Source: Luteococcus sp. H91 (GTDB taxonomy: Bacteria > Actinomycetota > Actinomycetes > Propionibacteriales > Propionibacteriaceae). From it: DNA of 32,000 bases. Below the pieces are notes generated by a model, which saw nothing but the letters and a program-made list of their open reading frames with translations, was not told the origin of the DNA and searched no databases. A program made the position numbers and the translations under genes. The stretch spans positions 30,491 through 62,490 of the forward strand of contig NZ_JBCDMV010000011.1 in NCBI RefSeq assembly GCF_038433135.1. The letters run 5' to 3'. Below are positions 1-32,000 of the stretch, piece after piece. Numbering within the stretch: position 1 is the stretch's first letter; each line of letters begins with the position of its first letter.

Positions 1-331
1 CGGCCACCACCAACAGCAGGACGCTGAACAGGCTGAGCAGCACAGCACCGGGAACACGCGAGGCGGCGGCGGAACCCGCCATGGATCCGACGATCCCCAG
101 GGCACCGAACAGGGCTCCGTCGAACCAGCGGACCCGCCCACCCCGGGCGTGCGGCCACAACCCAACGAGCGACGAGATGGCGATGATCACCAAGGATCCC
201 TCGGTGGCGACATGCGGGCTCTGGTGCAGCAGGTAGACCAGCAGCGGCACGGTGAGGATGGCACCGCCGCCGCCGAGGCTGCCCATCACCGCCCCGACCA
301 CCATCCCCAGAGGCAGGGTCCACCAGGTCAT
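1..331 (-). CDS. TauE/SafE (DUF81) family membrane protein, N-terminal part; gene runs off the left edge of the window
   Basis: Absent from the ORF track because the window edge truncates it. Hand translation of the minus strand from ATG 331-329 gives MTWWTLPLGMVVGAVMGSLGGGGAILTVPLLVYLLHQSPHVATEGSLVIIAISSLVGLWPHARGG..., a TM helix plus the G-x-GGG-x-hh-VP motif typical of TauE/SafE. The ATG overlaps the TGA (330-328) of the upstream gene as ATGA. Confidence 0.65.
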   Translation of the reverse strand, partial: MTWWTLPLGMVVGAVMGSLGGGGAILTVPLLVYLLHQSPHVATEGSLVIIAISSLVGLWPHARGGRVRWFDGALFGALGIVGSMAGSAAASRVPGAVLLSLFSVLLLVVA

Positions 332-1776
332 CCGCCGACACGCAGGGCGATCACCCGGCCGTCCAGGCTCAGCACCCGCAGGTTGCCGAAGGTGGCGCCG
401 GTCTGCTCAGGCAGCGGCTGGTAGAAGTGCTCCGGCTGGGTGGCCGGTTCAAAACGATTCACGGTGGCGGTGCGCGTGGTCAGCTTGGCATTGCCGCGGT
501 AGTGGACGTCGGTGCTGGCCACCTGGATGTTGACGCGTCGCCAGGTGACGTCACTGGGCAGCGCCGGGCGGGCGGCCCCAGTCAGGGCGTTGAGGAAGGT
601 GCGGCCACCCGGTTCGTTCACCACGACGCCTGTGCCGCTGGTGCCGAGCGCACCCGCATCACGCCCACCCACTGCGAAAGGACGGCTGGTCCACACCCGA
701 TGCCCGTTGTTGGGGTCGATCCTGGAGACCACCATCCGGCCCCCGTCGATGACGCCGCTGGGACGCACGGTGCCGGCCTTCCACTCGCAGACCAGGACCA
801 CGTCGGTGCGCGAGCTGCAGCCGATATCGGCCCCTGGGATCTTCCACTTGGTCGCGCCGGTGTTGGCGTCGAAGCCGAGGGTGAGCCGGCGCTGGGGCAT
901 CGGGTGCACCACCCCGGCCCGGGGCAGGCCCACGGTGCCGTAGATCACCTTTCCGAAGCCGTTGAAGTTCCAGCCGCCATTGGGCGAGAGCTTGCCGAAC
1001 ATGTCGGCCTCCAGCCGGTGCCAGACCAGCTTGCCCTTGCGCTCCACACCGATCGCGGCCTTGCGGGTCTTGGGCTCCAGATAACGAACCAGCCCATAGC
1101 GGCCCAGGTCTTCATAGCTGTCGCCCACGTCGGGCAGGGGGCTTGCGGTCCAGCGACTCCGGACGGGCAGCCGTACCTCGACCGGTTTCACCCCAGCCAG
1201 GGCCTTGGCACACACAGCAGCCGAATCGTCGGGGCAGACCTCGGGAAAGCTGGTGAACTGGAAGATCCCGGTGTCGTTGATCGCCTTGCCACGCTCTTGC
1301 ACGTCGAGCAGCCGCAGGCGGGCGCGCTGCCCGGGGCCACGCAGCGGTTCGAGCACCGCCACATAGCGCCCCTGCACCACGGTGACGGGCATCGCAAACT
1401 GCGGCGGCACCATGGAGGAACTCACCTGATGTGCCCATTTCACCGAACCATTGGCCAGGTCGAGCTCCTGCAGTTCCAGGTGCTTGTCCACGCTGGCCAG
1501 CACAATGGCGTGCCCCGACGCGTTCACCACGTCGCTGGCCGGTCGCGAGGCCGTGCTGCTCCAGACCACGGGCGCCTCGGACGGCTGGTTGGGGTCCGGT
1601 TTGATCTGGCTCTCGGTGTGCTCCGGCTGGCTGGCCGAATCCGTGGCGCTGGGTGAGCCGCTGGCACCACCGGGGTTGGGTGCGGCCGGCTCGGGCGTGC
1701 AGCCGGCCAGCACCAGGAGCGCGCAGGCACCAAGCAGGGTGACCCGCTTCAGAGGGCCAGGGCTCGATGCACACAT
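328..1776 (-). CDS. Secreted lipoprotein, possibly a PQQ-like beta-propeller repeat protein
   Basis: 482-aa ORF. The N-terminus MCASSPGPLKRVTLLGACALLVLAGC has a charged n-region, a hydrophobic core and an LAGC lipobox, followed by a Pro/Ser/Ala-rich linker. The remainder is beta-rich with repeated G-x-x-x-W motifs. The fold assignment is tentative. Confidence 0.7.
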   Translation of the reverse strand: MCASSPGPLKRVTLLGACALLVLAGCTPEPAAPNPGGASGSPSATDSASQPEHTESQIKPDPNQPSEAPVVWSSTASRPASDVVNASGHAIVLASVDKHLELQELDLANGSVKWAHQVSSSMVPPQFAMPVTVVQGRYVAVLEPLRGPGQRARLRLLDVQERGKAINDTGIFQFTSFPEVCPDDSAAVCAKALAGVKPVEVRLPVRSRWTASPLPDVGDSYEDLGRYGLVRYLEPKTRKAAIGVERKGKLVWHRLEADMFGKLSPNGGWNFNGFGKVIYGTVGLPRAGVVHPMPQRRLTLGFDANTGATKWKIPGADIGCSSRTDVVLVCEWKAGTVRPSGVIDGGRMVVSRIDPNNGHRVWTSRPFAVGGRDAGALGTSGTGVVVNEPGGRTFLNALTGAARPALPSDVTWRRVNIQVASTDVHYRGNAKLTTRTATVNRFEPATQPEHFYQPLPEQTGATFGNLRVLSLDGRVIALRVGG

Positions 1777-1900
1777 ACTCCGAGCCTACGCGGACACGGG
1801 CTCCAACTCACACCACGACCATCCGGCAGGGCGCCGCGACAAGCCACGAAAGAGCTGCATCCGGCACCAACAGGGTTCATCCCGGGTCAGCTGAATCGGC

Positions 1901-2008
1901 GGATTCCGAAAACCGACCGCCAGATATTGCCCCAGCAGGCCCCCGAGGCTGGCGGCGGCCGAGGTCGGCGGAATCTGGTGGTCACTTTCCGGAAGTGGTC
2001 ACCTGACC
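1901..2008 (+). repeat. Intergenic inverted-repeat element, copy A (short arm 1901-1928, long arm 1971-2008)
   Basis: GGATTCCGAAAACCGACCGCCAGATATT ... 42-nt spacer ... GAATCTGGTGGTCACTTTCCGGAAGTGGTCACCTGACC. The arms are reverse complements of each other and are homologous to copies at 8534, 25843 and 31737. Confidence 0.85.
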
Positions 2009-2033
2009 ATGAGCCTCCGCAAGGCTTCAGCCT

Positions 2034-2840
2034 GTGCCGCGCGGTCATGACACCTGTCATGGCCAGGACGTGACAGCCACCCGAGGCGTACACGGGCATG
2101 GCCGGGGAGGCTGCATCGAGCTGACGGATCTGCACAAGCACTTCGGCTCCGGCACCGGTACGGTGCGGGCCGTCGACGGGATCAGTCTGGGCATCGCACC
2201 CGGCGAGATCGTGGCCTTCCTGGGGCCGAATGGCGCCGGCAAGACCACGACGCTGGACGTGGTGCTGGGCTTCACCCGCCCCACCTCCGGATCGGTGAAG
2301 GTCTTCGACGGCAGCCCCTCGCAAGCGATCGCCACGGGCCGGATCGGCGCGGTGCTGCAGACTGGCGGCCTGCTGCGTGACCTGACGGTGGGCGAGACGG
2401 TGCGCTCAATCGCCGCCCTGCAAAGGGGTTCCCGGCCGGGCGGCGAAGGTGATGGCGCAGGCCAACATCGCCGCCCTGGCCAACCGCAAGGTCTCCAAGT
2501 GTTCCGGCGGCGAGCAGCAGCGGATCAAGTTCGCCCTGGCCCTGCTGACCAATCCGGACCTGCTGGTGCTGGACGAAGCGACCGCCGGCACGGACGTCGG
2601 CGCCCGGCGAGCCTTCTGGGCGTCGATGCGCAGCCAGGCCGAGGCGGGCAAGACCATCCTGTTCGCCACCCACTACCTGGAGGAGGCGCAGGACTTCGCG
2701 CAGCGGGTGGTGCTGATCGGCAAGGGCAGGATCCTGGCCGACGGCCCGGTGGCCGAGGGGCCGGCGGCCGGGATCTGGTGATCAGCGCCCCGACCCTGGA
2801 ATCCACCTTCCCTGCACTCACCCACGAGGACGCAGCATGA
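2034..2840 (+). pseudogene. ABC transporter ATP-binding protein (ABC-2/DrrA-like), disrupted by two frameshifts
   Basis: Walker A (GPNGAGKTT) and the Q-loop region are in the frame of ORF 2034..2840 up to about 2420. The signature, Walker B and H-loop (SGGEQQR, LLVLDEAT, FATHYLEEA) are in ORF 2449..2781, one frame over. The C-terminal ...ISAPTLESTFPALT returns to the first frame after about 2772. The shifts fall in or near short homopolymers (caaagggg at 2421-2428, gagggg at 2755-2760), so sequencing error is not excluded. Confidence 0.6.
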
Positions 2841-3226
2841 ACGCCACCTACATCCGGATCGACCTGATTCGGCAGTTGCGCAGCATCCCGACGATCGCCT
2901 TCACCTTCCTGATGCCGGTCTTCATGTACCTGCTCTTCGGCGGCCGCGCCCCCTATGGTGAACAGGCCGCGGGTGATGGCAATGTGAAGTTCTACGTGAT
3001 GGCCTCGATGGCGGCCTATGGCGCGGCCACCGCGGCGGTCAGCATCGCGTCGATGGCCGCCACCGAATCCATGCTGGGCTGGGGTCGCCAGCTGGGCCTG
3101 ACCAGGCAGCCGTCCTATGGCTTCGTGGTGAACAAGCTGGTGGTGGCGACCCTGATCGCCGCCGTCGCCCAGGCCCTGGTCTACCTGTCGGGTTGGGCCA
3201 CCGGCGCGCACGCCACCACCAGGTAG
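2837..3226 (+). pseudogene. ABC-2 type permease, truncated after about 3 TM helices
   Basis: The 129-aa ORF starts with ATGA coupling to the ATPase ORF and has three hydrophobic segments. ABC-2 permeases normally have 6 TM helices in about 250 aa. The reading frame ends where a response-regulator fragment begins. Confidence 0.55.
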
Positions 3227-3237
3227 GTCAGCCACCA

Positions 3238-3441
3238 GGCGTCGTGAAGGATGCGCCCGCCGACGAGCTGGCGGAGGCGGTCCGACGGGTGCACGCCGGC
3301 CTGCGGGTGGTGGATGCCGAGCTGGCCCAGGCGTCGCTGATGGAGGGCCCCAACCCGCTCAGCCAGCGCGAACAACAGGTGCTGCGGCTGGCGCGCCAAG
3401 GCCTGTCGGTGGCCCGGATGGCCGAACGCGGCTGGATCTGA
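3238..3441 (+). pseudogene. Fragment of a NarL/LuxR-family response regulator (end of receiver domain, linker and start of HTH only)
   Basis: Within ORF 3193..3441: ...VVKDAPADELAEAVRRVHAGLRVVDAELAQASLMEGPNPLSQREQQVLRLARQGLSVARMAERGWI*. This resembles the stretch from the receiver alpha5 helix to the first HTH helix of NarL-type regulators. The phospho-acceptor part of the receiver, the rest of the HTH and any histidine kinase are absent. Confidence 0.6.
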
Positions 3442-3452
3442 GGGGGCGGCAG

Positions 3453-3662
3453 CTACTTGCGGTGCAGCAGCTTGGCCAGGGTGGACTGCTTGGTCTTGGG
3501 GTGGTTCTTCTCCCCGGTGCGCTCGTCAAGCTCGATCCAGCGGGAATCGCAGCCGGGGCAGCGGTAGACGGGCGCACCCTCCACCTCGTCCTTGGTCTTG
3601 ATGATGCCGCAGGCGTCCTGACAGGTGTTCGCCTCAATGAATCGTGCCGCCATGTTTGCCAT
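3453..3662 (-). CDS. Small zinc-ribbon-like protein (69 aa), function unknown
   Basis: This is the inner part of ORF 3453..3911, starting at ATG 3662: MANMAARFIEANTCQDACGIIKTKDEVEGAPVYRCPGCDSRWIELDERTGEKNHPKTKQSTLAKLLHRK. It has a CxxxC ... CxxC cysteine arrangement and a basic tail. The upstream extension of the ORF is Arg/Pro-rich and looks non-coding. Confidence 0.5.
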   Translation of the reverse strand: MANMAARFIEANTCQDACGIIKTKDEVEGAPVYRCPGCDSRWIELDERTGEKNHPKTKQSTLAKLLHRK

Positions 3663-3794
3663 GGTGCACCCCGGGTCAACTCCGCCGCCAATCAGGGTAG
3701 GGACTTGGGATGCTTCAGAGGGCTGCAATTGTGGTGGGCTGAGCGATTTCCCAAGGACGTTGGAACCTGCAATCCCACCCCGGACGACGCAGAA

Positions 3795-3818
3795 GCGCCC
3801 CGGCCGAAGCCGGGGGCG
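3795..3818 (-). terminator. Stem-loop just downstream of the GT39 remnant
   Basis: GCGCCCCGGC cgaa GCCGGGGGCG, 9 bp with one bulge, lying 20 nt after the stop at 3839. There is no U-tract. Confidence 0.4.
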
Positions 3819-3838
3819 TGTACTGCTGGGGGTCCGGG

Positions 3839-5816
3839 TTACTTCTCGCTGGTCAGGTCGTAGACGGTGGCGCTGCCCACGGTCGTGGAGCTGAAGTTGG
3901 CGGTGACCCACTCGGTGATCTCGGAGGCCGAGCCGGAGTTGCCGCCGGGGCCGCCACCCATGCCGCCGCCGGAGATGAAGTAGCTGATGTCCCCACTGGC
4001 GACGTAGGCCTTGAACTGCTCCAGGGTGACGTTGTTGTCGCTGCCGCTCCAGCCGCCGATCGACATCACCGCCGTGTCCGAGTTCAGGATGTAGCCCGCC
4101 GCCGTCTGGTCACCGATCACGGCCGCCGACCACCGGGAGCTGGTCTGGTTGAGCAGGTCGGTGAGTTCGGAGTTGGTCGACGCCGATCCGCCGGGCCCGC
4201 CCTGGCCACCGTCCTGACTGGCGGTACTGCCCGAACTGGTACCCGTCCGGGCCGTGCCTGTGGGGGCAGCGCCGCTGGGGGCGGCACCATCCTGGCCGGT
4301 GGTGCCGGTGGGCGGGGTACCACCCATCCGGCCGCCACCCACCAGGGCGACGTAGCCCATGGCCCCGGCGATGCCACCGATCAACGCCACGTAGCGGATC
4401 CAGGAGTGCCAGCCCGACGCGTTGAGCGCCAGCAGGTGGTAGCCCCAGCCCGCGGTGACGGCAATGGCCAGCCCCAGGACGGTGCGCCAGGCGACGCCGA
4501 TCACCCCGTCGCGCAAGCCCGCGCGGAAGACCTCTCGGCCGGCCACCGCGATGGTGGCGGCGATCCCCCGGGGTCAGGGCGACGGCGTAGTAGGAGTGCA
4601 CGGTGCCCTGCATGAAGCTGAGTACCAGCGCGGTGGAGAGCATCCAGCCGCCCCAGAGCACCAGCGAGGCGCGGGAACGGTCGGTGCGGGAGGCACGGCC
4701 GCGGGCCATGAAACCGGCGACCAGCAGGATGATCGTGGCGGGCAGGAACCAGCTGATCTCGGTACCGAACTGGCTGTTGAACATCCGGAAGATGCCGGTG
4801 CTGCCGCCGAAGCCACCGCCCTGGCCACCCCCGCCGCCACCATTGCCGGAGCCGCCGAAGATGCGGCCCAAGCCGTTGTAGCCCAGCGCCAGTTCCCACA
4901 GGGTTGTTGGTGGAGCCGCCGATGTAGGCGCGCTTGGCCGCGGGCCACAGCGAGACCAGGGTGATGAACCAGCCGGCGCTGACGATCATGCTGCCCGAGG
5001 CGGCCAGCAGGTGACCGATCCGGGTCATCAGGCTGTGGCGCGATGCAATCAGGTAGGCCAGCACGAAGCCGGGCAGCACCAGCAGGCCCTGCAGCATCTT
5101 GGTGAGGAAGGCGAAGCCGATCGCGGCACCGGCCGCCACCATCCACCACATGGCCCGGCGAGAGGCCCGCCCGGCACGCTCGCCGAGTCCGTCGAGGGCA
5201 CGTCGAGCGCACGGACCACGAAGTAGCCGGCCAGGCTCATCAGCAGGGTGAGCATCGCGTCGGGATTGTCGAAGCGGAACATCAGCGCGGCAACCGGCGT
5301 CGCCAGCACCAGCGCGCCGGCCACCAGACCGGCCAGGTGGCCATGCCAGCGGCGCACCGCGGCGGCCACCGTCGCCACCGTGCCGACGCCCATCAGGGCC
5401 TGCGGCAGCAGCAGGGAGAAGGAGCTGAAGCCCAAGATCCGGGCGCTCAGGCCCATCACCCACAGCGAGGCCGGGGGCTTGTCGACGGTGATCGCATTGG
5501 CGGAGTCCAGCGAGCCGAAGAGCCACGCGCTCCAGCTCTGGGTCGCGGATTTCACGGCGGCGGCGTAGAAGTCGTTGGCGTAGCCGCTCACGGTGAGGCT
5601 CCACAGGTAGACGACGGCGGAGAGCGCCAGCAGCACCCAGAGCGCCGGGCGGGCCCAGGCCGGGTCGGTGGCGGATCCTAGGAAGAGGCGGGCCAGTCGG
5701 CCCCGCTGGGCAACGGTTCGCGGTGAGGCGTGGGCGTCGGGCCCGGGCTCGCTCACGGCGAGCGTCCCGACGGCGGGAGCCGCCCTTCGCTCGTCGAGCA
5801 GTGCGGCGGAGGTCAT
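3839..5816 (-). pseudogene. Glycosyltransferase family 39 (ArnT/PMT-like) membrane protein, broken by three frameshifting lesions
   Basis: Four collinear minus-strand ORF pieces read as one protein of about 650 aa. Piece 1: MTSAALL...SGYANDFYAAAVKSATQSW...LAGYFVVRALD. Piece 2: GLGERAGR...MWWMVAAGAAIGFAFLTKMLQGLLVLPG...YIGGSTNN. Piece 3: WELALGYNGLGRIFGGSGNGGGGG...GTVHSYYAVALTPG. Piece 4: IAATIAVAGREVF...AVMSIGGWSGSDNNVTLEQFKAYVASGDISYFI...VYDLTSEK*. The lesions are at 5191-5212, about 4899-4903 and 4565-4573. Confidence 0.8.
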
Positions 5817-6065
5817 GGTGACAGAGCCTTTCGTTCAGGTACTGCTCCACCGTCGCGTCGGAGTCTGTGTGCCTGCTGTGCAGGCTCGGGGAGGCATCTG
5901 TGCATCGGATGTTTGAACGAAAAACTTCTCACTGCCCGGTTGCTTCCGGTTGGTAAGCAAGTGTGTTGCTTTCTCCAAGAATTCCGTGAACACCCTTACG
6001 AGCGCGGGATTGGCGGACTGATATTGACCCAGCACCCCCATGGAACCCAAGGAATGCGAGGAAGC

Positions 6066-6545
6066 ATGCCCGCCAACATGATTCTGGTGGTGGAACGCGA
6101 GTTCCCCTATGACCGGGAGGTCATCTTCGACGCCTGGACCGTCCCGGAACAGATGAGCCAATGGCGCGGATCCCCCGGCTGGCACGTCGACCCGGCAACG
6201 GTCAGCAGTGACCTACGCGCGGGCGGCCGGCATCACCACGACAAGATCCGCGAATCCGACGGCCATGTGGTCGGCACCGACGCGATCTTCACCGAGTTCT
6301 TCCGCCCCGACGTCTTCGTCGCCAAGCAACGGATCACCGGCGACGACGGGATCAACCCCGACCAGCCGCTGGAACTGCGCGTCGAGTTCACCAAGATGGG
6401 CAAGAAGGGCACCCTGGTGCGGATCGTCCAAGGCCCCTATGACCCGTCGCAGAGTGAGCTGCACACCGAGGGCTGGACGCTGGAGCTGGAGCGCTTCAAC
6501 CAGTGGCTGCAGAACAATGCCACCCCGGTGGGAGGTGCGCGATGA
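6066..6545 (+). CDS. SRPBCC-fold protein (AHSA1/START-like)
   Basis: MPANMILVVEREFPYDREVIFDAWTVPEQMSQWRGSPGW...ELHTEGWTLELERFNQWL resembles the Aha1/SRPBCC pattern. The start is uncertain (ATG at 6054, 6066 or 6078). The ORF-track extension back to 5730 crosses a lower-GC intergenic stretch. Confidence 0.65.
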   Translation: MPANMILVVEREFPYDREVIFDAWTVPEQMSQWRGSPGWHVDPATVSSDLRAGGRHHHDKIRESDGHVVGTDAIFTEFFRPDVFVAKQRITGDDGINPDQPLELRVEFTKMGKKGTLVRIVQGPYDPSQSELHTEGWTLELERFNQWLQNNATPVGGAR

Positions 6546-7930
6546 GCACCAGCATCACCACCGTGCGGCAGAAGCCGCTGATGAACATGAAGCAGATCCT
6601 GCTGATGAACCTCGGCTTCTTCGGCATCCAGTACTCGTTCGGCATGCAGCAGACCGCGATCAACCCGATCTACTCGATGCTGGGCGCCAGCCCCGAGGAG
6701 CTGCCGCTGCTCAACCTGGCCGGCCCGATCACTGGCCTGTTCATCCAGCCGCTGATCGGCGCGCTGAGCGACCGGACCTGGATTGAGAAGGGCTTCTTCC
6801 GTGGCCGTCGCCGTCCCTTCTTCCTGATCGGCGCCATCGGCTGCGCGGTCTGCCTGTTCCTCTTCCCCTTCGTCTGGGCCGTCTGGATGGCCGCGCTGCT
6901 GCTGTGGTTGCTGGACGCCAGCAACAACACCGCGATGGAGCCCTACCGTGCCTTCATCGCCGACAAGCTGCCCCCGTCGCAGCTCGGCAAGGGTTTCCTG
7001 GCGCAGAGCTTCTTCACCGGCCTGGGCATCACCCTGGCCAACCTGTCGATCAGCCTTTTCCAGGCCATCTTCGGCCTGGGCACCGGCGTCGGCATCCCCA
7101 AGTGGGCCTTCGGCGCCTTCATGCTGGGCTCGGTCTGCTCGCTGGTGACCGTGCTGGTCTCCGTCATCTCGACGCCGGAGAATGTTCCCTCCGACGCCGA
7201 ACTGGCGGCCCTCAAAGAGAAGAAGAGCAGCGGCGGCGCCGGGGCCTTCCTCCGCGAGATCGGCGACGCGATCGTCGGCATGCCCACCGCGATGAAGGTG
7301 CTGGCACTGGTCTACTTCTTCCAGTGGTACGCCATGAACTGCTACTGGCAGTTCATCAGCCTGTGCATCGCCAAGGTGCTCTACGGCACGACGGACACCA
7401 AGTCGGCGCTCTACCAGGAGGCCGTGGCGCAGACCGGCAAGGTGAATGCCACCTACAACATCGTCACCTTCTGCATCGCCTTCAGCCTGGTGGCGCTGGC
7501 CAAGAAGCTGGGCGCCAAGTGGGTGCACGCGATCTGCCTGTGGTGTGCGACGGCCGGGTTGCTGATCTTCCCGCACATGAACAATCGTTGGCTGGAGATG
7601 GTGGCCATCGTCGGTCTGGGCATCGCCTGGGCCTCCATCATGGGCGTGCCGTACATCATGGTGGTGCGGATGATCCCCTCAACCCGTTACGGCGTCTACA
7701 TGGGCATCGTGAACATGATGATCGTGATCCCGATGCTGATCCAGACGCTGACCTTCGGCTGGGTCTACAAGCACCTGCTGGGTGACAACCCGGTCAACGC
7801 CATCACCTTCGCGGCGGTCTTCCTGGCGATCGCCGGCGTGGTGATGTTGTTCATCAAGGAGCCGCCAATCGTCAAGGACGTCGAGGACATTGGCGCCGAA
7901 CCCGGAACCGCAACGGTGGGAGCACACTGA
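6542..7930 (+). CDS. MFS transporter, glycoside-pentoside-hexuronide / SLC45 (sucrose-type) family
   Basis: MSTSITTVRQKPLMNMKQILLMNLGFFGIQYSFGMQQTAINPIY..., about 12 TM segments, with the R-x-G-R-R motif (FFRGRRRPFF) after TM2. ATG 6542 overlaps the upstream TGA as ATGA. Confidence 0.8.
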   Translation: MSTSITTVRQKPLMNMKQILLMNLGFFGIQYSFGMQQTAINPIYSMLGASPEELPLLNLAGPITGLFIQPLIGALSDRTWIEKGFFRGRRRPFFLIGAIGCAVCLFLFPFVWAVWMAALLLWLLDASNNTAMEPYRAFIADKLPPSQLGKGFLAQSFFTGLGITLANLSISLFQAIFGLGTGVGIPKWAFGAFMLGSVCSLVTVLVSVISTPENVPSDAELAALKEKKSSGGAGAFLREIGDAIVGMPTAMKVLALVYFFQWYAMNCYWQFISLCIAKVLYGTTDTKSALYQEAVAQTGKVNATYNIVTFCIAFSLVALAKKLGAKWVHAICLWCATAGLLIFPHMNNRWLEMVAIVGLGIAWASIMGVPYIMVVRMIPSTRYGVYMGIVNMMIVIPMLIQTLTFGWVYKHLLGDNPVNAITFAAVFLAIAGVVMLFIKEPPIVKDVEDIGAEPGTATVGAH

Positions 7931-7931
7931 T

Positions 7932-8471
7932 ATGTCCATGAATGACTACGAGACCATCGTCGTCGGCACCGACGGCTCCGCGCTGGCCGAGCCGACGGTG
8001 GCCCGGGCCGCCTGGCTGGCCGCCCGGGAGGATTCCGACCTGATCATCGTCTGCGCCTGGTCCAGCATGTCCCGCCGGGCCGAGGCCAAGAATGTCAACG
8101 CCCTGGGCAATGACGCGTCCAGTCTGGGGCAGGTGCACGGCCGGCAGGCCGCCACCCAAGCCGTGCAGCAGGCCGTTCAGATCGCAAAGAGCCACAAGGC
8201 CCGGGTCAAGGCAGCCCTGTTGGTGGACGGCGAGCCCGGATCGGCGCTGATGCAGGTGGCCGGGCAGCACCAGGCCGACCTGATCGTCGTCGGCGCGATC
8301 CAGGACGTGTCGATCGCCGATCGGCTGCTGGGCACAGTGGCCACCGACGTGGTCAAGCGCGCCACCTGCGAGGTGCTGATCGTGCGGCCCGCCATGCCGG
8401 TCACCGAGCTGGAGGTGCCGGAGGACAACACCGACGCCCCGGCGGTCCCCGAGGAGGTCCCGCTGGGCTGA
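7932..8471 (+). CDS. Universal stress protein (UspA family)
   Basis: MSMNDYETIVVGTDGSALAEPTVARAAWLA...ADLIVVGAIQDVSIADRLLGTVATDVVKRATCEVLIV. The ATG lies 1 nt after the transporter stop. Confidence 0.8.
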   Translation: MSMNDYETIVVGTDGSALAEPTVARAAWLAAREDSDLIIVCAWSSMSRRAEAKNVNALGNDASSLGQVHGRQAATQAVQQAVQIAKSHKARVKAALLVDGEPGSALMQVAGQHQADLIVVGAIQDVSIADRLLGTVATDVVKRATCEVLIVRPAMPVTELEVPEDNTDAPAVPEEVPLG

Positions 8472-8533
8472 GGTGCCCGCCGGGCGCACCACCCGCACCC
8501 GCTGACCGAGCTGGCCAAGGCCCCACCTTGGGT

Positions 8534-8641
8534 GGGTCGCCCGTCCAATTCCGAAAAGTGACCGCCAGATTCACCCCGATCCGGCCGCCCCCGCGGCGCC
8601 CACGCAGCAGGGACCGATCTGGCGGTCGTTTCTCGGAATCC
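8534..8641 (-). repeat. Intergenic inverted-repeat element, copy B, in opposite orientation (long arm 8534-8572, short arm 8616-8641)
   Basis: GGGTCGCCCGTCCAATTCCGAAAAGTGACCGCCAGATTC ... 43 nt ... GATCTGGCGGTCGTTTCTCGGAATCC. The extended GGGTCG..GnCCAA flank is on the left here, whereas it is on the right in copies A, C and D. Confidence 0.85.
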
Positions 8642-8695
8642 GCCCCGTGAGTGCTCGTCGGACTACCCTGTGAGCGCCCACCGAAGGGAGCCACG

Positions 8696-8914
8696 ATGAG
8701 CAATGCCCGACTTCAGTACGCGGCCTTGGTCAGCATCCTGCAAGTGCTTGCGCTGGTGGGGATGGTGTGGATCCTGGCCAATCTGACGGGCCGAAGTGTG
8801 CGTGCGGCCGCGCTGGCAATCTGGCCCGCAGTGGCCGCCGGTGCCGTCGGCATCGCGATCACCGCCACCCGCACCTACCGGTCCGGCCCTCCCGGGGATT
8901 CGCCCCGGGACTAG
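8696..8914 (+). CDS. Small two-TM membrane protein (72 aa), function unknown
   Basis: MSNARLQYAALVSILQVLALVGMVWILANLTGRSVRAAALAIWPAVAAGAVGIAITATRTYRSG... A GAAGGGAG Shine-Dalgarno sequence lies 5 nt upstream of ATG 8696. Confidence 0.5.
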   Translation: MSNARLQYAALVSILQVLALVGMVWILANLTGRSVRAAALAIWPAVAAGAVGIAITATRTYRSGPPGDSPRD

Positions 8915-8945
8915 AGTCGTCTCACCGGCGTCCAGGGAGGTACGC

Positions 8946-9605
8946 GTGACCGAGTTCTTCGAGACCTTCAACAATGGCGCGCGCCATCTGCGCGAGGAGA
9001 AGGAATTCCAGAAGGTCAATGTGCTGCAGGCCAAGCGGGGTGGCCGCGGGCCGCAGCCGCTGGACCTCGAATCCGGCCGGATCGTGCTGGTGCGCCCCGG
9101 GGAACGGGTCGCCACCCGCGGGATCGAGGTGCGACGGGCCACCGCGGAGGATCATCGGGCCGCGGCCCGGGTGGCGGTGCACGCCTATCTGGACGGCGGG
9201 GAGCTGCGGCATGACGACCCCTACCTGGAGGTCTTGCGCGACTGCACCACCCGGGATCGCGACGGCGAACTGTGGGTGGCGCTGGACGGTGCTCGGGTGG
9301 TCGGCACCCTGACGTGGTGCCCGGCCGGCTCCCCGCTGCAGGAGGTGGCCGGCCCCGGCGAGGGTGAGTTCCGGGTGCTCGGGGTGGACCCGACCGCCCA
9401 GGGCAGTGGCGTCGGACGGCTGCTGGTGCAGGCCGCGATCGACCGGGCCCGAGCCGACGGCCTGAGTGCGATCGTGTTGTCGTCGTCCGAGTGGATGACC
9501 ACCGCACACGCGCTCTACCGCTCGTTGGGTTTCGTCCGCACGCCCGAGCGCGACTGGTCGCCCCGCGAGGACGTGCACCTGCTCACCTACCGCCTGGAGC
9601 TGTGA
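8946..9605 (+). CDS. GNAT family N-acetyltransferase with an N-terminal extension of about 60 aa
   Basis: GTG 8946 is preceded by GGGAGG with a 5-nt spacer. The C-terminal part, ...FRVLGVDPTAQGSGVGRLLVQAAIDRARADGLSAIVLSSSEWMTTAHALYRSLGF, carries the acetyl-CoA binding Q/R-x-x-G-x-G motif. Confidence 0.75.
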   Translation: MTEFFETFNNGARHLREEKEFQKVNVLQAKRGGRGPQPLDLESGRIVLVRPGERVATRGIEVRRATAEDHRAAARVAVHAYLDGGELRHDDPYLEVLRDCTTRDRDGELWVALDGARVVGTLTWCPAGSPLQEVAGPGEGEFRVLGVDPTAQGSGVGRLLVQAAIDRARADGLSAIVLSSSEWMTTAHALYRSLGFVRTPERDWSPREDVHLLTYRLEL

Positions 9606-9825
9606 TTCGCCGCTGAGGGACCTCACAGGCTGCACTCCCATTGGGCTCGGCCGCCGTGGTCAGCTCCCTGCCCCACGAACCCACCCACGGTCCCCGAGCC
9701 TGTCGAGGGGTGCTGCGAGCGCGAGGAACGAGCGTGAGCAGCCCGCCCAGGCAGCGCGAGGAACGAGCGCGAACGCCTGGGCGGAACAGAAGGAACGGAG
9801 CGGAGCGACTCCCGAAAAGAGGGAA

Positions 9826-9855
9826 CCCGGCCACCCACCAAAGTGGATGGCCGGG
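9826..9855. terminator. Strong stem-loop in a convergent intergenic region
   Basis: CCCGGCCACCCAC caaa GTGGATGGCCGGG, with 12 of 13 bp paired. Confidence 0.45.
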
Positions 9856-9896
9856 CTCGCTCAAGCCAGACTCGGGGCGCAGCCCCGATGGGGGTC

Positions 9897-9917
9897 CACG
9901 GGGGCGAAGCCCCCGTG
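9897..9917 (-). terminator. ptsI terminator hairpin
   Basis: CACGGGGGC gaa GCCCCCGTG, a perfect 9-bp stem 2 nt from the ptsI stop codon (9920-9922). A second small hairpin, CGGGGC gca GCCCCG, sits at 9873-9887. Confidence 0.55.
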
Positions 9918-9919
9918 TG

Positions 9920-11578
9920 TCAGCTCAGGGCCGCGCGGGCGATCTCGCGGGCTTCCTGGGTGTTGTTGGCAGCCAGGACCGCGTCGGCGGCGGCCTTGCA
10001 CTGCTCGGGGGTGACCTTGGCCAGCTGGGCCCCGACGGCCGGGATGGCGGCGACGGCCATGCTGAGCGAGGTGACGCCCAGGCCCACCAGGACGCAGGCC
10101 AGGTAGGGATCGGCGGCGGCCTCGCCACAGACACCGACGGGCTTGCCGAGCTTCTGGCCGGCCGCGGCGGTCAGGCCGATCATGGCCAGCACGGCGGGCT
10201 GCCACGGATCGGTCAGCTTGGCGAGCTTGGGGCTCATCCGGTCGGCGGCCATCGTGTACTGGGTGAGGTCATTGGTGCCGATGCTCATGAACTCGACGTG
10301 CTCCAGGAACTTCTCGGCCTGGACGGCGACGGCGGGAACCTCCACCATGATGCCGGGCTTGAGGCCCCGCTCACGGCAGAGCGCGGCAAAGTCCTTGGCC
10401 TCGTCGATGGTGGCGATCATCGGCGCCATCACCCAGGTGGGCTTGCCGTCGCTGGCGGCCTTGACGGCATCCAGCTGGTTGGTGAGGATGGCGGGCTGGT
10501 TCTCGGCGATGCGCACGCCGCGCACGCCCATGGCCGGGTTCTCCTCCTCGTCGAAGTTGGCGAACTTCAGCGGCTTGTCGGAGCCCGCGTCCAGGGTGCG
10601 AACGACGACCTTCTTGCCGGGGAAGGCGCCGATCACGGAGCGGTAGATCTTGGCCTGCTCCTCGATGCTCGGCTCGTTCTCCGCGCTCAGGAAGCACAGC
10701 TCGGTGCGGAACAGGCCGATGCCCTGCGCCTCGCTGGCGGCGGCGCGGCCGGCGCCGGCGCCGTCCTGCACATTGGCCAGCACGTCAACCGGGGTGCCAT
10801 CGGCCAGCTGGGCGGGTCCGCGCCAGCTGCGGATCGCCTCACGACGATCAAAATCGGCCTTGACCAGCCCTTCGGCCTCGCCGGTGTCGACGCCGGTCTT
10901 GATGGAGCCGGCGGCGCCGTCGATCAGCAGCTGGGTGCCAGCAGCGATGTGCTGCAGGCCCTCGACGGCCACGATGCACGGAATGCCCAGCTGGCGGCTG
11001 ATGATGGCGGTGTGACTGGTGGGGCCACCAAGCTCGGTGACCAGGCCGATCACCAAGGTCGGATCCAAGCCAGCGGTGTCGGCGGGGGCCAAATCATCGG
11101 CCAGCAGGATGGAGGGCTGCTCGGGGGTGGGGACGCCAGGCTCCGGCTTGCCCAGCACCTCGGCGATCACCCGGTCACGGATGTCCTTCAGGTCGGTGGT
11201 GCGCTCGGCCATCAGGCCACCGATCTTCTCGAACATGGTGACGAACTCGTCGGTGGTGCGGGCGATGGCCAGGTGGCTGGGCATGCCGGTCTTGATCCGC
11301 TTGATGATCGCCTTGTGCCAGCCCTTGTCACTGGCCATGGAGGCATTGGCCTCCAGCACATTGGCGGCCACGCCGGTGGCATGGGAGGCACGCTGGGAGA
11401 GACGGCTGCTGACGGCGGCGGCAGCGGCCTGGAACCTGGCCACCTCCGCGTCGCGGCCGTTTTCGGGGATGTTCGGGCTGTGCTCGGGGAGCTGGGGCCG
11501 TGGGGCCGTCCAGATGGCGGGGGCGTAGGCGACCCCGGGGACGACGCCGGTGCCACGGAGTTCGGATGCACTGTTCAT
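9920..11578 (-). CDS. ptsI: Phosphoenolpyruvate-protein phosphotransferase (PTS enzyme I)
   Basis: MNSASELRGTGVVPGVAYAP...GGPTSHTAIISRQLGIPCIV (active-site His region)...FMSIGTNDLTQY...CGEAAADP. Start is ATG 11578 with GGAAGG 10 nt upstream. The longer track ORF (to 11671) adds a non-homologous leader. Confidence 0.93.
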   Translation of the reverse strand: MNSASELRGTGVVPGVAYAPAIWTAPRPQLPEHSPNIPENGRDAEVARFQAAAAAVSSRLSQRASHATGVAANVLEANASMASDKGWHKAIIKRIKTGMPSHLAIARTTDEFVTMFEKIGGLMAERTTDLKDIRDRVIAEVLGKPEPGVPTPEQPSILLADDLAPADTAGLDPTLVIGLVTELGGPTSHTAIISRQLGIPCIVAVEGLQHIAAGTQLLIDGAAGSIKTGVDTGEAEGLVKADFDRREAIRSWRGPAQLADGTPVDVLANVQDGAGAGRAAASEAQGIGLFRTELCFLSAENEPSIEEQAKIYRSVIGAFPGKKVVVRTLDAGSDKPLKFANFDEEENPAMGVRGVRIAENQPAILTNQLDAVKAASDGKPTWVMAPMIATIDEAKDFAALCRERGLKPGIMVEVPAVAVQAEKFLEHVEFMSIGTNDLTQYTMAADRMSPKLAKLTDPWQPAVLAMIGLTAAAGQKLGKPVGVCGEAAADPYLACVLVGLGVTSLSMAVAAIPAVGAQLAKVTPEQCKAAADAVLAANNTQEAREIARAALS

Positions 11579-11850
11579 GTGGGAAAACCCTTCCAAGTCT
11601 CGCCGACGGCTTCGGCCGAGCTCGGCCGACAGCATCGAGAACCATCTGCTTCCACGCAGGTGTGGCAACACACTAGACCAAGCCTCCGACGCTTTTCAGG
11701 GGTCTGGACGAAATCAGCCGCGGGAGAAAGTTCCCCAGGAAGTTTCGCCTCACCTCTTGTGCATTCCCACACATAGCCATAGTCTTCAAACATAATCAGA
11801 CACAAACCAATGTTGAATTGGGTCTGGTTGCGCCAAAGGAGGACGCACGC
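11579..11850. promoter_or_regulatory. Divergent ptsI / fruR-operon control region
   Basis: 272-bp intergenic region whose fruR-proximal part is the lowest-GC stretch of the window. It contains the palindrome GGCCGAGCTCGGCC (11614-11627), the inverted repeat GAAAGTTCC cca GGAAGTTTC (11726-11746), and direct heptamers TCAAACA (11786-11792) and TCAGACA (11796-11802) 10 bp apart. Confidence 0.5.
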
Positions 11851-12618
11851 ATGTATGCCGAGGAGCGACGACAGCTGATCGTCCAGCTCGCCCGCAGCCA
11901 GGGCCGCGTGCAGGTCAGTGCCGTCGCGGACCAGTTCAATGTCACCCCGGAGACCATCCGTCGCGACCTCGAGGTGCTGGACCGCCAGGGCGTTCTGCAT
12001 CGGGTGCACGGCGGGGCGATGCCCTCGGAATTCCTGCCGCTGGGTGACCTGGCCGTCGTCGACCGGGAGAACAGTGCGGCCGAGCAGAAGGAACGGATCG
12101 CGCTGGCGGCCCTGCGGCTGCTGCCCAACCAGCCCTACAGCTCCATCCTGATCGACGCCGGCACCACCACCAGCCGCCTGGCCGCGGCGATCCCCACCAG
12201 CACCAAGATGACGATCTTCACCAATTCACTGCCAATCGCGGCCACCCTGAGCTCCCGCACCAGCGCCGATGTCCAGCTGCTGGGCGGGCACGTCCGCGGC
12301 GTGACCCAGGCCTGCGTCGGCGGCAACACCGTCGCCTGGCTGAGCAAGCTGCGGGTGGACGTCTGCTTCCTGGGGACCAACGGGATCTCCGCCGGCCACG
12401 GCCTCTCGACACCGGACAGCGAGGAGGCCATCGTCAAGGAACAGATGGTCCGCTGCGGGCGTCGCGTCGTGGTCCTGGCCGACAGCCGCAAATTCGGCGC
12501 CGAAACCGCCACCAGCTTTGCCACCATGGATGACATCGACGTGGTCGTCACGGATGCCGTCACCGATCTGCAGCGTCGCAGCTGCACCGAACGAGGAATT
12601 GAGGTCGTCGTCGCATGA
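11851..12618 (+). CDS. fruR: DeoR-family transcriptional repressor of the fructose operon
   Basis: MYAEERRQLIVQLARSQGRVQVSAVADQFNVTPETIRRDLEVLDRQGVLHRVHGGA is an N-terminal DeoR HTH, followed by a C-terminal sugar-phosphate sensor domain. AAAGGAGG lies 7 nt upstream of ATG 11851. Confidence 0.85.
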   Translation: MYAEERRQLIVQLARSQGRVQVSAVADQFNVTPETIRRDLEVLDRQGVLHRVHGGAMPSEFLPLGDLAVVDRENSAAEQKERIALAALRLLPNQPYSSILIDAGTTTSRLAAAIPTSTKMTIFTNSLPIAATLSSRTSADVQLLGGHVRGVTQACVGGNTVAWLSKLRVDVCFLGTNGISAGHGLSTPDSEEAIVKEQMVRCGRRVVVLADSRKFGAETATSFATMDDIDVVVTDAVTDLQRRSCTERGIEVVVA

Positions 12619-13589
12619 TCATCACCTTCACCGCCAATCCCAGCCTGGACCGCACCGCCCGGGTTGAGGGCACCGTGACCCGGGGCGGAGTGAACCGGCT
12701 GGGGCCGGCCACCAGCGAACCCGGCGGCAAGGGCGTCAATGTCGCCCGCGCCATCCAACTGGCCGGCCAGCCGGTCATCACCGTGCTGCCCGCCGACGAC
12801 AAGGATCCGCTGCTCGCCGGGCTGGATGCCCTGGGCGTCGCCTACCGCAATGTGCCGACCGGCCGCCCGGTGCGCTCCAACCTGACCCTGGTGGAGGCCG
12901 ACGGCACAACCAGCAAGTTCAACGAGCCCGGCCCGACGCTGGACGAGGAATTGCTGGTCACCCTGCGCAACACCGTGGTGGGCGCTGCCCGGCAGAGCAA
13001 TGGTTCGGTGGCCAGCTGGGCCGTCCTGGCCGGATCGCTGCCGCCCGGCGCCCCCACCAACTCCTACGTCCACCTGATCAACCAGCTGCACGAGCTTGGC
13101 GTGCGGGTGGCCGTCGACACCTCCGACGCCCCGCTGCAGGCCCTGGCCGCGGTGCTGCCGAAGACCGCCCCCGACCTGGTCAAGCCAAATTCGGAGGAGC
13201 TGGGGCAGCTGTGCGGGATCGACGGGCTGGCGCTGGAGGACGAGGCTGCCAAGGGCAACTGGGCGCCGGTATTGGAGGCCGCCCGCAGCCTGACCGCGCA
13301 GGGGATCGGCTCCGTGCTGGTGACCCTCGGCGGCTCCGGCGCCCTGCTGGTCACCGCCGACGGCGCCTGGCATGCCACCCCCCCGGCCATCACCGTCGCC
13401 TCCACCGTGGGCGCCGGCGACTCCTCGCTGGCCGGCTACCTGCTGGCCGACGTCGAGGGCCTGGACGCCCCGGAGCGACTGCGTCGGGCCGTCGCCTATG
13501 GCTCGGGCGCCGCCGCGCTGCCCGGCTCCCAACTCCCCCACCCCGATCAGACGCTGCCCGACCAGGTCACCGTCACGCCCGTGGGCTGA
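12615..13589 (+). CDS. fruK: 1-phosphofructokinase (PfkB family)
   Basis: MIITFTANPSLDRTARVEG...GGKGVNVARA...GAGDSSLAGYL. ATGA overlap with the fruR stop. Confidence 0.88.
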   Translation: MIITFTANPSLDRTARVEGTVTRGGVNRLGPATSEPGGKGVNVARAIQLAGQPVITVLPADDKDPLLAGLDALGVAYRNVPTGRPVRSNLTLVEADGTTSKFNEPGPTLDEELLVTLRNTVVGAARQSNGSVASWAVLAGSLPPGAPTNSYVHLINQLHELGVRVAVDTSDAPLQALAAVLPKTAPDLVKPNSEELGQLCGIDGLALEDEAAKGNWAPVLEAARSLTAQGIGSVLVTLGGSGALLVTADGAWHATPPAITVASTVGAGDSSLAGYLLADVEGLDAPERLRRAVAYGSGAAALPGSQLPHPDQTLPDQVTVTPVG

Positions 13590-13664
13590 GCCCAAACCCA
13601 CCGCACAGCACCCGCAGTATTAACACCCCAGAGCCCACGGGCTCACCCATCTGGAAGGTTCCAC

Positions 13665-15755
13665 ATGTCCACACCATCACTGATCGAGCCGGGCCTGGTT
13701 GCCCTGGACACCGATCTTGGCCGCACCAAGGACGAGGTGATCCGCGGCCTGGCCGGCATCGTCGCCGCCACCGGGCGCGCCGAGGCCGACGGCCTGGCCG
13801 CCGATGCCCTGGCCCGCGAGGCCAAGTCCCCCACCGGGATGCCCGGTGGCTTTGCCATCCCGCACTGCCGCTCCGCCGCGGTGAACACCGCCTCACTGGG
13901 CTTCGCCCGGCTGAGCACTCCGGTCGACTTCGGTGACAAGGGCGGCCCGGCCGACCTGGTCTTCCTGATCGCCGCCGCCGAATCCGGTGGCGCGGACCAC
14001 ATGAAGCTGCTCACCAAGCTCGCCCGCGCGCTGGTGAAGAAGGATTTCCTGACCGCGCTGCGCGAGGCTCGAACGGCCGACGAGATCGTCACCCTGGTCA
14101 GGGGCGTGGTGGAGCCCGACGGCATGGACGCCGCCGCTGCCCCCGTCGCCGCCGCGGCCGCCGGTTCCACGGCTGCCGTCGCCAGCACCGAGGTCGGCAA
14201 GCCGTCGATCATCGCGATCACCGCCTGCCCCACCGGCATCGCGCACACCTACATGGCCGCCGACTACCTCACCGGCGCCGGCGAGGAGATGGGCGTCGAG
14301 ATCGTCACCGAGCCGCAGGGTTCGACGGCAACCGATCCGGTGAGCGCGGATCAGATCAAGGCCGCCACCGCCGTGATCTTCGCCACCGACGTCGGCGTCA
14401 AGGGCCGGGAGCGCTTCGCCGGGCTGCCGGTGATCGAGTCCGGCGTGAAGCGCGCGATCAACGAGCCGAAGAAGATGATCGAGGAAGCCCTGGCGGCCGC
14501 CAAGGATCCCAATGCTCCCCGGGTGAAGGGGGATGCCGCCGCGGCGGCCGCCGGTGCCGGTGGTGCCCGGAGCCAGCTGGGCTGGGGCAAGCGGATCCAG
14601 CAGGCCCTGATGACTGGTGTGTCCTACATGGTGCCCTTCGTCGCGGCCGGCGGTCTGCTGATTGCCCTGGGCTTCCTGCTGGGCGGCTACCAGATCCCCT
14701 TCGTCGGGGATCACATCCTGGGCAACTACTCGATCACCAACCTGCCCAGCTACACCGAGGTGGCCAATGCCACCAAGGACGGCGCGGCCCTGTTCACCCC
14801 GGACAAGGTGAACAGCCTGCCGCACAACGGAATCCTGCTCTACCTGGGCGCGATGCTGTGGAAGCTGGGCGCCCTGGCCTTCGGCTTCCTGCTGCCCGCC
14901 CTGGCCGGCTACATCGCCTTCGCGATGGCCGACCGCCCCGGCATCGTCCCCGGCTTCGTCGCCGGTGCCGTGGCCGGCGCCACCGACGCGGGCTTCCTGG
15001 GTGCCCTGGTCGGCGGCCTGATCGCCGGTGCCGTGGCCGCCTGGATCGGTGGCTGGAAGGTGCCCCGCTGGCTGCGCGGCCTGATGCCCGTCGTGATCAT
15101 CCCGCTGTTCGCCAGCCTGGTTGCCGGCGGCCTGATGTACCTCGTGCTGGCCAAGCCGATCTCCGCGCTGATGCGGATGATGACCAATGGCCTCAACGGC
15201 ATGACGGGCGCCTCGATCGTCCTGCTGGGCGTGATCCTCGGCCTGATGATGTGCTTCGACCTGGGTGGCCCGGTCAACAAGACCGCCTACCTGTTCGCCA
15301 CCACCAACCTGACCGTCGCCGCCGTCGCCACGCCGTCGATGAAGATCATGGCCGCCGTGATGGCCGCCGGCATGGTGCCCCCGATCGCCCTGGCGATCGC
15401 CACCGCGCTGCGGCCCAAGCTGTTCACCAAGGTGGAACAGGAGAATGGCACCGCCTGCTGGCTGCTGGGCGCCTCCTTCATCAGCGAGGGTGCGATCCCC
15501 TTTGCCGCGGCCGATCCGCTGCGGATCATCCCGGCCACCATGGTCGGCGGTGCCATCACCGGCGGCCTGACCATGGCCCTGGGCGCGGCCTCCAAGGCCC
15601 CGCACGGCGGCTTCTTCGTCTTCTTCGCGATGGACAAGTTCTGGGCCTTCGTGCTCTCGATCCTGATCGGCTCGGTGGTTGCGGGCCTGCTGGTGATCGT
15701 GCTGAAGTCGATGAAGAAGAAGGAAGTTTCGGACCCGACTGCCGTCGCGGCCTGA
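13665..15755 (+). CDS. fruA: PTS fructose-specific enzyme IIABC
   Basis: 696 aa. IIA domain (GMPGGFAIPHCRS), Ala-rich linker, IIB domain (IIAITACPTGIAHTYMAA), then a multi-TM IIC domain. GGAAGG Shine-Dalgarno sequence upstream. Confidence 0.92.
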   Translation: MSTPSLIEPGLVALDTDLGRTKDEVIRGLAGIVAATGRAEADGLAADALAREAKSPTGMPGGFAIPHCRSAAVNTASLGFARLSTPVDFGDKGGPADLVFLIAAAESGGADHMKLLTKLARALVKKDFLTALREARTADEIVTLVRGVVEPDGMDAAAAPVAAAAAGSTAAVASTEVGKPSIIAITACPTGIAHTYMAADYLTGAGEEMGVEIVTEPQGSTATDPVSADQIKAATAVIFATDVGVKGRERFAGLPVIESGVKRAINEPKKMIEEALAAAKDPNAPRVKGDAAAAAAGAGGARSQLGWGKRIQQALMTGVSYMVPFVAAGGLLIALGFLLGGYQIPFVGDHILGNYSITNLPSYTEVANATKDGAALFTPDKVNSLPHNGILLYLGAMLWKLGALAFGFLLPALAGYIAFAMADRPGIVPGFVAGAVAGATDAGFLGALVGGLIAGAVAAWIGGWKVPRWLRGLMPVVIIPLFASLVAGGLMYLVLAKPISALMRMMTNGLNGMTGASIVLLGVILGLMMCFDLGGPVNKTAYLFATTNLTVAAVATPSMKIMAAVMAAGMVPPIALAIATALRPKLFTKVEQENGTACWLLGASFISEGAIPFAAADPLRIIPATMVGGAITGGLTMALGAASKAPHGGFFVFFAMDKFWAFVLSILIGSVVAGLLVIVLKSMKKKEVSDPTAVAA

Positions 15756-15797
15756 GATCAGTCACAATTGACCCACTCACTGTTGAAAGGAACCACC

Positions 15798-16058
15798 ATG
15801 GCTAGCAAGACCGTTACCGTCGGCTCCAGCGTCGGCCTGCACGCCCGCCCCGCCGCCATCATCGCCGAGGCCGCCGGCGAGTACGACGACGAGATCACCC
15901 TGTCGGTCGATGGCGAGGAGGGCGTCGACGCCAGCTCCCCGCTGCTGATCATGACCCTTGGTGCCGAGAAGGGTGCCCAGGTCACCGTCGAGAGCGACGA
16001 CGAGGCTGCCGTCGAGGCCATCGCCGCGCTGGTCGAGAAGGACCTCGACGCCGAGTGA
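15798..16058 (+). CDS. ptsH: Phosphocarrier protein HPr
   Basis: MASKTVTVGSSVGLHARPAAIIAEAAG..., with the GLHARP His-15 motif; 86 aa. GAAAGGAA Shine-Dalgarno sequence upstream of ATG 15798. Confidence 0.9.
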   Translation: MASKTVTVGSSVGLHARPAAIIAEAAGEYDDEITLSVDGEEGVDASSPLLIMTLGAEKGAQVTVESDDEAAVEAIAALVEKDLDAE

Positions 16059-16093
16059 GCATCCCCGCCTCCCGTCGCCGACGGGAAGCATGA

Positions 16094-16127
16094 AGAGGGC
16101 CGGACACCAATGTGTCCGGCCCTCTTT
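16094..16127 (+). terminator. Intrinsic terminator of the fru-ptsH operon
   Basis: AGAGGGCCGGACAC caat GTGTCCGGCCCTCT is a perfect 14-bp stem followed by TT. Confidence 0.75.
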
Positions 16128-16221
16128 GACTTCCATGGACCCTCACCCCACCCCCTCGCCACGCATCGGTTCGAGATATGCCACTATTAGCACGGAATCT
16201 TCCGTACTAAAGGGGAATGTC

Positions 16222-18633
16222 TTGTCACTCAAGGAAAGTGCGCCGCCGGGAGGCGCCCAACCCGTCCCGCGCACCACCGGCCACCGGATGTCCAGCCGGG
16301 ATCGCCGCTGGTGGATCGCCCTGGCCACCGTCGTCCTGGGCTCCTTCGTCGTGCTGCTCTACATGGGCATGCGGATCGACCACTCCAAGCCACCGATCCC
16401 CACCAGCGTGGTGGCCGCCGACGGCACCGAGCTGATCAGCAAGGGCGAGATCATGGACGGCCAGCGCGTCTGGCAGTCCATCGGCGGCCAGCAGGTGGGT
16501 TCGATCTGGGGCCATGGCGCCTACGTCGCCCCGGACTGGACGGCCGACTGGCTGCACCGCGAATCCACCTTCCTGCTGGACGGCTACGCCAAGGCCGATG
16601 GCGCCAAGGACTACGCCAGCCTCGACGCGGAGAAGCAGGCCGCCCTGCAGGCCCGGCTCAAGAAGGCCATGCGAACCAATACCTATGACTCCCGGACCGG
16701 CACCATCACCCTGGCGCCCGGCCGTGAAGCGGCCTTCAAGGCCAACTCCGCCCACTATGCGGACATCTTCGCCAACGGCCACGAGCCCTACGCCATCGCC
16801 AAGGGCGCCGTGAAGGATCCCGAGGCCATGAAGAAGATGAATGCCTTCTTCTGGTGGTCCAGCTGGGCCGCCTCCACCGACCGCATGGACGGCAGTGAGT
16901 CCTACACCGCCAACTGGCCGCATGAACCCCTGGTGGGCAATGCCCCCACCACCACCAATGTGCTGTGGAGCATCATCAGCTTCATCCTCTTGCTGGGTGG
17001 CATCTCCGGCATGGTCTGGTACCACAACCTGCATGACGAGGACGAGGTGACCGACGAGGCACCCGTCAACGACCCGCTGCTGGGCTACCAGGCCACCCCG
17101 TCGCAGAAGGCCACGCTGAAGTACTTCTTCGTCGTCGGCGGCCTCTTCCTGCTGCAGATCGCCATGGGCATCCTGTCCGCCCACTACGGCGTCGAGGGTG
17201 GTTCCCTGTACGGCATCCCGATCGACAAGATCCTGCCCTACACCGTCGTGCGCACCTGGCACACCCAGTTGGGCATCCTGTGGATCGCGACGGCCTGGCT
17301 GGCCACCGGCCTGTACGTCGCGCCCGCCGTGGGTGGCCGCGAGCCCAAGCTGCAGAAGCTGGGCGTCAACGTGCTCTTCTACGCGCTCGTGCTGGTGGTG
17401 CTGGGCTCCATGCTCGGCGAATGGCTGTCCATCCGCGGCTCCCTGGGCTACGGCACCGAACTGAGCTGGTGGCTGGGCACCACCGGCATGGAATACCTGG
17501 ACCTGGCCCGTCTCTGGCAGATCGGGCTGTTCATCGGCCTGTTCCTCTGGTTCTTCCTGATGGCCCGCGGCATGTGGCCGGCGATCGGCCGCGCCAAGCA
17601 GCAGGGCCGGGTGGAGCCCACCGACGAGGCTCCGCTGCAGTCCGGCTCCCAACGCACCCTGGTGGCCATGCTGCTGATGAGCTGCCTGGCGATCGCCTCC
17701 TTCTTCGGCGCCGCCTTCGGGATGGGCCACGACACCCACCTGTCGATCACCGAGTACTGGCGCTGGTGGGTGGTGCACCTGTGGGTGGAGGGCTTCTTCG
17801 AGGTCTTCGCCACCGTGGTGATCGCCTTCCTGTTCAGCCGGCTGCGGCTGGTCCGTCCTGCCGTCGCGGCGACGGCCACCATCTCGTCGACGACGATCTT
17901 CCTGTTCGGCGGCATCATCGGCACCGGACACCACCTCTACTTCTCCGGTTCCGACGACGTGGTGATGGCGCTGTCCGCCGCCTTCAGCGCGCTCGAGGTG
18001 GTGCCGCTGGCCCTGATCGGCTTCGAGGCCATCCGCAACCTGCGGATCCTCAAGGTCAGCGAATGGGTGGCCGGCTACAAGTGGGCCATCTACTTCTTCG
18101 TCTCCGTCTCCTTCTGGAACATGCTGGGCGCCGGCGTCTTCGGCTTCCTGATCAACCCGCCGATCTCGCTGTTCTACGTCCAGGGCCTGAACCTCACCCC
18201 GCTGCACGCCCACACCGCCCTGTTCGGGGTCTACGGCATGCTCGGGATCGGCCTGATGCTGTTCTGCGTGCGCAGCCTGATGCCCGGCCGGGAGTGGAAT
18301 GAGCGCTGGATCAAGTGGGGCTTCTGGCTGATGAATGGCGGCCTGCTGGCGATGAGCCTGCTCAGCCTGCTGCCGCTGGGTCTGGCGCAGGCCTGGGCCA
18401 GCATCTCGGTGGGAACCTGGTGGGCCCGCAGCGCGGACTTCCTGTACACCCCGACACTGACCGTGCTGCGTTGGATGCGCACCCCCGGCGACATCCTGTT
18501 CGCCCTGGGTGCGCTCTCGATCGGGCTGTTCATGGTGGGCCTGCTGACCGGCCACTCCTACCGCAGCCACGAGCCGATCCACCGGGCCGGACGACTGGAG
18601 GCGGACCCGCTGGAGGAGGACCAGCTGGTCTGA
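16222..18633 (+). CDS. norB: Quinol-dependent nitric-oxide reductase (qNOR, single-subunit NorB/NorZ type)
   Basis: ...RRWWIALATVVLGSFVVLLYMG...GQRVWQSIGGQQVGSIWGHGAYVAPDWTADWLHRE...WWVVHLWVEGFFEVF...GTGHHLYFSG..., about 14 TM segments. The start is either TTG 16222 (AAAGGGGA Shine-Dalgarno, 6-nt spacer) or ATG 16288. The track ORF from 15958 overlaps ptsH and its terminator and is rejected. Confidence 0.88.
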   Translation: MSLKESAPPGGAQPVPRTTGHRMSSRDRRWWIALATVVLGSFVVLLYMGMRIDHSKPPIPTSVVAADGTELISKGEIMDGQRVWQSIGGQQVGSIWGHGAYVAPDWTADWLHRESTFLLDGYAKADGAKDYASLDAEKQAALQARLKKAMRTNTYDSRTGTITLAPGREAAFKANSAHYADIFANGHEPYAIAKGAVKDPEAMKKMNAFFWWSSWAASTDRMDGSESYTANWPHEPLVGNAPTTTNVLWSIISFILLLGGISGMVWYHNLHDEDEVTDEAPVNDPLLGYQATPSQKATLKYFFVVGGLFLLQIAMGILSAHYGVEGGSLYGIPIDKILPYTVVRTWHTQLGILWIATAWLATGLYVAPAVGGREPKLQKLGVNVLFYALVLVVLGSMLGEWLSIRGSLGYGTELSWWLGTTGMEYLDLARLWQIGLFIGLFLWFFLMARGMWPAIGRAKQQGRVEPTDEAPLQSGSQRTLVAMLLMSCLAIASFFGAAFGMGHDTHLSITEYWRWWVVHLWVEGFFEVFATVVIAFLFSRLRLVRPAVAATATISSTTIFLFGGIIGTGHHLYFSGSDDVVMALSAAFSALEVVPLALIGFEAIRNLRILKVSEWVAGYKWAIYFFVSVSFWNMLGAGVFGFLINPPISLFYVQGLNLTPLHAHTALFGVYGMLGIGLMLFCVRSLMPGREWNERWIKWGFWLMNGGLLAMSLLSLLPLGLAQAWASISVGTWWARSADFLYTPTLTVLRWMRTPGDILFALGALSIGLFMVGLLTGHSYRSHEPIHRAGRLEADPLEEDQLV

Positions 18634-18663
18634 ATTCCTCCTCCTAGTCCGGAGGGGTTTTCA

Positions 18664-18699
18664 CGACGAGGGGTGGGGCTTCGGCCCCGCCCCTCGTCG
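18664..18699 (+). terminator. norB terminator
   Basis: CGACGAGGGGTGGGGC ttcg GCCCCGCCCCTCGTCG, a 16-bp stem with one G.U pair, 30 nt after the stop. Confidence 0.7.
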
Positions 18700-18845
18700 G
18701 CATTCGCCGAGGCTGAGGATGTCTCAGCGAACCCTTGTCGAATTAACACCGGATCTGGTCTGAAGTACCCCTTGGGCGGGGGTTGGATGGACCTGTCACC
18801 CGCTGAGGGTCCCGGGTCGCGGGTGATGACGTCGAAGGGGAAGCA

Positions 18846-20231
18846 ATGTTCAGCTCAGTCCGCAAGGGCCTCAACCGGGCCCTGGCCACCACGCTCACCA
18901 CCGTCATGCTCGGCGGCGGTTTGTTGGGTCTTGGTTCCGGACAGCACAGTGCCGAGGCCGCCGGTGCCACCCACTCCTACCTGGTGAACGCCCGCACCCC
19001 CCAGCAGACCGCCGCCGCCCAGGCCGCCGCCGTGAAGGCCGGCGGCAAGGTGGTGCAGAGCTGGCCGCAGATCGGCGTGATCGTGGTGCGCTCCACCAAC
19101 CCCAACTACCTGAGGTCGTTGAGCCGGCAGCGCAACAAGGCCGTCCTCTCCGCGGGCGACGCGCGGATGGAGGCCGCGCGAGAGAAGGCCGTGACCGGCC
19201 GTTCCGTCGCGGTCCCCGCGACCGTGCGCAAGGTGACCTCCGCCACTTCCCCCAGCGCCTCGCGAGCCAAGACCGACCCGATGGCCAGGAAGCAGGCACA
19301 TCTGGGGGTCGTCCGCGCCACCTCCGCGCAGCAGCTGACCCTCGGTTCCCGCTCCGTCGTCGTGGGCGTGCTGGACACCGGCATCGACGACCGCCACCCC
19401 GACCTGAAGGCCAATTTCAGCCGGGCCGACTCGATCGACTGCACCGCTGGTGGCCGGCCGAACACCGCGAACCAGGCCTGGCGGGGCAACGACAGCCACG
19501 GCACCCACGTCGCCGGCACCATCGCCGCCGCCCGGAATGGCTACGGCGTCACCGGCGTCGCCCCCAATGTGAAGGTCGCCTCGGTGAAGGTGGTCAACTC
19601 CGCGGGCGAGAGCTTCCCCGAGTACCTGGTCTGCGGCTTCATGTGGTCCGGGATGCGACAGCTGACCGTCACCAACACCTCGCTCAACCTCTTCGACCTG
19701 TGGTGCGGCGAGCTGGGGATCACCGGCCCGGCCCGGCTCTCCGTGACCCGCGCGATCAACTACGCCGCCGGCCGCGGCGTGCTGCACGTCTCGTCTGCCG
19801 GCAATGCCGGGATGGACGTCAGCTGGCAGCGCGGCGAGACCTGCCACGACCCGGTGGCCGAGAGCCCCAATGTGCTGCACGTGGCCTCCGTGACCAACAA
19901 GGGCCGACTGAGCGAGTTCTCCAGTTATGGCCGACGCATGGTGGACATCGCGGCGCCCGGCGAGGGCGTGCTCTCCGACTCCACCGGCCGCGGCTTCGAG
20001 AAGCGCACCGGCACCTCCCAGGCCGCCCCGCAGGTAGCCGGCACGTTGGCGCTGATGAAGTCCCGCAAGCCGTCGGCCAGCAACACCCGACTGGTCAGCA
20101 CCCTGCGCAAGACCACCAAGGCCGTGCTGCTGCGCACCGTCGGCCCCGACTGCCGGGGCACTGCCCGAAACAACAGCTGCACCGGCGCCGGCCAGCTGGA
20201 CAGCTACGCCGCGGTCAAGGCGATCCGCTGA
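18846..20231 (+). CDS. Secreted S8 (subtilisin-like) serine peptidase with an I9-type propeptide
   Basis: Signal peptide (MFSSVRKGLNRALATTLTTVMLGGGLLGLGSGQHSAEAA), a propeptide-like segment, and the catalytic triad motifs VLDTGID, HGTHVAGTIAA and GTSQAAPQVAG. Confidence 0.88.
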   Translation: MFSSVRKGLNRALATTLTTVMLGGGLLGLGSGQHSAEAAGATHSYLVNARTPQQTAAAQAAAVKAGGKVVQSWPQIGVIVVRSTNPNYLRSLSRQRNKAVLSAGDARMEAAREKAVTGRSVAVPATVRKVTSATSPSASRAKTDPMARKQAHLGVVRATSAQQLTLGSRSVVVGVLDTGIDDRHPDLKANFSRADSIDCTAGGRPNTANQAWRGNDSHGTHVAGTIAAARNGYGVTGVAPNVKVASVKVVNSAGESFPEYLVCGFMWSGMRQLTVTNTSLNLFDLWCGELGITGPARLSVTRAINYAAGRGVLHVSSAGNAGMDVSWQRGETCHDPVAESPNVLHVASVTNKGRLSEFSSYGRRMVDIAAPGEGVLSDSTGRGFEKRTGTSQAAPQVAGTLALMKSRKPSASNTRLVSTLRKTTKAVLLRTVGPDCRGTARNNSCTGAGQLDSYAAVKAIR

Positions 20232-20248
20232 CCAGACGTCGCGTTCGA

Positions 20249-20279
20249 TTGGCCGCAGAACCCCGCCCCGCGTTATAGT
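20249..20279 (+). promoter_or_regulatory. Candidate promoter of the tRNA gene
   Basis: TATAGT at 20274-20279 lies 10 nt upstream of the mature tRNA 5' end. A weak -35-like TTGGCC is at 20249-20254. Confidence 0.45.
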
Positions 20280-20289
20280 TGCTCTTCTT

Positions 20290-20363
20290 GCGGGTGTAGT
20301 TCAGTAGCAGAACACCCACCTTCCTGGTGGGAGAGCTTGGTGCAATTCCCGGCGCCCGCTCCA
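20290..20363 (+). tRNA. tRNA-Gly (anticodon UCC) with a non-canonical D loop, T loop, T stem and anticodon loop
   Basis: Hand-folded cloverleaf: acceptor GCGGGTG/CGCCCGC, discriminator T, encoded CCA; D arm GTTC-AGTAGCA-GAAC; anticodon arm CCCAC-CTTCCTG-GTGGG; variable loop AGAG; T arm CTTGG-TGCAATT-CCCGG. Confidence 0.75.
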
Positions 20364-20368
20364 AGACT

Positions 20369-20402
20369 CAGGGCCTTGGCCATCCGGCCAGGGCCCTGTT
20401 TT
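20369..20402 (+). terminator. Intrinsic terminator after the tRNA
   Basis: CAGGGCCTTGGCC atcc GGCCAGGGCCCTG, a 13-bp stem with one G.U pair, followed by TTTT. Confidence 0.8.
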
Positions 20403-20429
20403 CATGACTGACCTGCAGACTTCGGTCGG

Positions 20430-21329
20430 ATGGCCGTCGGTCCTGGGCTCCGTAGGCTGGTTGGTGTGACCTTCCCCATTGCCACGCCCCGCCCGTCCCT
20501 GCCCCGACGCCTGTTCCGCTGGGCCGTGCGCCTGCTGCTGGCGGGGGCGGTACTGCTGGGGCTGCTGGCCGGGATGAGCTGGTACGAGGTGACCCACACC
20601 AAGGTCGCGAAATTGGAGCTGACCAGCAGCAAGATCACCGGGCGAGCGCTGCGCGTGCTGCAGATCACGGACCTGCATGATCTGCAGTACACCAGTCAGC
20701 GCGATGACCTGATCACGATGGCGCGGACGCAGAATCCGGACCTGATCGCCCTGACCGGGGACTTCGTGAACACCAATACCCGCGACTTCGGCCGGCTCGA
20801 CACCTGGTTCGGCCAACTGGAGGAGCTGAAGATCCCGATGTTTGCGGTGCCCGGCAACCACGACCACTGGCAGGGCAACCTGCCCGGGCTGGAGAAGATG
20901 CTGACCAGCCACGGGGTGGCCGTGCTGGACGACCGGCACGTCCGCCTCGACGGCCCGTGGGGCGCGCTGGACGTGATCGGCACCGATGACTACTACACCC
21001 GGCGCGGGCGGCTGGCACTCGCGATGGACGGCACCCGGCCCGACGCGTACCAGCTGGTGCTGACCCACGCGCCGGAGATCCGGCGGGACCTGGCCGCGTC
21101 CACCGCCGATCTGGTGATCTGCGGCCACACCCACGGCGGACAGGTACGGATCCCCGGGGTGGGGGCCATCGTGGCGCCCGGCCAGCCCTACTTCCCGGAC
21201 TATGACAAGGGGCTCTACGAGATCGGAAAGTCCAAGCTGTACATCGATTCCGGGGTGGGCCAGACGGCACCGCTGCGCCTGTTCGACCAGTCCCAGATGA
21301 CCCTGATCGCCATCAGACCCACCCGCTGA
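20430..21329 (+). CDS. Membrane-anchored calcineurin-like metallophosphoesterase
   Basis: N-terminal TM segment (LLLAGAVLLGLLAGMSWY), then the motifs ITDLHD, LTGDF, GNHDH, LTHAP and GHTHGG. Confidence 0.85.
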   Translation: MAVGPGLRRLVGVTFPIATPRPSLPRRLFRWAVRLLLAGAVLLGLLAGMSWYEVTHTKVAKLELTSSKITGRALRVLQITDLHDLQYTSQRDDLITMARTQNPDLIALTGDFVNTNTRDFGRLDTWFGQLEELKIPMFAVPGNHDHWQGNLPGLEKMLTSHGVAVLDDRHVRLDGPWGALDVIGTDDYYTRRGRLALAMDGTRPDAYQLVLTHAPEIRRDLAASTADLVICGHTHGGQVRIPGVGAIVAPGQPYFPDYDKGLYEIGKSKLYIDSGVGQTAPLRLFDQSQMTLIAIRPTR

Positions 21330-21374
21330 GCCATTCCCCGGGCAGGGCCACCAATTTCTGTCGGTGGCGAATGC

Positions 21375-21380
21375 TAGGTT
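21375..21380 (+). promoter_or_regulatory. Candidate -10 hexamer (TAGGTT) for a leaderless transcript
   Basis: In GCTAGGTTccctgcATG the hexamer ends 6 nt before the A of ATG 21387 and no Shine-Dalgarno sequence is present. Confidence 0.35.
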
Positions 21381-21386
21381 CCCTGC

Positions 21387-23423
21387 ATGGCACGAATCGG
21401 CTTCATCTCGCTGCACACTTCCCCGCTCGATTCGCCCGGCTCCAAGGACGCGGGCGGGATGAACGTCGTCGAGGTGCACCAGGCCAAGGCGCTGGCCGAC
21501 CGGGGGCACGTCGTCGAGCTGGTCACTCGTCGGGACAACACGGAGCTGCCCGACGTGACCGAGATCCACCCCGGGGTGACGGTCCGGCAGATCGTCGCCG
21601 GGCCCACCGAGCCGCTGGCCAAGAGCGCCCAGGATGAGTGGATCGACGACTTCTCCGCCGCGCTGGCCCGGCTGGAACCCTATGACGTCGTGCACTCGCA
21701 GCACTGGATGAGCGGGGTGGCGGCGCTGCCGGTCGCGAAGCGCTGGGGCGTGCCGCACGTGCAGAGCTTCCATTCGGTGGCGGCGCTGCCGGGTGATCCG
21801 CTGAGCGAGGGCGAGCCGCCCGAATCGCCCGGACGCAATGCCGGGGAACGACTGATCGCGCGCGAGTCGGATCTGGTGATCGCCGTCAGCCAGTACGAGG
21901 CGAAGACCATCGTCGAGCGTTGCGGGGCCGATCCGGAACGCGTCATGGTGGTGCACCCCGGGGTGGACACGGAGCTCTTCCACCCGCTGGACGACGACTG
22001 CCGCCGGTGGAACCCGGAGCTGAACAGCCCGGACGAGCCGCCGCAGTTCGGCCCGGTCTGCGTCGCCCCCAATCCCAATGGCTACCTGCTCTTTGCCGCC
22101 CGGCTGCAGCCGCTGAAGGCGCCCGATCTGGCGCTGGTGGCGGTGGCCGGCATCCCCGACGAGCTCCGCCCCACGCTGGTGATCGCCGGCGAGGCCAGCC
22201 AGGATTTCGCCAGCTACCGCGACGAACTGATCGACCTGAGCCAGAACCTGGGGATCGCCCACCAGACCTGTTGGCTGGGATCCCAGACCCGGGAGGATCT
22301 GGCCCGACTGGTCCGAGGAGCCCGCGCGGTGCTGGTGCCGTCGTTCAGCGAGACCTTCGGGCTGATCGCCCTGGAGGCCCAGGCCTGTGGCGTCGCCGTG
22401 GTCTCCGCCGATTCCGGCGGCCTGCGGGAGGCCGTGGCCGACCAGGAGACCGGCGTACTGGTGACCGAGCGAAGCGCCGAGGCATGGACGTCGGTGTTGA
22501 CCGATCTACTGCGTGCCCCGGACCGGTTGTGCGAACTGGGCCGGGCCGGCCGCCAGCGCGCCCTGGGCTTTGGTTGGGATGCGGTGGCCGGGCAGTTGGA
22601 GACCCATTACGAGTCGCTGGCCGGCAAGGGCCCCCTTGACAAAGCCTGTCCTGAGCCTGTCGAGGCCCCTCTCGCCCCGGCCGACCGCAGCATCCTGCAG
22701 GGTGTCACCCGGGTGCTCTTCTGCCACGCGCACCCCGACGACGAAACTCTCGCCACCGGAGCTCTGATCGCCCACCTGACCGGCCGCGGGATCGCCTGTG
22801 ACCTGGTGACCGCGACCCGTGGCGAGATGGGCGAGGTGGTTCCCGGGCCGCTCAGCCACCTGGCCGGGACGCCGCAACTGGAGGCCCACCGGGAGGGTGA
22901 GCTGACCGGGGCGTTGCGGGAACTGGGCATCCAGCGGCACGTCTGGCTGGGCACCGAACCCGCCCGGGCCGATGCGCTGCCCACCCGGATCTACCGGGAT
23001 TCGGGGATGGAGTGGATCCGCCCCGGTCTGGCCGGCTCCGCCGATGCCACCGACGAGCGCAGCTTCACCTTTGCCGACATCGATGATGCGGTGGCGGATC
23101 TGGCGAGCGCGATCAATGCCTGGCGGCCGGATCTGGTGGTCAGCTACGACGCCGAGGGCGGCTACGGTCACCCCGACCACGTCCGGATGCACGAAGTGGC
23201 CGGGCGCGCCGCCCGCCAGCTGGGGGTGCCGTTCGCGGAGATCCGGCACCAGCCGGGCCCGTCCGTGGAATGGTTCGAGCTGCCGGAGACCCTGCCCGTC
23301 GTCGCGAAGGCGCTGCGACAGCACGCCACCCAGCTGACGGTGCAGCCCAATGGCACCGAGGTGGTGCATTCCGGCGGGCAGCGGGATCCGATCGTGACCG
23401 CCGTCGGACTCGCGGCCCACTGA
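21387..23423 (+). CDS. Fusion protein: MshA-like GT4 glycosyltransferase (N-terminal, about 410 aa) plus MshB/Mca-like PIG-L family N-deacetylase (C-terminal, about 240 aa)
   Basis: Single uninterrupted 678-aa ORF. N-terminal part: MARIGFISLHTSPLDSPGSKDAGGMNVVEV...HSQHWMSG...VHPGVD...E(x7)E-type GT-B C-domain (FSETFGLIALEAQACG). Linker: GKGPLDKACPEPVEAPLAPADRS. C-terminal part: VLFCHAHPDDETLATG...YRDSGM...GGYGHPDHVRMHEV...RQHATQL. Confidence 0.8.
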   Translation: MARIGFISLHTSPLDSPGSKDAGGMNVVEVHQAKALADRGHVVELVTRRDNTELPDVTEIHPGVTVRQIVAGPTEPLAKSAQDEWIDDFSAALARLEPYDVVHSQHWMSGVAALPVAKRWGVPHVQSFHSVAALPGDPLSEGEPPESPGRNAGERLIARESDLVIAVSQYEAKTIVERCGADPERVMVVHPGVDTELFHPLDDDCRRWNPELNSPDEPPQFGPVCVAPNPNGYLLFAARLQPLKAPDLALVAVAGIPDELRPTLVIAGEASQDFASYRDELIDLSQNLGIAHQTCWLGSQTREDLARLVRGARAVLVPSFSETFGLIALEAQACGVAVVSADSGGLREAVADQETGVLVTERSAEAWTSVLTDLLRAPDRLCELGRAGRQRALGFGWDAVAGQLETHYESLAGKGPLDKACPEPVEAPLAPADRSILQGVTRVLFCHAHPDDETLATGALIAHLTGRGIACDLVTATRGEMGEVVPGPLSHLAGTPQLEAHREGELTGALRELGIQRHVWLGTEPARADALPTRIYRDSGMEWIRPGLAGSADATDERSFTFADIDDAVADLASAINAWRPDLVVSYDAEGGYGHPDHVRMHEVAGRAARQLGVPFAEIRHQPGPSVEWFELPETLPVVAKALRQHATQLTVQPNGTEVVHSGGQRDPIVTAVGLAAH

Positions 23424-23447
23424 CCCGGGAGCGACCCGGACACGGCA

Positions 23448-23473
23448 GGACCCCGGCCAGCTGGCCGGGGTCC
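23448..23473. terminator. Bidirectional stem-loop between convergent genes
   Basis: GGACCCCGGCC agc TGGCCGGGGTCC. Confidence 0.55.
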
Positions 23474-23486
23474 GCCGTGGACAGGG

Positions 23487-23891
23487 TCAGCGGTGGCCGC
23501 GGATCCGCTTGTCCAGCAGGGTGTACAGGCTGACGGCGGCACCGGTGAAGGCCAGGCCTAGCGCCACGTGCAGCCACTTCAGGCCGCCGCTGCCGCCGAT
23601 CATCTCGCCCAGACCGGTCTGCAGGATGGCCAGCACCGGCAGGCTCAGCGAATGGAAGAACAGGCCCTTGGCGCTCGCGTCGGCCTTGCGGGTCTGGAAG
23701 GCGAAGAAGGCGGCGACGACGCTGGCCAGCAGGGTGAGGTAGCCGAAGCCGCTGTGCGCCTTGGCGATCGCGACGGAGTTGTACCCGGTGAGCATGGCGA
23801 TGCCCAGGGCGAGCTGCACGAAGACCGAGGCGATGATCACCAGCGCGGTGGTCTTGAGGCGGGAAAGGGTGGGAGTGACGGTGGTAGCCAT
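23487..23891 (-). CDS. Integral membrane protein (4 TM), function unknown
   Basis: MATTVTPTLSRLKTTALVIIASVFVQLALGIAML... has four hydrophobic helices, with His residues inside helices 2 and 4 (AHSGFGY, WLHVALG). Confidence 0.6.
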   Translation of the reverse strand: MATTVTPTLSRLKTTALVIIASVFVQLALGIAMLTGYNSVAIAKAHSGFGYLTLLASVVAAFFAFQTRKADASAKGLFFHSLSLPVLAILQTGLGEMIGGSGGLKWLHVALGLAFTGAAVSLYTLLDKRIRGHR

Positions 23892-23998
23892 GCTCTGAGC
23901 CTACGGGATTCTCCGTCGGTGACGGTTCACCCTCCGCGGCCACCGGCGCGCGCCCGCGACGCTAGTCTGGTCCCACCACCACCCGCGGAAGGCACCTC

Positions 23999-24982
23999 GT
24001 GAAGGACATCGTCATCTTCTCCGGAACGGCCCATCAGCAGTTGGCACAGGAGATCTGCCAGAACCTGGGCGTGCAGCTCAGCGGGGTCGACATCCGTCGT
24101 TTCAGCAATGACTGCATCCAGGCACAGCTGCTGACCAACTGCCGCCGCCGCGACGTGTACATCGTGCAGCCCCTGGTTCCCCCGACACAGGAGAACCTGA
24201 TGGAGCTGCTGCTGATGATCGATGCCGCCCGCGGCGCCTCCGCCGAGTACATCACCGCCGTGATGCCGCACTATGCCTACGCGCGCAGCGACAAGAAGGA
24301 CGCCAGCCGGATCTCCATGGGCGGCCGGCTGGTGGCCGACATGTTGAAGACCGCCGGTGCCACCCGCGTCCTCACCATGAGCCTGCATTCCCCGCAGGTG
24401 CAGGGATTCTTCTCCATGCCGGTGGACCAGCTGACCGCCATCGGGGTGTTGGCCGAGCACTATCAGGGCAAGGACCTGACCGATTGGGTGGTGGTCTCCC
24501 CCGACTTCGGCAATGCCAAGGAGGCGGCCACCTTCGCCCGGCTGCTCGGGCTGCCGATGGCCGTCGGCTCCAAGAAGCGGGTCTCCGACGACAAGGTGGT
24601 GATCGACTCGATCGTCGGCGACGTGGTGGGCAAGAAGGCCATCGTGATCGACGACGAGATCGCCACCGGCGGCTCGATCCTGGAATTGCTGGACAAGCTG
24701 GAGGAGTTCGGCTGTCAGCAGGCCTCGGTCTGCACCACGCACGGCTTGTTCAACGGCAAGGCCGTCGAGCGGCTGCAGGGTCACCACATGATCACCGAGG
24801 TGGTCACCACCAACACCGTTCCGCAGGATCACCCCGACTGGACCCACCTGCAGGTGCGCAGCGTCGCCGGGCTCTTCGCCGAGGCGATCCGCCGCACCCA
24901 CGACGGCAAGAGCGTCAGCAAGCTCTTCCGCGGAGTGGATCCGCAGTACGCCCCTCCGCCGCCCCGCGACGGGCTCTTCTGA
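23999..24982 (+). CDS. prs: Ribose-phosphate diphosphokinase (PRPP synthetase) family protein, somewhat divergent
   Basis: GTG start with a GGAAGG Shine-Dalgarno sequence. ...ITAVMPHYAYARSDKKD...LHSPQVQGFF...AIVIDDEIATGGS (PRPP-binding loop). Confidence 0.8.
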   Translation: MKDIVIFSGTAHQQLAQEICQNLGVQLSGVDIRRFSNDCIQAQLLTNCRRRDVYIVQPLVPPTQENLMELLLMIDAARGASAEYITAVMPHYAYARSDKKDASRISMGGRLVADMLKTAGATRVLTMSLHSPQVQGFFSMPVDQLTAIGVLAEHYQGKDLTDWVVVSPDFGNAKEAATFARLLGLPMAVGSKKRVSDDKVVIDSIVGDVVGKKAIVIDDEIATGGSILELLDKLEEFGCQQASVCTTHGLFNGKAVERLQGHHMITEVVTTNTVPQDHPDWTHLQVRSVAGLFAEAIRRTHDGKSVSKLFRGVDPQYAPPPPRDGLF

Positions 24983-24997
24983 TCAACCCGGTCTGGA

Positions 24998-25798
24998 TCA
25001 CCCCAGTGGAGTGAAGGGCCAGCCCTCCACCATCCCGTTCGGGTTGCCGTGCTCCCGGTAGAACTCCCGGCCGAACATGGCCGCGAAGGACGCGTCGTCG
25101 AAGCCGGTCAGCATGCCGATGTCGGTGACCTGGCTGGCGTGGCAGAGCAGCGCCTGGCGCTTCAGCGACAGCTGCGCCGAGACGTCCACCGACCAGTGGA
25201 TCTCCGCCTGGGGCGTGCCCATCGGGTTGCCGTCGTCGGCCGGGCCGGTGGGGTCGAAGGCCAGCTCCATCCCCTGCTCCTTGGCGGCCTGCACCATCCG
25301 GACGGTCTCGTCACGGTTGATGGTCACCTCCAACACCCGGGGGCGACGCCTGGCCAGGGCCGCGGCCCGGTAGGCGACCGGGTGCACCTTGACGTGGTCG
25401 GGGTGGCCGTAGTTGCCATGCCAGTCATAGCCGACCAGCACGTCGGCGTCCTCCTCGTCCAGGATCTTCGCCAGCCGAGCCGCGGCCTCGTCCAGATCCG
25501 CGGCGTGGAAGGAGCCGGGGTCGTCATTCATCTCCCAGCCGGTCATGCCGGAATCGCTGTAGCCCAGCCATTCAACCCGGGCGGTGCCCAGCACCTCGGC
25601 AGAGGCAGCGGCCTCCTTGCGTCGCCGCTCGACGATGGTCTCGCCCGGCGCCAGATCATCAGGCACCTCGCCGTGGTCGCCATTGGTGGCATAGACCAGG
25701 ACGACGCGGTCACCCTGCTGGGTGGCTCGGGCCATGGAGCCGGCGGTGCCGGAGGCCTCGTCGTCGGGGTGGGCGTGCAGGAAGACGATCGTGCTCAT
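24998..25798 (-). CDS. PIG-L family deacetylase (MshB/Mca-like)
   Basis: MSTIVFLHAHPDDEASGTAG...YSDSGM...GNYGHPDHVKVH...LCHASQV. In-frame ATGs also occur at 25807 and 25810; 25798 was chosen because GGAG precedes it and AHPDDE normally sits close to the N-terminus. Confidence 0.8.
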   Translation of the reverse strand: MSTIVFLHAHPDDEASGTAGSMARATQQGDRVVLVYATNGDHGEVPDDLAPGETIVERRRKEAAASAEVLGTARVEWLGYSDSGMTGWEMNDDPGSFHAADLDEAAARLAKILDEEDADVLVGYDWHGNYGHPDHVKVHPVAYRAAALARRRPRVLEVTINRDETVRMVQAAKEQGMELAFDPTGPADDGNPMGTPQAEIHWSVDVSAQLSLKRQALLCHASQVTDIGMLTGFDDASFAAMFGREFYREHGNPNGMVEGWPFTPLG

Positions 25799-25842
25799 GG
25801 GCTCCATCATCCCACGCAGAGCAGTTGATTCCTCAATTACCC

Positions 25843-25952
25843 GGATCTCCGAAAAGCGACCTCCGGAACCCGGTCGGTCGACCGCTTCCCGCGTGGGCTT
25901 GCTCGGCGGAGGCGAATCTGGTGGTCAATTCCCGGAATTGGTCGCCCGACCC
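25843..25952 (+). repeat. Intergenic inverted-repeat element, copy C (short arm 25843-25868, long arm 25914-25952)
   Basis: GGATCTCCGAAAAGCGACCTCCGGAA ... 45 nt ... GAATCTGGTGGTCAATTCCCGGAATTGGTCGCCCGACCC. Confidence 0.8.
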
Positions 25953-25958
25953 TACCCT
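25953..25958 (+). promoter_or_regulatory. Candidate -10 hexamer (TACCCT) for a leaderless DUF456 transcript
   Basis: In TACCCTtgagtcATG there are 6 nt between the hexamer and ATG 25965, and there is no Shine-Dalgarno sequence. Confidence 0.3.
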
Positions 25959-25964
25959 TGAGTC

Positions 25965-26456
25965 ATGACCCCCGCCCTGATTGCCGTCATCGTTGCCATG
26001 CTCGCCCTGGTCGGGCTGTGCGGCATCATCGTCCCGGCCCTGCCCGGAAGCCTCACCGTCGGGCTGGGCGCCCTGGTCTGGGCCATCTGGGGCAACTCGT
26101 CCTGGGGTTGGGTCGCCTTCGGCGTCGCCGCAGTGCTGCTGGCCATCGGGATGGGCTCATCAATGCTGCTGACCAAGCGTGATCTGGACCGGCGCGAGAT
26201 TCCGCAGTGGCCGATCTTCGTCGGGCTGGCCAGCGGCCTGGTGGGCGCCTTCGTGCTGCCGGCGCTGGGCCTGCCGATCGGCTTCGTGCTGGGCCTGTTC
26301 TGCGCCGAGCTCTTCCGGGTGCGCAATGCCTCCACCGCGCTGACCACCAGCGTCGCCGCCATCAAGACGATCGGCACCGGCATGCTGATCGAGCTGGCCT
26401 GCGCGATGACCGCCACCGCCGTGATCGGCGCCAGCGTGATCAGCGGCCTGGTCTGA
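25965..26456 (+). CDS. DUF456-family membrane protein
   Basis: MTPALIAVIVAMLALVGLCGIIVPALPGSLTVGLGALVWAIW... is a four-TM small protein whose N-terminus is typical of DUF456. Confidence 0.7.
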   Translation: MTPALIAVIVAMLALVGLCGIIVPALPGSLTVGLGALVWAIWGNSSWGWVAFGVAAVLLAIGMGSSMLLTKRDLDRREIPQWPIFVGLASGLVGAFVLPALGLPIGFVLGLFCAELFRVRNASTALTTSVAAIKTIGTGMLIELACAMTATAVIGASVISGLV

Positions 26457-26525
26457 CCGCTCCCCTTCGGCGCCGGGAGCCGAAATTCACCTGACAGGCT
26501 GCCCCGCCCGTGCTGGACTGCTGAC

Positions 26526-27386
26526 ATGAGCCAGCCACAGCAGCCCGAAGGTCAAGAAGTCAGCGTCGACTGGGATGAGGCCCGGGAGGCCAACCGTCTC
26601 AACTGGGATGACCGGGCCGCCATCCACGCCACCTCGTATGGGATCGAGGCCTATGTCACCGATCCTGAGCGCATCTCCGACCAGGTTCGGGCAGACCATG
26701 CCGTGCTCCGTGAACACCTGCCGGGTGGCAGCGTGGACGGCCTGGACTTGGTACACCTGCAGTGTCACATCGGCACTGACACCATCTCCTGGGCACGGCT
26801 CGGGGCCCGCGTCGTCGGGCTCGACCTGTCGCCGGCCTCGCTGGAGGTTGCGCGGGATCTGGCGTCGCAGGCCGGCGCCAACGTGACCTGGGTCCAGTCC
26901 GACGCGCTGGCGGCCCGAGCCGCCGTCGAGGGCAACTTCGACGTGGTCTACACCTCCATCGGGGCGATCTGCTGGCTGCCGGACCTGGATCGGTGGGCCC
27001 AGCAGATCGTGGCACTGCTGCGCCCGGGCGGACTCTTCTACATCCAGGACGGCCACCCGATGCTCTACGCCCTGGACGACACCGGCGCCGAGCCGCGAGT
27101 CAGGTACCGCTACTTCCCCACCGGTCAGGCGCAGGCCTGGGATGATCCTGGGACCTACCTCGGCGACGGGCAAGTGGCGCATCCGCGGAGTTACGAGTGG
27201 CCGCACTCGCTGGCGGAGATCTTGGGTTCCCTGCTGCGCGCGGGGCTGGTGATCAGGCACTTCGACGAGGGGCAGACGCTGCCGTGGCGCTTCTCCCCCG
27301 CCATGAGGGAGACCGAACGCGGCTGGATGTGGCCGACGCCGGACCAGATTCCGTGCACCTTCACCATCGTCGCCCACAGGCCATGA
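26526..27386 (+). CDS. Class I SAM-dependent methyltransferase
   Basis: ...VHLQCHIGTDTISWARLGARVVGLDLSPASLEVARDLA...FDVVYTSIGAICWLPDLDRWAQQIVALLRPGGLFYI (motifs I, II and III). Confidence 0.8.
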   Translation: MSQPQQPEGQEVSVDWDEAREANRLNWDDRAAIHATSYGIEAYVTDPERISDQVRADHAVLREHLPGGSVDGLDLVHLQCHIGTDTISWARLGARVVGLDLSPASLEVARDLASQAGANVTWVQSDALAARAAVEGNFDVVYTSIGAICWLPDLDRWAQQIVALLRPGGLFYIQDGHPMLYALDDTGAEPRVRYRYFPTGQAQAWDDPGTYLGDGQVAHPRSYEWPHSLAEILGSLLRAGLVIRHFDEGQTLPWRFSPAMRETERGWMWPTPDQIPCTFTIVAHRP

Positions 27387-27437
27387 CCCACCGGCCGTCA
27401 GATCAGGCCGCGGGCAGTCCAGGTGCCGCCCGTGAGG

Positions 27438-27971
27438 TCACAGCGGTTGCGGCGGCACCAGGCTCTGGCCGCTGACAAAGGCCTCGTGGCCCAGCAGCCA
27501 GGCCTTGCGGTCCTCCCCACCGGCGAAGCCGGTCAGCTTGCCGTTCGCGCCCATCACCCGGTGACAAGGCACGATGATGCCCAGTGGGTTGCGGCCCACC
27601 GAGCCGCCCACCGGCTGCGCCAGGTTCACGTCGCCCAGCCCACGCGCGATCTGGCCATAGGTCACGGTCTGGCCGTAGGGGATCTGGCTCAGCTGCTCCC
27701 AGACCCGAGGATCCAGCTCATTGTGGGCATGCGGCACCAGCGGCAGGTCGAAGCTGGTGCGCTGCCCGGCAAAGTACTCGGCCAGCTGGCCGGCTGCCCG
27801 CGCCAGCACGTCCTCGTCGGCCAGCGCCACCGGTTCCCCCTCGGCGGCACGCTCCGGCTGCACCCGGTGGTTGGCGAAGAAGACGCCGATCAGGTTTCCC
27901 CCCTCGGCAACCAGGGTCAGAGGGCCCAGCGGGCTGTCTACGTCGGCACGACGAATCGCTGAAGAGTTCAC
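27438..27971 (-). CDS. ogt: Methylated-DNA--protein-cysteine methyltransferase
   Basis: ...VDSPLGPLTLVA...IPYGQTVTYGQIA...NPLGIIVPCHRVMGANGKLTGFAGG, with the PCHRV active site. GTG 27971 was chosen because the ATG at 28076 would overlap the divergent P450 gene. Confidence 0.85.
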   Translation of the reverse strand: MNSSAIRRADVDSPLGPLTLVAEGGNLIGVFFANHRVQPERAAEGEPVALADEDVLARAAGQLAEYFAGQRTSFDLPLVPHAHNELDPRVWEQLSQIPYGQTVTYGQIARGLGDVNLAQPVGGSVGRNPLGIIVPCHRVMGANGKLTGFAGGEDRKAWLLGHEAFVSGQSLVPPQPL

Positions 27972-28035
27972 GCAACCATCGTGCCATTCACCGCGATCGG
28001 GGATGATGGATGTCAGCCAGCGAGGGGGATTTCCG

Positions 28036-29243
28036 ATGACCACAGCCGAATGCCCAGTCAGCGCCCGCAAGACCAACTATCCCGGTGAAGTCACCCAGCG
28101 GGGGGTCGAGATCATCGATGGAGTCTGGCACGTCCAGGACATGGCCGTCGCCCGCCAGGTATTGCGCAGCCGGGTAACCACCCAGGCCGGATTCAACTCC
28201 GAGGCCGTGGTGATGAAGAAGCTGCGCAAGCCGATCCTGTTCAACGACGGCACCGAGCACCGCAAGCAGCGCGCCGCCATCGCCCGATACTTCGCGCCGA
28301 AGACCGTCGACGCCAACTACCACGAGCTGATGGAGCGCTACGCCGACGAGTTGATCGACGAGTTCCGCGCCGCCGGCCATGTTGATCTGGCCCAGCTCAC
28401 CCTGCGCTATTCCGTGGTGGTGGCCGCCCAGGTGGTGGGGCTGACCAATTCCGATGTCGACAGGATGGCTCGACGACTGGAACGCTTCTTCGCCACCCCG
28501 CCCGTCGCCCCCACGGTGGAGAAGGACCAGAAGGTCACCGTCCGCAGCCGCTTCGGCGCGATCGCGATGAGTGCCAAGGGCCAGCTGCCGATGCTCACCT
28601 TCCACCTGTCCGACGTCCGGCCCGCAATCAAGGCGCGCAAGGCCAAGCGGCAGGACGACGTGATCAGCCACCTGATCGATGAGGGCTATTCCGACACCGA
28701 GATCCTGATCGAGTGCGTCACCTATGCCGCCGCCGGAATGGTCACCACCCGCGAATACATCGGGATGGCCACCTGGCACCTGCTGGAGAATGACCAGCTC
28801 CGGGCCCGCTACCTGGCCGCCGACAAGCCCGAACGGGTCCAGATCCTGCACGAGATCCTCCGGCTGGAACCGATCGTCGGGCACCTCTACCGGCGCACCG
28901 TCGACCCCCTCGAGATCACCGTCGACGGCGAGCAGCGCACCATCCCCGCCGGCGCCCTGGTGGACCTCTACATCCGCAGCGCCAATGCCGACCCGGCCGT
29001 GGTGGGCGACGACGGGCTGCAGCTCTGCCCCGGGCGCAGCCTGCCGCCCAAGGTGGGTGACGAGGTGATCAGCTTTGGCGACGGCGGGCACAAGTGCCCC
29101 GGCAACTCGCTGGCCATCCAGGAGGCCGACGTGCTGTTGCAGCGCCTGCTGAAGCTCCCGGTACGCCTGGCGACCACGCCGGTGATCGGCTGGGACGAGT
29201 TGATCAAGGGCTACGAGGTGCGCAACATCCGCCTGGAGCTGGA

Positions 29244-29259
<16 letters not shown>
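28036..29259 (+). CDS. Cytochrome P450
   Basis: ATG 28036 follows GAGGGGGA with a 6-nt spacer. I-helix AAGMVTT, EILRLEP (ExxR) and the heme loop FGDGGHKCPGNSLA are present. The track ORF start at 27721 overlaps ogt and is rejected. Confidence 0.85.
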
Positions 29260-31598
<2,339 letters not shown>

Positions 31599-31662
31599 CG
31601 GGATCTCCATCCATGCGGGTCGACGGTGACGGCCCGACCATCCGGGAGATTCACCGAAGACA

Positions 31663-31685
31663 AGTGAACCAGCTCCCACCGACAA
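31663..31685 (-). promoter_or_regulatory. Candidate DNA-damage (RecA-NDp / PafBC-type) promoter motif upstream of the UvrA paralogue
   Basis: The minus strand reads TTGTCGGTG ggagctgg TTCACT. The upstream 9-mer and the 8-nt spacing fit my recollection of tTGTCRgtg-N8-TAnnnT. The -10 hexamer deviates at position 2 (T instead of A). Confidence 0.35.
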
Positions 31686-31736
31686 GACACACCGGCCCGC
31701 TGGCGGGCCCTGCGCACGCTGGCGCCGAGGCCAGGC

Positions 31737-31853
31737 TTTCCGAGAATCGACCCCCAGAATCTCCCAGAACACGAGGATGGCACCGGCCAACACGGGAGAG
31801 CCATCGACGAGCAGGAATCTGGCGGTCGATTCTCGGAATTGGTCTCCCGAACC
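31737..31853 (+). repeat. Intergenic inverted-repeat element, copy D (short arm 31737-31761, long arm 31815-31853)
   Basis: TTTCCGAGAATCGACCCCCAGAATC ... 53 nt ... GAATCTGGCGGTCGATTCTCGGAATTGGTCTCCCGAACC. Confidence 0.85.
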
Positions 31854-31878
31854 ACTGTTGCGCCGACCCGCAGCGGGC

Positions 31879-31884
31879 TAGGTT
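31879..31884 (+). promoter_or_regulatory. Candidate -10 hexamer (TAGGTT) for a leaderless transcript
   Basis: In GCTAGGTTcgcaggcATG there are 7 nt to ATG 31892 and no Shine-Dalgarno sequence. The same GCTAGGTTC string occurs upstream of the MshA-MshB fusion. Confidence 0.3.
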
Positions 31885-31891
31885 CGCAGGC

Positions 31892-32000
31892 ATGAGCACT
31901 CACAGAACCGCCCCCGAACTCCCGCAGGGAATCACCTTCGTCAAGGATCACGGCCAGGACGCCTACCGGATCGAAACCGAGCTGTGCACCGGCCTGGTGC
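31892..32000 (+). CDS. Start of an unidentified protein (first 36 codons only)
   Basis: MSTHRTAPELPQGITFVKDHGQDAYRIETELCTGLV... shows GC3-rich codon usage and runs off the right edge. There is not enough sequence for a family call. Confidence 0.4.
   Translation, partial: MSTHRTAPELPQGITFVKDHGQDAYRIETELCTGLV

Follow-up and report, generated by a model that had tools for sequence, protein, structure and literature searches.

The first lines of this DNA hold an inverted repeat, at positions 1901-2008, that shares its layout with three other intergenic sites of the window (the whole stretch of 32,000 nucleotides that was analyzed), and the question it raises is what these sites are: a family of repeats, binding sites for a host protein, RNA hairpins, or a coincidence of GC-rich sequence. 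Our results favor, with a little more confidence than doubt, a family of non-coding DNA palindromes, restricted to Luteococcus and similar in kind to REPINs and MITEs, and the evidence for and against this reading is given below.

Four intergenic inverted-repeat elements of ~110 bp are present in the window, at 1901-2008, 8534-8641 (better delimited as 8534-8644), 25843-25952 and 31737-31853. Each element starts with a short-end arm of approximately ATTCCGAGAANNGACCGCCAGAT, continues through a GC-rich spacer into the reverse-complement arm AATCTGGYGGTCNNTTYYCGGAA, and ends in an extension of 13-14 nt with the approximate form TTGGTCNCCCGACC, which is found at one end only. The two inverted arms are ~24 nt each and the poorly conserved spacer measures 44-55 nt in the window copies; the spacers had initially been described as GC-rich, variable in sequence and similar in length, which is correct except for the range given, 42-53 nt. 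Likewise, the extension had been placed at the far end of every copy, which is true for copies 1, 3 and 4; copy 2 reads on the minus strand and carries its extension, GGGTCGCCCGTCCA, on the left (8534-8547). The parts of the four copies are:

1903-1926, plus strand: copy 1, short-end arm (ATTCCGAAAACCGACCGCCAGATA)
1927-1971, plus strand: copy 1, GC-rich variable spacer
1972-2008, plus strand: copy 1, long-end arm AATCTGGTGGTCACTTTCCGGAAG with extension TGGTCACCTGACC
8534-8571, minus strand: copy 2, long-end arm with extension (minus-strand sequence AATCTGGCGGTCACTTTTCGGAATTGGACGGGCGACCC)
8572-8615, minus strand: copy 2, spacer, the half on the long-end side being identical to the H101 orthologue at 23 of 28 positions
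8616-8644, minus strand: copy 2, short-end arm (plus strand GATCTGGCGGTCGTTTCTCGGAATCCGCC)
25845-25869, plus strand: copy 3, short-end arm, the most decayed (GATCTCCGAAAAGCGACCTCCGGAA)
25870-25914, plus strand: copy 3, spacer
25915-25952, plus strand: copy 3, long-end arm with extension (AATCTGGTGGTCAATTCCCGGAATTGGTCGCCCGACCC)
31737-31760, plus strand: copy 4, short-end arm (TTTCCGAGAATCGACCCCCAGAAT)
31761-31815, plus strand: copy 4, spacer, the longest (55 nt)
31816-31853, plus strand: copy 4, long-end arm with extension (AATCTGGCGGTCGATTCTCGGAATTGGTCTCCCGAACC), a perfect match to the consensus arm

The short ends of copies 1 and 2 have GGAATCCGCC in common, and the distance from the start of one end to the start of the other is 70, 69, 70 and 80 nt in copies 1 to 4 and 68 nt in the copy at locus L005 of Luteococcus sp. 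H101.

When the window was searched with the arm pattern AATCTGGCGGTCNNTTCTCGGAAT, allowing up to three mismatches, six arms were matched, as compared to 0.00 expected from 100 shuffles. A covariance model built from 11 elements was run on the window with filters off, a check of the kind that the initial annotation had proposed, and it recovered the same four sites at 86-102 bits; the next best match in the window reached 11.5 bits, which leaves four copies without a weak fifth. Sequence, pattern search and covariance model thus agree with the initial annotation that the four sites share one architecture of arm, spacer, reverse-complement arm and extension, and the recurring SENRPPD and SEKRPPD peptides that it pointed out are real footprints of the elements, in mechanical ORFs that overlap the arms. 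The window is a palindrome-rich background of 68% GC, and nothing further speaks for the idea that GC-rich intergenic palindromes came to look alike by chance, with no family behind them. The shuffles, the gap of ~75 bits to the next-best covariance-model match and the related copies in other Luteococcus genomes (see below) refute it, and we give it practically no weight.

The relation between the two arms of a copy was analyzed in an alignment of 11 sequences with 23 inter-arm pairs. Watson-Crick pairs between the arms were found at 14-21 of the 23 positions, which falls short of the stem of ~25 bp that had been attributed to each copy. Copies 1, 2 and 4 fold as one long hairpin, and the minimum-energy fold of copy 3, where the short-end arm is decayed, has no long hairpin. 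Across the alignment 84.2% of the cells were paired vs. 80.1 ± 1.1 in column shuffles (0 of 500 as high), changes on both sides of a pair were seen in 19 cells (1 of 500 shuffles as high), and out-of-register pairing controls gave 26-57%. RNAalifold independently recovered 17 inter-arm pairs, six of them with compensatory changes. These results show that the two arms of a copy stay complementary via compensatory changes. The mismatches between the arms showed no strand bias (11 G.T vs. 17 A.C), which places the constraint on DNA, or equally on both strands; this points to a DNA-level palindrome and not to a strand-specific RNA, and strand-specific RNA structure was rejected as the main constraint on the same counts. 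Between the window copies and their H101 orthologues the identity of the long arm was 0.74-0.87, as compared to 0.48-0.61 for the spacer, the latter being about the background for unrelated GC-rich sequence, and hence the arms are constrained and the spacers are not. Spacer length ranges from 33 to 55 nt when copies of other species are included.

Pairing within the long arm, GGTCNNTTN with NAANTGGTC, was also considered. It occurred in 84.8% of cells, many of them as G.T, shuffles were as high in 111 of 500, and most short ends do not have the second half of this intra-arm palindrome. A REP-like hairpin inside the long arm is thus possible as pairing and is not supported beyond shuffles, and the same was found for a terminator/antiterminator-like alternative pairing of the extension. 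A role as an intrinsic terminator was not supported either, as the main hairpins have no T-run after them and were not called by the scan, and terminator-like calls were not above shuffles.

The four copies had been described as strictly intergenic, and this is correct for all of them once the gene starts are set against H101; by this comparison the UvrA-like gene next to copy 4 starts at 31598 and not at 31793. The genes on either side are:

Copy 1, divergent: PQQ-like lipoprotein gene (minus strand) on the left, ABC ATPase gene (plus strand) on the right
Copy 2, tandem: usp (plus strand) on the left, a small ORF and a GNAT gene (plus strand) on the right
Copy 3, divergent: PIG-L gene (minus strand, start 25798) on the left, DUF456 gene (plus strand, start 25965) on the right
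Copy 4, divergent: UvrA-like gene (minus strand, start 31598) on the left, aldose epimerase orthologue (plus strand, ATG at 31892) on the right

Over eight orthology groups from several species the context was divergent in three, tandem in two and convergent in three, which shows that the copies are extragenic without preference for divergent, tandem or convergent regions. Copy 2 and its orthologues come immediately behind the stop codon of usp. A short way downstream of copies 3 and 4 are TANNNT boxes, TACCCT (25953-25958) and TAGGTT (31879-31884), which precede the ATG codons of the DUF456 and aldose-epimerase genes by 6-7 nt and are kept in H101; the long end of copy 3 directly abuts its -10-like box, 6 nt before the DUF456 ATG at 25965. 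This layout is known from leaderless promoters of actinobacteria and suggests that both genes have leaderless transcripts, in which case copies 3 and 4 would not need to be transcribed. The neighboring genes are functionally unrelated and the distances and orientations of the copies vary, so that the constrained position beside related genes that marks the operators of a regulon was not found.

Other features of the flanking genes are recorded here for their own sake. A palindrome, GTTGA-N4-6-TCAA(C/T), at 25824-25837 lies just upstream of the PIG-L deacetylase gene and is kept in all five Luteococcus genomes compared (L021, L022, L023, L024 and the window), including OSA5, where the repeat element is missing; we take it for a probable operator or promoter element of PIG-L that has no connection with the repeats. 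The ABC ATPase gene beside copy 1 (2034-2840) is split over two reading frames, with Walker A in the frame of 2034-2390 and the signature SGGEQQRIKFA in the frame of 2449-2781, and is either a frameshifted pseudogene or the product of a sequencing indel. The orthologous cassette of L. peritonei is intact (ABC ATPase, ABC2 permease, HisKA_3 kinase and response regulator), and H101 has no ABC-transporter cassette at the position adjacent to copy 1. Downstream of copy 2 a hydrophobic 72-aa ORF and a long mechanical ORF that contains GNAT are found (window 8696-8914 and 8796-9605); the N-terminal part of the latter has a weak match to DUF6191, and relatives annotate a separate small DUF6191 gene. 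A tRNA gene at 20290-20360 (plus strand) is the sole Rfam match in the window. An IS110-family transposase in OSA5 (L022:2675-3892), between the MarR and aldose-epimerase genes, is the one transposase that the sampled loci contain, and it has no relation to the repeats.

The main new result concerns orthologous copies. The syntenic loci compared were those of Luteococcus sp. H101, L. peritonei, OSA5, Sow4_B9, two Logan assemblies and a species known from a MAG. In H101 each of the four corresponding intergenic sites is occupied, with orientation unchanged and arms diverged, and all four H101 copies in the sampled 39.5 kb are orthologous to window copies. The copy-3 site is also occupied in L. 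peritonei and in the Logan assembly SRR28911246, with arms CCCCGGAAATCGACC.../...GGTCGNTTTCCGGGG. At the copy-2 site the MAG species (L041) has a hairpin with arms CCGCCAAAATCGCCA/TGGCGATCTTGGCGG, where each arm has lost one base (GACC to GCC and GGTC to GGC). Further copies were found in L. peritonei (L023:13024-13126 and L043:13837-13939) and in the MAG species (L041:1041-1115), and three copies in other species lie between convergent genes. The occupied sites in the sister species H101 show that the four copies are old and have been passed on vertically, as passengers or as conserved DNA sites, keeping their places from species to species; nothing points to recent jumping. Homology of the orthologous spacers was rejected as a proof of descent, as the global identity (0.46-0.68) is barely above the non-orthologous background and the spacers are near saturation overall. 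Local blocks within the spacers do support descent, namely the 23 of 28 positions common to window copy 2 and H101, and the block AAATCG(A)CCACGAGA that L041 shares with the H101 orthologue (H2) at the copy-2 site.

No element was found at sites 3 and 4 in OSA5 or at sites 1 and 2 in Sow4_B9. These were rejected as clean empty sites, since in both genomes the intergenic DNA is too diverged to define insertion borders. Two contigs from closer outgroups (L044 and L045), considered as a means to polarize the differences between window and H101, break off within usp and do not reach the element site. At the copy-2 site after usp, Sow4_B9 has a canonical GC-rich stem followed by TTTT, i.e. a terminator (L038:12035-12080), which shows that this locus tolerates, or needs, a hairpin of some kind.

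The copies show no evidence of transposition or mobility. There is no transposase next to any of them, as the initial annotation had also found, and gene tables that cover ~290 kb of Luteococcus loci list no RAYT (PF01797) gene. The same annotation had suggested a search for target-site duplications and empty sites. This revealed no matching direct repeats in the flanks of 11 of 11 aligned copies, where the outer ends are decayed and imprecise, and no occupied/empty polymorphism between the two closest genomes, H101 being occupied at all four sites.

A comparison of the arms gave a different grouping from that of the loci. Mean arm identity was 0.82 among the four window copies and 0.76 among the four H101 orthologues, as compared to 0.745 between orthologues and 0.73 for non-orthologous window/H101 pairs. 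The window copies have CCGA on the short arm in four of four cases, and TCGG or CCGG on the long arm. In the H101 orthologues the long arm reads CCAG and the short arm CTGG (in one copy CTGA), and peritonei-type copies of site 3 read CCGG/CCGG. A variant of its own, CCGCCAA.A.CGCC, occurs twice in the MAG species, once in the orthologue of copy 2. The resemblance between arms is thus higher inside one genome than across orthologous sites, a pattern suggestive of concerted evolution. The window was chosen because its copies resemble each other, which inflates the similarity within it, but this bias does not explain the state shared by the H101 copies or that shared by the copies of the MAG species. 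Decay of methylated cytosines in CCGG was considered as the driver of the changes from CCGG to CTGG/CCAG and CCGA/TCGG, and was rejected: observed over expected CCGG is 0.94-1.13 in all seven sampled genomes, and with CCGG near expectation everywhere a lineage-specific methylation cannot drive parallel transitions. The causes that remain are gene conversion among the copies or co-evolution with a trans-acting protein that binds the arms. It is conceivable, although we hold it to be improbable, that the arms are recognition sites of a co-evolving, genome-encoded protein that binds DNA hairpins or duplexes sequence-specifically, and that this putative partner is an actinobacterial counterpart of REPIN-RAYT or an as yet undescribed architectural system. 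If true, such a protein would explain why the arms of the four orthologous loci, eight in number, switched together (window genome CCGA/TCGG, H101 CTGG/CCAG, third species CCGCCAA) while the two arms within each copy stayed complementary.

For the wider distribution, genomes and metagenomes were scanned with the exact pattern ATCTGGYGGTCNNTTYYCGGAA, which represents the window-type arm and matches six of the eight window arms. It gave 20 matches in 185,579 species genomes (one genome per species), one of them being the sole exact window-type arm in the whole H101 assembly, and 12 in JGI metagenomes. A script then looked for a complementary arm within 130 nt of each match. Such a partner was present only in the window and in H101 (locus L005), and at the other 31 genome and metagenome matches the best partner paired at 11-14 of 22 positions, which is chance. 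Judged by this window-type pattern, the family appears to be restricted to the genus Luteococcus in the collections searched. Among window proteins, the PIG-L deacetylase and the MFS transporter are 89% and 96% identical to those of unclassified Luteococcus strains, and other Luteococcus species are below these strains in identity to both. In the one syntenic region sampled, the density is four copies per 32 kb in the window, four per 39.5 kb in H101 and three per 38 kb in L. peritonei; the hundreds of copies per genome that the initial annotation had derived from one copy per 8 kb are an extrapolation.

The initial annotation did not recognize the sequence as any known family, and our searches point the same way. 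Rfam at gathering thresholds gave no match to the repeats, only tRNAs, and permissive Rfam scans gave only sub-threshold matches to generic hairpins (miRNA precursors). BLAST against plasmid and phage collections gave no match to the repeats, and in the full-text literature there was no description of such repeats in Luteococcus or Propionibacteriaceae. As a sequence family, these intergenic inverted-repeat elements are thus new and previously undescribed.

The architecture had been likened to REP/BIME, Correia, BOX or MITE-type elements. The plan of a REP doublet (REPIN) or MITE-type element is indeed there, but the duplications and empty sites of MITEs are not. REPINs are REP doublets that form hairpins and occur with RAYT transposases in Pseudomonas, E. 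coli and others (Bertels & Rainey 2011, PMC3116915); in the published description two conserved ends stand inverted around a spacer that is less conserved, their starts lie 71 bp apart and compensatory changes occur frequently (PMC3116915), and their populations are placed randomly in extragenic DNA, turn over very slowly and are vertically inherited (PMC3116915; bioRxiv 10.1101/2021.07.10.451892). The Luteococcus repeats follow this plan, with conserved inverted ends, one long hairpin, a spacer that is less conserved and counts by its length and foldability more than by its sequence, and ~70 bp between the starts of the ends (68-70 nt, 80 nt in copy 4). They are also alike in their frequent compensatory changes, extragenic placement without preference for gene orientation, long vertical persistence with very slow turnover, and genome-specific 'master' sequence. 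As marks of a REPIN/REP-RAYT system we used a REP palindrome in each end, a cognate single-copy RAYT (Y1/IS200-like) gene, usually with the repeats on either side, and tens to hundreds of copies. By contrast, the Luteococcus repeats have no RAYT or other transposase near any copy, their intra-arm REP palindrome is not above shuffles, there is no GTAG-type 5' motif, an extension of 13-14 nt on one end makes most copies asymmetric, and the host is an actinobacterium; in the RAYT literature searched, REPIN-RAYT systems are not reported from Actinobacteria. Since the intra-arm palindrome is unsupported, no RAYT was found in the ~290 kb of sampled Luteococcus DNA and the copy counts stem from one syntenic region, we do not file the repeats as REPINs.

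Bacterial MITEs include Correia/NEMIS of Neisseria and RUP and BOX of Streptococcus; their copies usually share the whole interior and show target-site duplications and presence/absence polymorphism between close relatives. The Luteococcus repeats resemble them as short non-coding, intergenic elements of ~100-150 bp with terminal inverted repeats that can form a long hairpin, and may, like MITEs, sit beside promoters and contribute to them. However, the Luteococcus spacers are essentially unalignable between copies, no duplication was seen, and all four sites are occupied in the sister species, so that target-site duplication, conserved interior and empty sites in close relatives, the classical marks of a MITE, are all missing. 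Nor was a parent autonomous IS with the same ends seen in the plasmid and phage collections, and no transposase lies beside the copies. ERIC/IRU of enterobacteria, which are 127-bp imperfect palindromes, are similar in length, intergenic and in some copies conserved in position between species, but they are conserved over their whole length, lie in transcribed regions, belong to another phylum and have no sequence similarity to the Luteococcus repeats. Integron attC sites, which are recognized as folded single-stranded DNA, also combine conserved inverted ends with a variable center, but the Luteococcus repeats have no R''/L''-L'/R' consensus (GTTRRRY), integrase or cassette array, and the genes between them are syntenic core genes.

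Some of the properties described above would also fit a function for the host. The arms could be conserved double-stranded DNA sites for a host protein that binds two inverted sites ~70 bp apart, with a nucleoid-associated/architectural protein or a global regulator as the candidate and the arms tracking its lineage-specific specificity; the elements would then be retained for the sake of this binding. The conservation of position over several species agrees with this, as do arms that are better conserved than the spacers and most of the flanking intergenic DNA, the genome-specific arm variants at orthologous loci (which resemble co-evolution with a trans factor), the location of three of the four window copies between divergent genes and beside promoters, and an imperfect palindrome, ATTC-N3-GAAT, in part of the long arm. 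Conserved position together with arms conserved above spacer therefore has to be counted against a REPIN/MITE reading. On the other hand, a dimer or tetramer on duplex DNA predicts neither the locus-specific compensatory changes between arms nor the matched single-base deletions in the MAG species. Spacer length is not fixed (33-55 nt), nor is the interval between an element and the start codon or -10 box (0 to ~65 nt), and the neighboring genes are functionally unrelated and divergent, tandem or convergent in the proportions given above. We hold such host sites to be unlikely, though worth keeping in mind. The narrower form of this idea that the initial annotation had named as its own refutation, conserved operator sites of one regulator, is right about the conservation of the sites between species and conflicts with the unrelated neighbors, the variable distances and the covariation of the arms.

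Alternatively, the elements could work as RNA hairpins in mRNAs, as 3'-end stabilizers, U-tract-independent terminators or long duplex targets of RNase III that adjust how stable the flanking transcripts are; the first two roles have been suggested for REPs. The predicted hairpins are stable, with z-scores of -1.9 to -7.5 for most copies, and both the location of copy 2 and its orthologues directly behind usp, where Sow4_B9 has an ordinary terminator of GC stem and T-run, and the three copies between convergent genes in other species speak for this reading. Against this, divergent genes flank three of the four window copies, which precede leaderless-type -10 boxes and need not be transcribed; neither strand has an excess of G.U over A.C; the main hairpins are not followed by a T-run, and terminator-like calls are no more frequent than in shuffles; and there is no match to an Rfam family. 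This makes RNA hairpins doubtful, and slightly more so than the binding sites.

The reading we prefer, a family of palindromic DNA repeats of the REPIN/MITE kind, would work as follows. Each element consists of two inverted arms of ~24-38 nt and a freely evolving spacer of ~45 nt, together able to form a hairpin or cruciform of ~110-140 nt. The family may have arisen by amplification of a hairpin-forming, non-autonomous element, driven by a trans-acting enzyme whose substrate would be the arms, such as a single-copy RAYT/IS200-like protein or another protein that binds the ends, and the elements would now move extremely slowly or not at all. Their arm sequence could be kept genome-specific by co-evolution with an arm-binding protein or by gene conversion among the copies. 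Effects on neighboring genes, such as copy 3 supplying the region upstream of a -10 box or copy 2 serving as a 3' hairpin behind usp, would then be by-products and not the reason for the existence of the family.

L. peritonei also has another repeat family, in which arrays of ~20-nt units (CGCTCCGACCCCGCTC..., complement GGGGTCGGGGCGTCGTGAAGG) in inverted blocks fill intergenic gaps of 0.6-0.8 kb (L043:12040-12660 and L023:6780-7010). The L023 array occupies the position of the UvrA-like gene of the window, where such arrays are absent.

In practical terms, the elements create spurious ORFs (the SENRPPD-type peptides), and they can break assemblies and mislead the annotation of promoters and terminators in Luteococcus genomes. 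The family alone opens no long-standing question, and for its cellular function there are candidate readings only. If our reading is right, Luteococcus harbors a population of hairpin repeats of its own that is passed on vertically, and does so in a phylum from which REPIN-like systems have not been described. The orthologous copies with genome-specific arm variants are a compact natural experiment on short dispersed repeats: the paired orthologue set can tell apart gene conversion, structural selection and co-evolution with a binding protein as forces that maintain such repeats, and it is these arm variants at orthologous sites that most deserve to be followed up.

What the first reader, a model, noticed from the sequence alone, without database searches (positions are those of the whole stretch)
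21387..23423. Single ORF fusing an MshA-like glycosyltransferase to an MshB/Mca-like deacetylase
The N-terminal 410 aa or so carry the hallmarks I associate with MshA (ISLHTSPLDSPGSKDAGGMNV..., HSQHWMSG, GT-B C-terminal E-x7-E region). After a Pro/Ala-rich linker of about 25 aa (GKGPLDKACPEPVEAPLAPADRS), the frame continues without a stop into a complete PIG-L domain with the MshB/Mca motifs AHPDDE, YRDSGM, GGYGHPDH and HATQ. In mycobacteria and corynebacteria mshA and mshB are separate, unlinked genes that catalyse steps 1 and 3 of GlcN-inositol (mycothiol core) synthesis. The analogous bacillithiol pathway also pairs a GT4 with a PIG-L enzyme. A covalent fusion would channel GlcNAc-X to GlcN-X, and it gives Rosetta-stone evidence for the pairing. 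It also raises the question of how the intervening dephosphorylation step is handled. Alternatively, the enzyme may make a different GlcN-containing glycoconjugate.
Basis: partly seen in the sequence, partly recalled or inferred. Interest (0 to 1): 0.6.

Follow-up and report, generated by a model that had tools for sequence, protein, structure and literature searches.

The report
Fused mycothiol-type glycosyltransferase–deacetylase gene
A Luteococcus bacterium has one gene that joins a divergent relative of the first mycothiol-pathway enzyme (MshA) to a short relative of the third (MshB); this gene pair replaces the textbook enzymes across several actinobacterial families and has fused repeatedly.

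Summary
The 678-aa ORF at 21387-23423 (+) is real. It has a complete GT4 glycosyltransferase (aa 1-411), a disordered linker of about 25 aa, and a complete PIG-L deacetylase (aa 437-678). All catalytic residues are intact.

The best family and structure matches are MshA and MshB, but both halves score below NCBI's equivalog cut-offs. In trees both fall outside the canonical MshA and MshB/Mca clades.

The genome (Luteococcus, 99.4% complete) has MshC, MshD and Mca, but no other MshA or MshB candidate and no ino1.

The same GT + PIG-L pair occurs in about 57 of 81 sampled Propionibacteriaceae and in some Microbacteriaceae, Dermabacteraceae and Dermatophilaceae. It is usually two genes whose stop and start codons overlap or nearly touch. 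The pair was always found with MshC and never with canonical MshA.

Of 75 loci, 13 are fused, which needs at least 7-9 independent fusion or fission events. So the fusion is genuine but not unique.

It most likely makes the GlcN-inositol core of mycothiol. ino1 is missing from most carriers, and it is unknown how the phosphate is removed between the two steps.

The parts
21387..23423 (+). Whole fused ORF, 678 aa (P0001)
   Evidence: Open frame. Pfam finds GT4 + GT1 + PIG-L in one frame. Fused homologues exist in other assemblies.
21387..22619 (+). MshA-like GT4 retaining glycosyltransferase domain (aa 1-411)
   Evidence: TIGR03449 scores 322 bits over model positions 1-403 of 406, below the 462.5 cut-off. 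CgMshA 3c4q is the best sequence hit (202 bits) and the best fold hit (TM 0.90). N26, K79, H129, R150, R239, K244, E322 and E330 are invariant in 75 variant and 30 canonical sequences.
22620..22694 (+). Pro/Ala-rich linker (aa 412-436), variable and predicted disordered
   Evidence: pLDDT is below 50 for residues 415-432. The junction DNA does not align with split Luteococcus relatives, which have TGA-C-ATG or an ATGA overlap at this point. The span between conserved Y408 and H447 ranges from 13 to 59 aa among 38 fused homologues.
22695..23420 (+). Short MshB-like PIG-L (LmbE) zinc deacetylase domain (aa 437-678)
   Evidence: TIGR03445 scores 155 bits on model positions 1-157 of 284 only. The Mtb MshB equivalents H13, D15, D16, E47, R68, D95, M98, Y142, H144, D146 and H147 are all invariant in 81 variant sequences. 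About 85 residues follow the HPDH motif, against 148 in MshB and Mca. Mtb MshB is the best PIG-L fold hit (TM about 0.7).

Best explanation
The gene encodes a bifunctional enzyme for the mycothiol core. Each step below is inferred from homology and genome context; no activity was measured.

1. The N-terminal GT4 domain transfers GlcNAc from UDP-GlcNAc to a phosphorylated acceptor, most likely 1L-myo-inositol-1-phosphate.
2. The tethered PIG-L domain removes the N-acetyl group to give GlcN-inositol.
3. The genome's MshC and MshD then convert GlcN-inositol to mycothiol.

The gene belongs to a divergent 'MshA*/MshB*' two-gene module that stands in for canonical MshA and MshB in most Propionibacteriaceae and in parts of the Micrococcales. 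The ancestral state is two adjacent genes whose stop and start codons overlap or nearly touch, which suggests translational coupling. In this Luteococcus sublineage the stop codon was lost and a flexible linker arose, so the two enzymes are now made in a fixed 1:1 ratio and kept close together. A separate phosphatase is still needed, acting either between the two steps or after them. It remains unidentified.
For: Shown:
- The ORF is intact and has both domains.
- MshA and MshB are by far the best family hits. MshA scores 322 bits against 100 for the next GT family; MshB scores 155 against 79 for Mca and 37 for BshB2.
- MshA and MshB are also the best solved-structure hits.
- The own genome has MshC (597 > 485), MshD (249 > 163) and Mca (459 > 277), plus an Mtr-like reductase at 582 bits. 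There is no other MshA-like GT above 122 bits and no canonical MshB.

Phyletic pattern:
- All 57 sampled Propionibacteriaceae genomes carrying the pair have MshC. All 12 MshC-less genomes lack the pair.
- Five carriers from three other families have MshC but no canonical MshA or MshB.
- None of the 183 canonical-MshA genomes in a class-wide sample carries the variant PIG-L.

Residues:
- UDP- and acceptor-site residues are invariant, including the phosphate-binding Lys and Arg.
- The MshB catalytic set is invariant, including M98 (Leu in Mca) and E47 (variable in the third PIG-L family).

Other candidates and neighbours:
- The other PIG-L gene in the window (24998-25810) belongs to a third family that coexists with canonical MshB elsewhere, so it is not the MshB stand-in.
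- The GT and PIG-L genes are the only neighbours conserved beyond genus level.
Against: - Both halves fall below NCBI's equivalog cut-offs and outside the canonical clades. The variant PIG-L is separated from {MshB + Mca + third family} by a branch of length 1.04 with SH-aLRT support 100.
- The PIG-L C-terminal subdomain is about 63 residues shorter than in MshB.
- Two acceptor-site positions differ from canonical MshA: Y110 to H and T134 to S in 67 of 75 sequences.
- ino1 is absent from this genome and from 36 of 57 carriers in the family. By contrast about 96% of canonical-MshA genomes have it. The inositol phosphate source is therefore unexplained.
- No activity or thiol data exist for any carrier in the literature searched.
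Confidence: 0.65

Rival explanations
1. The module makes a GlcN-glycoside of an acceptor other than inositol phosphate. The product would be either a mycothiol analogue with a different aglycone, which MshC and MshD then process, or an unrelated GlcN-containing glycoconjugate.
For: Both halves lie outside the canonical equivalog clades and cut-offs. ino1 is absent here and in about 63% of family carriers and 4 of 5 carriers from other families, against about 4% of canonical-MshA genomes. Acceptor-site positions Y110 and T134 are changed, and the PIG-L C-terminal subdomain is truncated. The Mtr-like reductase is also just below its cut-off.
Against: Co-occurrence with MshC is perfect and the distribution is complementary to canonical MshA and MshB. 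MshC, MshD and Mca all pass their equivalog cut-offs. The phosphate-binding K78 and R154 and the inositol-facing R231 are invariant. Genus g31 has canonical MshA yet also lacks ino1, so ino1 loss does not by itself imply a new acceptor. 21 carriers do have ino1.
Confidence: 0.2
2. Only the glycosyltransferase half works in mycothiol synthesis. Under this reading Mca (or another PIG-L) does the deacetylation, and the fused PIG-L domain has another role, for example as an amidase on a different substrate.
For: By my recollection, Mca has low MshB-type activity in mycobacteria. The fused PIG-L is phylogenetically farther from MshB than the window's second PIG-L is.
Against: The whole MshB catalytic set is invariant in 81 sequences, including the MshB-type M98. 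Gene adjacency or fusion with the GT is conserved across four families. In Cryobacterium, Agreia, Brachybacterium and Canibacter the pair's PIG-L and Mca are the only PIG-L proteins found at E <= 1e-20.
Confidence: 0.1
3. The single ORF is an assembly or sequencing artefact that hides a stop or frameshift between two adjacent genes.
For: The closest named relatives (Luteococcus sp. OSA5, Sow4_B9 and L. peritonei) have two genes, joined by TGA-C-ATG or an ATGA overlap. Reads could not be inspected.
Against: The junction is not a 1-nt difference. It is a stretch of about 60-70 nt with no counterpart in the split relatives. Independent assemblies give fused proteins at 71-89% identity. Luteococcus sp. 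H101 is fused and forms a subclade with the window (support 92). Fusions with 13-59 aa between the conserved Y408 and H447 exist in roughly a dozen protein clusters at 50% identity.
Confidence: 0.03

Closest known systems
MshA, D-inositol-3-phosphate glycosyltransferase (C. glutamicum 3C48/3C4Q/3C4V; M. tuberculosis Rv0486; TIGR03449)
   Same: It is a GT4 retaining GT-B fold (TM 0.90 to 3c4q). The match is full length. The UDP and acceptor residues N25, K78, H133, R154, R231, K236, E316 and E324 are invariant. It occurs in genomes with MshC, MshD and Mca.
   Different: Identity is about 31%. The score of 322 bits is below the 462.5 cut-off. It forms a separate clade sister to canonical MshA. 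Y110 is H and T134 is S. It has a low-confidence insertion at aa 206-221. Its gene is adjacent to or fused with a PIG-L gene, whereas mshA is unlinked in mycobacteria and corynebacteria.
MshB, GlcNAc-Ins deacetylase (M. tuberculosis Rv1170; 1Q74, 4EWL; TIGR03445), and its paralogue Mca
   Same: It has the PIG-L/LmbE zinc hydrolase fold. The metal ligands H13, D16 and H147, the general base D15, and H144, Y142, R68, D95 and M98 are all conserved. MshB is the best PIG-L hit by both sequence and fold.
   Different: Only model positions 1-157 of 284 align. About 63 residues of the C-terminal subdomain are missing. A strongly supported branch separates it from MshB + Mca + the third actinobacterial PIG-L family.
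Bacillithiol genes bshB1-bshA of Bacillus (a GT4 and a PIG-L enzyme in one operon)
   Same: The logic is the same: a GT4 GlcNAc transferase and a PIG-L deacetylase are encoded side by side and make the GlcN-aglycone core of a low-molecular-weight thiol.
   Different: The sequence relationship is weak (BshA 72 bits, BshB1 30 and BshB2 37 bits). The BshA acceptor is malate, so no phosphate has to be removed. I know of no fused form.
Sucrose-phosphate synthase GT domain (Tll1590, 6KIH)
   Same: It is the second-best structural and sequence relative (127 bits; TM 0.89). It is also a GT4 acting on a phosphorylated acceptor whose product is later dephosphorylated.
   Different: It uses a UDP-glucose donor and a fructose-6-phosphate acceptor, and it has no association with PIG-L or with msh genes.

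Membership tests
MshA (TIGR03449 equivalog) | HMM score at or above the curated cut-off (462.5 bits) | tested here: not met
   322.4 bits. Variant homologues score 214-361 bits, canonical ones 506-685.
MshA (TIGR03449 equivalog) | Placement inside the canonical MshA clade | tested here: not met
   Canonical MshA forms a clade with SH-aLRT support 99. The variant sequences fall outside it as sister lineage(s), far closer to it than any GT4 paralogue in the genome.
MshA (TIGR03449 equivalog) | UDP-GlcNAc and Ins-1-P binding residues of CgMshA | tested here: inconclusive
   N25, K78, H133, R154, R231, K236, E316 and E324 are invariant. Y110 is H and T134 is S in 67 of 75 sequences. The residue list is partly recalled from Vetting et al. 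2008, which is not held. The roles of R231 and E324 are confirmed in PMC2628429.
MshA (TIGR03449 equivalog) | Pathway context: MshC, MshD and Mca present and no other MshA | tested here: met
   for this genome; for relatives.
MshA (TIGR03449 equivalog) | Catalysis of UDP-GlcNAc + 1L-Ins-1-P to GlcNAc-Ins-P | not testable with these tools
   Needs an enzyme assay.
MshB (TIGR03445 equivalog) | HMM score at or above the cut-off (224.35 bits) over the full length | tested here: not met
   155.2 bits, on model positions 1-157 of 284 only.
MshB (TIGR03445 equivalog) | Placement inside the MshB/Mca clade | tested here: not met
   A branch with SH-aLRT support 100 and length 1.04 separates the variant PIG-L from {MshB + Mca + third family}.
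MshB (TIGR03445 equivalog) | Zinc ligands and catalytic residues (H13, D15, D16, H144, D146, H147, Y142, R68, D95, M98) | tested here: met
   All are invariant in 81 variant PIG-L sequences.
MshB (TIGR03445 equivalog) | Complete C-terminal subdomain (about 148 residues after the HPDH motif) | tested here: not met
   The median is 85 residues in the variants against 148 in MshB and Mca.
PIG-L / LmbE superfamily (PF02585) | Pfam gathering score and fold | tested here: met
   85.8 bits against a cut-off of 28.2. Foldseek to MshB gives TM about 0.7.
GT4 glycosyltransferases (PF13439 + PF00534) | Both Rossmann-like halves and the E-x7-E motif | tested here: met
   104.9 and 110.1 bits. E322 and E330 are conserved.

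The most novel reading that the evidence does not exclude
The variant GT/PIG-L module may run a reordered or altered pathway, in one of two ways. (a) The truncated PIG-L domain deacetylates the phosphorylated intermediate GlcNAc-Ins-P directly. Steps 1 and 3 would then be truly consecutive, which would explain the repeated fusions, and dephosphorylation would come last. (b) In the many carriers without ino1, the module uses a different phosphorylated acceptor and yields a non-inositol mycothiol analogue.
Probability: 0.2. Interest if true: 0.75.

Novelty: new variant of a known kind. Interest (0 to 1): 0.45.

Why it matters
Mycothiol biosynthesis is described from mycobacteria and corynebacteria, where mshA and mshB are unlinked and the intervening phosphatase (MshA2) has never been assigned to a gene.

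This work shows three things:
- Whole actinobacterial families (most Propionibacteriaceae, and parts of Microbacteriaceae, Dermabacteraceae and Dermatophilaceae) use a divergent, tightly coupled GT/PIG-L module instead.
- Annotation pipelines label this module only 'glycosyltransferase'.
- The module has fused many times.

That has practical consequences. It gives a sturdier basis for predicting mycothiol use from genomes. It offers a natural bifunctional enzyme for making GlcN-Ins. It also sharpens two open questions: when the phosphate is removed, and where ino1-less mycothiol producers get their inositol phosphate.

Tried and rejected
- **Papers not held.** Vetting et al. 2008 (MshA structure), Newton et al. 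1996 (thiol survey) and the 2008 MMBR mycothiol review could not be read. The Ins-P contact list is therefore partly from memory.
- **Literature searches.** Searches for a described MshA-MshB fusion, or for mycothiol in Propionibacteriaceae, Tessaracoccus or Microbacteriaceae, found nothing relevant.
- **Query error.** In one search my C-terminal query was cut out of frame. Frames were re-derived.
- **'The GT uses free inositol, so no phosphatase is needed.'** Rejected, because the phosphate-binding K78 and R154 equivalents are invariant in all 75 variant sequences.
- **'The upstream metallophosphoesterase (20430-21329) is MshA2.'** Weak. It is a YaeI/LpxG-like phosphodiesterase, and it neighbours the pair only within Luteococcus.
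- **'The second PIG-L (24998-25810) is the real MshB.'** Rejected. It belongs to a third PIG-L family that coexists with canonical MshB in other actinomycetes.
- **'ino1 loss is specific to the variant module.'** Rejected as stated, because genus g31 has canonical MshA and also lacks ino1.
- **Conserved neighbours.** Clustering of flanking genes across 80 loci found no partner gene conserved beyond genus level.

Full report
**Observation.** Window 21387-23423 (+) translates into 678 residues without a stop. Its codon-position GC pattern is that of a real gene in this 68-70% GC genome (GC3 0.88). Pfam places a GT4 N-terminal half (23-196), a GT1 C-terminal half (232-391) and a PIG-L domain (444-608) in the same frame. 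An AlphaFold2 model built on 38 fused homologues has mean pLDDT 86.5. It shows two well-folded domains joined by a segment (415-432) with pLDDT below 50, and pTM is 0.61, as expected for two tethered domains.

**Family assignment of the halves.** Against NCBIfam the N-terminal half matches MshA (TIGR03449) end to end with 322 bits. The next GT family reaches 100 bits and BshA 72. The C-terminal half matches MshB (TIGR03445) with 155 bits, Mca with 79 and BshB2 with 37. Both scores are below the curated equivalog cut-offs (462.5 and 224.35), and the MshB match covers only model positions 1-157 of 284. Among solved structures, C. glutamicum MshA is the best hit by sequence (202 bits) and by fold (TM 0.90, rmsd 2.8 Å). 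M. tuberculosis MshB is the best PIG-L hit (102 bits; TM about 0.7).

**Genome context.** The window lies in a 3.43-Mb assembly that is 99.4% complete. Homologue names and locus titles identify it as a Luteococcus, family Propionibacteriaceae.
- Present above cut-off: MshC (597 > 485), MshD (249 > 163) and Mca (459 > 277).
- Just below cut-off: a mycothione-reductase-like gene (582 < 636).
- MshA candidates: the next GT4 after the window gene scores only 122 bits.
- MshB candidates: no canonical MshB exists.
- ino1: not found by two profile searches, nor by tblastn with three Propionibacteriaceae Ino1 proteins.

The second PIG-L gene in the window (24998-25810, minus strand) groups with a 'third' actinobacterial PIG-L family. 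That family coexists with canonical MshB and Mca in other genomes, so this gene is not the missing MshB.

**Distribution.** In a sample of 81 Propionibacteriaceae genomes, P0001-like GT and PIG-L hits occur in 62. Five of these are removed: genus g31 has canonical MshA, and g34 has a different, ino1-adjacent MshA-like GT. That leaves 57 carriers of the variant module, nearly always as two directly adjacent hits on one strand. All 57 have MshC above cut-off, and all 12 MshC-less genomes lack the module.

The module also occurs in Microbacteriaceae (Cryobacterium, Agreia, Plantibacter, Herbiconiux, Mycetocola, Canibacter), Dermabacteraceae and Dermatophilaceae. Five such genomes have MshC, but no canonical MshA and no canonical MshB.

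Conversely, canonical MshA is present in 183 of 201 genomes of a class-wide sample. No variant-type PIG-L was found in any of them. The three weak matches are partial, and one overlaps a canonical MshB. The module and the canonical enzymes are therefore complementary in distribution, which is the pattern expected of functional replacement. These genomes are related to one another, so the counts overstate statistical independence.

**Phylogeny.** With GT4 paralogues as outgroup, canonical MshA forms one clade (support 99). The variant GTs form one or two sister lineages, and the paralogues sit on branches of 3.9-5.6 substitutions per site. With canonical MshA as outgroup, the variants are monophyletic (support 100). 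In the PIG-L tree a branch with support 100 and length 1.04 separates the variant PIG-L domains from {MshB + Mca + third family}. Both halves are thus nearest relatives of the mycothiol enzymes but not members of the canonical groups. The Canibacter pair nests inside the Luteococcus clade in both trees, which suggests horizontal transfer of the module.

**Fusion history.** Of 75 related loci with both halves, 13 are single ORFs and 62 are two genes. In most of the split loci the PIG-L is in the -1 frame only 14-20 codons after the GT stop. Examples are the ATGA overlap in L. peritonei and TGA-C-ATG in Luteococcus sp. OSA5 and Sow4_B9. On the GT tree the fused/split character needs at least 9 changes, 7 of them forced by strongly supported branches. 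The window and Luteococcus sp. H101 form a small fused subclade among split Luteococcus. Their linkers are unrelated in sequence, and among 38 fused homologues the span between the conserved Y408 and H447 ranges from 13 to 59 residues. About a dozen protein clusters at 50% identity in the 1.84-billion-protein library are fused. The fusion is therefore a recurrent, evolutionarily easy step from an adjacent, probably translationally coupled gene pair. It is neither unique nor an artefact.

**Residues.** Across 75 variant and 30 canonical GT sequences, the following CgMshA equivalents are invariant in both sets: N25, K78, H133, R154, R231, K236, E316 and E324. Y110 is His and T134 is Ser in 67 of 75 variants. 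The roles of R231 and E324 are documented in PMC2628429. The other contacts are recalled from Vetting et al. 2008, which I could not open. Retention of the Lys/Arg phosphate clamp argues for a phosphorylated acceptor and against free inositol.

In 81 variant PIG-L sequences the full MshB catalytic set is invariant. This includes M98 (Leu in Mca) and E47 (variable in the third family). However, only about 85 residues follow the HPDH motif, against 148 in MshB and Mca.

**Open problems.**
1. *Inositol phosphate supply.* ino1 is missing in this genome, in 36 of the 57 family carriers and in 4 of 5 carriers from other families. About 96% of canonical-MshA genomes have it. Genus g31 has canonical MshA and also lacks ino1. 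Loss of ino1 therefore does not by itself prove a new acceptor, but the source of inositol phosphate is unexplained.
2. *The phosphatase step.* No conserved partner gene accompanies the module. The upstream metallophosphoesterase is YaeI/LpxG-like and is a neighbour only in Luteococcus. Either an unlinked phosphatase acts between the two domains, or the truncated PIG-L acts on the phosphorylated intermediate. This cannot be decided computationally.

**Verdict.** I put 0.65 on a bifunctional GlcN-Ins (mycothiol core) synthase, 0.2 on a different aglycone or product, 0.1 on a PIG-L half with another role, and 0.03 on an artefact. No paper in the searchable library describes the fusion or the variant module, although databases hold hundreds of such proteins under generic names. 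I rate it a new variant of a known kind, of moderate interest.

Noticed in passing
window 24998-25810 (-): This is a second PIG-L gene (270 aa; 132 bits on the MshB model, positions 2-237). It groups with a 'third' actinobacterial PIG-L family of unknown function that coexists with canonical MshB and Mca in many genomes.
   Followed up: partly
window 20430-21329 (+): A YaeI/LpxG-like calcineurin-type metallophosphoesterase ends 58 bp upstream of the fusion gene. It neighbours the GT/PIG-L pair only in Luteococcus loci (L027, L028, L029, L031, L039), so it is a weak candidate for the missing MshA2 phosphatase.
   Followed up: partly
G034:C18:30420-34539; G063:C1:2496905-2499374; G031:C1:1248203-1250408; G016:C13:53436-57082: A further MshA-like GT4 subtype (216-361 bits on TIGR03449, 35-38% identical to P0001) lies directly next to ino1 in several Propionibacteriaceae. 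G016 has both this gene and the GT/PIG-L pair.
   Followed up: no
Propionibacteriaceae genus g31 (G030, G060, G079): This is the only sampled genus of the family with canonical MshA above the cut-off (506-519 bits), yet no ino1 was found in any of its three complete or near-complete genomes.
   Followed up: no
L030 (Canibacter oris, Microbacteriaceae): Its fused GT/PIG-L gene nests within the Luteococcus clade in both the GT and PIG-L trees, which suggests horizontal transfer of the whole module between families.
   Followed up: partly
G000:C16:335385-336782: A mycothione-reductase-like gene scores 582 bits, just under the TIGR03452 cut-off of 635.65. It lies about 16 kb from MshD (C16:352693-353550).
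   Followed up: no
window 23999-24982 (+) and 23487-23891 (-): A ribose-phosphate diphosphokinase (Prs) gene and a 134-aa ORF with no family match lie between the fusion gene and the second PIG-L. This arrangement is conserved within Luteococcus only.
   Followed up: no
P0001 residues 203-225 (window about 21993-22061): A low-confidence insertion (pLDDT below 50 for residues 206-221) sits in the GT domain between its two Rossmann-like halves. It is absent from CgMshA and variable among homologues.
   Followed up: no
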